Assembly: GCF_006345805.1 (NCBI RefSeq)
Contig: NC_042997.1
Location: 81,220,001-81,284,000, forward strand
Direction of reading: 5' to 3'
Source of the DNA: Octopus sinensis
Taxonomy: Eukaryota
Length of the DNA stretch: 64,000 bases
Under the pieces are notes generated by a model. It ran no database searches and had not been told where the DNA came from. It worked only from the letters and a program-made list of their open reading frames with translations. The first letter of the stretch is position 1, and every line of letters begins with the position of its first letter. This document shows positions 1 through 64,000 of the stretch, piece after piece. Both the position numbers and the translations under genes were made by a program.

Positions 1-529
1 AAGTATTTTTGTGAGTTCTATCTTTAAAAATAATTGCCTTTGAAATGATGAATTTTCTTTTAATTCAATCTCAAATGATTGAATTATAAAAGGCATCATT
101 GTTATTTCTTCATTGCTGCTGTTATTGCCACAAATAGTAGTGGTGGTGGTAATTGTGTTACTGATGTGGTGATGGCAGGGTGATGACGGTTGGTGATACA
201 AACAAGTATGAGTATGATGGTGATTACTGATTATATAGATTATGTTTTAACAGAGTATTTCTATATATAAATTCAATCAAGTGTGTTTTGTCCTGTTTCA
301 TTCAATAAGCCCTATTTCCCAATATGTCAGACAATCAAGCCAAGCCACCTTCAGGTTCCTACTTTCCAGTCTTAATTTACTTCTGCAAGACATATAAACT
401 TTATGATGACATCTTTGATTTTTAAATCTATTTCCAAGTCTCAGACATATAAATAATGGTTAACTGGTTTGCTATGCAGTAAATTCCACTCAATCCTTCG
501 AAATTATTTCAATCACAAATGCCATTCTC

Positions 530-853
530 ACGCACATACACATACACATCACATACATACATACATACATACATACATACATACATACATACATACATAC
601 ATACATACATACGCACATACATATGTACATATGTATGTATGTACATATGTACACACACACATACATACATACATAAGTGTAAAATTAATAACATAGATTT
701 GGAAAATCTTTTCTTCTTTTTGTTTTTTATATTTACTTTTTGGTATATGCGTGAGAGTGTGAGTATATATTAATATGAACAATTACATACATTCATACAT
801 ACATGTATATATATGAACACACACACACACATATATATGAATGTATATGCATA

Positions 854-903
<50 letters not shown>

Positions 904-960
904 TATATATATATATGTATGTATGTATGTATATATATACACACACACACACACACTCAT
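530..960. repeat. microsatellite clusters: (ACAT)n/(AT)n here; also (CT)n 5310-5390, (ATGT)n(AT)n 10080-10256, TG-rich 14410-14735, (TAA)n 17733-17782, (GATA)n 18800-18885, (AT)n at 19680-20460, 25660-25810, 27590-27950, 60170-60213
   Basis: Directly visible simple repeats. They account for most of the low-complexity ORFs in the track. Confidence 0.97.
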
Positions 961-964
961 ATGC

Positions 965-1125
965 GCATGCAACAGGCCTCTTTCAGTTTCCATCTACCAA
1001 ATCCACTCACAAGGCTTTGGTCAGCCCAGAGCTATAGTAGTAAATACTTGTCCAAGGTGCAGCTTAGTGAGACTGAATCCAAGACCATATAGTTGGAAAG
1101 CAAGCTTCTTAACCACATAGCTATG
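965..1125 (-). mobile_element. older SINE copies of the same family (also about 1665-1910 -, 22625-22700 -, 30170-30250 +, 30440-30520 +, 30610-30860 -, 33000-33090 +)
   Basis: Shared motif tttcagtttccatctaccaaatccactcacaaggctttgg, the reverse complement of the SINE body. Confidence 0.8.
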
Positions 1126-3029
1126 GTTGTACCTATTATCATCATCATCATCATCATCATCATCATTTAACATCTGTTTTCCATGCTGGCATGGGTTGGA
1201 TAGTTTGACAGGAACTGGGAAGCTGAAGGGCTGCACCAGGCTCCAGTTTTCTGTTTTGGCATGGTTGGGTGCTTTCTATGTGGCACCAGTATGAGTGTTA
1301 TTTACATGATACCAGCACAGGTGATTTTTATGTGGCACCAACCTGGGTGCCTTTTATGTGGTGCCAACAAAGGTGCTTTTTACATGATGCCAGCACCCTT
1401 AGAATCACCAAGCAGCTTGCAAGACAAGGACACCTTGGCTAAGGGAGTGAGAGGAAATGAAAGAAGTGATCATGTGCCAGGAGAGAGGTTGGTGTATGAT
1501 AGAGGGACAGAGATAGCTGTCTTACTACAGAGGAGACATTTGAATACTCCACCTCCACCCAGTAGGACAAGGAAGGAAGGGAGGAGGAAGCTGGAGAGAA
1601 GGCTTACCCATAGGAAAGAGTGGTGGGGGAGTATAAGTGTGAGTCTCTTGTGCTAAAGTGCTAAGCTATGGGGGACATAAACATACCAACATTGGTTGTC
1701 AAGTAATGGTGGGGGTACAAACACACATACATATATACACAATGGGCTTCTTTCAGTTTCCGTCTACCAATTCCACTCACAAGGCTTTGGTTGACACAAG
1801 GCTCTAGTAGAAGACATTTGCCCAACTTGCCACATGGTGGGACTGAACCTGGAATCATATGGCTGGTAAGGAAGCTACCTATCTTACAGGCTCTCCTGCA
1901 CCTCACAGCCACTCATATATATATATATATCAAGTCACACAAGGTTGTGTTGAATAAAGTAGTGTTCTTAATAAAAGAACACAAGCATGAATGCATCCTG
2001 TGATCCAGTAACGTTATTCACAGCACAATTTGTCATCACACTTGTAATGGAAGGGAATTTTTTTTCTTTTAGGATTATTTCCACAGCAGAAGGTTTTCTC
2101 ATGTCCAAGTGTGCTTGAGCATGTTAGATATGACATTATGCAAACATACATATATATATGGCCGTGGGTCATGATTTGATTTCAAACAAATACTGATTTT
2201 TATGCAAGATGTTGTGCCATCACACACAGTAGCTACTGTATGCAATTGATTAAATGAAAAGTTCCTAGAAAGATGTATGGATTATAATAGATCTGCAGCT
2301 ATACTGATCTAAATTATGTTTAACAACATTTTTACCCAGTTCATTTCAGCAACTTGTTGCACAATTTCATTTTGGCACATTCTTCACTAGGAACACAACT
2401 CTATATCTAAGTCTGATGTTATTTGAGCAGACATAATTCATATATTACCATTTTATCTCATTGACATTCAGAACTATGTTGGACAGTATAACAGTAACTC
2501 ACTCTCTCATTCACCACACTTTTACAACTTCTGCATGATTGCTTGTTACACTTTTTTTTTCTTACGTATTCCTTCTTCTTATTTCATGTAATATTTTCTC
2601 ATGCATGTATTTTTGCCCATAATGAACTCTGTCTTGTTTTGATACTACAAACTGAACATTATGTTTACTCACCTTACTTACATTCAGACATATTAAAGTA
2701 TTTACTCACTTTTACTGCTTTCTCTATGCATGTACATATCTGCTGTTCACTATCAAACATTTTACTGATTACATTTCTATGTTCTACTGCACGTTTCATT
2801 TTGGCATTAACATGTAGGCATATCTTTACTGATCAAGTTTAATTGCTCGTCAGCAATTGAAAATCAACAGATTGCTATCTAGTAAGTATATAGAAATCCT
2901 GTTTCACGTGAAATTTTAAATTACAATGAAATAAAATCTAACTGAACTATTTCTACTGTGGAGTCAGTTTATTCATGATTCTACAAACTCAATTAATTGA
3001 ATTAAAAATTGTTATTGTTAAATTGTATG

Positions 3030-3900
3030 TTCTGAATACAGTGTAGAGAGAGAGATGGCTTTAAGCCAGGTGTTGAGAGGTTAAAGTATGCTAGAGGAAC
3101 TGGCACGTGTCTTGCTACAGTGGAAATACATGGTTATGTTGCATTATTTAGGAGCAGGAGGGAGTAGGTAGAAAGAAGGAACAAATGTGGGAGACAAGAC
3201 ATCAGTACATACTCTCAAGGTTCAAGAAGATGGATATAAGAGGCAATAGAAACTGAGGAAGGAGAGGGGTGAGTAGATAAGTTCATAGGTGTGAGGGAGG
3301 AGTGTAGAGGTTAATGTAGTGATTGATGTACAATGATTGAGATGTGATCTAAATATCAGTATGGCAGGGAGAAGGTAAAAGAAATAGGTAAGGAAAGAGT
3401 AGATAAGAGGAAATAGAGGAAGGGTGAAGAGGAGCAGTATAATAAATCTGTAGATAGAATAGAAAATAGAGAAATGATGGGTAAGCTGGGGAAGTGGGGA
3501 AAAAGAAAGAGAGGTGCACAGGGATAGAGATGGCAGTTAGAGTGAGTTGTGGTGGCTTTAGAGAGTGAGAGACCAAGAGAAGTGTAAGTGTTGATGACAG
3601 ATATGAGAAGATGTTACAAAAATAGGTATAGCAGTCCTAAAAGGTAGCTCAAAGGTGAGGAAGAGATACCTGAAGAAGGGGTCAAGGGTGAACTATAGAA
3701 AATAAAATGGAAGGGATGATATTGAAAATGTGGGATGGATCTTGGAGGAAGGAAGTATTTTTAGGGAAAGAAGGAGGAAACTAGTAGCACAAAGGGGAAA
3801 AAATATGTGCAGATTCTGCTGTCATATGATTACAACAGCTGAATAGTGTTATTGTTAGAAGAGTGATGGAGAGAGGGCTGTTTGAAAGAAGGGACAGGTT
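3030..3900 (-). mobile_element. heavily degraded Penelope-like copy
   Basis: Purine-rich + strand with patchy similarity to 21780-22260 (e.g. FHCSKTR versus FPCSRPR; gtcctaaaaggtagctc versus ggaccaaaaggtctcg). Confidence 0.4.
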
Positions 3901-3989
3901 AGGTGCAGAGGCAAGGCTCACAGATGCAAACTTAATACTTTTAGGACCTTATTTTAAACATGATGGATAGGACTTATCAAGCATAAAGT

Positions 3990-4400
3990 GCCAATCATCT
4001 CCACTGTAAGGCTCAACATCTTGAGATCAGTCTTCACTACTTCATCCATATCTTCCTGGGTCTCTCTCTTCCACAATTATCATACATTTTAAGCAATCAG
4101 CACTTAATCAGCACTTCTTTATACACCTGTCAACATCTAGACACTTCACATGATCACACTAACACAGCTTTCTCTCTTGTGTACTATATCTGATTCTTTT
4201 CATGCCCAGTTTTTCTTTCAGCACATTTGCACATTGTCATACATGCACACTGATGTTATACATCCATCAGAATACACTAGCTTCATTCTTTTCTAGTGTT
4301 TGCATATCCTCTGCATTCAGGACCCATGACACACTATTATGAACCCTTGCTATTTGTACACAAGTATTGTACAATCTACCTTTCAGAGGTGTATGGAGAA
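3990..4400 (-). mobile_element. degraded RTE LINE 3' fragment
   Basis: Reverse complement of ...cttcatccatatcttcctgggtctctctcttcc resembles the GRGRP.K.WDEVV terminus seen at 14110-14170 and 35150-35200. Confidence 0.55.
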
Positions 4401-5308
4401 GAACTCAGAATCTGTTGAGATCTTTGACAAAAATTTTTATTCTTCCTGAAAACAATTTTTATTCTTCTATGAACAACAAAACATCAAGAAAGTTTGAATG
4501 CTATTGTTCTTGGATAATTGTTGTAGCTGTCAAAAAGTTAGCTGCTGGTCATTGTGTTACTATCACCAATCCTTCATTGTGATTGTTGTCAGCTTAGGTC
4601 GGCTGCTGTTCATAATCTCTGTTGGCTGTCTCCTATGGTGTCTGCCAATGTTCTTTCCAAGCTCTCCCTCAAGTAGTCAAGGTGTGCTGAATTTATCCTG
4701 ATGGTCAGGCTCAGTAAGATGAAATCATTGCCGGAGCATGAAGTTATGATTGGCTTTTTATCATATGGGTCCAGCAAATCATGACATTGGGTGTAGTGAT
4801 CTGACTGCTGAATATTTCTACTACAGAGATAATAATTATGTGAATTTTCTCTATCCTGTTCATATTCTACCAACTGTACTTTCTAACATCCCCCTCCACT
4901 GCTAATTTGGTCAACTAGACAACAGAAGTTATCTGCTACATCTAGAAAAACTCTTGGGAACTTAAGAGAATTTATTCCTAGTGTGTACTTAGTGTTTATT
5001 GTTCTTGCACATTTGCCATGTGCAAAGGCTAATTTTTCTGCACCTCATGTGTATTCATAGCTTTTACTGAGTATACCATAAGGGATTTCTACCTACATAA
5101 TGAGCTGGGCTATTTTACACATACACACACATATTTTTGTTGTTTTTGTAAAATCTCAGAAAATAATTAAAAATTCACATTTTTTATCAAATTATTTTGT
5201 TATATCTATCCAACTGTAAACATTTTAAATATTTCACTAACTTTTGTTATCTCTTATGATAATAGCTTGATAAAAGGGTACATATTTTGCCAAAAACACA
5301 CACAAACA

Positions 5309-5369
<61 letters not shown>

Positions 5370-5776
5370 CTCTCTATCTCTTTCTCTCTGACACATACAC
5401 ACACATATATATTAAATAAAGTATAGAAAACATATATGGTATTTTATACATTATAAAACACATGTTTTGGAAAATTACTGCCAGAGTTACACAATTTCTT
5501 GTTGAAACAATATTAAATTTTGTTGCCTATTCAATGTTTAACAAAAATTACAATGAGTGGTGTTAAATGTTCAATATGGAGAGATGCCAAATGACTACTG
5601 AAAACTGGGCTGCTATTGGTCAAGGTATGTCACATGTTACTATTAGAAATGGAATTGAGATTTCAGTGACATCAAATCCATCAAGAATTTCTTGGATCAC
5701 ACAGCTGGACAAGAAGTTGCTGTCTGGATAGTCTTCAAAATTACTTGAGCAACATTGAATTGATGGCCAACACTAG

Positions 5777-6560
5777 ATTGTGTGTGTGTGTGTGTGTGTG
5801 CATGTGTGTGTGTGTGTGCATGTGTGTTTGTGTGTGTGTGTGTGTGTGTACATGTATATGTATACTAACTGCATGAGTGTATGGATGTGTGTAGCTGATG
5901 TGCATATGTGTATATCTGCCATGAGTATGATGGGAGGAGCATAGGTGATTGTGTGTGTGTGTATGTGTATGGGTAGGTGGGTGGTTGCATGAACATGCAA
6001 GCTGGCATATGGGTTAAGGCTGGCGGCATTAGCTTGCTGGTGCACATATACGTTTGCTAGGGTGTATGTAGATATAGGTGCGTGTGTGTGTATCAGCCAT
6101 GTGAGTGCTTGTATGCTCAAATAGCGGGTATGTGTGTCAACTGTGTATATCAGATGCATGTTTATCAATTGTGTGTGTGTGTGTGTGCATGTGTGTGTGT
6201 GTGTGCATGTGTGTTTGTGTGTGTGTGTGTGTGTGTACATGTATATGTATACTAACTGCATGAGTGTATGGATGTGTGTAGCTGATGTGCATATGTGTAT
6301 ATCTGCCATGAGTATGATGGGAGGAGCATAGGTGATTGTGTGTGTGTGTGTGTATGTGTATGGGTAGGTGGGTGGTTGCATGAACATGCAAGCTGGCATA
6401 TGGGTTAAGGCTGGCGGCATTAGCTTGCTGGTGCACATATACGTTTGCTAGGGTGTATGTAGATATAGGTGCGTGTGTGTGTATCAGCCATGTGAGTGCT
6501 TGTATGCTCAAATAGCGGGTATGTGTGTCAACTGTGTATATCAGATGCATGTTTATCAAT
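5777..6560. repeat. tandem duplication, 2 x 391 bp, TG-rich
   Basis: Unit starts at 5777, 6168 and 6559. The copies appear to differ only in (TG)n lengths. The translated repeat is visible in ORF 5773-6438. Confidence 0.9.
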
Positions 6561-7018
6561 TGTGTGTGTGTGTGTGTGCATGTAAATATGTATACATTTG
6601 TATCTGCCATATGTGCATGTGTGTACATGCATATTTGGGGTGCATTTATGGATGTGTGTATGTGCGTATGGATGTTTGGTGAACACGAGTATGTACATTT
6701 CTGAATTTATATGTCTATGTATTAATGTGTTCATGTTTATCTGGATGAGTGTGTGTACATCCATACAACATCTTGTATGTGTATATGTGTCTACGCAGAT
6801 ATTTGTGTGCATATGAGCACAACTAGTGAATGCTAATACAGAGACAACAGAGTCATTTGTGACGTGGAGCAGGGTTAACAAGACTCGGAGTTGGATTAAG
6901 GTTCGGCAGTATTAGGGAGAGAAAGAAAGAGAAGAGCATACATATATAGAGGTGTGTGTGTGTGTGTCTGTCTGTCTGTGTGTGTGTAAGTGTGCATGCA
7001 TGCACACACATCTATGTA

Positions 7019-7230
7019 TGTGGGGGTGCTAAAAAGTTCCTGGCTTTAAGGGTATTGTGAAAGGCCTGGTTGGAGGTCCAACCTTCTGAGTTCTTTTACA
7101 GGGCTTAGTAAACTGAAGGACCACTGCAATAAGTGTGTGAATCTGAGAGGAGAACATGTTGAATAAAATCATAACTGATTCTCCTGTATTCTCTTTTACC
7201 CAAAGCCAGGATCTTTTCAGCTCTCCCTCA
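7019..7230 (+). mobile_element. mariner-derived MITE (about 29-bp imperfect TIRs, TA flanks)
   Basis: ta|tgtgggggtgctaaaaagttcctggcttt ... aaagccaggatcttttcagctctccctca|ta. The interior encodes the mariner C-terminus HCNKCVNLRGEHVE*. Confidence 0.8.
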
Positions 7231-7374
7231 TATATGAAGATGATTGTAGGAGGTTAGAGAACATGCAAAGGCTGGAAATCAGCCTGTGGTCTGCAGAGGC
7301 ATTGGTGTTTAGGTACCCTACCCTTGGTTATGGGACAGTCAGCATTAAGGTGCAGCCAATATTAAGGTGGTATT

Positions 7375-7590
7375 TAAGGCAGTGAACTGGTAGAAGCATT
7401 AGCATGCCAGACAAAATACTTAGTAGCATTTCATCTGTCTTTACATTCTGAATTCAAATTCTACCGAGGTCAACTTTGCCTTTAGTCCTTTCACAGTCTA
7501 TAAACACTGGGGTCAATGTAAGCAACTTAGCCCCATCCTTTGAAATTGCTGGCTTTGTGCCAAAACTTGAAACCAATATCAAAGTGGTGT
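7375..7590 (+). mobile_element. second SINE family (aaggcggcgagctggcagaa...ttctgagttcaaattc...); also 9415-9625 -, 23765-23990 +, 35820-36030 -, 45700-46010 +, 53864-53985 +
   Basis: Recurrent ttctgagttcaaattc..gactttgcctttcatcc core and ...gcctatagtagaaaggattatt tail. Confidence 0.8.
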
Positions 7591-8149
7591 ATCTGGGTTG
7601 TTGTCAGCCATATATATGTGTATATGTATGTGGAGGTATGTATGTGTATGTGACTCTCTGGCTTGACACCATATGATAGTATAACCTTACCTGGAACTAG
7701 GATGTTTGGCAACAGGAAGGGCATCATGTCATAGCAAAACTGCCTCAGAAAATTCCATCTGACCCATGCAAGCATCGAAAAATGAACATTTTTACACACA
7801 TACACACACATATTAATAGACATGCATATATACACATAAGTATGTATACACACTTGCACACATGTCAAATTATTAGGCAGCTCAGTATTTTCGCACTAAC
7901 AGTATTTATTCATTCAAATCCAGATATTTTCCCACTGCATGATGATAACACCCATCTGGATGTACTGAACCAAAATAAATCTGATCCACTCATATATAAA
8001 GAAACAACGGCCATTTTTGTTAATAGGCATCATTTTTACTGTCCTAAATTATTAGTTAGGTCTAATAAAAATGATAATTATGCAAAAACAAATGTTTATT
8101 TAATGCAACAATTAATTTTCAACAACAAATACGATAATAACGGACTTTA

Positions 8150-9350
8150 TAATGGACATAATAATATGCTTGAATGGAAATAATACAAGAAATATGATAT
8201 CATAAAGTTCTTAATGATGGATGCATGATCTCCACATGAGAGAACATCCCTGACACATTTATCCACTGAAGTTGTCAAGGTAACTATTTCATCTGGTGTA
8301 ATACTGTCAGCAACAGCCACAATAGCTTCCCAGAGCACATCTTTCATTGAAAACTACCATCCATCTTGATATATCTTCCTCTTCAGAACACTTCATAGAT
8401 ATTCAATCGGGTTTATGCCGGGTGAACACACTGGTAGCTTCATCAAATGGTGTCCTGAGAAGCCTAATTGCTGTAGGTGTTCCAGAAATTTCTTAGCTAC
8501 ATGGGAGCATACATTATCTTACATGAATACTAGCGTTCTCTTTAATGAAACTTTCTGCTTCTACAACCAACTTATCTCCAATGATGCCAGCCCAAATCAT
8601 GATTCTGTCTCCCCTTTGTTGGCGTCTCAAACAATGAGGATGATTTCGCTAATTGCAACCCATCCTTCACTCCACCCATCTGGTCCATCTAGGGTAGCAC
8701 AGCATTCATAAGGAAAGAGGACTTTTGAAAAATCTATCTTCATGTAGTCTTCTGCCCATTTGATTCTATTTTGTTTATGAACAGACTTCAGAGGAATCCT
8801 TGTAACAGGTTTTACGTTCTTGGCTACCTGCTTCAGAAGAAGACACCTGGTAGATTTTGAAATGTCTTCCATACCACAAAGTTTAAACACTCTCTCAGCT
8901 AGTCAGACACGTATTCTTTGCAACTTTCCTTGTTATATGTGACAGGATACTCCTGGAAACAACCCTCAATTTACCCTTGTCAGCTTTTGAATGGACTGCA
9001 GAAGACTCCACAAATTTCTTCACAGTTCGATGATCTCTTCCCAGGATCTTTGATATTTCCAATGTCATTTTTGCTTTTCCAAGCCCTGAGACGATGGTGG
9101 TCTTCTCATTTCATGTTTTTGACCCATAATAGCACTTTTATTAGGTACTTGCCTAATCATTTAGGACGGTAAAATTGTTGCTGTTTCACGAAAATAGCCG
9201 CCATTTGTTTACATGGATCCAACTTATTTTGCTACAGTATGCGTAGGCAGATGTTGCCATCATTCAGTGAAAAAATATGTGGATTCAAACAAATAAATAC
9301 TCTGTTATTTCAAAAAACAGAGCCGCCTGATAGTTTGACATGCAGTGTAT
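8150..9350 (-). mobile_element. Tc1-family transposase relic
   Basis: RIKWAEDYMKIDFSKVLFPYECCATLDGPDGW, GDRIMIWAGIIG, CSPGINPIE, LWEAIVAVADSITPDEI. TIRs not established. Confidence 0.85.
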
Positions 9351-10078
9351 ATCTATATAAGTGTATATAAATTATATTCTTATATACATTTATGTATATG
9401 CACCCATATATAACATTGGTTTCAAATTTTGGCACAAGGCCAGCAATTTCATGGGAGGAGCAACCCCAGTGTTCAGAAAATTTGGTACTTATTTTATTGA
9501 CTGTAAAAGGCTACAAGACAAAGTTGAGCCCACCAGAATTTGAACTCAAAATGTAAAGACAGACAAAATGCCACTTAGCATTTTGCCCAGTGTGCTGGCA
9601 ATTCTGCCAGCTTGCCACCTTACACCTACATAGAATATTGCACATATCAACATACACATATATGCAAATATCTACACATTCATATAGCTCATCTCTACAT
9701 TAATGCTAATATATACGAGTAAAAGTTACATTCATATACTTCCACATAATTATGTACATATAATTTATGCACATAAGCTTATTCATTTACACAAATGAAC
9801 TACCCTCATACTTGCACCTATAGATATTACAGTCACATTTTCTAAATGACCATCAATTTCTAGACGTACATGACTCAGTTCTAGGCTTCATTCTTCCATT
9901 TCGTTAGAGTTACTACTACTGCTACTACTACTACTCACACACACAATATTTATACATATATACACACATATTTATACATACATATATTCACACATATAAA
10001 TATATATGTAAATATGTGGGTATAAATAAAGTTATGTCTATCAGTTGGCCTATCTAACTACCTATCTTACATACATAC

Positions 10079-10111
<33 letters not shown>

Positions 10112-10129
10112 TGTATGTATGTATGTATG

Positions 10130-10163
<34 letters not shown>

Positions 10164-10169
10164 TGTATG

Positions 10170-10255
<86 letters not shown>

Positions 10256-10258
<3 letters not shown>

Positions 10259-10802
10259 GATGCTAAGCTAAGATTTTCTCATTTTTTTTATCTTTCGTAC
10301 ATTCATTCGCTATTAACATTTTAAATGTATTACTTACAAACAGCTAGTTTCCATGAGCTAACCATTGAAAATGCCCCCTCAAAAATATAATTTTACCTCT
10401 CATGTAATTTCGTTAAGATAATAACTCGTTTCTCAGTCTGTTTAATTTCATTATTGTTACCATTATTTTCGTTCCTACTTACTATGTCCCCAAACTAAAC
10501 TCACTTCCGGTTGCAGTTTATCTATTTAAAAACTCTCATCTCATGTATTTCCCTTCCATTCCAGTTCTTCGCCAAATGATGCTGTGATGTTAAGCTAAGA
10601 TTTTCTGGGTTTTTTTTGTATTAAATGTATTACTTACTAACAGCTAGTTTTCATGAGCTAACCATTGAAATGTCCCCTCAACAAAAATTTAATTTTACCT
10701 CTCATGTAATTTTGTTAAGATAATTACTTGTTTCTTGGTCTGTTTAATATCATTATTGTTACCATTATTTTAGTCCCTCTTACTATGTCTCCAAACTAAA
10801 CT
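10256..10802. repeat. diverged direct repeat (about 10256-10502 vs 10584-10802)
   Basis: tgtgatg(c/t)taagctaagattttct...ctactatgtc(c/t)ccaaactaaact occurs twice. Confidence 0.85.
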
Positions 10803-11499
10803 TTGCTTGATCACGGTGCGCCTGCCCTTTCCTGCCCCACCACCAATACCGGATATCTCTATCTTCCCACCATCTACATCGGATATCTCTCCTCCCACCA
10901 CCATTACCTGTTGTCTATTCTCCCAACCCCTCCTCCTCACTGGGCTGTTCTCTATATATTACCTGCACTCTTTCTCTCTCCTGGGACAAATGCAACTAGC
11001 CTAGCTGCTCATCCATCCACCTACTTAACCGGCTATCTTTCATTTCGTTCTGTCTAGAAATTTGTCACCACCATTACCAGATATCTCTTTCTCAATTCCC
11101 CCTTCTCACTGGTGCTATTCCCTATATTACCTGCACTCTCTCTTTCTCTATCTCTCTCCCTCTCTTTCTCTATCTCTCTACTGGGACAAACGCAGCCAGG
11201 TTATCTGCCCACCTACCTAACTGAGTATCTTTCATTTCATTTTCATTCTATCTAGAAACATGCCAACAAGTATCCAAAAATTTTCGTTGGCCTTATCAAG
11301 TGAAGGAGAAAGCTATTCAGCTGTCCATGTGTACTTGTTCCTGTGTGTGGGTGAGCTTGTATGTATGTAGGGATGAGCTTGTTTCCTCTCTCTGTCTGAA
11401 CCCTCTCCTGTAGGTGGTACCCTCCATCATACCTGCAATCTCCCTCTTCCTTGACAAACGCAATCAGTTTTAGCTGACTTCTTCCTAATCTAACATTGA

Positions 11500-14410
11500 A
11501 CATTGGAATATCCTTATTTCTGCTACGCTGCTTAAATCTACATCATTCGATGATCAGAGTGCTTATGCTTACAATGCTGCTAACATCGGCTCCTACCTCC
11601 AGTAGGGGCAACAATCTTAATATGCTTGAATGTTTGAATGTTGTCAGGTCGGAAGAGAGAACAGATGAAGCATGCCTAAAAAACGAACACCACAACAATC
11701 CTCTTCTTTTCAGGTGCTGTATAGCATATCTCCTCCCAAAGCCCCACCCCACATTCCCTTCCCAGTTTTCAGAGTTGGTACTGTCAATGTTGGCACACTG
11801 AAAGGTAGGTCTGGTGAGATTGTAGAGATGCTTGAGAGAAGATGGGTTGATGTATGCTGCAGACAAGAAGTAAGATGGAGAGGAGCTTCAGCTAGGGTCC
11901 TCACAGGCAAGGCACATAGGTATAAAGTCTTCTGGCAAGGTAACATGGATGGCATAGGGGTGTAGGCATACTCCTTGCAGAGAAATTGGTGGATAAGGTC
12001 ATAGAGGTTGTTAGAGTATGTCATAGAGTGCTTAAGCTCAGGCTAGTCCTGCAGAATAGCACAGCTACTATTATCTCTGCCTACGCCCCCACATGCAGGG
12101 CTACCAAATGATCAGAAGGACCACTTTTATGATACCCTTCTACAGGCTACCTCAAAGATAAGTGGCATGACCTCATCTTTGTGGCTGGAGATTTTAATGG
12201 GCATGTTGGGCAGAAATCTGGTATCTTCACTGGTATACACAGGGGCCATGGTATTGGTTCCTGGAATGGCGAGGGAACTAGGCTACTGGAATTCTGTGAT
12301 GCATGTAACCTTTTAATCTGCAACACTTAGTTCAAGAAGCCAGAAAGCCACCTGATAATCTATCAATCAGGGGACTCTGCGAGCCAGATTGATTTCATCC
12401 TCACCAGACAGTGGGACGCAGGGTTGCTCTTAAATACAAAGACCCTCCCAGGTGAGGAATGCACCTCCCAGCATAGACTTGTTATTAGTGACTTTTGACT
12501 CCGACCAGCAGGATGCCTAGAAGCAGACTAATCCAGAAGAGAAGGATTTGGAAGCTAAAGAATCCTTCACATGGTTAGAGATTTAGGGACATCTTCATCA
12601 AGAAATTTGATGAGAGGAAGGAAGAACTACAGAACTCAGACATAGAAGGTAGCTGGAAATTCTTACAGGACAGCTTACTGAGTGCCATAGACCAAGTCTG
12701 CGGATGGTGCAAAGTCTCTACCAGACCTAGAGTAATGTGGTGGTGGAATAATATGGTTGACAAAGCCATCAGAGCAAAGAATCAGGCCTGGAAAGCCTGG
12801 AAGGGTGGGAGTAGCAGGGAACTGTACCAGATAGCCAAAGGGGAGGCTGGGTGACAGGTATACATAACCAAGGGCAAAGCAGAAAAGAAGAAGTTTGCCA
12901 ATGTCCAGCGACGTAAGGACCAAAGAACTGAAGTATTCCGGATTGCAAGACAGTGTGTGAGAGAAAATTATGATGTCACAGAAGAGAAATGTATCCGCAT
13001 GGATGATGGTGCACTTGCTTTTAATGATTTGGAAAAGAAAGTGGCTTGGGGGTGTCATCATGAAAGACTGTTGAACGTGGAGAATGAGTGGGAGGAGGAG
13101 AGCTTACCAAGTGTTGATCCAGTAGAGGGACCAGCTATCTGAATAGATAACACCCTGGTAGATAAAGCAATTAAGAATTAAAAAAAGCCTCTGGCCTATC
13201 AGGAATCACCACTGTGATGCTTAAAACATCTGGTGGTGTGGGCTATGGCCTAGTCACCCGTATTGTAAACTAGGTAGTTCATGATGGAGTCATACCCAAT
13301 GACTGGCGTAGCAGTACCATAGTCAACTGCTACAAAAGTAAAGGTGATGCTTTAGATAGAAATAACTACAGGTGTATCAAACTGCTGGATCAGGTGATGA
13401 AGGTCACAGAGAGAGTCATAGCCCTTCTCATTAAGGAGAGAGTCCACTTAGATAAGAAGCAGTTCAGTTTTATGTCAGGTAGAAGCACCACTGATGCTAT
13501 ATCCCTGGTACAGCAACTGCAGGAGAAATACCTAGCCAAAGATAAACCCCTATATTTGGCTTTTGTAGACTTGGAAAAAGCCTTTGACAGGGTTCCCCGA
13601 TCCCTTATCTGGTGGGCGACGTGGAAACTGGAGATTGACGTATTGTTAATAAGGGTTGTACAGGCCCTATACAGAGATGCCATCAGTAGAGTTAAGATTG
13701 GAAATGAGTATAGTGAAGAATTCCAGGTAGAAGTAGGAGTCCACCAAGAATCAGCCCTCAGCCCCCTCTTACTCATCAGGCAATAACAGTGACAATAACA
13801 GAGGAATTTAAGACAGGTTGCCCTTGGGAACTCCTCTATTCTGATGATCTGGCCCTCATAGCAGAATCACTACCAGAACTAGAGAAGAAATTTCAGGTGT
13901 GGAAGCGAGGTTTAGAATCAAAGGGCCTTAGAGTCAATGTTGCAAAGACCAAAGTTCTAGTAAGTAGGAAGGCAAACACATCACACACCCCTGCAGGTAG
14001 GTGGCCCTTCTCGATCTGTAGAAAAGGTATAGGTAGAGATGTTTGCATTGGTATGATCATGTACTGCTGATGGACGAGGAGAGCTGTGTAAAGAAGTGCC
14101 ACTCCCAAACAGTGGAAGGAATCTGGGGTAGAGGGAGACCCAGGAGGACATGGGATGAGGTGGTGAATCATGACCTTCAAACATTGAGCCTCACAGAGGC
14201 AATGACAAAAGACTGAGACCTTTGGAGGTATGCTGTGACTGAGAAGACCCAGCAAATAAAGTGAGTCCACTGCTGTAACCTACACCAGTGTTGCATAACC
14301 AGTCCACTCAAAAGTACCTTGGATTGTAGGGTGGCCTGTCATGCTTGAGGAGACTTACTGAGTCAAGTACATCATAAGCAATATCAAAATGAAATCAAAT
14401 GGAAATTTGT
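11500..14410 (+). mobile_element. RTE-clade LINE, near full length, decayed (APE endonuclease + RT), with internal deletion near 14035
   Basis: ORF pieces RVGTVNVGTLKGRSGEIVEML..DVCC.QEVRWRG (endonuclease), MSGRSTTDAI..QLQEKYLAK..LYLAFVDLEKAFDRVPR and PWELLYSDDLAL (RT). Several stops and frameshifts. Confidence 0.93.
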
Positions 14411-15059
14411 GAGGTATATGTGCATTGATGTGTGTGCATGTGTGTATATGTATGCATGTGTGTGTATGAGCATGTGTGTGCATGGGGTTGTGTTATGTGG
14501 GCATATATGTGTTACTGTGTGCATGTGTGTGTGTGTGCGTGTATGTGTGTGTGTATGTGCGTGTGTGTATGTGTGTGTTTGTGTGTGGATGTATGTGTAT
14601 GTGCTTGTACGTGTGTTGTGTGCATATGTATGGTGTGTGTGGGAGGTATATGTGCATTCATGTGTGCATGCGGGTGCATGTATTTTTTTGTGTGTGTGTA
14701 TATCTACGTATGTGTATGTATGTGTGTGTGTATATAGAAATGAAATAAAATATAAGAAAATAAGGTTGATAAATATAAAAAAACGGGGGAGAGGGTATGA
14801 GATGTAAAAAACTTTTTTACAAAAATTAGCAGAGGCAAGATAAAAAAGAAAACAATAAAAATTAAAGGGATAAAATAGAAATTAATACAATTATAAAAAA
14901 TAGCGCGATTAAAAAGTTAAACAATATGATGGAAAGAAAATGATAAAAAAAGATAAAAAATCGAGACGGGGTTAACATTGTAAAAAAGTAAATGGGTATA
15001 AGGGAGGATAATGTAGGATGAGCTAAAATTAAAATGAAATGTTGCTTTTTTTACGGAGT

Positions 15060-15700
15060 TTGTAGAGACAGTCATTAAGAGTCCAAAAGGGATTAGTGTT
15101 TGTAGACTGAAAATGTAACGCTGTTCCAGGTGGAGTCACGAGTGTGTGGATCCATGGTGTAGGGCGAGGCCAAAGACGGAGATATTAGAAGAGGCGTGAT
15201 TGGCCAAGTGGAAATGACAGGTGACGGGGGTGTTTGTGCATAGCTGAACGTCTCTTAGATGTTCGATGAACCGATCGGCCACCCGGCGGCCAGTTTGACC
15301 TACGTAGAGTTTATTACAGAGATTGCATCTAATGCAATTGATAAGGCTTGGAAAGGTACAGGAGAAGGAGTTAGTAATGTGGAGAGTGTACTGGTTGGAA
15401 CCAATGAGGGAGGTGGTGTTGATGATGGAAGGGCAGGTGTGGCAGTGACATCTAGTTCAAGGGAAGGTTTTGGGTGGGGCTGGGGGGAAGAGGAGAAGAT
15501 GCTACAGACCAGTAGATCATGTAGGTTTCAGGCGCATTTAAAGGAGGATAAGGGTGGGTTGGGGAAAATGGGGTGGGTGGTGAGGTCTAGCTGGAGACGA
15601 TGGAAGGCCCATATGATCCTCTGATGAAGGGATAATGTGGAGGGGTGGAAAAGAAGGGGAAATGGGGTGCAGTTAGGGGATTGGTGTTGGGAAGGAAAGA
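15060..15700 (-). mobile_element. Penelope-like GIY-YIG fragment, diverged relative of the 20.5-22.6 kb element
   Basis: Minus strand of 15130-15400 reads CIRCNLCNKLYVGQTGRRVADRFIEHLRDVQLCTNTPVTCHF. Confidence 0.85.
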
Positions 15701-16141
15701 GAGCGGAGGTACGATATATATATATGAGATATATATATATATATGCACGTACACTTGTGTGTATAAATGCACATGTATACACATATATATGTATATTTAT
15801 CTACCTGTGTATATGCACACACATACACACACATTCATACACAAAATACATATAATAGTATACCAGTATACCATAGTAGTTGTTGCAGCAGTAGTAAAAT
15901 TATTGTTGGTTTTAGCAATAAAATACCACAATACATCACTTCCACCACACTGGTTGTCATAGATCTAACACTAGTTAATCATATTAACTCTTCTACAAAT
16001 ATTGCAGTCATTTCAGTTAATACCATTCAGTGACAATCTTATATGTTAAAAAGAGTTACCTTGAAATTCTCGTTTAGGCTCACCATTACAAAATATCTCT
16101 AGTTGGCATTTTAGCTATATATTCCTTGCTCAATATTCATA

Positions 16142-16177
<36 letters not shown>

Positions 16178-16180
<3 letters not shown>

Positions 16181-16720
16181 GGTGATTGGGCTAAATTTGA
16201 CGATTTTCTTATGTGTCCTTTTTTCAGGAATTGTTTGATGAATTGGTGAATGGTCAATGACATTGAAGAGCATACAGATTAAAGATGCAGTTGAGAAAAA
16301 GCTACCTGACATGGAGGACTGGAAGCTATGTGAATTTTGGAAAAGAGCTACCTGTATCATGATGATTTATGTCAGGTATCAAAACGCCAACATATGAATC
16401 ATGCTCAGTGCTCTGTGGGCACTGTAAAGGCTGTAAGACATGACATGGACAGCTGCATCAGAGACTACAAAGCCATGGCCATCAGGAAGGGACACAGCAG
16501 ATGTTCTGTGTTTGCAGGCCAGAATTCATCCAACACATGATGAACAGGGCCTTAGGTTCAATTCAATCAGCTATAAGAAGCTGATGGATATTCTAGTTAA
16601 TTCCTGGCTGTAAAGAGTTGTTGCAGGATGTCCATATGTGTGGCAGCAGGATTCAGCTTCTTGCCATAACTCCAGAAAGAGCCAAAAGTGCTTGTCAACA
16701 TGGCCATTCTAATTTTTGAC
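16178..16720 (+). mobile_element. Tc1/mariner (maT-like) internally deleted relic
   Basis: Begins TA|CAGGGTG directly after (TA)n. GCPYVWQQDSASCHNSRKSQK at about 16626-16690 resembles maT-type PYVWQQDSAPCH. Confidence 0.6.
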
Positions 16721-17061
16721 TAAGTAACAATGTACTTGTACACAAACAAAACTAACATAATTCTACCACAGCTGACATCAATCCTTGGGAAGTAATTCTT
16801 CTGTCCTGTAAAAAGTTGTAATTTTTCAATTTCATTATGTATCCACCATAAAAAAAGGTTATACACTTTCAGTCCCATGTCAGAGGAGTCCTTGAAATTG
16901 TCAAGGGCATTAACCAGTGTGAAACCACCGTTAGCATTTTGACCAGTTATAAGTCATAATCAGTAATATACTGCTCAATAATAAAAAAATATCTATTTGT
17001 ATATCAGTCTGTCTACTTATCTATCAACCTATTTATCTCTGTGTGTATGTGTGTGTGTGCG

Positions 17062-17170
<109 letters not shown>

Positions 17171-17171
17171 C

Positions 17172-17203
<32 letters not shown>

Positions 17204-17204
17204 G

Positions 17205-17690
17205 CATATATGGGTACAGGACGTCACCAACAGTAAATAACACGAAGAATGAAAACAAACAAGTTAAATACGCTAACAAAAAGAGAAAAATTGGAAAAGT
17301 GGACAAGTAACACAAAAAAACAATGCTTCATCAATTGTCAGCTGTCTATCTACTCCTCGTTTCAAGCATTCAACGACAATATGAGTCTTTAAAGACAGTT
17401 GTTCCCATAACTTCCAAAATAAATTTTGGGTTTATGGAGGGTAAAAGTTGGGAACAAAAATAGGACAGTAGCAACATATAAGGAAACTGAATGAAAACAA
17501 ACATGGAGTGTCTCGTTAGACAAGAACGAGGGGAATGCTCGAAATGAGGAGTATATAGGCAGGTGACAACTAAGGAAGGGTCGTTCTTTGTGTTACTTGT
17601 TCTTTTATCCATTTCTTTTCTCTTGTTTGCATTTTTAACTGTTTGCATACTTCATGTTGTTTACAGTTGGTGACGTCCTATACCCATATA

Positions 17691-17697
<7 letters not shown>
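17205..17697. repeat. about 490-bp element with about 170-bp diverged inverted arms, embedded in (TA)n; partial minus-strand copy at 19330-19590
   Basis: atatgggtacaggacgtcacc ... ggtgacgtcctatacccatat. Confidence 0.8.
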
Positions 17698-17783
<86 letters not shown>

Positions 17784-17994
17784 GAGTAAATAATTTCTTT
17801 AATGGTTTTTAAAAAAAACCAACAATTATTTACTGGTAGCTTTCGGCATGTAAATATAACCATTAATGGTAGGAACTTCTATAAAGTTCAGTATATATAT
17901 ATATATTGTATATAAATAAAAGGGGCAGGCAACAGGTTGCTTAGCCATTTGTAGAAAATAGAAATAAACATTCTATGACTGCTATTTCTAATTT

Positions 17995-18026
<32 letters not shown>

Positions 18027-18544
18027 AGCTAGTAACCTGCCTCATTCTTGATTCCGAATTCCTTTTGCCAAGTCTGTCCGTAAACGAAGTGATCCCAAGA
18101 TAAGAAATCTTTGAACTTTAATTCATCCCGTATCTCTATCTATTATTTATTATTTATTATTTATTATTATTCTGATCCCCCTAGTCGCCACTCTGTTTAC
18201 TATTTCAGCCTCGCCTCGTTTTTGCATATTCTGTATAATTCATTAGTTATCGTTATAGATATTTAAGATCTATCTCCCTTACAGGGCTGATAGAATTGGC
18301 CGCCGATTCTTCGCGGCGCGCCCGCCCTACCCACCCCCACCACCAATACCGGATATCTCTATTTTGCTCCAACTATACCGGATGTCGTTTCTCCCACCAC
18401 CATTATAGGTGTCTACTCTTTGAACCCCCCCTTCAATACGCTATTTCACCATGCATTACCCCTCTCTTGACATCCTACGTTCTACTTGCCTAGAACCTGT
18501 CCTCTGAACCATCCCTCCCACTGGTGCTCCCCTATATTTCTGCT

Positions 18545-18795
18545 CCCCCCCCCATAAAAAGCACCATCCGAACGTGGCCGATGCCAGACCCCTCTGGCAC
18601 CTGTGCAGGTGGCACGTAAAAAACACCCACTACACTCGCGGAGTGGTTGGCGTTAGGAAGGGCATCCAGCTGTAGAAACACTGCCAGACTAGACTGGAGC
18701 CTGGGGCAGTCCCGAGCTCCCCAGACCCCGGTCGAAACCGTCCAACCCGTGCTAGCGCGGAAAACGGACGTTAAATGATGATGATGATGATGATA
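18545..18795 (+). mobile_element. (TGA)n-tailed retroposon 3' end, CpG-rich young copy; related copies at 1135-1450 -, 7700-7780 +, 28720-28790 +, 33150-33290 +
   Basis: ggcgttaggaagggcatccagctgtagaaac...ccaacccgtgctagc..gacgttaaatgatgatg. The same sequence forms the 3' UTR of the RTE copy at 34440-34980. Confidence 0.8.
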
Positions 18796-18804
18796 TAGAG
18801 AGAG

Positions 18805-18885
<81 letters not shown>

Positions 18886-19643
18886 GATGTGTGTAAATAT
18901 ATATATATATATATATATCCACACACACACACACATATATATATATTATTTATGTTATTATCTAATTGAATGCCATGCAGCCATTTCCAAGTTTATCTTA
19001 ACCTTTTTGATGCAACACTACTCTGTACTGTTTTTCTCCTCAATCCTTCTCTACTTCCCCTTTTCTCCCCTTCACCATTTTCTATCTCTCTCTCCCTCTC
19101 CCCTCTTTCTCTTTCTCTCTCTCTCTCTTATTGCTCACATGTGACCATCGACCATCTTTCTTTTCCCGCAAGACATCATAAGCACTGGACCTCTTCTACC
19201 TCTCTCTTCAATCTTTTCTCTTTTCAAAGAGAATATTTCTCCCAGCATTCATTATTTTTTCCACGTTCTGGTCAAGAAGACCCTCCATGTTTATTTTCGT
19301 TTGGTTTCCTTATATGTCTGCCCTGTCCTGTTTTTTTTCCCAACTTTGATCCTTCATAAATCCAAAATTTTATTTTGGAAGTTATGGGAGCAACTGTCTT
19401 CGAAGACTCATATTGTCATTGAATGCTCGAAATGAAGAGTAGATAGACAGCTGACAGCTGATGAAGGGTCGTTCTTTGTGTTACTTGCTTTGTTTCCCAT
19501 TTTTCTGTCTTGTTGTTTGCATACTTAACTCATTTGCTTTTGTAGTCCATGTTGTTTACAGCTGGTGATGTCCTGTACCCATATATGCATATACACACAC
19601 ACACACACACACAGACACACACACATATATATATATATACACA

Positions 19644-19693
<50 letters not shown>

Positions 19694-19699
19694 ATATAT

Positions 19700-19731
<32 letters not shown>

Positions 19732-19771
19732 AAACAAAGTATAATTTCAAGGTACTGCACGAGTGAAAATA

Positions 19772-20081
<310 letters not shown>

Positions 20082-20206
20082 TGTATGTATGTACGTATGT
20101 ATATGTATATATTATTTATATTATTTAATTGAACACCACACATCCATTTCCAAGTAAGTTTATATATATATTATATATATATATATATATAATATATAAT
20201 ATATAT

Positions 20207-20261
<55 letters not shown>

Positions 20262-20381
20262 GTACATATGTATATGTATATATTATTATATTATTTAATT
20301 CAACACCACACATCCATTTCCAAATAAGTTTATATATATATTTATATATATATATTATATATATATATATATAATATTATA

Positions 20382-20459
<78 letters not shown>

Positions 20460-20462
<3 letters not shown>

Positions 20463-22576
20463 CGGGAAGCTTATGAAAATAAACAAAAGACGAAGGCAGG
20501 TGGAAGACAAACGAACAATTGTATTAGTATGGCGCTCAGGAAATATAAATAAAACAAGTCTTTAACGTTTCGAGCCTACGCTCTTCAACAGAAAGATACA
20601 CAGAGAGAGAAAAACACAGAAAGAAGGAGAGAAAAAAAATGCGTGCAGTAGCTAACGAATCAACATGGCGATCTGATTTCGGCCAGAGGTCAAAGATCAA
20701 ACATGAGACGCGAGAGCGAAATAAGGGGAGATAATAGGGTTGATAACGGGTTGAGGGACCAGCTAAAAGTGCGTGGGAGGGGTCTGGATGTGTGTATGTA
20801 TAGGGTTGGTGTATGTATAGTATGTATAAGGGTGTGTGTGTGTGTGTGTGTGTATGAGAGAGTATTAGTGCGTAAGATTGGTCTGGACGTGCGTATGTAT
20901 GGGGTTGGTGTATGTATTAGTATGTATTAGTATGTATTAGTACGTATTGGTATGTATAGGTATGTGGTGTGTGTGTGAGAGAGTATAAGTGCGTATGCGG
21001 GGTCTGGACGTGTGTATGTATAGGGTTGGTGTAAGTATTAGTATGTACTAGTATGTATTAGTACGTATTAGTATGTATTAGTTGGTGTGTGTATTAGTAT
21101 GGCACATCATATGTGATGTGATGTGTAAAGTCATGTGGTGTAGTGAGGAGAAGAGGGGGAGGGGGAGAAGAGGGGGGAGAAGGGGAGGGGAAGAAGAGGG
21201 GGAGAAGGGGGAAGAGGAGAGGATGGGGGAGAAGGAAGGGGTGGAGGGGGATGAAGGAGGAAAGAGGGAGAGGGGGAGAGAGGAGTGAGGGAGCAGAGGG
21301 AAGGGGAAGAGGGAGGGAGAAGAGGGAAGAAGGGAAGGGGAGTAGGGGTGAAAGGATGAAGGACTGAAGAAGTAGGGGTCGGGGGGAGAAAGGATAGGTG
21401 AGGAGGGGGGAGAGGGGGGTTAGATGAGGAGGGGGGGAGAGTTGAGACCAAATGGCGTATAAGAGCGAAGAGAGAAGATTAATTCCTGTTCACGGCGCAA
21501 ACGGGAATCCGGATGGCCTCTGTGTAAGGACAAACCGAACACAGATAGGTGTTGCAAGGAGTGACCGGTGGAACGGAAATGGCGTGAGACCGGTGTGTCG
21601 TTCGCAAGGTGGATGTCACGAAGGTGTTCCGCGAACCGGTCAGCCAAGCGGCGTCCCGTTTGTCCGATGTACAAGGAATTGCAGAGAGAGCAAGAGATGC
21701 AATAGATAATATTGCTGGAGGTGCAGGTGAAGGAGTGGATGATGGGATAGGGTCGATGGTGGGTGCTAGTGAGGCGGGTGGTGTTGGAGAGGTAAGGGCA
21801 AGTGCGGCAACGTGGGCGGGAGCAGGGGAACGAGCCGGGTTGGGAGGTAGGGTCAGGGAAGGAGCTATGGACCAAAAGGTCTCGAAGGTTGTGGGCTCGT
21901 TTGAAGAGGGGGAGGGGTCGGTTAGGGAAGAGGTGTGAAGTGGACGGGTCGGACTGGAGATGACGGAAAGCTCGAAGAATGGTGCGTTGGAGACGTAGGG
22001 TCGTGGGGTGGTAAGTGAGGGGAAAAGGGAGGCGGGAGACTACAGGGCGGTTCGGGGAGAGAGAGCAGATACACGATCCACGGACCGTGCTCTGGCAAGG
22101 GCGGTGTGGATAGTGGTGAGGGGGTATCCACGTAGGGTGAAGTGGTGAGCCATACGTTGAGACTGAGTCTCAAAGTCATGGTCGTCACTACAGAGCCTAC
22201 GTAGACGGAGGAATTGGGAATAGGGGATGGAAAGCTTGGTGTGTTCTGGGTGGGAGGAAGAGAAGTTGAGGTATGAGTGTGAGTCTGTGTGTTTGTAGTG
22301 AATGGAGGTGGTAAGAGTGGAAGTGAAGAATGCTAACCGAAATGTCGAGGAAGGAGACAGAGGTGTTGGAGATAGTGGAAGTGAAGTGGAGGGCTGGATG
22401 GAAAGATTGGACGAAAGAGAGGAAGGAATCTAGATGTTCGCGGGAGAGTGAGGTGGCACCGATAATGTCGTCAATATAACGACCATATAGTTCAGGAGTG
22501 GGACCAGTGAAATTAGAGAATATTTGGGCCTCAACATAGCCAACGAACAGGTTCGCATAGTTGGGGCCCATTCGCG

Positions 22577-22577
<1 letters not shown>
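20460..22577 (-). mobile_element. Penelope-like element, 5'-truncated (RT C-terminus + GIY-YIG endonuclease + 3' region)
   Basis: TRMGPNYANLFVG..YGRYIDDI (RT) and CTSSNIIYCISCSLCNSLYIGQTGRRLADRFAEHLRDI (GIY-YIG). At least three frameshifts. CpG-rich, so relatively young. Confidence 0.93.
20559..20596 (-). ncRNA. minimal type-I hammerhead-ribozyme-like motif with atypical core (A6 to U) in the Penelope 3' region; degenerate copy 27695-27732 (+)
   Basis: UCUUU-CUGUUGA-A-GAGC(GUAG)GCUC-GAA-ACGU-U-AAAGA: 5-bp stem I, 4-bp stem II, palindromic ACGU stem III. Confidence 0.5.
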
Positions 22578-22644
<67 letters not shown>

Positions 22645-23218
22645 TGAGCTTCTTTCAGTTTTCTTCTACAATATTCACTCATAAGACTTGGGCCTGCTCA
22701 CATCTATTGCACATTACTCTAACACAAGGTCACATTCAGGAGCAAATATTTCAAGTAGTAGAGTTTTACATAATTTTATTAGTTACTAATTTATGGACTT
22801 AATCCTATTTCAGTCCATGCTATCATGTTCCCAACAATTAAAACAACATTCTGCGTGAATACTAAATATAAATCTTTTTCCAAGAAGAAAAATAGAAAGA
22901 AAGAAGGAGTGAAAGAAAGAAGAGGGATGAAAAGGAGAATTAAGTGATTAAGCATTAAACATTGGAAGGGTAAGACGTGAGATCAGATAAAATAAAAGAG
23001 AAGAAAAACCAGCAGGCAGGCTAAATTTATGTCCAACTTAGATTTATTTGTGTAATGGAGTTTCAGGTGTGTGTGGAAGGGGGTTTCAGCCTTGATCAAA
23101 TGTTTTCATGTGATTTCGCAATAGAAATAATTTACATTTAATTAAACTAATCTGGTTTAATCTTGATACACACTAACTTAACAGCAGATATATAAATGCA
23201 GCAACTTTCATTTATTAA

Positions 23219-23732
23219 TCTATAAATATAAAACTGTAGTTGTGTGAGTGTCTGTCCCCTTCGATTTAGATTCCTAACTACTCCCACATTTTGCGGTGCA
23301 GTTTAACCAAATTCGGGTGTCTTATATGTCGTGATTCATATCGAGCCCGTCTGAGTATTAGCGCGCGTCTACAATGAGTCTACGATTTTAAAAATGATTT
23401 ATCATAATTTTTTATTCCATTTTAATTCATAATTTTTCGTGTGTCGATGGCGGCAGAGTTGGCGTCCATGGTCACACCTGCACCTGTTTGCTTCTCCCCC
23501 TTCTTCCCTCCCTCGTGAAGCTGTGGGGAAGGGAGTGTAAGGAAATCAACGTCGTAAAGCGTTGTCAAGGAGACCAGCGTTCTTTTAGAACAATGACTTC
23601 ATGGCTTGAAGACACCAAAACAGAAATGGCTAAGAAAGCCCGAATTGGCATCTATAAGGGAAGTAACTCTCTAAAAATGCTTATATAGTTATTTCCCTTA
23701 CAAACCCGAGCAACGCCGGGCGATACTGCTAG
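23219..23732 (+). mobile_element. non-autonomous Helitron (514 bp)
   Basis: Inserted between A and T. Starts TCTATAAATATAAAAC. Subterminal hairpin CCCG-agcaacgc-CGGG (23705-23720). Ends CTAG (23729-23732). Confidence 0.85.
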
Positions 23733-24790
23733 TGTAACATAAACATTAAGTATTAATACTAAGGACTCTAAGGCGGAGAGCTGGCAGAATCGTTAACACA
23801 CCAGTGAAATGCTTAGCAACATTTCTTCTAGCTTTTTATGTTCTGAGTTCAAATTTTCCTAAGTTTGACTTTGTGTTTCATCTTTTTGGACTTGATAAAC
23901 AAGTACCACTTGTGCACAGGAGTTGATGTAATCAACAGCCCTTCCCCAAACTTTTCAGACTTTGTGCCTATAGTAGAAAGGATTATTTGGAACTCTTCAT
24001 AACAAAATAGTAACACTATTCCTGCATAATAATTAATAATCTACAATAATATCTATGAAGCAATACCTCATTTATTGATTTTTCCATTTTATTGATATTT
24101 TTTAATCAAATTATAAAATAAACATTTAATAGTTAATTGTGCCAAATAAATGTTAAACATTCATCTTGATTGCTTTTAAAGTTCAATTACTGCATTACAC
24201 ATTGATCATGTGCATATGTGTTTGTTTATTCATTCAGTTATTCAGTTAGCATATTGACTTGTTCAAGCATGTTGTATTCACAATCTTAATGCTGTTCTTT
24301 TGTTTTAAAAACTTTTGAATTAATTCATTCTTCCAATGAACCAGACTGAAAGAAAAGTAGAGCAGTCAATTGATAATATACACAAACATAAAACAACTTT
24401 ACAAACAAAATACAAGATCATAAATGAACAACACAAAGCTAGAAAGGTGATTAAAGATTTAACTTCAAAATTTTTCTTTGGGTCAATTAATTGTATCTAC
24501 AATTTTAATGGATGAAGGAAAATATCAGAATGGAATTAAAAGTGCCCACTACTTGCAATCTTCAAAGGTATGCAATAAATAAATGTTCAACTTTATTCCT
24601 CACAGAGAAAAGCGTTCGTCAACTTCAGTAACTGATCTCAAATATTATGACTAAATATGCCTATTAGGTGAGCTGTAATTTATGCTAAAACTTTATCTAT
24701 TTTTAAGATGCTTCAAGATAACAATAACAACAACTGCAAAGAAACATTTACTACAAGAAATGCATGGTATTATATATATAGAATCGTGGT

Positions 24791-25650
24791 ACAACAATGC
24801 ACCAATATTTACTGGAAATAACAATCGATAATATACACTGTATATATTAGCAAAGATGTATATGGGCAGTGAACATAAGAAATTTCATCTTACCTGTATG
24901 AGGAACATCAGATAAATGTCCAACCCAGATGTGGATAATCTAGGACCTAGGTTTCAAACTCTTCAAGATACATTTGTTAATGTAAACTTGATTAGTTCTC
25001 TTCAGCTAGATTTACCGGAACAAAATTTCAGATGTTGCCTCATCAATGCCAGTAAATTCACTTGAACATCTAGTTGCTAACAAAAGCGAGAACAGTGAAA
25101 AAGTTTTCAAAGAAAAGATTTTAAATTGTGCAATACAAGAGTATTGTTTTCCAGTAAAATAAAGCACCATTTGGTTAAAATATAAATATAAATATAGAAT
25201 GGTTGCACAACAATGCACCAATATTTACTGGAAATAGCAGTCAATAATACATGATGCTATAATAAAGCTTAACTGAATATACTGGCAAAGATGTGTGTAG
25301 GCAGCGAACATAAGAAATTTCATCTTAACTGTATGAAGAACATCAGATAAATGTCCAACCCAAATATGGATAATCTAGGACCTAGGTTTCAAACTCTTCA
25401 AGATATGTTTGTTCACGTAAACTTGATTAGTTCTCTTCAGCTAGATTTACCAGAACAAATTGCCACATCTATACCAGTATACTCACTTGAATGCCTAACT
25501 GCTAAAAGAAGCAAGAAAAGTGAAAGTTTCCAAAGAAAAATTTTAAAAACTGCAATACAGGAGTATTGTTTTCTAGTAAAATAAAGCAGCATATGGTTAA
25601 AGTATAAATTTAAATATAGAATGATGGTACAACAATGCACCAATATTTAC
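24791..25650. repeat. older tandem duplication, about 2.1 x 416-422 bp
   Basis: acaacaatgcaccaatatttact recurs at 24791, 25207 and 25629. Paralogous ORFs 25012-25221 and 25437-25643. Confidence 0.9.
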
Positions 25651-25664
25651 TTGAAATTGCAGGG

Positions 25665-25725
<61 letters not shown>

Positions 25726-25730
25726 GTATG

Positions 25731-25762
<32 letters not shown>

Positions 25763-25812
25763 ATATATATATATAATATATATATATAAATATATATATA
25801 AATATATATAAA

Positions 25813-26263
25813 GGTGCATGAGTGGCTGTGTGTAGGCGCATGAGTGGCTGTGTGTAGGCGCATGAGTGGCTGTGTGGTAAGTAGCTTGCTAACCAACCAC
25901 ATGGTTGCGGGTTCAGTCCCACTGCGTGGCATCTTGGGCAAGTGTCTTCTGCTATAGCCCTGGGCCAACCAATGCCTTGTGAGTGGATTTGGTAGACGGA
26001 AACTGAAAGAAGCCTGTCGTATATATGTATATATATATATGTGTGTGTGTGTGTTTGTGTTTGTCCCCCTAGCATTGCTTGACAACCGATGCTGGTGTGT
26101 TTACGTCCCCGTTACTTAGCGGTTCGGCAAAAGAGACCGATAGAATAAGTACTGGGCTTACAAAGAATAAGTCCCGGGGTCGATTTGATCGACTAAAGGC
26201 GGTGCTCCAGCATGGCCGCAGTCAAATGACTGAAACAAGTAAAAGAGTAAAGAGTAAAGAGTA
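25813..26263 (+). mobile_element. young tRNA-headed composite SINE (octopus OK-like family)
   Basis: Head gagtggctgtgtggtaagtagcttgct..gggttcagtcccactgcgtgg, internal (TA)(TG) tract, (AAGAGTA)n tail. Near-identical to 32557-32959. Confidence 0.9.
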
Positions 26264-26279
26264 TATATATATGTGTGTG

Positions 26280-27590
26280 TGCTGAAACAACTGCTCAACC
26301 ACTCAAATATGGAAGTGATATATCTCAACTTTGCAAAGGCCTTTGATAAAGTCGTTCATGGAATGATATGTCACAAACTGCGTGATCTTGGCATAGTTGG
26401 AAAATTGGGAGAATGGCTTCATGACTTTCTGAAGGATAGAAGTCAGGTGGTAGTAGCCAATAACACGCAAATAACACGCAAATAGTGAGCGGTGTTCCGC
26501 AAGGCACTGTTTTGGAACCACTGCTGTTCATAATGGCCCTCTCAGACATGCCCTCAGCCACACAGAGAGCCACAATCACAAGTTATGCAGATAATACAAA
26601 AGTTTCACAGGTAATACGGAACCCTGAAGATACTATGCACCTGAAATGTGAGCTGGACAAAATATACAAGTGGGCTGAAAAGAATAGCATGCAGTTCAAT
26701 GCTGAAAAGTTTCAAGCTTTATGCTATCAGCATGCAAAACTAAATGCTATACCCAATAAATACACTGGACCTGGAGGGATTGCAATCCCAGAGGCACAAC
26801 CAGTGCGAGACCTAGGTATTTACATGAGTAATGATGCAACCTTTCATGTGCATGTTGCTAAATTGGCAATGAAATGTAGGCGACTGACTGGATGGATTCT
26901 TAGAGCTTTTAGAACAAGAGACCAGGAAACCATGATGGTCCTCTGGAGGACACTTGTCCTAAGCCACTTTGACTATTGCTCTCAGCTATGGTCACCAACC
27001 AATGTCAAATTAATCTCAGAACTGGAGGCAATCCAACGAAGCTACACAAAGCCTCTGTGCAGCGCATAAGCTATTGGGAAAGACTCAAGAGATTAAGACT
27101 CTATTCCTTAGAGCGTAGACGAGAAAGATATGCCATAATATACATCTGGAAGATCCTGGAAGGACTTGTCCCAAACTTTGGCATCGAGAGTTACACAAAT
27201 ACTAGAATTGGGCGCCACTGCATAGTGCCAAGGACTCCAAATTTGCCATCAAAATGTTGGACAAGATACTGTGATAGCCTAGGCTTCAGAGGTCCACAGC
27301 TCTTCAATATCCTCCCGAAGGACCTGAAAGACCTGCATGGGGTGGATGCAGATGTCTTTAAAATAAAGCTTGATCTCTTCCTTTCAAGTGTCCCAGATGA
27401 ACGGACTTCATGGCAGGAGGTGCAGATGAGGGCAGTTGCATCAAACTCTCTCATGCAGCAAATGTCAATTGCTAAAAAGCAATCATGAAGTAAAATTATG
27501 TAGCAACACCAAATGGTGGTGCCCCAGCATGGCCACAGCTCGTGAGCTGAAACTAGATAAAATTTAAAAAATAAAATAAAATATATGTAT
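26280..27590 (+). mobile_element. 5'-truncated CR1-like LINE (RT C-terminal half + 3' tail)
   Basis: YLNFAKAFDKV.HG, SGVPQGTVLEPLLF, YADNTK, VRDLGI, DYCSQLWSP, LYSLERRRERY. A tandem aataacacgca duplication at about 26460-26482 shifts the frame. YADD is mutated to YADN. Confidence 0.92.
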
Positions 27591-27591
27591 A

Positions 27592-27668
<77 letters not shown>

Positions 27669-27818
27669 TTTTCTCTCCTTGTTTTTTATGTGTACCTTTC
27701 TGTAGAAGAGCGTAGGCTCAAAACATAAAAGACTTTTTCTATTCCTGAATGTTATACTAATACATCTGTTTGTTTTGTACACCACCTGTCTTCGTCTTTT
27801 GTTTTTTTCGTAAACTTT

Positions 27819-27849
<31 letters not shown>

Positions 27850-27867
27850 GATAGATAGATAGATATT

Positions 27868-27901
<34 letters not shown>

Positions 27902-29140
27902 ATATATAGATATATAGATATAGATATATATATATATATATATATAACAATACTGGGAGGATAAGAAATGGAACGATTGACGAATCGAAACGAACCCGAC
28001 GCGAAAGCGCTGTCAGACAATAGTGTAATAAATAAAATATATGCATACATACAAACATATATGTACGTACCTACATCTACATGTATATATACATGCATAT
28101 ATAAATATATATACGTGAGTACAGGACACCACAACTAAATGTAGAACTCAAGGAGAAACGAAAACGGAAAAGCCATTTTTTTACAACAGAAAAACAGAGA
28201 CGTGAAACTGGACAAGAAGCGAAAACGGGAAAAACATTTTTTTACAACAGAAAAAAAGAGTACAGGACATGTTACACAAGGAAAAATCCCCAATCATCAG
28301 CTGTTGCTAGTAGACGCAAGCGTGTTTCGAAGGCAAGACAGGACACGACTCGTCAAAACTAGGCCTTCCTGCGAGAGAATTAAAATAAAATTGCCTCGCA
28401 GAGGGGTAAAACAAGCACGAAAAAAAGTAACACAAACAGGACGTAACAATAAAACTGCACAATAAAATACATGATAAAAATACACGTACAAGAAAATACA
28501 AAACGAGAAATAAAAAATGAGAAATAAAAAGAAAATACAATATGAGAAATCAAAATAAACAAGAAAACAAACGAGAAAAACAAACGAAAAGGCCTTTTTT
28601 CTGGCTTAGACGGAAGATGTTCTAGCAGCGCATGGAAGCATGACTTTACAGTTTGAAAGCAGCGTGCAAAAGGAAGTGGTTTTGGCTAGCAGTGAGGAGG
28701 AGTGAGATATATATATATAGATATTCCAACCCATGCTTGCATGGAAAGCTGATGTTAAATGATGATGATAATGATGATGATGATGTATGTATATATCTGT
28801 ATATGTATATCTATACCTATCTATCTATATATATGTATACAATTTTGTATGTAACACAATTTTTAATCTTCGGATTTTTAAATATGCTAAGCCACTGGTT
28901 TTAATTGATTAACATCAATTTCAACCCTTATTATTTAATTTTATGTATGTATGTATGTATGTATGTATGTATGTATTTTTCCTTGGGGCTGGCCGTGTTG
29001 GAGCAAATATCAGAATTAATCAGCTGAAATTTGCTTTGATGATCCGGTTTCTGACTGAAGATTAAAGGCTTTGAATTACCTGTCTGTTTTCTGTGTTCGT
29101 CTCTTTATATATAAATTTTTATTCCTAAATATATATATAT

Positions 29141-29187
<47 letters not shown>

Positions 29188-29369
29188 TACAGGCTGCAGT
29201 GAATATAATGTTGTCTAAATTATACAAAAATGAAAACAACAATAACATCACATTTTAACAGAGATATATACCAAAATTACATAAAAAATATCTTGAAATA
29301 TTAGAGAGTAAATACATTCAATAAAATTGCTATTGGTGACTTCAGACGACTTCAGAATCTCCTGACGAC

Positions 29370-30010
29370 TTCAAATCAACAGATCAAGGTGTTATTGCAG
29401 TACTTAAAGTATATCATCTGCAGTGTATATTTGATCATGAATGTTATTCAATAAGGATGCCCAACACTAAAACTCTGGTAATTATTCAATGTTTTGCTTG
29501 CAGCTAAAATAATAAAAGGAGCTCAGAACAAAGTTACAAAGAATGAAAGGAAAAAACATATGCAAAAAATCCTTCTGTCGATTTATTGCAGTTTTGACAG
29601 GTATAAAGAACCAGAAGAAATTGTTTGAAATGAAACAGAAACAATCACTGATAATGGTTATAAATTACACCTTAGTTATTTCTATGAATGACATAAATAA
29701 TCTTTCAATCAGACAACAATGAACTCACAGCTGAAGATCACATTGAAGTTAAAAAGCATGATCAAAGGACTGAAGAGACTCTTACAATGGAAACTCCTGT
29801 TTATTCTTTCACTCTTAAAGAGCTCGGCTGAATTTTTACACACATTCAAAAACAAACTGAAACATTCGAGTTGTAGGATTTAAATTTCAAGAGGAGTAGA
29901 AAAATTAATAAAGATCTAAATGTATCTCATGTCTGTTATCATGAAAGTTATATAGAAAAGACCATTGCAGATGCAAGCAACTCTTGATACATTTATAAAT
30001 GCATTTTTCT
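29370..30010 (+). mobile_element. Tigger/pogo-like transposase relic
   Basis: TDQGVIAVLKVYH (cf. QP.DQGVI), ELTAEDHIEV and a C-terminal QATLDTF resemble the Tigger DDE_1 C-terminal region. Confidence 0.55.
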
Positions 30011-30523
30011 ACTTGGTTCAAGTGAGCCAAATATAAGCAGCAAAGTCTCATCCAAAGGGGGATCCAGAACGAATGGTAAAGAAACATCAAGGGACATATA
30101 AAATAAACTAGTGCGATTTCATTGTTTATTTGTTTATTATTTCCAAATGATTTATTTGATATGTACAGTCATGGCTGGGTGTTTAAGAACTTGCTTCTCT
30201 GCCATGTAGTCTTGAGTTCAGTTCCACTGCACAGCACTTTTGGCAAGTCTGATAAAGAGAGACAATAGGGTAGCACCATTAGTAGGAGAGGTTGGGAATG
30301 TAAAAGGGGAGAGTGAAGTGTAGTGTCACAATAAAATAGGGAACGCTAAGCTAAAAGAAGTTAAGAGAAATTTGTAAAAGTCAAGTTACTTGTTAAGAGA
30401 AGTTCACACCAACACATTGTACTTCAGCAAGTGTGTTCTACTATAATCTCAGGCCAACCATAGCTCTGAGTGGATTTGATGGACAGAAACTGAAAGCAGC
30501 TTGTCATATATATGTTTATTATA

Positions 30524-30576
<53 letters not shown>

Positions 30577-32516
30577 CTATCTATCTATCTACATATATAT
30601 ATATATATATATTCTTTTTTATCTGAAGAAATTGACCCTAGGACTTATTCTTTATATATATAAGCCTGATACTTATTCTATTGGCCTTTTTTGCTGAACA
30701 GTTATGAGGACATAAACACATTAACATCAGTTGTCAAGTGATGGTGGGAGGACAAACACTGACACAAATGCACACACACACACATACAACAGGCTTCTTT
30801 CAGTTTCTGTCGACCAAACCCACTCATAAATCTTTGGTTAGTCCAAGGCTAAAGTAGAAGTGTTGTAGGGAATTAGGTATAATAGTACACCCCTCCCACG
30901 TGATGAGTGGAATGAAACAGCCACTATAAATAAGGTGATGTCAGCTGGTATCGAAAGAGTACATAGAGTATGTGTAAACTGTGTTGATAGTTATGTCTGT
31001 GCTGATATGGTAATTACACTGTAATATTGAGTGGATGTTATAACGATCCAAACTTTTGAGGATAATAATACTGTACTACTGGGGTGGGGGGCTTATACAG
31101 TTCCAGAAAGAAATATTCTATTGACAACTGTGTCACTGTGGCTTTGAACTGGTTGATCACTCTCCTTATTCTCCTGATTTGCCCTCATCTGACTATCGTC
31201 TGTTCCCCAGCATAAAACAACACTTTGCTGGATACCAGTATCACAGTGATGGTGACATCATATCTATTTTCGATGACTGTTTTGACCAACAGGGTGAATG
31301 CTACTTCACCAATGGGACTCAAGCACTGCAACACTGATAGAAGAAGTGTGGGGGTTACAAAAGGGACTATGTTGAGAAAAAAACTCATTTGGTCACATTC
31401 CATGAGAGTATCTTAGTCAACCAATGAACTTTGCAGCTTACCTTCGTACTATGATCTTCAGTCAACAGGCTACAAAAAGAATGCTTAATAACTCAAGATG
31501 TTTATAGAATATATCTTGTGTATACATGCACACTCATTATTTTGTATCATAGACATATAAAATGCTCTCACATAAAAGACACTTTTTAACTGTACAATAA
31601 AGAAAGAAAGGGAAAGAAAAGTTATACACTCATAATATAGACAAATATTTACGTGTTAGTCTATATAAATACTTCCCAAAGAAAACTCTTCAAATTGGAA
31701 AATGTATTATAATATCATAGAGTCATTGGCACAGCAACTCAAGAGATGATAACAACATAGATATAGCTAACAAGAGAGTAATTTAGTGATGAGAAAGTTC
31801 TGCAATTAACTGTATTATCTGAAGAATAGATCAGTAAGCAAAATATAGGAGATAATTTAGTGCCATAATTCGATATTCTCTTATTCAATATCTATTCATT
31901 TCTCTTTGAGAAGATATCCGACAGTTATTGACTGCCCAAACTCTTGAATCTGTTAATATAAATGTACAAAACCTATGGAGTGTAATTGAGACAGTTTTTC
32001 TTGAAATTGCAATCATTCATACCCAGATTTGTTTTGATTGAGTAGTTGTGTACAAATGGTGTTTTGTGGCTGATTTACAGAAAGCTGTCTCCTTTCTGTA
32101 TAACATGGGCTATCTGCTTACTTTCCTATTTTCAAAAGTAAGTAAAAATTGATTCTTTGATATTCTACACACACACACACCACACACATAATTGCACATA
32201 CACACAGATCTGTATACATTTATATATGTTTGTATGATTGTGTATAGAAGAATATATTAATCAATGAAATTCTAACAGTCTGATTTTCATGTTTTATTAT
32301 TTACAATTTTTACAATTTTACAATATTATAATAATTGTGGAATATGACTGTCGCTACTACTACATAAACCTGATGATTGCATAATGCATGAAAGTACTAG
32401 TTTTATCACAATAAATATATAATATTCTATTGTTATAATAATGTAAAATTGTAAAAATTTCAAATAATAAAACATGAAAATCAGACTGTGTTGGAAGTTC
32501 ATTGATTAATATATAT

Positions 32517-32556
<40 letters not shown>

Positions 32557-32558
<2 letters not shown>

Positions 32559-32959
32559 CGCAGGAGTGGCTGTGTGGTAAGTAGCTTGCTAACCAACCAC
32601 ATGGTTCCGGGTTCAGTCCCACTGCGTGGCATCTTGGGCAAGTGTCTTCTGCTATAGCCCCAGGCCGACCAATGCCTTGTGAGTGGATTTGGTAGACGGA
32701 AACTGAAAGAAGCCTGTCGTATATATATATATGTGTGTGTGTGTGTGTTTGTGTGTCTGTGTTTGTTCCCCTAGCATTGCTTGACAACCAATGCTGGTGT
32801 GTTTACGTCCCCGTCACTTAGCGGTTCGGCAAAAAGAGACTGATAGAATAAGTACTGGGCTTACAAAAGAATAAGTCCCGGGGTCGAGTTGCTCGACTAA
32901 AGGCGGTGCTCCAGCACGGCCGCAGTCAAATGACTGAAACAAGTAAAAGAGTAAAGAGT
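32557..32959 (+). mobile_element. young tRNA-headed composite SINE (same family as 25813-26263)
   Basis: Near-identical head, body and tail, flanked by (TA)n. Confidence 0.9.
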
Positions 32960-34217
32960 ATATAAATATATACACACACACACACACACACATTTACATA
33001 TATTTGGCACGTCTGTGTGGTCATGAAACTTGCTTCCCAGCCATGTGGTCTCAGAATGAGGCACCTTCTAGTTTGTTGTGTGTGCCTGATGATTGTAAAT
33101 GAGCATTACTGTCATACAAGTGATGTTTGTTTCTATGTCTGGCCATGAGGAAATATTACTTTGCTTGGAAATTGGTGAGGGTTCATGACAGGAAGGGCAT
33201 TCAGCTGTAAAAAGAAACTTGCCTCAAAAAACATGGAAAGTGGATATTAAATGATGAATGATAAATGAAGACGACAATGATAATGATGAAGACATATGAT
33301 GGACTCTCCCATTGAAGATGTTGTATGAGTGTTCAGTGTTTGCTGAATGTCCTGCACAAATGATTTGTTTGTAGTGATCAAATGTATGTGCTGCACATTA
33401 GCGTACTCCTGCTATCAATTTGATATTGCCAGTACAGGTTCACAAGTGTGCCACGTGTCAGATGTCAAAATGATCACAAAACATTGTGAATTGAAAGTGC
33501 TTTGCTCAAGAACACAATGCATCGCTCATTCCAGGAATCGAACCCATGATCTAGTAAACATGAGTGCAACATCCAGTACAAATGAAGAACATAGTTGTTT
33601 GTATCACTTTTATTCCTTGGTTTACAGTTGTTTCAATAATGTATGGCTGACAAATCATGCAAGAGTTATGATACTGTCATATCAATTATGAATGATCCTC
33701 AGTCACCTCATAACCTTTGAGAAAAAATAAAAATATGATTACAAACTAGATGAATTCACTGTACGTATAGACGAACAGATGGTTTAGTGGAAAATGTTTG
33801 AGGAGTAAGCATTAGAAGTAGAAAAGAAGATGAGGTAAAATGACAGTTTAATTGTATCTCTTTACAAGATCATTTCTTAAGTTAAATTCATTAATCAGTC
33901 TGTATATTTAGATAGTTGTCTGGTCCAGAAGGTAAAACATCATTAGGTTTGTGTACTGTGGCACAGGCAGAATAATAAATTAGGTGGGAAATGCTTGTGT
34001 TAAATTGCTTCAAAGAAGATTTTAACTATTTCAAAGGTAAGAATAAACAACAGAGAGCTATGGGTGTACAAGCTGGAAAGTGTGATAAGAGCTGTAGCAA
34101 TAATAAAGGCACAACTGGTGTATGTCTACATACATGTAAATATGTGTGTGTAAATATGTGTAAATATATAGTTGGATAGATAGATAGATAGATATAGATA
34201 TAGATAGATGTATATTT

Positions 34218-34430
34218 TTTTGTGTCTAGGGAGAGTCATTAACATACCAGTTCGATTTCCACTCATTTATTTATGTAATAAATGAATAAGTAAATGAGTG
34301 GAGATCAAACTAGTGATTGTGTTAATTAATAAGGCATTAAAACAGAATGACACTCCCCAGACACAACAAAATATGCCTCAACACACGAATTCCCATAAAG
34401 AATCTTGCAAACCAGATACAAAAACGAAGT
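34218..34430. repeat. fold-back element family (second, longer copy at 40346-40738)
   Basis: TIR-like tgtgtctagggagagtcatt ... aatgacactccccagacaca with nested internal palindromes and a shared one-sided tail caacac.cgaatt..cataaagaat.ttgcaa.ccagatacaaaaa. Confidence 0.7.
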
Positions 34431-34439
34431 GTGTGTGTG

Positions 34440-35565
34440 TGAAACATCATCATCATCATCGTTTAATGTCTGCTTTCCATGCTAGAATGAGTTGAACGAT
34501 TTGACTGAGGACTGGCGAACCAAATGGCTGCACCAGGCTCCAATCTGATCTGGCAGAGTTTCTACAGCTGGATGCCTTTCCTAACGCCAACCACTCCGAG
34601 AGTGTAATGGGTGCTTTTACGTGTCACCGGCATGGGAGCCAGTCACGCGGTACTGGCAACGTCCATGCTCAAATGGTGTTCTTTTACGTGCCACCTGCAC
34701 AGGAGCCAGTCCAGCAGCACTGGCAACGACCTCACTCAAATGTTTTTTCACGTGCCAGTAAGGCGATGCTGGTAATGACCATGCTCGAATGGTGCTTTTT
34801 ACGTGCCACTGGCATGGAAGCCAGTCAGCTGCTCTGACAACGATCATGTTCGGATGGTGTTCTTAGTGCTCCACTGGCACGGGTGCCAGTCATCGAATTT
34901 GATTCGATTTTGATTTCACTTGCCTCAACAGGTCTTCACAAGCAGAGTTTAGTGTCTTGCTTCAACAGGTCTTTGCAAGCAGAGTTTAGTGACCAATGAA
35001 GGAAAGGTATGCATAAGTGGGCTGGTTACATCCCTGGCATAGGTTACAGGTTGTGGTCTCACTTGGCTTGCCTGGTCTTCTCTAGCACTGCATATTTCCA
35101 AAGGTTTCGGTCGCTAGTCATTGCCTCGGTGAGGCCTAATGTTCGAAGGTCGTGCTTCACCACCTCGTCCCAGGTCTTCCTGGGTCTACCTCTTCCACAG
35201 GTTCCCTCAACCGTTAGGGTGTGGCACTTTTTCAAACAACTATCCTCATCCATTCTCGCCACATGACCATACCAGTGCAGTCGTCTCTCTTGCACACCAC
35301 ATCTTCTTAGGTCCAACTTTTCTCTCAAGGTACTTACACTCTGTTGAGTATGCACACTGACGTTACACATCCATCGGAGCATACTGGCTTCATTCCTTGA
35401 GAGCTTACACATCCTCAGCAGTCATGGCCCATGTTTCACTGCCATGTAGCATGGGTGTTTGTACACATGCATCATACAGTCTACCTTTTACTCTGAGCGA
35501 GAGGCCCTTTGTCACCAGCAGAGGTAAGAGCTCTCTGAACTTTGCCCAGGCTATTATTATTCTAG
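34440..35565 (-). mobile_element. 5'-truncated RTE LINE 3' end with long 3' UTR and (ATG)n tail
   Basis: ORF 35059-35412 (EASMLRWMCNVS...RRLHWYGHVARM...GRGRPRKTWDEVVKHDL) is homologous to the 11.5-14.4 kb family. (CAT)n at 34445-34460 is the tail. Confidence 0.9.
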
Positions 35566-36269
35566 CAACTACACTTATTATTTTGGAAAATTTTTTTCAG
35601 AATCATAATCTCCATATTTTTCTGCATATTTTTTTTTAAAAATTGTGAAAAAAGTTAAAAATGAAGGAAACGGGGAGGTATTTTTAAAATGTTCATTTTT
35701 GCAAATTTTTTGCAGATTAGTATTCCCCATAGCCGAAAAGTGGGGTTTGTGTCAGAAAAAAAGAAAAAAATGTTTTAAAAATGGTGGTTTTTGGGTAGAA
35801 GTCTTGCCTACTTTTCTACTATAGGCACAATTCCTGAAATTTTTTGGAGGAGAGGTCCAGTCAATTAGGTTGACCCCAGTACACAACTGGTACTTAATTT
35901 ATCGGCCCCAAAAGGATGAAAGGCAAAGTCGACCTCAACAGAATTTGAACTCAAAACATAAAGACAGATGAGATACTGCTAAGCATTTCGCCCGGAGTGC
36001 TAACAATTCTGCCAGCTTGCCGCCTTTAACCGTCACAATATAGAAACATTTCTCATGGCACCAGCATGAATTTTTCATGGGTCCAGCCAGTGTATATAAT
36101 TATATTGAGGGAGCTAAGGCAAAAACAACCTGTCTCCAGCATGCTTGAAGTGCCAATACATATATACATTATTATTAATTTAATGTATTAATTACCTATA
36201 AATTTTTATAGCATGCTTGATAAAAATCATTAATGTGATTTTAATCCTTATATTCTTATATATATATAT

Positions 36270-38880
36270 ACATGCATACATACAAAAGAAAAGTATTTCA
36301 GGCTGCAAGTTCGTCAGTGGGACTTAAATCACATAAGTTCAATGACTGGTTCTCAGACAGATCAGCAGAAATTCATGATCTGCTTTTAGAAAAACAAAAC
36401 TTAGGCAATACAATTCTTTCTCAGTCCTTGAATCCCAACTCAAATGAAGCTTACAGAAAGTTGAAAAGGAAAGTGCAGGCAAACGTCTATTTGCTGTTCT
36501 CACTGGAGATTTTGGGCCATATATCTCCTTAACATAAGAGTACAAACCTTTAGCACCATTTCTATCAGCTACTTCTTGTGCCCTTTTGTTCTATCATTCC
36601 ACCATTCCTGTTTAATTTTCGTAGGAGCATCCTGCACTAAGGAAAATTAAAAAGGAATGGTAGAATGATAGAGCAAAAGGGGCACAAGAAGCAGCTGATA
36701 GAAATGATACCAAGGGTTTGTACTCTTATGTTAAGGAGATATATGGCCCCAAATTTTCTTCAATAGCTCCAGTGAGAGAAGCAACTGGATGTTTGCTTCT
36801 GACACTGCTTCTATTCATAAGTGCTGGGTAGAACATTTTTCCGCACTTTTGAATAGATCATCAACCACTGACATGAGGACGATAGAAAAAATCGAACACT
36901 TTCCAGTTATAGAAAAGATGGCATTTGAACCAACTCTAAATGACATTTATTTAGCTGTGAATAAGCTGAGTAACAATAAGTCTGATGGAATCTGTGCAGA
37001 AGTCTTGAAATATGGGGGTGACAAAATGTTTGAACTCTTAAATATATTAATTTGTCACTGTTCGAGAACTGAGAAAGTGCCTCAAGACTGGATTTATGCC
37101 ATTTTAGTCTCCTTGTATAATCAGGGCCAAAGGATCTGTGTGGTAATTTTCGTGGGATTTCTCTTTTGTCTGTGGTTGGAAAGGTGCCTGCTTGCATTTT
37201 GTTAGAACGTTTAAATACCTTTATAGTTCCAAATATAGCATCTGAGTCTCAGTGTAATTTTCGTTCCTCCAGGAGCACAACTGATTGTATGTTTACTGTC
37301 AGACAATTACAAGAAAAGTGCATTGAATAGGATCTTGCTCTATACCATTGCTTTGTTGATTTGAGCAAAGCATTTGAGATTGTTATCAAAATGTTCTGTG
37401 GCTAATTCTAAGGAAAATAGGTTGCCCAGAAAAATTTGTAAACACAATCAGGGCTTTGCATCAAGATATAAAAGCTAGAGTTAACTTTGGTGGCAGGCTC
37501 TCTGAATCTTTTGCCGCGGAAAATGGAGTAAAGCAAGGAGACCTTGTTGCACCCACCCTCTTTGCGATATACTTTGCTGTTGTGTTGTCACATGCTTTTC
37601 AAAACTCTGAGGAGGGTATTTACATAAAATATCAAACAACAGGGAACGTTTTTAATCTGGCCAGACTGAAATTCAATATGAGGTTTTTACTTCACTCATT
37701 TGGGAACATTTGTACACTGACAATTGTGATCTTGTCAGTCATTCTGAAACAGGTGTGCAATCTCTTGTATCTGCATATAACTTGGCTTGTGATGATTTTG
37801 GCTTAACCTTCAACTTGAAAAAAGCAGTTGTAATGCATCAACCTGTGTGTAGTGCTGTTTGTAACCCCCACTAAAATTTTTGTTAAGGGTAAGTTACTTG
37901 AGGTTGTTGCTTCATTCATCTACCTTGGCAGCTCTGTTCAAAATGATAGAAATCTTGAAACAAAAATACAGCTGTGAATTCAAAGGGCAGCAAAAGCATT
38001 TGGTGGCTTGGAGTCACACATTTGATGCCAGCGACATATAAATAAGGATACTAAGCTGACACTTTACAAATCATTTGTTTTACCATTCCTGTTGTATTTC
38101 TGTGAAACTTGAACTTATTATAAAAGGCATTTTAAATTGTTAGAACAATTCCACCAACAATGCCTTCATTGCATTTTAAAAATTAAATGGAGTTCTTTTA
38201 CTCCAAATACAGATGTCCTTGCATCTGCAGACATCACCACAATTAAAGCTATGATTTTGAGGAACCAAATGAGATGGTGTGGCCATATTGTTTGAATGGC
38301 AGATGAACGCATGCCGAAACAGTTATTTTATGGAGAGTTTGCAGAGGGGAAATGCTATCAGTAAACCTTAAAAAAGGTTTAAGAATGGCATAAGGACTAC
38401 TATGAAGTCACTTGGAAAGGATCCAGAAGACATAGAAACCCTTGCTTCAGATTGAGTTGGATGGCGAACAAAATGTGGAGTGGAGTGAAAGCATTTGAAG
38501 AGGCCAGGATAATGCATGTAAGACTCAAAAGAGATCTAAGGAAAAATGTAATGATTGAGAAGGTGAATGACAATGACCTTTTTGTGACAGACCATGCCTG
38601 TCTTTTACTGGGCTCAGATCTCATCTGTGAACCCATGGAAAAAAGAACCTCCACCAACTATTCTGCCTATACGTCTTTGCATACCTTTGAATGCAGTGTA
38701 TGCCAGAAAGTTTGCGAATCCAACGGAGGCCTCAAAAGACATTTTAAGATCCACAAAGATCAGAACTTATCTGTAGCTCTTTATGGTCCAAATCAGATGT
38801 GCAATCTGTGTGGGTGTCGTTTCAGAACATTGTCTGGTTTAAAAAGCCACATCAGATGCCATGATGATGCTACGGTGTAG
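36270..38880 (+). mobile_element. RTE (BovB-like) LINE, decayed, with C-terminal C2H2 zinc fingers
   Basis: ORF pieces DWFSDRSAEI, WVEHFSALLNR..DGICAEVLKYGG, NGVKQGDLVAPTLF, MRWCGHI..MADERMPKQL, and terminal CSVCQKVC..GLKRHFKIH / CNLCGCRF..GLKSHIRCH. Confidence 0.9.
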
Positions 38881-40989
38881 GTACAGGAGGTGGTCAAACT
38901 CTACATAAGGAGTAGACAACCACCATATACATACATACATATACAAACATGTATATAAATACATATTGAAAGTAAAAGAAATGAAACTAATATATGTAGA
39001 TACATAATGAAAGTAATTGAAATTGAAACCATGTAATAGTGAAAGTATTAATAGAGATGTTATTGTTTCACTTTCGAAACATGATACAGAAACAGTGTAA
39101 GAGATGAGATTGCTCCAGGCTCGCATTAGGCAAGAAGTGGAAAATTTTTTTGATCCATAACACTGCATATACCCTAAGTAAGGCATGTGTAAAATTTGAA
39201 TGAAATCTGTTGAGTTATTCTCAAGTTTTAGTGATGCAGACAGACATTCTCAGTTTTATTTATATAGGTATCACGTGAACTCTCCTGTCATGAACAACAG
39301 ATAAGGGGTCTACCATTTCTTGGTGAACAACCCGAACAGATAATTTGTTAATTGTGATCAAATGTTTGAGTTATACATTAGCACACTCCAACCATCAAAT
39401 TAACATTGCCAAAACAAGTGCATGATGTGCCACACATCAGATGCCAAAGGGAAACTGGAGCAATATGAGATGAAGTGTTTTGCCCAGGAACACAATACAC
39501 TACCTGATTTGTGAACTGAAACCAGTATCTCACAATCATGAACACAATATCCAACACCACTATAGAAATCTTCCGCATAGAAATCTATGTAATCCCATGA
39601 ATGGAAGAGTGAACTTTTGATGATTATCACACATATACAAACAAGCACATATTTATACATGCATAAACATTTTTATATTGTCAAACAATATATTATTGGT
39701 TATGGTAAGTAACTGGTCAGAATGTAACCATTAGATTCTTGCCAATTATTGTCACTGGACCATACTGATGTTTCCTCAGACATACTGACTGGAAGTGCAT
39801 AGTCTCTTTAGTGCTGAAGTTATTCCAGGCAACAAAATTTAGTGAAAATTTTTTTAGGAGGTTGAAGAATTAATACAAAAACAGAAACAAAAAAAAAAAG
39901 TAAAGAGATATTAATGATAGCAATAATGGCAAAGATAATGATCTTGATAAAAGGAGAAATATTGATTGTTATTAATGACAATGAAGGATGAAAACATTAA
40001 TAAATAGGTTAAATCTAGGTAATAACTTGAAGAGGCATATGTATACACACACACATACATGCTCACAGCAACATACATATATATGTATGCATATTTCTTT
40101 ACACACACACGTGTGTGTGTGTGTGTATTTATGTTCAGTTATAATAAAAAAACAATTACTCTATACTTTTGTAGAGTACAAATTTATTCTTCTTAAACAA
40201 CAATATGAAAGATATTGACTGTACGTGTTGAGGTTGAGATGGAAACTGAGAGTAGCTACTTTGAGCAAACTATTGTCTCCTAGTCATAATCTAGTTGATA
40301 TATTTTGATTTTTTAAAATACTATTGTTTTGAATGGGATACCATGTTTTGTTGTGTCTAGGGAGAATCATTATGCCAATATTATTAACACACACAGTGGT
40401 TCAAATCCACAATTGTTTGTTTAGCTTGGTTTAACAGCAAGTCTTTTATTTTGCTTGTTTTTGTCAAAGCTCTTTAATTAATTGCAAATAGTAACAAAAG
40501 AACCTTGACAAAAACCAAACAAAAACATAACAAATGACTTACTGTTTAACCAAATTAAACAAATAATGAATTAGTTAATTGGATATTTAACCAACTGACT
40601 AATAATAAAGGAGTGGAATTGAACCAGTGTGTGTGTTAGTAATAATGACAAACTGACTCTTCCAAGACATAGCAAACTTTTTTCAACACTCGAATTTACA
40701 TAAAGAATTTTGCAAGCCAGATACAAAAATGAAATGTTTTCTTTTTCTTTTATGCTAACTGTCAAATTTACCCTGAACATTCTATCTCTCTCTCTCTCTT
40801 TATATATATATAAACTGAGCCACAAAAGAAACGTCGCACACATACTAAACAGGAAAACTGGTTTATTAACAGACTACCATAACATTGATTGAAGAGTGCT
40901 AATTAAGAAACCGTTCTTTCCTAATGATAAAACATCATTTCCTGAAACATGTTTGATGTCATATGGTATCACATGATGACGGAGTGTCC

Positions 40990-42360
40990 TGGATCCAAAG
41001 AGATGAACTCAGTTTCTCGTGTGACCGCAGTTAGCGTTGATTACTGCAGGCATCTTCTGTGCATTGAATGCACCAAATGATTGATGAAGGCCATGGAAAT
41101 AGTGAGTTGTGCCAAAGTTGTCAGCTTTGTATGGATGTTATTTAGCCTTCTTTGGATTTCATCCCACAGGTGTTCTATGGGGTTCATGTATGGACTTAGA
41201 GCAGACCATGGCAGTGTCTGAATATTGTGCTGTTGGAGGAAGTCTGTTGTTAATCTGGCAGTATGGACATGAGCATTATGTTGGAACACGTGATTTCAAT
41301 GACAGGCAAAATATGACACAATGTAAGGCCTCAACACTTGGTTGATGTAGCAAACAGGAGTTACTCCATTGCCCTGGCCTTGACTGATGTTTTGGAAGGC
41401 CACTGATCCCATAGGTATCATTCCCTCAGTCGCTTAATTGTCCGAATACTGCTATTCAAGTCATTAGCAATGCCCCATGGACATTGACCAGCATGGAGAC
41501 GTCTGATAGCTTGCTCCCTTTGATTTCATGTCAGTCCTGGCATGCTTGCTGCATTCAAGGAATGACTAACAGGCTGGTAAATTAAAAATCAGGTAGTGTA
41601 TTGTGTTCCTGGGCAAAACACTTCATCTCATATTGCTCCAGCTTCCCTTTGGCATCTGATGTGTGGCACATCATGCACTTGTTTTGGCAATGTTAATTTG
41701 ATGGTTGGAGTGTGCTAATGTATAACTCAAACATTTGATCACAATTAACAAATTTGTATGCTCTGTTTTCCCCTTGAATCTCTCTCCACCACATAGCTAT
41801 CCAGATGATGGTCACCCCTTCTTCTCCAAAGCTTAGCTCTGTCATCTGTCACAGAAATGCAATATTGACTTGCATCAGAGAAGACAACAGTCCTCCACTG
41901 CTGATATTGCCAGTTTTGACGTTTTGAGCCCACTGCGTTGTGCCCATCAATGACGATTAGTGAGGACAGAGCCCCAAGCTGGATGTCAATAAGACAGATT
42001 GAAAGATCTCAGCTAGCTGCGAACAGTCTCTGCACAAATGGGTCTGTGTGAGTCTTTATGGCCTGCCTAGATGATTCCATTGCCCTCCAGAACAGGTCCT
42101 GCAAGTGCTGTCAGTGCAGGTGGTGAACTTGACATGCTGTTGTGACCCTATGTGGACAATTATCCATGCTGTTTGTAGCATTGTATCATTCCCTCAGTCA
42201 CTTAATTGTCCGAATACTGCTATTCAAGTCATTAGCAATGCCCCATGGACATTGACCAGCATGGCGACATCTGATAGCTTGCTCCCTTTGATTTCATGTC
42301 AGTCCTGGCATGCTTGCTGCATTCGGGGAATGACTGACAGGCTGGTAAATTTGGGTGCCT
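40990..42360 (-). mobile_element. Tc1-family transposase relic interrupted by a templated insertion (41416-41754)
   Basis: QQWRTVVFSDASQYC..WRRRG, YINQVLRP..VFQHNAHVHTAR, WSALSPYMNPIEHLWDEIQRRL. Confidence 0.85.
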
Positions 42361-42379
42361 TTTATACCCAATGAGTCAA

Positions 42380-42960
42380 CATCTTGCATGTGCATCATGC
42401 TTTTCATAAAGCAACTACAGCAGCAGCAACTACAACAGCAACAAGAAAACCAACAGTTGCTGGAATTAATGTTGAAGAAGTCTGAAAATACTTCAAGTTC
42501 ATACTCGCCAGACAGTGTAGCAAATTCAATTGAAGAATTCAGCTATAATTCAGAAGAAGAGATTACCTTCTCTGCATATTTTCGAAGATATGAAGAAATC
42601 TTCAAAGAAGAGAGTAAAAGTTGGTCCAACAAGAAAAAAAGAACAACTACTTTTAAGAACACTATCAACTGCCAAACACGAAAAATACAGTAATTTTATT
42701 CTGTCAAAGAAGCTAGGTGAGATTTGTTTTGATGAAACAATATTTTATTGAAAATTTTCAGTAAAAGAACTTCTCAGTTCAACACTGGCTGGCAATATTT
42801 AAATTTGGTCAAAGAAGATGAAGATTTCTTCACCTATGCCAAAGTGGTTAACAGAGTGATTGTCAGAAATTCAAATTGAATGAGTTGACCCCAGACATGT
42901 TCATGTGTTTAATTTTTGTTCAAGGGCTTACTGCAAACAAAGATGCAGATCTACGTTATT
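42380..42960 (+). mobile_element. Gypsy/Ty3 LTR-retrotransposon gag fragment (no LTR or pol seen)
   Basis: SVANSIEEFSYNSEEEITFSAYFRRYEEIF, LLRTLSTAKHEKYSNFIL, MFMCLIFVQGL: the invertebrate Gypsy gag N-terminal pattern, frameshifted. Confidence 0.75.
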
Positions 42961-43199
42961 TACATTTGACAGATATTTGTCCTCATCTTGTTTGTTGTTA
43001 ACACAATGCTTTGGCTGATGTACTCTCAAGCCTTTGTCAGGTGTCTTGGGGAAATTTTGAACCTGGGTTCTCATTCCTAAGGTATTTTTCAATATTATTA
43101 ATATTATTATTATTCACTGACCATTATCAGATAGCATCACCTCTGTTTTCATGGGAGAATTTTACATCTGTGGTGTCGATAGGATGGAATTTAAAGATG

Positions 43200-45600
43200 G
43201 AATGATTTTGTGGAGAGCTAAGTGTATTTGGAAGGAGAGTTGGAGGTGTTTAGATAGATAGTGGGAGGAGAAAATAGATTTCAGGGTTAGGGTTGATAAC
43301 AAGGCTAGTGATAGTAGTAGAGGCAGAAGGTGGGAGGAAGGGTGGTTTAAGTAGTATGTGAGTGAAGACCTTTGTGATAATTTGTATGAAAGCTATAGAG
43401 TTAAAGGCTGAGATAGTGAAAAGTGCTTGTTATTGAGGGAAATGAGTTGACTAGTTCAATAGCTAAGCGGGGTGAGGAGGTGGTCAAAAGTAGTTGTTAG
43501 TGGGACAAAGGAATTGGGTTGGTAGTTTTCAAAGGGGTGGTGTCTTGTAAAGTACTGTTTGAGGTTTGGGAAAGTAGAAGTGGTTGATTTGAAAGTTTGG
43601 AAGAGATTTGAGATGTGTGTATGGGAAGGAATAAGATGGGGGCAGAGGTTAGTATTTATTAAGTCATAGGTTGCAAGGCTGACTTTGTTTTAGATTAAGA
43701 TTTTTTTGAGTATATAAACTTATTATAGGATTATACAGATTTAGCAAAGTGCATGAAAGATGAGTAGTATCTGTGTTTACAAGAATAAATAACATCAGAG
43801 AATCTATTGAGTAATGAGGAGTTGTAAAGGTGAAGAATGGTTAATGATTCTTTTAGACATAACTTACACTTACCGATATTTGCATTGTATGGAGAAGCTT
43901 CACTTACTATGAACCAGGATATGTGTATGGAATATTTTGCAATTGAGATTGTGTATGTACGTTGCTAAGGAGGTAGACAGTTTCGAGTTCGGATTAATGA
44001 AAGAGTTCATGTGTGCATGGTAGCAGTACTTGAAATCTACGATGACACCAATATATACTCTTGTTTGGTGGGAGTTGGGTGTTACCATAGTACTTATAGA
44101 TCATGTTTTTGTGCAGACAGGAGCCTGCAAGAGGGTAAAATTTAGATGCACAGCAGTTGCAAGTTTTTCTATTTGCTCCGTGGTTGGGGCTTACTGCTAG
44201 TGAGGATGAGCTTGGTTGGTTTGTTGTTAGTGGGGTGAAAACCTAAAGTGTAATTTGTATTTGTAAGGGACTGGGAGGTGGTATTGGAGCTAGTATCTGT
44301 TGTCACATAGGTAGGATTGTAGGATGTTGGCTTGAGTTTAGTATTATTTGAGGTAGGATTGTGTTATTGCTAGTATGTGGACTAACTTGGGGTGCAGTGT
44401 GAGAATTTAAGTGTTCAGAGGACTGGTGTTGAAGTTTGCATTTGTTCAAGCAGGTGATTATGAATACTGAAGTGGAGTAGATTTTCACAGATGATTTGTT
44501 AAAGATGGGATAGTATTTATGCTGTGGTAGAAAATTAAATTTTAAAATTTTAAAGAAGAGTTTAGGAAGAGATTTAACTTGGAGAGAGAAGGGTAGTACA
44601 AACCTTAAGATTTTCCCAGCCTAGAGTGTTTAGAATGTGTGGTTGTAGTGGGCTGATCAGGAGTAGGGGCACTTGTAGTTGTTACAGGCTTGGGGTGGCC
44701 AGCAGTGTGATGTGTAGAGGTGTTGGATTGGTGTAACGTGGAAGTAGTTTTTAGTTTTAAGCTTAGTGTTGGGAAAATAATAGATTTTTTTTGCAGAAGC
44801 CACTTATTTGGAGGGCTTGATTATAATAAGGGGCATGAGTGTTAAAAATTTCTTTGTTAGTGGATAAGTTAAGAGGACATTTATGTATTGTAAAGATAGG
44901 ATGGATTTATGGAAAGGGTGGTATAAACATCTAAGAAATTGGCCACCTTAGTGTCAGTTTCGAATGAAATACTTTAGTTGTAGTTTTTAAAGAATTTGTG
45001 TAGGGCTTTCTTAGTGCATTCAATCAACAGTTGAGATAATCCAGTTGCTGAAAAGAGTGTGTCATCCCTGTATAGTCCACTGGATAGCTTGGGGAAACAT
45101 TGTTTAGTTTGGGAAAGAAGGAATAGGTCCACAAGGTCGGTGACCTGGGCTGAGTTCAATGAACCCATGATTATATCGAAGTAATCCGTAGATGAGTTGC
45201 AGGTCCAATTATTATCCTTAAAGTGAATCAGTTTTCCTCACAGCTAGAATGATACTGATATCCAATCGGGAGATGGGAGCATATTTTTAGGCAAGGTTTT
45301 AAGAGAATTGGTGATATTGATGAGTAATAATTTGAGATGTCAAACTGAAGGAAATGGGTGTTTTGTTTATCATGAAGAGAGTGGGAGCTTAACATTAGTT
45401 CTAAAAAGGGGTAGAATATGGTCAATAATGCATTTACTAATTCAACTTAAGTCAGATTTTGTGGGACAGACAAGGTGAATGGAAAGCTTAGAGTTGGGCT
45501 CGTGGTCCTTCAGGATGAAATGGGAGGGTTAAGTGTATATGACTCAGTTCTATTTAGATCAGCAATGAGCTTACAATGGATGTTATTAATCTCCTTAAGA
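43200..45600 (-). mobile_element. second Penelope-like family, decayed
   Basis: ORF pieces HFLQFDISNYYSSIS, MGSLNSAQVTDLVDLFLL..GLYRDD (RT) and RVYIGVIVDFKYCYHAHMNSF..STSLATYIHNL (GIY-YIG). Confidence 0.8.
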
Positions 45601-47699
45601 GCATTTCTATGTGCATGTTTATAATTCGTGTTTAGTTACTTTCATATGAGATTAGTATATGTTTCCAAGGGAAGGGAGTAAAGATTGCCAGTTTTTCAGA
45701 GAAGACATGCAGGTGTGATGAATTTCGCAAGATTTCACCTATTGCAACATTCCGAGTTCAAATTCTGCAATCAACTTTACCTTTCATTATTTCAGGGTCG
45801 ATAAATTAAGCACCAGCAAAACACAGGGGCTGATGTCATCAACTAGTCTCCTCCCCTCAAATTTCAAGCCTTGTGCCTTTAGCAGAAAGGATTATTATTA
45901 TTATACCAAGGTCAATGTTGCCTTTCATCCTTTTGGGGGTCAGTGAAATAAGTACCAGTCATGCACTGGAGTTGATGTAAGCCCCGTGCCTATAGTAGAA
46001 AGGTTTATTATTATTATTGGTGCTATTATTACTATTACTATCATCACTATTCTGATCCTTTCTTCATTTTTGACAAACTGGAATGCATGAATATCCTTCA
46101 CTGGGAATATTTCTTCATTTTTACATTTCTCTGATGCTGGGAGAGGATTGCAGTGACTGGTGAAAATCAGGTATAAAGATGGGGTGGGGGAGAAAGCAGT
46201 GATACAATCATGGTGTACGAAGAGATGTAGTTCTTGAGGTAGGGTGTCTGAAAAGTTCGTTACATGTTGGTCGGAGGGACACAATGCTTCAAACATATTT
46301 TGTTGACATGAGCAAGTCTTCTCTAGAATCTCAGTCCATCATTTCTTCTAGGAGCTGCAACACCCATTTCTTCCTCTTCCACAGGTACCATTCACTTTCA
46401 GTGATAGGCACTTCTGTATACAGCTGTCTTTACTCATGTCCAAACTAATGCAGGCCTCTCCTGCATGCTATGCCCAACACAATTGAGCTTTGTCAGTCAC
46501 AGTTCATTCTTACTAAAATATTTCTCATTATCTAGGAAGATTGCATCTGTGGTGCCTCTTCCAGGAGTAAAAGTGGCTTGCCTTGAATCTTCTACATCCA
46601 AGTTTCAATTAATGCTCTACTTTCTAGCCTGCACTTTCACATTTCAAGATGGTTAAGCAAGTAACACCAATGAACAAATGAAGAGAATGTTTCATGTCAG
46701 CATTTGTATCACCTTTAAATCTTTTTATCCCACCAGATTTGTAGGTGGAAAGACATTCCAACTTATTTTTCAATTATGTGCCCTTCCTATCTTGTCTTTG
46801 TTGAGAGCACTGATCAAATGAATGTTTCCCTTACCTTGATACTGTTACTAACAAATCTGCATCACACTTCAAAATGGTCTGAAAGGATCAGAGCCAAACT
46901 GAATAGTTTGCATATCATCCAGTTTCAGTGACATCATCACTTTCTGCTTCTCTCTTCCTGATTTTATACCTGCTGGATCACAACTTGTCTCTTGGTATCG
47001 TCAACACTGTACCTTCCCTAAATTTCAACTGCTGACCTCAGTAGTAATTGCAAGGAGTCCCTTGTGTAACAGAACTGAACTTTTTCCTAATACACTTTTC
47101 CTCAGTGATTTGAACTCATAGCAATGCCATCTTGTGAGTGTGCATGTTTAACCTATGCAAATTTTTATTTTACACAAGACGACCCCATACTATACCTTCC
47201 CCAATAATTCTGTATAAATTTATATTTTGTATGCCATGTCCAAGGAAGGACAACTGCTTTGCTGATATCTATTGAAGCAAAAATGTATCTCTTAATTGTT
47301 CACCCCAGACTATTCTTGGAAATTTTAAATTCCACTTTGGAACTAATTTCAATAGCCACTAAAGTTTTAACTTCACTGGAAGCACAACGATAAACCAAGA
47401 ATTTCTCATATTTATCTTTGAGCTTCATGCCACTCACAATCTTTAAACTAGGTCATTCATTTTTATTCTTCACTGTTCTCAGTACTGGTGGAGACCCTCT
47501 CCTTCCAGCTTTCACATCCTAGACCAGTGGTTCCCAACCATTCTTTCCCTATGGACTCCTTTGATTCCTATTTAACTTGGGTGGACTCTTCATAACTATT
47601 TGACTTTTTTCAAATTAAATGTTATTAGGAATTGTACCAAAAAAAAAAAAATATTCTGTGTATTGTAGAAAGTTGAGAATCAATTCTAGACATTGTTGG

Positions 47700-48290
47700 G
47701 TCACTGAAGAGCAGACAGTTGCCTATGTGCTTGGAATACAAAGGTACATAAAATATTATCCTCAATCCAAAGCAAAAAGTATACATGCCTGTATTTTATA
47801 CCTTTGATAAAATACCGAGACAGCCGGAGATGATCATCAAAAAGTTTTGAGTGTCCATGAGGCTTACCCCCAGTCTGGGTCTGACTAAAGAGAACCATCT
47901 TTGGGAGCCAGTTACCTGGCATCTGAATCACATGGCCAACCCAGCAGAGAAAGTAACAAAGGATGCAGGCCTCAAGAGATACTTCCAAAATAGCAGAACG
48001 AATACACCTATGGTAGTGGAGCATCATCATTAAGGATGGGCTGAGTACAGAAATTAAGTTTTTCACATGTTATGCAGTGTCCCACTCAACTGGTTGTTAA
48101 TCAGAAGGCATGAAAGTCCATGTGTGATGCTGGAGTGGAGAGCACTTTGAAACTCAACACAGAAGACTACATAAGATGTTACCAATCCACTGTGGCTGTT
48201 ACAGAATCTTGCCAGTCACATCCACTCCCATGAAAAAAGATGTACTGAAGGATGAATATCCTGGATCAATGCTGTCATAAATTTACAGAA
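47700..48290 (-). mobile_element. degraded RTE LINE 3' fragment (further probable RTE debris at about 46400-47000)
   Basis: ORF 47701-48066 contains CWVGHVIQMPGNWLPKMVLFSQ, the RTE-type LRW.GHV.RM...LPK motif. Confidence 0.7.
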
Positions 48291-48825
48291 CACTTCAAAA
48301 TGTTAAAACTATCTTATCTGTAGCAACAGATTTTCTCTGAGAAACAATGCTTATTAGAATTCTATTAAACACAATTCATTTGTTTCCCTGGTTTTATTTC
48401 TGAACTTTCTCACCACTAGTTTTTAATGTAGAGAGAAGACTTTACACAAGAATTCAGACATCAGCTAAGTAATCATGTTACATACATGGATGCAGGTCAG
48501 AGTAATTTGTTTACATAAGTGGGTTTCCACATACTTGTACACCACAGGTATAAAGTTCTGTATCATTTTTCATATTACTTCCCTGGAACACTTGAGCTTC
48601 GTGAAACCCACTTTCTAAATATTCGTGCTGCCTCAACAATTAGTTATAAACTAGGCATATACATGTACACAAACACCAGTTGCTAAAGAAATGTAACCTT
48701 TGTGCATGTGCATCAAGGGTCATGAAAGTGTTTGGGCCAGTTTATAGCAAAAGAGGAATCTATGTATTTATGGAAACCTTCATATACATCTAAACATTGC
48801 TGTTTTGCATTGATTACATAAGTAT

Positions 48826-50138
48826 CACTGTGCAGCACTCAAAAAAGTACGAGAGATCTGTGGCCATTTTTATATGCAAAATGACATGGGAAATCAATTT
48901 CTGGCCTTCTTTTTGTTGAATTAGGCATGGTTTCTACAGAATTGTCACTGTATACCCTTTTTGTCATTATTATTAAATAAAATTCTCTATTACATTGTAA
49001 AATGGTTTTCAACCCAGGCCAATCTTAGTAACACCTACAATGTGATTCGAAGCTTGTGTTTAATGTTATTTTTTATCTTTCAGATCTTATTTGTTTTCAA
49101 CAAGGAGTGCAAAAATGATCCAGATTCTATTATATCTGTGGGGAATTGACTTTTGCAAAAGAAAGTGTAGTGCTCAATGCCATATCAAGAAAATATACAA
49201 GGCATACTTCGATTGTTACTTAGGAGACCAGGATAAGTCATGGGCTCCTCATGTGTGAAAGCATTGAGTGCCTGGTATGCAGGAAAAATGTTCACATTAA
49301 GTTTGGTGTGCCAATGATTTGGCATGAGCAGAAAGATCACTCTAACGATAGCTATTTCTGTTACCATGACTTGTGCAGGGATCTCTAATGAAAGAGAAAA
49401 GTGACTGGCATCAAGAACGTAATTTTGAGAAAGGAGTGAAAATAACACTGTACAGAAAATGTACAGAGGATCTGCTTGCATTATTCACCATGAAGGATTA
49501 CTTAGGCTTTTGTAATGACATTGCTGAACTTTTTGAGCAACTGAAAATACCATATGATAAAACCAACTGACGACTTTTCATAAATGCATCCAAGCTGTTC
49601 TACTACACAATAGTAACACTCTGCCTTCTGTTCCCATAGCTTATAGAACAATTATGAAAGTATCATATGAAAATCTGAAAGCAATTCTATCATACAGTAT
49701 GATGACCATACCAGGCATATTTGTGCAGATTTTAAGGTTGTGGCCATGCTTACTGGCCTTCAGCTTAGCTATATTATATTTTGCTGCTTCCTTATGAAAT
49801 TCCAGAGCAAGAGCTGAATATTATGTACGCAAGGATTGGCCGATCCAAGATGAAATTGAGCAAGGAAAACACATGAACAAACCACTTGTGAAAAGTGATA
49901 GAATTTTTTTTTTACTACCTTTGCATGAAACCTTCATCACACATCTCAAGAGAAAAGAGAAGCTTGCCTTTAAGTCATTCAAGAAAGTTTGTGATAACTT
50001 CCTGGGCAATCATCGTTCAGAAGACTATGTTGTGAATGATCTGCTGAGTCATTATTATACGGGATGTAACATGTCTCTAAAAGTTCATGTGGTTCACTAC
50101 CATTTGGATTTTTAGCGAAAAATCCTTTTGTTGCAGTG
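48826..50138 (+). mobile_element. Chapaev3-like (CMC) DNA transposon, internally deleted, 3-bp TSD TAT
   Basis: tat|CACTG...CAGTG|tat. Coding relics CKNDPDS..ICGE, YKAYFDCYLGDQDKSWAPH, FGVPMIWHEQKDHSNDSYFC, GFCNDIAELFEQL, HYVRKDWP. Family assignment is from recollection of these motifs. Confidence 0.7.
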
Positions 50139-53100
50139 TATTCTGCCTTTTTGTGTACACATCTAAACATTGCTGTTTTGCATTGATTACATGAGTATTC
50201 AGCCTTTTTTGTGTATCAAGGACTGCATTATTTAATGTAATACACTTTATTGAAGACAGATGCTATTCTAGCAGATCAAACTTTATTTTTGTCCCTTCAG
50301 TATGAATGAGTGTATGTTTAATGTATGTAGTATATACACTTGTATGCAAGAAATAATTTTGAAAATATGGAAGAATTTAGTAAACTAATTTGTCTGGTGT
50401 TTGGAATAAGTTAACATGAAATCCTGATTATAAAACAATTTGTTCCACAAAACCAATGGTAGTTTGGTATCAAAAAAAGTTTAAAAAAAAAAAAACTTTT
50501 TAATCTGGTCATCAAATACATAACTGAATTTAACAGCAGAGTCAACTATTTGCTATTTTTATTCACAGAACACAGACATTACAAAGGTTAGGTAATATTT
50601 CAAATCTCCTAAACCACAACTTTCTGCCAACAACCATACCTTCAATTAACTGATGTTTACAATGATAATAGACTCAGAGTTATACTCCCAGATCATTGTA
50701 GATTTACAATTTTTTGTGTTAGCCATAAACCCCAGTAGCCTGTTTTGTTATAAAAGTGAAGGAAACTAAAACACACACAAGTGTCCCAATTGTCACTTCA
50801 AGGGGTAATGTTAAGTAGAGTTACATGGTTTCCTTTGTCGCATGTTGAATGTAGACAACAGGCAAATGGATTGACTGAATGAAATTCTGTTATAATTTCA
50901 AACAATTTATGACCCTGTCCAACTTCAGCCATGCTTATCCTCTATTTAGACATCACATACAATTATATCTTATTCATGAAAAAAGTCATCTAGAAATTTA
51001 ACAGCTATTTCTAGCAGAGAAATTGCACAAGGTTCTTACAGAACAGGGTGGTTTCCATAAGAAACAGAACTCTACCATTGGATTTCATGAAGTCAAACTC
51101 TGGAAAAACTTTGGCATGATTTCACTGTCCCACTGACAGACTTGATTTTGCAGAACCATAAAAAAAAAAATTACTTTCACATAGTATCCTGATTGTATCC
51201 TGATTGTACCAATGTATATGGTTAATCTAGGTTTCAAAGCAGCTGATCATATTTTGAGTGAACTTTCGTTTAATTACATAACATTTACATAAGTTCCTTA
51301 AGAGATCTTGGTACATAAAATACAATGTCTTCATAGCACCGTAAGCAGGACACCTGCAGAGAAAATTTCCAACAAGAGTCTCTGGAATCGTTCCCTGTTA
51401 CCATATCACCAGTATATGCACAACTACAGGAGCAAAAGCACCTTCACTTCAAATCAAGATCACCAGCCCCAACAATATCATTCACTCTGAAATGATTCTT
51501 GATGCATGTTAATGTTTAAGTTATCAGTATCAATGTTTGGAGACCTTCAAAGAAATGCAACTTTTGTGCATGTGCATCAAGGGCCATGAAATGTTAGTAA
51601 CCACCTTAATCTGTTTTCCACTATGCCTTGCTATAGCTCTGCTTTACTATCATTACCATGTTGTTGTTTGTACAAGTGAAAACAGTCTATTTTTCATTTT
51701 ATTGGATGCTTCCCACCAGATTGCACAATGCACTGTTCCCAAGGATTAATACCCAGCTACTGTATATGAACTGCTCACAATTATGAAACATATATTAATG
51801 CCTTAAGAACTCTTGCAATTTTTCCAAATAATGATCATTCTTATGTACATGATAACGCTATTCCTAGCAAATATTATTCATATTTAGCTTAGACACATCA
51901 GGTCAACTCTGCACTGTTTCCATGGACAGTGACACTAAAAACATACCTTAATGTGATAGCATTAAGTTCACAACCAGAAAATACATAGCCCTTGATTAGC
52001 TAAAGTAAAGATCAATGATGAAATACTTTTCACGTCAATGTGTGCATGACTGCTGCCACATTTTATATCTTTGAGAGAATTAAGTATATCTCACCAGGAG
52101 AATTGGGAATGATCATGAACAATGCACCTTATTTGAGACTAATCTGCCTCATCAATGAGTATTATATTGCTCACACAATACCTATACCTGATAAATGGTA
52201 ATCAAATTGATTCATAATTGGTTGCTATCTTTCCGTATTTAGTTTCATGACCATGAGTGAATGAAGGTTGCAGTAGAACAGGATTTCATATCTCCCATTC
52301 CCAAAAGACTCCTTTGATCAAAATTTTCATGGAAATTGAGTTTTAGGTGATATACTCAAAACGAAGCTTTGTCACACACTTTGCTATTGCAAATATGTCA
52401 GAAGTACATGGAGTCAGTATATAACTAAGGAGACAACAAAAGATAATAATGGAAAATTCATTGAGTGCTATAATATAAGGGCTGTGTAAACCAAGAAAAC
52501 TGGTAGGTCTGACATTGGACCAGCACTTACTTTATCATTCACTTTTGTCACCACATATACAACCTAATCCTATTCACAAAGCAGTCAACCTGAATCCACA
52601 GTTAAGGCACTGCATAATGACAATGAGCTCAAAACCACTTAATAGAAGAAAGTTTAATTACCTGTAGTCACCTGCAGTACATCTAAAGAAACAAATATTT
52701 GCAGTTATCAGATGACAAAGAGAAAATAGAAAAAAATTAAACAGATCAATACTCTCGTAAAAATCAACATCCTATAACTACTGAAAAGTTATCTCCCTTA
52801 AAACCATTATGCCTTCCCAAATTACTGCCAGTAAAGTTTTTGTAATCTGACCTAAAAGCATTCAAATCAAAAACTAACCCCACTGCCAAATTGGTTATCA
52901 GGTTCAAGAAAATTATCCATTACTATCAACAAATTTTAACGTTTTCAAACACTTCAATACTAGGATTTCTTCTAAATCTTTTTACCAAATATTGCCAAGT
53001 CTTGTTTTTCTTAGCAGGTTACAACTTTTAATTTCAGTCACCTTTATCGAAGTTAATTGTCACTAATTATAAACTACTACCAACCTCCCCTCCCCCCGTC

Positions 53101-53199
53101 CATTGGACGGTTTGTATAGGTGAAGAGGGTTAACCTGGACGTTGTTAAGGAAGTTTTAATCATCTGATGGACAAGGCTATAAGGATTACAAAAACAGCC

Positions 53200-54035
53200 A
53201 TTCTGACTTTGAAACTGTCAATTTTGAAAATCTTTTAAGATTATAGAACATGCCCACTCTATCCATGTTTAAAATTTCAGCACCATCAGATGAACAATGC
53301 TCAAGTTATAAGCACACAAATGACAGACCGAACAGTATTTATATATTAGATGAGCCAATGAACGAGACCTCTACATGATAGCAAGACCTGGTAGAAATAA
53401 CAGCCAAATCTCCCTCAAATCACACCTTACTGTTTATGCATATTTATTTATGAGCCAATGAGGGAGACCTCTACATGGTAACTATACCTGGTAAAAATAG
53501 TAGCCAAACCTTCAAAACACCCTACTGTTATCAGTTCCTTTACATTTGACTTGCTTCAAGTTAGATAAGCGTATTGAGCCCTCTGCATATAGAGAAAGGA
53601 AAGAAGACAGATAGCATAGCTACGGTTTTGGCTGACTGTCATCTTGTACTCACCTTGTTGCAAGCAAAATGGTATGTACCAGCTGTCTGAGCAACTCCTT
53701 GCTTTTAATGAACAGCATGGAAAAAATAGGACAAAAAGATTACAGAAATAGCGATTCTCTCTTTGAAACTGACAATTTTGAAAATCTTTTTAGATTATGG
53801 AATGCCCCACTCTCTCGTGTATCCATGTTTAAAATTTCAGTGCAATTGGATGAACAATACTCGCTATGTTCTGAGTTCAAATTCCGCCGAGATTGACTTT
53901 GCCTTTCATCCTTTCAGGGTTAATGTAATCGACTTAATCCCTTTGTCTGTCCTATGTTTAGCCCCTTGTGGGCAATAAAGAAATAAATACTCGAATTAAG
54001 CGCACAAACAGAGAGAACAGGATTTATATATCAGA
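53200..54035 (-). mobile_element. two Helitron-like 5'-end fragments (about 53200-53349 and 53730-54035); the second carries a nested SINE
   Basis: Two similar segments ttttgaaaatcttt..tatccatgtttaaaatttcag..gatgaacaat whose reverse complements start aTCTAATATATAAATAC / TCTGATATATAAATCC, like the 23219 Helitron 5' end. A similar end lies at 39180-39268. Confidence 0.45.
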
Positions 54036-55751
54036 TTTTAAATTTTAGAGTTATTTCCCTTACACTAATTTTCTCGCACAGCAGGAATAACTTTTAATCC
54101 ATTACCAACTAGATTGTCAAATCTAACGCCTATTCATTACTAGTTTTGAATTAATCATGCATTACCGTTTTTGGTTTGAGATTCCGATAATGTACTTGTT
54201 TATGACATGGTAGGGTAAGTGTGAGACTGAATATGGCAAGTCTGCACATAAAACAGGTATATTTGGACTGATATTGTCAGTTTAAATGCTAAAGGGTTAA
54301 CCCTAAATTATCCATAGTTAATTTCCCTCAAGTCATATTTAAAAAATGACTTGATAAATCATAATGAAATTATTTCCAAATCCCACACTCTAGCACAATA
54401 CAATCAGTGAGAACTGAGATACGACACAGTGGCATGCAAATTCATGAGCAAGAAAACTACTATGCCAAATGAAATGTATGGTAACCTCTAAGATATAAAC
54501 TTACTACTGCAGTTATTACTTATAGCTAGATGCCCTCCTGACACCATGTATTACTTTTTTAAAAATTTAACCTCATTAGTCTTTTAACTAAAACTAGTTC
54601 TTTTTATCTATTTTATTCTGACTTGTCAGTTTCAACGGCAAATAGCAGAATACACTTTTTCAGGACATCAAACTGTATGTGTTTTTAAAACAAATTAACG
54701 TTTATGTTGCCAGTAGCTCATTATCAAGCTACATACATGTTACTTTGTTGCAAACAATAAGAATATTATTGACCAATTTAAGAACATGCTAGAACCAACC
54801 TAAGCAAAAATTTCCATTTTGGGATACCCTACCCCATTGATTACTGAAATTTTGCCATACTTTCCATGAAAGTGATATAGCAATTCCATTATAAGTGTTG
54901 CATTAATTTTTTTTCCTAAATTTACATCTAGCTATATGTAACTTTTTTTTAGTTACATGCTCTTGGTTCAATGTTCCTGAGCTGAAGTGAATTTAACTAA
55001 CTAATGGCAGTACTTAACAGGTACTGGGACTTTTGTCAGCCCAATGAAAAATAGATCCTGCCAGTGACAGTTGCTGTACAAAATCACAACTCCAGAAGAC
55101 AAGTGAAACATATCGATGAAATGGTTAACTCCGTTGCCCCCCCCCCCCCTATTTTAATTTGGTACATCACTTTTCCCATTTGATAACAAACCACCCCAAC
55201 ACTAATCTAAATGAACGCTCTTAGACTGTTCCAAAGACTCATACTTTCATCAATTATATATTCCTTTTATCAAATAGAATTAAAATATTCAACAATATAT
55301 AACTCAATATTTTTGTCTAACTCCAAATATTTGAGGGTTCAACTCACTTAAAAATACCAAAATTATTTTCAAGGTTAATTTACTTTTACCTTCCAAATAT
55401 CAAACTTTTATTCAAGCTACCTTGTAAATACCATAAGAGTTAAACAGTGAAGTGTTTGTATCAAAAATTCAAGCTGAATACTTTACATGGAGACACAGCA
55501 AAGCATCTAGCCAATTAGTTACCTATCATTCAGGCCAAAAAGATAAAAACCTGCAGTGCAAAAAGCAAAAAATTCTCAACTACACTAAATTGCACATGAT
55601 AACCAACCAGTTAAATGAGAAACAAGATACCAGGCTAATTAAGCATATATCTATCTGCAGTATAAGGAAGATAAATTGTTTTAAACTAAAGACTAGTACT
55701 TCTAAATGGCTAAATGCGTTATTCATATAAATTATAAAATAGTACTTTTAA

Positions 55752-56253
55752 CCCTTTAGCATTTAGATTACTGCCAAATGTATTTTTGTTCACGAATGTC
55801 AACAATTTTTATAAGTAACTTTTAACATGAGGATTTATATAGATATGTATTGGTCTTATTGTTTGGCTGTGATATTGTGAATGGTACTCTGAAGTTCATC
55901 CATTTCACTATAAAAATACCGTGTCATTAGTTGAAAATTCAAAAACATCTATATCCGATTCAGCCCAAACAAAAGTCACTTTACATTTCTTTCTACCAAA
56001 TTTTTTCAAATCTTCAGTTATTACAAAAATACCAAGCTCATCAAATCTTGTGCTGCTTAAAATAAAGCATTATTTACAATCATATTTAGGTAGAAATGGT
56101 TTGATCCCTACAATCATATTTAAGTAGAAATGGTTTGATATATTTTTTTTAGAGATTGCAGGTTAGGTGCACGAGGTCAAGCCTGGCCAGTTTGAACACA
56201 CAAACAGAGTATTTGAAGCAGGTCCAAGTATAGCTTATTTAAATGCTAAAGGG
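55752..56253. mobile_element. piggyBac-type MITE (perfect 14-bp TIR CCCTTTAGCATTTA, TTAA TSDs); degraded relatives at about 54094-54296 and 61200-61414
   Basis: TTAA|CCCTTTAGCATTTA ... TAAATGCTAAAGGG|TTAA. Relatives share gtcaaat..ttgttttgaatt and taaatgctaa(a/t)gggtta. Confidence 0.8.
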
Positions 56254-56404
56254 TTAAAATGAAACGTACACTCACTACGTTACACAAGCTGCTAAGTATA
56301 ACAATATACCAAAAGCAAATTTATGCTACTCTTAGTCTATCAATTTACCAGAGTGAACAGAAAATCATTAACTTTCAATTGCTTAAACCCCACTATCAAT
56401 TGAC

Positions 56405-56435
<31 letters not shown>

Positions 56436-59272
56436 CTGTAGAAGAGTATCATGCTAAAATGCAAAGCAGAGACTTTGCAGCCAAGAACAGGATCCTACCT
56501 TTACAGACAAATAAGCCTGGCAGTTGTAGAAGGAAACAGCTAAGCACATATTGAAAAAGCAGTTAACATGAAAAAATCTGCAGAGCAGTGGTCACACTGG
56601 GATATAACGAGTGGCTACCTACTAAGCAAAAACTGCCTGAAGTTTTTTTTTTATAAAATAAAAATGTGATTGTAAGATCATATCTAAAAGCAGAGAGCTT
56701 CAAATGTAATGCAAACACGAAACAGTAATGCCAAAATTATGTAGAAAATATCAAAAACCAGTCAACTGGTTTCAATACGAGGCCAGAATATCTAAGTAAA
56801 GCCTGTAGGAAAAAGAAAAACCTAGATATGCTTTTAGAATCTCCAAACCTTAAGTGAGTTTCAATAATTCCCATAATTTCACATTGACTGTATGGACACA
56901 AATGTTGATTACACTTACTTTTACACAACTAAGACTGAAAACTAACAAAACATTTAAAAAAAAGAAGAACCTTTTTATTTCTGCCATAATACAGCAATTA
57001 GCTGAAACGAAGAAACACTAAAAGACCATTACCTTTATTACCTCCAGTGCTTCAAGTGTTCATCAAGCCTGAACAGCAAGGGAATAAATCAGTGTCAACA
57101 TCCCCAAGATTTGCTAGTGCTTAACAAGTAGCAACATTGCTTAAAATATTACTATTAAGTTGACAAATGGTGGCTTACTTTCATATGAAAATGTGTGTAA
57201 AGAAAGTATAACTGTTCTTTAAAACATTAAGCAATCAATGGAAATAAATTCTATTTGCACATACAATTGAAAGATTTGACAACAAATCACTTTAGGCCAT
57301 TTGAAACTTCACACACAATACAGAACATTTCAACTTATAATAAAGCTTACAAAGCTGTGTCTAATATATGGTTACTGAATACTTGAGCTTACAACATTAA
57401 TTTATAAATAACTGTTGTAACTTAGAATCCAAAATGACCGCTATAGTATACACTGCATGATGCAGAGAAACACCACTACTTACCTTCTTTCTTAAATTTG
57501 ATTGTTAATTTTCAAACAGATTTTCCTATCAAAGCCAAATCATCTTCAATGACATTGTACATTTTCCATTTGAGAAATATTCAGCAGGACAGTAATTTCA
57601 ATTTAAACTTTTCAGCCAACTTCAGTATTTTATGGTAAGCTTTCTAGCGGAGGTGTTTGAAGTATGAACCTCCAAGTTAAAAGACATTGCTTCTAACAAA
57701 TCCAATTCAAAGCAAGTTTCCAGCAGATTAGTGTAACTCAAGATTATAAATATCAACTATCAATCTCAAATTTAGTTGAGTCAAGTCAACATTCAGCAAA
57801 CAACCTATTTTATGTCTAGATTGCCAAGATTTAGAGTTAATCAAAGAACTGGGTATATATATATGTCTATGTATATATATACACTAAACAGAAATTTCAT
57901 ATTTATACTGACCAATTTTCACTTCTATGTAGAATTTGCCCCATTCAAAAATTTATGTACTTCTTTGATAAGCTTCATTAGAGTATGTAAATTAAGTACT
58001 GCCATCTCCTTCATTCTTAACATAACAGTCAGCTTTGTATCCAAAGTGTCGTGATATGTAATGTAATGAGGTGATGTTCTGTTCACAAGGAGAAAGACAG
58101 CTCTAAGGAGTGGCAACAATAGTGATGGGTCTTCGTTAACAAATAGTTCTTCATCATTAAGTTTCATACTTGCTGCTGCAAAAAGATCACAGGCAATATA
58201 ATTCGAATGTGATAAAAAAAAATTGTCTTGGCTCTTACTGAGTTAAATTTTGAGCTGAAGTTATTGTGGGAGTAAAATTTTAGATTGAAATAGAAAATGT
58301 AATGTGCTCAAATCTAAAGTTAGATCTTGTCTTTTGTAATGAAGAAATGACTAAATATAAGGCAACAAATTACCTTAATTTTAGATGGTTATTATCTTTA
58401 TCTTTAACGTATAATGTTTGACAAATTATGAAAAGAAAACAAGTCTTGCCCTAAACAAGCAAACAAGTAACCATATAAAAGCAGAAATTAAAAAAAAAAA
58501 AAAATTGAAGTTTCAGTGCTATTATAGTAAGAAAGTTTTCACCTTAAGATGCATCACTTTCATTTCAAGCAATATTGCCAAGTTCACTCATCTATTATAT
58601 TCCATTTCATGTAAGGCACACACCCATTTCCACTATAATTCTCTGTAATGGGAGGTAAATCCATACGCAAAGAACAAAACCTACAGAACCTAACGTTTTC
58701 TCTTCTCAACTAAGGATCCAGTCGAAATTTTACTAGAGCAGGGAATACTAATAGATCAACTGTTTCCAATTTGGCCAATCTAATTTTGCAAGTGTCAATG
58801 TCAAATTGGTGTGAATAATAACCACCAGATCCTTTTAATAAGTTTATTAAAACCAGAAAGTATTACACAGTCTTGCTAAACAGCAAAACCACAGGTTTTC
58901 TCAGCTTAAAAGAACTATGAAGTTAAGAAAAAAGACAAAATTTCAGTGAACTTGAAAAGAGTAAAAAAAAAAAAAGAAAAAGTGCCCATATCTATAATAT
59001 TTGAATTAAGAACTGATAAGTTAAAAGAATGGGAATGTTTTTAAATTTACAGAAATGGTACCACCACACCTCAATGTAACTTACATCTGATAAAGACCCC
59101 AGAAACTTTTTTTATAAAATGAAGGTGATATAACATTATAAAGTTTAAAAGCCTAAATTTAGAAATTAGCAACTTGTGTTTTAACAAAACAAGACAAGCA
59201 AGAATATCCTATGTCAGTTCAGTCTAAAATAGTCAGCAGTCAGCTAAATCAAAATTGGAATAAAAATGTTAC

Positions 59273-59556
59273 CCATCTGCTCGATTCCAAGCGATCTTCT
59301 GGCTTCTTTACACAGCTAAAGACTTCTATCTTGGCATATCAAACCCATTTTCTCATTCCCACTTCTTAATTCACCAACTCATTATCTTCAAATTTTTTTT
59401 ATTATTTTATAAATTATTTTTCTCATTTTTCTTAGCTTCCATGATTTTCATTCAGCCTATTCAGATTTTTCTTCTCAGTTCATTCTTTCTTCACGTTCAA
59501 TCCCCTGATTTCAGAGTTCTTTCTTCACCAGCCCATTTCATTTCTTTCTTCATAAC
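59273..59556 (-). promoter_or_regulatory. candidate AGAA-rich alternative (poison-type) exon / Tra2-binding enhancer
   Basis: ttcttgtattgtataaag|GTTATG...AGATGG|gtaaca. Contains three exact TGAAGAAAGAA copies within 59483-59552 and an in-frame TGA after RYEERNEMGW. Confidence 0.55.
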
Positions 59557-59880
59557 CTTTATACAATACAAGAATAAGTAACATTAATTTTTGGGGACAA
59601 AAAGTCTGCAGTCTACTTTTTTTTTTTTAACTCTTCATTTGATCCTGGCTTCATAAAACAACAAAAAATGCTATAGATTAAGACACTCCCATTGATCTTT
59701 ATTGAAAGTTGTTAACAGTATAGCAGGGAAATAGACAGCACAAAAAAGAACTACAGCTACATATTTGGTTCTGGCTATAGAGGGAAAGATATGATAAATT
59801 GTGGAAGATGCATTTCTGCCTTAGAATTGCTCGGAATTTCCTCACAGGCACAAATATTGACTACACCATAATTATGTACA

Positions 59881-59886
59881 TTTATT
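59881..59886 (-). promoter_or_regulatory. candidate polyadenylation signal AATAAA in the tra2 3' UTR (second copy at 59698-59703)
   Basis: TTTATT on + strand about 47 nt after the stop codon. The hexamer is common in AT-rich DNA, so this is position-based only. Confidence 0.35.
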
Positions 59887-59932
59887 GAAGAGCTGCTTTT
59901 TACTGTAGGCTCATCGCATAGGACAAAACATC

Positions 59933-59943
59933 TCAATAGTGAC
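59933..59943 (-). CDS. tra2: transformer-2 homolog, probable terminal coding exon (R-H-Y-stop)
   Basis: Strong acceptor ttctctttgtttccctttttcctcag|GTCACTATTGA. Phase-1 C + GT CAC TAT TGA = RHY*, matching the vertebrate Tra2 ending SPRRY*, which is also encoded by a tiny last coding segment. Intron 59944-63142. Confidence 0.85.
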
Positions 59944-60166
59944 CTGAGGAAAAAGGGAAACAAAGAGAATCATGTAATAACACTGAAGCAACATAAAAGA
60001 AGGAGATGGACAGGCTGGGTTAAAATTTTTACATAAGGGAATTAAAGCCAATTACATATTTAGTAAAATGTACTGAATTTCTAAAATAACATTAGAAAAG
60101 AATTTTATAAAGTGCTTTAGTTTGGAACTTCAGTAAATCACAATGGATTTCTGAAACCAGTTACTC

Positions 60167-60219
<53 letters not shown>

Positions 60220-63142
60220 TACTGAAGGAAGCTTTTTCTTTACAATTAGAAAAAAAATAACCAAACTGATTTTTAAAAAAAAACATGCAATTCCTTAAAC
60301 TAGAGAGGGAATGCCTGTTTTTAATGGATAGTTAATTGCACATTTTGAAAACTCAGAAGATATCAAAATCCTAGACCTCTTTAGCAGAATATATAATTTA
60401 ATGCAAATTATTTACACAATAAGGACAAAGAAAAGCAAGGCACTATTTACATGCAGATTAAAACAAATATTTTAGATCTAAATCAGTAAGATAGACCTGC
60501 AAGAAATATTTAGATAACATTCAATTGTGTGTAACAATTACACTTAGGTGCTTTTTAAGTAAAATGTTGACCACTTAAATCAGTGTTTCTCAACCACTGT
60601 CTCTGGACGCCATAGTGATTCAATGCTTAAATAAAATCCTGTATTTTCATAATTGAATATATTACAAATTGTATTTAAAAAATAGTTTTAATGTTTTGTG
60701 TATTGTAGAAGTTATAACCAATTTTATTGCACATAAATTTAAGCAAAATCTTATATGGAGTCCAGTTGAGAACCACAAATTTAAATAGATAAGCTGAAAA
60801 TGAAGATCCAACAAAATTGTTAGTAAGCAGAGTATAAGAAAATTTTTCACTTTGTAACTGCAGATATATACAATTACAATCATTTTACCTTCATGAATAC
60901 TTTTAATACTGATATTTCTAATGAGTGAAGAAACTGAATTCATCTAAATATTAAAAATTAGTTTTAAATCATGACAAATTTGAATACATGGTCTAAATGT
61001 TGGGGTGAAGAAAAATTATCCTACAGTTAATAAGTGCTTTTAATTGGGATTTACTGTTTATTCATACATTAGCAAAACCCAGAAAGATAGAGGGGGAAAA
61101 AAAAAAAAAGAAAGAAAACTAGGACCATTCTCAGCAGTTGCACATTTGCAAATTTTAGATTTTAAGAAACCAAAATTCAGCCTTTGCACAAGGTTAATTA
61201 GCCTTTAGCATTCAGATTACTTTGTCAAATGCAATGCTTGTTTATTCACATTGTTTTGAATTGATAATGCACTACCTCATAGCTTTGCAATTTTGATGTG
61301 ATTATTTTTAAAATGACGTCGTAAAGTATGTGTGAAAGGCCAGATCTAGCTGGTTTGAAGATAAAAGAGGTAGAATATTTTGGCTAGATACAACTGGTTT
61401 AAATGCTAATGGGTTAGTACAAAAAACAAAGCTGAGCAGCAGAATAAAAGAAAATTAAGAGCACAGGTAAATCATAAATTACACAAAAAAATGTATCTTG
61501 TTGATTAGAAAGGCAAAGAATATTGGTTTTGACACTGCACAAGAAAATGCATGTGATAATATGAAAGCTGTTGACAAGTACTTTTGATTACTCCTTTCAT
61601 CACTAATTTGCTATATAACATAATTACCTACATATATTTAAATTTTGTTAGTGGAAGTGACTTTATACAACATTTCCATGACAAATTTATGGTCTCTAAA
61701 TTTCAAGGGATATTTTCCCATATTTTAGTCTTTTTAGAAATGAAGCAAAAGATCCCAGCAATTACAAATCAGAAGAATAACAATGAAAAATTTTAACAAG
61801 CATAAATGCTTCATTTCATTTTCCAATTATCTTTTTCTGAATTTTTCAGTAGAAACCAAGCCCAGACTTTCTGATGCTTTTGAAGTATATGCAGCCTAAG
61901 ACAGACTTCTTATTAGGAGATTATGTCCTATAACACACCTTGATGAGATTCAAGTATTTTTTTTTTAATATACATAATAGACATTTGGAAGGTGCTCAGG
62001 AGAACAAACTTATTGGAGCACAGATGACTCGTACAACAAATCCTCATATTTTCAGTATTATGGATTAGACCATGGATTTTAAATTATTGGCATGAACACC
62101 AGCAGTACATCTTGACCTCTCTTAGATGCTCTATCACTAACCAAGAAAAAACTGTCCATTTATGAAAGGACAGTGGGATAGAAAAATTAGGTATACTTCC
62201 AGCCACACACACTAAGAGCAAACTTACAATATGGGGTATCAAAGAATGAAAGATTTAGTTCAACTTGTCCTAATCTAAATTTTTTTAAATCTGTTTTAGT
62301 TAGAAACCTGTCAAATTTTTCAAACTAAAACAGCCTATAGAAGATTTTAAAATCTACTTGCATAGAAACCAAAACCTCCACTCTTTGCAAAACTTTGTAC
62401 ATTGATAAATATACACATAACACTGAATCTTTCAGGTTGTCTACACAGCATTTATTTCGTGATCTTGACATCTAAAATATAAGCTTTAATCATTAGAAAC
62501 CCAAACAGAAATTATTAAAAACCCTTTTGTTACCAAAATGCAGGTGCCAAGTTTAATATCAATGCATTAAAAATAAATGGAGCATTACCAAGCTTAGAAA
62601 GCAAAAAACTATGTTAAAACTGCTAACATAATGGTTACTGACTATGATGTGCAGGAACTGAACTTATTTCAATAAAACTTTTGTTTTTAATATACAATTG
62701 AAATATTAAGCCAGAGAGCTCATATACTTCAATTTGGCAAGTTCTAAATGTTCAGATGTCACTTTTACTAACAGCATATATTTTAAAATTTGGCAAAATT
62801 TTACTCATCCAAACATTTAGCTTTTACTTTGGTTTAACTATACAGAGCAGCATGTCATTTCATATACCAAATTATTGGACTGAACAATTACACTGGATAA
62901 AAATTCTAAATTGTGAAATGACTTTTGCAGTTTTAATCCAAAAAACTAAATAAGGGTTAGTAATAGTAAAATCAAGACTATACAAGAATACCGTAGCACA
63001 TCAAGTTAAAGCTTATATGGTAACAATAGAGTTTAAAATAATGGGTCTATTGTACTTCACATTGATAAGCAATTCCAAAAGTATTTCCATATGGAACATT
63101 CAAGTGGAGTTGTCATGCGAATTTAAGGAAAACAAAACTTAC

Positions 63143-63231
63143 GGGGAGAAAATGATCTGGAACGGGACCTAGAGTAACGACTTCCACTGCGTCGATAGTA
63201 AGGAGATGGAGAACGTTTACCTCTGCCTTCT
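63143..63231 (-). CDS. tra2: transformer-2 homolog, RS2-domain exon, 89 nt, phase 2/1
   Basis: atgtttcag|AGAAGGC...TCTCCCC|gtaagt gives (S)EGRGKRSPSPYYRRSGSRYSRSRSRSFSP in frame with the previous exon. RSPSPYY and RSRSRSxSP are Tra2 C-terminal motifs. Confidence 0.95.
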
Positions 63232-63345
63232 CTGAAACATTAAATTGGAACCAAGTGAAGCAACATAAAAACAAACTTGTAAAACTAATGCTGAAAAATC
63301 AAGCAAAACAATGTATTAAAGGTTTAGGTGTAAGAAGATACTTAC

Positions 63346-63461
63346 GAAGTTGGTTTCCCTAAGTAAATACCAGGTGTTGGAGTATGAGCTCTTTCTGTAA
63401 TGGAATAGTCAACTCTAATTCTTCGACCATCAACTTCTATTCCGTTGCACCTATCTTTCGC
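63346..63461 (-). CDS. tra2: transformer-2 homolog, internal exon (end of RRM + conserved linker), 116 nt, phase 0/2
   Basis: ttatttcag|GCG...ACTTC|gtaagt gives [38 protein letters not shown], closely matching the Tra2 signature DGRRIRVD(F/Y)SIT.R.HTPTPG.Y.G. Confidence 0.97.
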
Positions 63462-63796
63462 CTGAAATAAAATACAAAAAAAACCTAAGTATGAGCCTAT
63501 ATACATGTATAGGAGCTTTTAACAATTAACATAGATACACCTAAAGTATAAACAGAAACTAAATGCATTTAAACATGCTAGAAGTAAACAGTCTCCATAA
63601 CCATCCTCAACTGAAAAATTCATTGTAGATATGAGAATCATCACATGATCAGGTCGCATATCAGTCAAAAATGTATAAATGAAGGTTGTCATATGAAAGT
63701 TATATAAAATTACAGCAATATAGACAATACCAAATGAAATTTTTAGAATAAACTGCTAACTGGTTTTGATTATAGAGTTCATGAATTATGACTTAC

Positions 63797-63856
63797 CTCC
63801 ATGGCATTGTGTGTGGCTCTAAAATACACAAAGGCAAAGCCTCGTGATCTGCCAGA
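63797..63856 (-). CDS. tra2: transformer-2 homolog, internal exon (RRM RNP1 region), 60 nt, phase 0/0
   Basis: Minus strand reads tttttgtag|TCTGGCAGATCACGAGGCTTTGCCTTTGTGTATTTT...ATGGAG|gtaagt, giving SGRSRGFAFVYFRATHNAME. RGFAFVYF is the Tra2 RNP1 octamer. Upstream exons are outside the window. Confidence 0.95.
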
Positions 63857-64000
63857 CTACAAAAAAAATGAATACATAATATTCTTAAAATTATTTCAGA
63901 CATCATTCATTGCGCACACAAAATTCCTAGCTTAAAGGTTTCGTTTTAAAAATTTGAATGAATCAAAATGTATGACTTTTTTTTTTTCACTAAAACTAGA

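What the first reader, a model, noticed from the sequence alone, without database searches (positions are those of the whole stretch)
59273..59556. Candidate Tra2 autoregulatory poison exon at the 3' end of tra2
Seen: 377 nt after the RHY* stop, the minus strand has an acceptor (ttcttgtattgtataaag|GTTATG) and a donor (TGG|gtaaca) bounding 284 nt of purine-rich sequence. It contains three exact TGAAGAAAGAA copies (59483-59493, 59517-59527, 59542-59552) plus GAGAAGAAAA. Spliced directly from the phase-1 RS2 exon it reads ...SP-RYEERNEMGW*, with the stop about 250 nt upstream of the donor. Established: Tra2-family RRMs bind AGAA/GAA-rich RNA. Vertebrate TRA2A/TRA2B autoregulate through an AGAA-rich poison exon of roughly 0.3 kb in intron 1 that also starts with GTT, and Drosophila tra2 autoregulates by intron retention. 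Inference: a convergent or relocated negative-feedback module in which Tra2 switches splicing from the productive terminal exon (59943) to this exon, or activates the 59272 donor in the 3' UTR. Either route leaves a junction downstream of a stop and creates an NMD substrate.
Basis: partly seen in the sequence, partly recalled or inferred. Interest (0 to 1): 0.82.

Follow-up and report, generated by a model that had tools for sequence, protein, structure and literature searches.

The report
Ancient GAA-rich alternative 3' exon of tra2
The flagged 284 bases are a real alternative last-region exon of the octopus splicing-factor gene tra2. It is packed with the factor's own binding motif and sits in the same place in molluscs, horseshoe crabs, ticks and bees, so it is a strong but unproven candidate for an old self-regulation switch.

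Summary
The window is Octopus sinensis chromosome 1, and the gene is transformer-2 on the minus strand.

- **The block is exceptional.** It has 30 GAA in 284 nt, the densest in the 64 kb window (mean 5). Mouse Tra2beta CLIP 6-mers cover 39% of it, against 4% background and 35% for the validated mouse Tra2a poison exon.
- **The exon is not new.** RefSeq isoforms X1, X3 and X5 already splice 63143>59556 and end ...SPRYEERNEMGW. X2 and an RNA-seq contig use the canonical exon at 59943 (RHY*).
- **It is conserved.** Identity to Argonauta is 93%, against 85-93% for the coding exons, and the flanks do not align.
- **The layout is old.** A weak AAG|G acceptor just after the canonical poly(A) signal, followed by about 260-300 nt of GAA-rich sequence, recurs in Haliotis, a chiton, Limulus, a tick and the honeybee.
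- **Use of the donor varies.** Tick transcripts either splice the exon at its donor (stop about 200 nt upstream of the junction) or read through it. Bee transcripts read through.

Use of the octopus donor at 59273, dependence on Tra2 and NMD are all untested. I read it as a Tra2-responsive exon that switches the 3' end. It resembles SRSF1/SRSF2 3'-UTR autoregulation more than the vertebrate intron-1 poison exon.

The parts
63143..63231 (-). RS2-domain exon of tra2 (...EGRGKRSPSPYYRRSGSRYSRSRSRSFSP + first base of an Arg codon). Its phase-1 donor CCC C|gtaagt is the shared upstream donor for both 3' choices.
   Evidence: Sequence. The RNA-seq contig L006 maps 63231-63141 and then jumps to 59943. 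The translation matches XP_029643803/4.
59675..59943 (-). Canonical terminal exon (E_can). It has a strong acceptor (tctctttgtttccctttttcctcag|GT, 95% pyrimidine), encodes (R)HY* with the stop at 59935-59933, and has AATAAA at 59886-59881 and 59703-59698 followed by a U/GU-rich stretch. The 3' end near 59675 is inferred, not mapped.
   Evidence: L006 is colinear with the genome from 59943 to 59726 at 100% identity. RefSeq X2 and O. vulgaris X3 end in RHY. Identity to Argonauta is 94%, with a dip to 66-70% at 59650-59576.
59557..59674 (-). Spacer between the canonical poly(A) region and the GAA exon. It contains the weak acceptor region ttacttattcttgtattgtataaag (68% pyrimidine, A at -3) and is the least conserved part of the block.
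   Evidence: 79% identity to Argonauta against 93-94% on either side.
59273..59556 (-). The flagged GAA-rich alternative exon (E_GAA), 284 nt. It codes only (R)YEERNEMGW*; the remaining 252 nt are non-coding purine-rich sequence.
   Evidence: The acceptor is used in RefSeq X1/X3/X5, in O. bimaculoides XP_014774693 and in the Argonauta model. It has 30 GAA and 15 AGAA. Tra2beta CLIP top-30 6-mers cover 39% of it. Identity to Argonauta is 92.8%. It is single-copy.
59542..59552 (-). TGAAGAAAGAA copy 1. The motif GAAGAAAGAA starts at exon offset 5.
   Evidence: The same 10-mer lies at offset 5 in Argonauta, Haliotis and Limulus, and at offset 8 in Liolophura.
59517..59527 (-). TGAAGAAAGAA copy 2. 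Its TGA (59527-59525) is the stop codon of the alternative reading frame.
59483..59493 (-). TGAAGAAAGAA copy 3.
59398..59403 (-). AATAAA hexamer inside the GAA exon, in an A-rich stretch. It is a possible internal poly(A) signal.
   Evidence: Argonauta also has an AATAAA in the corresponding A-rich stretch. Its use has not been tested.
59226..59272 (-). Weak donor GTAACA (59272-59267) plus 47 nt of conserved flank. Conservation ends abruptly at 59225.
   Evidence: 93.6% identity to Argonauta, after which nothing aligns. The donor scores below the gene's constitutive GTAAGT donors. There is no significant RNA fold.
58820..58950 (-). Putative downstream terminal exon and distal poly(A) region. 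Pyrimidine-rich acceptor candidates give exon starts at 58950, 58914 or 58904. AATAAA lies at 58848-58843 and ATTAAA at 58839-58834. The boundaries are inferred.
   Evidence: This is a second conserved island (71-82% identity to Argonauta at 58875-58801) inside otherwise unalignable sequence. T-tract plus AG is also present in O. bimaculoides and Argonauta.

Best explanation
The 284-nt block is a genuine, ancient, alternatively used 3' exon of tra2.

**By default.** The RS2 donor (63143) pairs with the strong acceptor of the canonical terminal exon (59943). Translation ends RHY*, and the transcript is cleaved after the AATAAA at 59703.

**The alternative.** About 120 nt further on lies an exon with a deliberately poor acceptor (AAG|G with an interrupted pyrimidine tract) and a poor donor (GTAACA). 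Between them sits an array of roughly 15 (A)GAA sites, the motif bound by Tra2-family RRMs. I infer that Tra2 protein, when abundant, assembles on this array and defines the exon. The RS2 donor then skips the canonical exon and its poly(A) site and joins 59556. The result is the annotated ...RYEERNEMGW isoforms, which carry a different 3' UTR.

**Consequence.** If the 59273 donor is then spliced to the conserved distal poly(A) exon (about 58950-58820), the stop lies 252 nt upstream of an exon junction. That is the classical NMD-eliciting configuration and would give negative feedback on Tra2 level.

**Shown:** the exon and its acceptor (from annotation), alternative use, motif density, nucleotide-level constraint, deep positional conservation, and donor use in a tick.

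**Inferred:** Tra2 dependence, use of the octopus donor, and NMD or lower productivity of the alternative mRNA.
For: 1. **Both 3' choices exist.** RefSeq X1/X3/X5 use 59556. X2, O. vulgaris X3 and the RNA-seq contig L006 use 59943.
2. **Motif density.** GAA density is the maximum of the 64 kb window. The 11-mer occurs 3 times against 0.13 expected. Mouse Tra2beta CLIP 6-mers cover 39% of the exon, against 4.3% background and 35% in the EMSA- and minigene-validated mouse Tra2a poison exon (sequences and 6-mers from PMC3240583).
3. **Splice-site contrast.** The acceptor tract is 68% pyrimidine with A at -3, against 95% with CAG for the canonical exon. The donor is GTAACA against GTAAGT elsewhere in the gene. 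PMC3240583 describes Tra2-dependent exons as long and needing arrays of binding sites.
4. **Constraint.** Identity to Argonauta is 92.8% for the exon and 93.6% for the 47 nt after the donor. Coding exons are 85-93%, and the adjacent sequence does not align.
5. **Same layout in other phyla.** The order RS2 donor, canonical stop, poly(A) hexamer 46-150 nt before an AAG|G acceptor, then a 256-300 nt GAA/TGAAG-rich block recurs in Haliotis, Liolophura, Limulus, Haemaphysalis and Apis. GAAGAAAGAA lies at exon offset 5-8 in four lineages.
6. **The RNA motif is what is kept.** In ticks it is read in a different frame (AWKKE instead of xEER), which argues for selection on the RNA rather than the peptide.
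7. **Tick transcripts.** Contigs from three separate runs splice the 256-nt exon at GCG|GTAAGC to a distant exon that ends in AAATAAA. The stop is then about 200 nt upstream of the junction.
8. **No vertebrate-style alternative.** There is no GAA block in octopus intron 1, where the vertebrate exon lies.
Against: - I obtained no octopus transcript that shows the 59273 donor in use, or even the 63143>59556 junction outside gene models. Searches for Logan contigs carrying this region came back empty.
- The only assembled octopus contig uses the canonical exon.
- The donor is weak. Better-scoring GT sites exist further downstream, and an AATAAA lies inside the exon.
- Honeybee contigs and 6 of the 9 tick contigs read through the homologous donor, which makes the exon a terminal exon there.
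- The alternative mRNA still encodes a complete Tra2 protein.
- EJC-dependent NMD has not been established in cephalopods (my own knowledge).
- The spliced tick forms were abundant enough to assemble in three runs, so they are not efficiently destroyed.
- The Argonauta model may have been transferred by homology and may not be independent evidence.
Confidence: 0.5

Rival explanations
1. This is a plain alternative last exon. The GAA-rich exon is a second terminal exon, polyadenylated at the internal AATAAA (59403) or at the distal site (58848) without using the 59273 donor. It gives a fully functional Tra2 with a nine-residue alternative tail and a different 3' UTR. The GAA array is an ordinary exonic enhancer needed to use a weak acceptor. 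There is no negative feedback and no NMD.
For: Honeybee Logan contigs run at least 672 nt straight through the homologous exon, and 6 of 9 tick contigs do the same. RefSeq treats the octopus isoforms as protein-coding. The tail has a loosely conserved pattern, R-[YFWIL]-E-E-R-x-M, in molluscs and Limulus and [FY]E[AS]RGIG in insects. A conserved distal poly(A) island exists.
Against: The 252 nt after the stop and the 47 nt after the donor are as conserved as the coding sequence, which a short tail cannot explain. The motif is kept in ticks although it is read in another frame. A donor sits at the end of the GAA block in Limulus (GTAAGC, 8.0 bits) and in the tick, where it is demonstrably used. 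The site density equals that of a validated Tra2 poison exon.
Confidence: 0.3
2. This is a 3'-UTR element of the canonical mRNA. Transcripts that use 59943 sometimes ignore the proximal poly(A) site and run on to 58848, so the GAA block is simply part of a long 3' UTR. There it would bind Tra2 or other purine-binding proteins to control stability, export, localisation or translation. Alternatively, Tra2 could activate the 59273 donor to create a 3'-UTR intron.
For: Conservation is continuous from 59990 to 59226, with only a partial dip. The canonical 3' UTR itself is unusually constrained: 100% identity to L006 against 98-99% for the coding exons. A distal poly(A) island is conserved.
Against: Three octopod gene models place an acceptor exactly at 59556. 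The poly(A) hexamer just upstream, with a downstream U-rich tract and a conservation dip, looks like a real 3' end. Splice-site-like boundaries recur at both ends of the block in six lineages. No read-through transcript was seen, because contig L006 ends in adapter at 59726.
Confidence: 0.12
3. This is chance low-complexity purine-rich sequence or a repeat remnant with no function, and the gene models that use it are artefacts.
For: AT-rich invertebrate genomes hold many purine-rich tracts. One on the plus strand near 21100-21500 reaches similar 6-mer coverage. Whole-exon alignments between phyla are mostly no better than shuffles.
Against: The block is single-copy. It is 93% identical to Argonauta while the flanks do not align. 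It has the same position, boundaries and start motif in molluscs, chelicerates and a bee. Transcripts containing the homologous exon were assembled in the tick and the bee.
Confidence: 0.03

Closest known systems
Vertebrate TRA2A / TRA2B poison exons (Tra2b exon 2; Tra2a poison exon of 306 nt)
   Same: Both lie in the orthologous gene and are alternatively included exons of about 0.3 kb (284 against 306 nt). Both are arrays of GAA/AGAA/TGAAGA sites, with 39% and 35% coverage by Tra2beta CLIP 6-mers. Both start with GTTA and are conserved at nucleotide level without coding need. Both have an early in-frame stop.
   Different: The position differs: after the canonical terminal exon, not in intron 1. 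Octopus intron 1 has no GAA block. The octopus exon leaves the whole ORF intact, whereas the vertebrate exon stops translation before the RRM. It competes with a poly(A) site as well as with a splice site. I detected no sequence homology beyond composition (Octopus against mouse z = 0.35). Tra2 dependence and NMD are shown in vertebrates and untested here.
SRSF2 (SC35) and SRSF1 autoregulation by alternative splicing in the 3' UTR (named from my own knowledge: Sureau et al. 2001; Sun et al. 2010; Lareau et al. 2007)
   Same: The regulated event lies at or beyond the normal stop codon. The protein stays intact, and the proposed outcome is an exon junction downstream of the stop. The regulated 3' region is as conserved as, or more conserved than, the coding sequence.
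   Different: It is a different gene family member, and here the alternative exon replaces the canonical last exon rather than splitting its UTR. Dependence on the gene's own protein is not shown.
Drosophila tra2 autoregulation by retention of the M1 intron in the male germline
   Same: Both involve the orthologous gene and a proposed negative feedback by its own product acting on its own pre-mRNA.
   Different: The Drosophila mechanism is splicing repression (intron retention) near the 5' end. Here the proposal is exon activation at the 3' end. No Drosophila locus was examined.
Descriptive reports of 3'-terminal tra-2 isoforms in arthropods (for example Cherax quadricarinatus CqTra-2A/B/C, PMC7363937)
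   Same: [quoted passage not shown] This agrees with the alternative tails seen here in database models for insects, spiders, ticks and horseshoe crabs.
   Different: That paper describes the isoforms and their expression. In the passages I searched it says nothing of a GAA array, a conserved layout or autoregulation.

Membership tests
transformer-2 (Tra2) gene, as the host of the feature | A single RRM with RNP1 RGFAFVYF and RNP2 CLGVFGLS, the linker [10 protein letters not shown], and flanking N- and C-terminal RS domains. | tested here: met
   The exons in the window and in L002 translate to these motifs. The exact product equals XP_029643803/4, 'transformer-2 protein homolog alpha' of Octopus sinensis, on a contig of the same length as the window's.
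Autoregulatory poison exon (unproductive splicing coupled to NMD) of SR-like splicing factors | The exon is alternatively included: some mRNAs carry it and others skip it. | tested here: met
   RefSeq X1/X3/X5 include it. X2, O. vulgaris X3 and the Logan contig L006 use the canonical exon instead. The evidence for inclusion comes from gene models, not from reads I could inspect.
Autoregulatory poison exon (unproductive splicing coupled to NMD) of SR-like splicing factors | Inclusion places a termination codon more than about 50 nt upstream of a downstream exon-exon junction. | tested here: inconclusive
   The stop at 59527-59525 is 252 nt before the donor-like site at 59273. Use of that donor in octopus could not be checked. 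The homologous tick exon is spliced at its donor in 3 of 9 contigs and read through in 6, and bee contigs read through.
Autoregulatory poison exon (unproductive splicing coupled to NMD) of SR-like splicing factors | The exon carries a dense array of binding sites for the protein the gene encodes. | tested here: met
   This is an in-silico test only. There are 30 GAA and 15 AGAA. Mouse Tra2beta CLIP top-30 6-mers cover 39%, against 4.3% background and 35% for the mouse Tra2a poison exon. It assumes the octopus RRM keeps GAA specificity.
Autoregulatory poison exon (unproductive splicing coupled to NMD) of SR-like splicing factors | Nucleotide conservation exceeds what coding would require. | tested here: met
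   Identity to Argonauta is 92.8% over 284 nt, of which only 33 nt are coding. Coding exons are 85-93%, and the neighbouring 300 nt do not align.
Autoregulatory poison exon (unproductive splicing coupled to NMD) of SR-like splicing factors | Inclusion rises with the level of the encoded protein, and the exon-containing mRNA is stabilised when NMD is blocked. | not testable with these tools
   This needs minigene or over-expression experiments and NMD inhibition.
Vertebrate TRA2A/TRA2B poison exon specifically (orthology) | The exon lies in the intron after the first coding exon, so that inclusion stops translation before the RRM. | tested here: not met
   The exon lies 377 nt after the canonical stop. 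Intron 1 (extended coordinates 70605-76363) holds no GAA cluster on the sense strand. The ORF keeps RS1, RRM and RS2.
Vertebrate TRA2A/TRA2B poison exon specifically (orthology) | Sequence similarity to the vertebrate exon is detectable beyond shared composition. | tested here: not met
   The local alignment of Octopus against the mouse Tra2a exon gives z = 0.35 against dinucleotide shuffles. The one higher score (Haliotis, z = 3.8) is an off-register match between repeats.
Conserved protostome tra2 alternative 3' exon (the grouping proposed here) | The exon is spliced from the donor at the end of the RS2 region, lies just downstream of the canonical stop and its poly(A) hexamer, has an AAG|G acceptor, and carries a GAA/TGAAG-rich block of about 256-300 nt that begins near the acceptor. 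| tested here: met
   This holds for Octopus, O. bimaculoides, Argonauta, Haliotis, Liolophura, Limulus, Haemaphysalis and Apis. Octopus and Haliotis align in register over the first 40 nt (z = 3.1). Across phyla the homology is positional and is not demonstrable by alignment.
Alternative last exon (terminal-exon switch) | The exon carries its own poly(A) signal, and transcripts end in it. | tested here: inconclusive
   AATAAA lies inside the exon (59403) and in a conserved island at 58848. Bee transcripts and most tick transcripts use the homologue as a terminal exon. No octopus 3' ends were available.

The most novel reading that the evidence does not exclude
The GAA-rich exon after the canonical stop is the ancestral Tra2 self-regulation module of protostomes, more than 500 million years old. 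It would be a self-activated exon that diverts the transcript from its productive 3' end. The vertebrate intron-1 poison exon and the Drosophila intron-retention switch would then be later replacements of an older device, not the original state. Tra2 homeostasis by self-activated unproductive processing would be as old as bilaterians, with the position of the module free to move while its logic and its size (about 0.3 kb of GAA sites) stay fixed.
Probability: 0.3. Interest if true: 0.8.

Novelty: new variant of a known kind. Interest (0 to 1): 0.62.

Why it matters
Splicing factors must hold their own concentration within narrow limits. In vertebrates this is done by ultraconserved poison exons, and deleting the Tra2b poison exon causes male infertility in mice (PMC11791180). 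How old this logic is outside vertebrates, and for Tra2 in particular, is open. The comparative study of SR-gene unproductive splicing that I checked (PMC4379411) does not mention Tra2.

This exon has Tra2-site density equal to a validated poison exon. It is held in the same place, with the same weak splice sites, in cephalopods, gastropods, chitons, horseshoe crabs, ticks and bees. That gives a concrete, testable candidate for an ancient feedback device.

It would also explain why many invertebrate tra2 genes are annotated with two C-terminal tails. Work on tra2 in sex determination of pest insects, ticks and farmed molluscs and crustaceans should take account of which isoform is measured or knocked down.

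Tried and rejected
- **Transposable element or repeat family:** rejected. The 284 nt match only themselves in the genome.
- **Structured RNA:** no Rfam match at E <= 1. The donor region folds no better than shuffles (z = +0.8). A 7-bp stem that brackets the donor is not maintained in Argonauta.
- **Protein-coding on the other strand:** the 105-codon antisense open frame is an F/L-rich mirror of the purine tract and has no relatives.
- **Octopus transcripts containing the exon:**
  - A search with the C-terminal 92 residues including the alternative tail found only RHY-ending Logan proteins.
  - Exact look-ups of 10 ORFs predicted from four splice models found nothing. Two of those models used a guessed downstream acceptor at 58908, which I later revised, so their failure says nothing.
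  - An antisense-ORF homology search also found nothing.
- **Vertebrate-style poison exon in intron 1:** none.
- **Short mini-exon versions of the canonical exon (donors at 59904 or 59843):** rejected for the assembled transcript, which is colinear to 59726.
- **Homology of the exon to the mouse Tra2a poison exon, and between phyla, by local alignment against dinucleotide shuffles:** only Octopus-Haliotis (z = 3.1, in register) and Haliotis-Liolophura (z = 4.9) stand out.
- **Loci for a skate TRA2B, a coral tra2 and a stick-insect tra2:** not on record, so vertebrate and cnidarian 3' regions were not examined.
- **Literature:** I found no paper describing a GAA-rich 3' exon or autoregulation of invertebrate tra2 in the held library. 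This is absence in that library, not proof of absence.
Full report
**Where we are.** The window is Octopus sinensis chromosome 1 (G000:C1:81220001-81284000). On the minus strand it holds the 3' half of transformer-2 (tra2). The exons in the window are two RRM exons (63857-63797 and 63461-63346), the RS2 exon (63231-63143, ending in phase 1 after ...SFSP) and a short canonical terminal exon whose acceptor is at 59943 and which reads (R)HY*. The 5' exons lie just outside the window. An RNA-seq contig maps exon 1 at extended coordinates 76489-76364 and exon 2 at 70604-70361. The exact products are in RefSeq as XP_029643803 (X1, 304 aa) and XP_029643804 (X2, 297 aa), 'transformer-2 protein homolog alpha'.

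**Checking the observation.**
- The acceptor is ...tattgtataaag|GTTATG at 59556, the donor-like site is GATGG|GTAACA after 59273, and the exon is 284 nt.
- There are three exact TGAAGAAAGAA copies. Shuffles give a mean of 0.13, and none of 100 reaches 3.
- The reading frame is R-YEERNEMGW*, with the stop at 59527-59525, 252 nt before the donor.
- The block holds 30 GAA and 15 AGAA. The window mean is 5.0 GAA per 284 nt (sd 3.4), and no other place on either strand is as dense.
- It is single-copy in the genome, matches no RNA family, and its antisense open frame has no relatives.

**The exon is real and already annotated.** The proteins of O. sinensis isoforms X1, X3 and X5, the O. bimaculoides RefSeq model and the Argonauta hians model all end ...SRSFSPRYEERNEMGW. 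That ending is exactly the 63143>59556 junction. Isoform X2 and an O. vulgaris model end ...SPRHY. A Logan RNA-seq contig (SRR16213284) carries the complete CDS ending RHY* and continues colinearly with the genome from 59943 to 59726, where adapter sequence begins. Both 3' choices therefore exist. In the one run where a contig was assembled, the canonical form is the assembled path. I could not retrieve any read-level evidence for the alternative junction or for what follows the exon in octopus.

**Conservation in octopods.** I aligned 1.8 kb against O. bimaculoides and the much more distant Argonauta hians. Against Argonauta:

| Region | Identity |
|---|---|
| Intron background | 20-55% (effectively unaligned) |
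| About 59990 to about 59780 | 96-100% |
| 59780 to about 59650 | 82-94% |
| 59650-59576 | 66-70% (dip) |
| GAA exon, by 50-nt window | 84-98% |
| 47 nt past the donor, to 59226 | 93.6% |
| From 59225 | about 20-35% |

- A second, smaller island (71-82%) covers 58875-58801, around an AATAAA at 58848-58843.
- By BLAST the GAA exon is 92.8% identical and the canonical terminal exon, which is nearly all 3' UTR, is 94.2%. The three coding exons are 93.2%, 89.7% and 85.4%.
- The non-coding 3' region is thus at least as constrained as the protein-coding sequence.
- The dip coincides with the stretch just after the AATAAA at 59703-59698 and its U-rich downstream tract. I take that to be the 3' end of the canonical exon.

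**Anatomy as a regulated exon.**
- The canonical acceptor is strong (tctctttgtttccctttttcctcag, 95% pyrimidine). The GAA-exon acceptor is poor (ttacttattcttgtattgtataaag, 68% pyrimidine, A at -3).
- The donor is GTAACA, whereas the gene's constitutive donors are GTAAGT.
- Mouse Tra2beta CLIP top-30 6-mers (Table S1 of PMC3240583) cover 39% of the exon. The minus-strand background is 4.3% (sd 4.9%). The 306-nt mouse Tra2a poison exon, which that paper showed to bind Tra2beta and to need several sites for activation, is covered 35%.
- Long exons with weak sites and arrays of GAA sites are what that paper defines as the Tra2-dependent class.

**The same layout far beyond cephalopods.** Database Tra2 proteins from many protostomes come in two versions. 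One has the canonical end (...SPR[RH]Y, as in vertebrates). The other has an odd tail after ...SPR:
- chiton WEEERKMKIEN, limpet IEERKMKLLGNET, abalone FEERNMKCVKNET, oyster FEDRKMK...
- Limulus LEERNKG, spiders HMERRNL, ticks AWKKE...
- bees, sawflies, thrips, cockroach, stick insect and damselfly [FYN](D)E[AS]RGIG

I fetched the loci of Haliotis asinina, Liolophura sinensis, Limulus polyphemus, Haemaphysalis longicornis and Apis mellifera. In every one:
- The tail exon lies downstream of the canonical stop. The canonical end is RRY* in Haliotis and Apis and RHY* in Liolophura, each on a separate mini-exon. In Limulus (RKYYY*) and the tick (RRYGYY*) it is made by reading through the RS2 donor.
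- A poly(A) hexamer lies 46-150 nt before the acceptor.
- The acceptor is AAG|G.
- GAA density is high for about 250-300 nt and then falls to background.
- GAAGAAAGAA starts at exon offset 5 in Octopus, Argonauta, Haliotis and Limulus, and at offset 8 in the chiton.
- In the tick the motif (GGAAGAAGGAACGAAG) is read in another frame. That argues the RNA, not the peptide, is what is kept.

Whole-exon alignments between phyla are mostly no better than dinucleotide shuffles. The exceptions are Octopus-Haliotis, in register over the first 40 nt (z = 3.1), and Haliotis-Liolophura (z = 4.9). The case for common descent is therefore positional and architectural, not alignment-based.

**What happens after the exon in species with transcripts.**
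- *Tick.* Nine Logan contigs carry the alternative tail. Three, from different runs, leave the genome exactly at GCG|GTAAGC, 256 nt into the exon, and continue in a sequence that is not within the next 8 kb and ends in AAATAAA. This is a spliced internal exon with the stop about 200 nt upstream of the junction. Six contigs read through the donor into a long 3' UTR.
- *Honeybee.* Four contigs carry the tail, and three run 554-672 nt straight on (the fourth ends 30 nt into the exon). The exon is terminal there.
- *Limulus.* The best donor in the region (GTAAGC, 8.0 bits) sits at 259 nt, at the end of the GAA block.
- *Molluscs.* The candidate donors are weaker and share TGG|GTAAC-like sequence (Octopus at 284, Liolophura at 240, Haliotis TTGG|GTACGA at 266).
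- *Octopus.* Three fates are open: polyadenylation at an AATAAA inside the exon (59403-59398, also present in Argonauta); splicing at 59273 to an exon starting near 58950, 58914 or 58904 and ending at the conserved 58848 signal; or read-through to that signal.

**Most likely mechanism.**
- I commit to the following. Tra2 protein binds the GAA array and defines a weak exon. This pulls the RS2 donor past the strong canonical acceptor and its poly(A) site. The resulting mRNA is processed differently at its 3' end, and in its spliced form it has an exon junction 252 nt after the stop.
- That is negative feedback of the kind known for SR-protein genes. In form it is closest to the 3'-UTR events of SRSF1 and SRSF2 (my own knowledge), because the protein is left intact.
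- My confidence that the exon is real and under selection is about 0.9. That it is Tra2-responsive, about 0.6. That the outcome is NMD-type down-regulation in octopus, about 0.35. For the statement as a whole I give 0.5.
- The main rival (0.3) is an ordinary alternative last exon that gives a tail and UTR variant. The bee data and most of the tick data fit that reading.

**Comparison with the vertebrate poison exon.** The likeness in size, composition and even the first bases (GTTA...) is real. The position is different, however: octopus intron 1 has no GAA block. The effect on the ORF is different, and no homology is detectable. It works like a Tra2 poison exon might, but it is not a member of that orthologous exon family.

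**Novelty and limits.**
- The exon itself is in RefSeq.
- 3'-terminal tra-2 isoforms have been noted descriptively in crustaceans (PMC7363937).
- I found no description in the held literature of three things: the recognition that the alternative tail is the start of a conserved GAA array placed just after the canonical poly(A) site, its spread across molluscs, chelicerates and insects, and the autoregulatory reading.
- I could not examine vertebrate, cnidarian, crustacean or Drosophila loci, or any octopus reads. The age of the element and the poison claim therefore remain inferences.

Noticed in passing
G000:C9068:43625-43975 (minus), outside the window: An intronless tra2-like copy covers the whole RRM in one piece at 63% amino-acid identity, with two in-frame stops (one TGA, one TAG). 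It is probably a processed pseudogene. No second intact tra2 gene was seen in the genome.
   Followed up: no
window 59650-59943 (minus): The canonical tra2 3' UTR is more conserved than the coding sequence. It is 100% identical to RNA-seq contig L006 where the coding exons are 98-99%, and 94% identical to Argonauta where the coding exons are 85-93%. A more distant cephalopod transcript (L007) also keeps GAGATG...AGCCTACAGTAAAA right after the stop. No reason is known.
   Followed up: partly
window 59226-59272 (minus): The 47 nt just after the donor-like GT are 94% identical to Argonauta, and conservation then stops dead. The stretch runs from GTAACA to TTTTAG (49 nt). It shows no significant fold.
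   Followed up: partly
window 59398-59403 (minus): An AATAAA lies inside the GAA-rich exon in an A-rich stretch, and Argonauta has one in the corresponding place. It may be a poly(A) site, or a site of oligo-dT mispriming.
   Followed up: no
window 60172-60213: A (TA)n microsatellite sits in the last tra2 intron. The corresponding stretch is missing in O. bimaculoides.
   Followed up: no
window 59775-59943 and 63346 (minus): An older O. bimaculoides model (UniProt A0A0L8H7Q9) joins the RRM exon directly to 59943, skips the RS2 exon and reads the canonical exon in another frame (...KPTSSLLRCFVLCDEP...). It could be an RS2-less isoform or an annotation artefact.
   Followed up: no
L002 about 4617-5220 (extended coordinates 68617-69220), upstream of the window: The RS1 region is also alternatively spliced. 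X1, X3, X5, the O. bimaculoides model and contig L006 differ in how much of ...RSRSRRYCSRSRSRTPYSQRRRYSRSRSRSYSRGRYSPYYY... they keep.
   Followed up: no
window about 21100-21500 (plus): A purine-rich tract (purine fraction up to 0.93, 22 GAA per 284 nt) equals the tra2 exon in coverage by Tra2 CLIP 6-mers. It looks like simple low-complexity sequence.
   Followed up: no
L010 (Limulus) and L011 (tick), RS2 donor region: In chelicerates the canonical C-terminus (RKYYY* and RRYGYY*) is produced by not splicing the RS2 donor. Molluscs, the bee and, from memory, vertebrates use a separate mini-exon instead. The last intron has therefore been remodelled while the downstream GAA exon stayed.
   Followed up: partly
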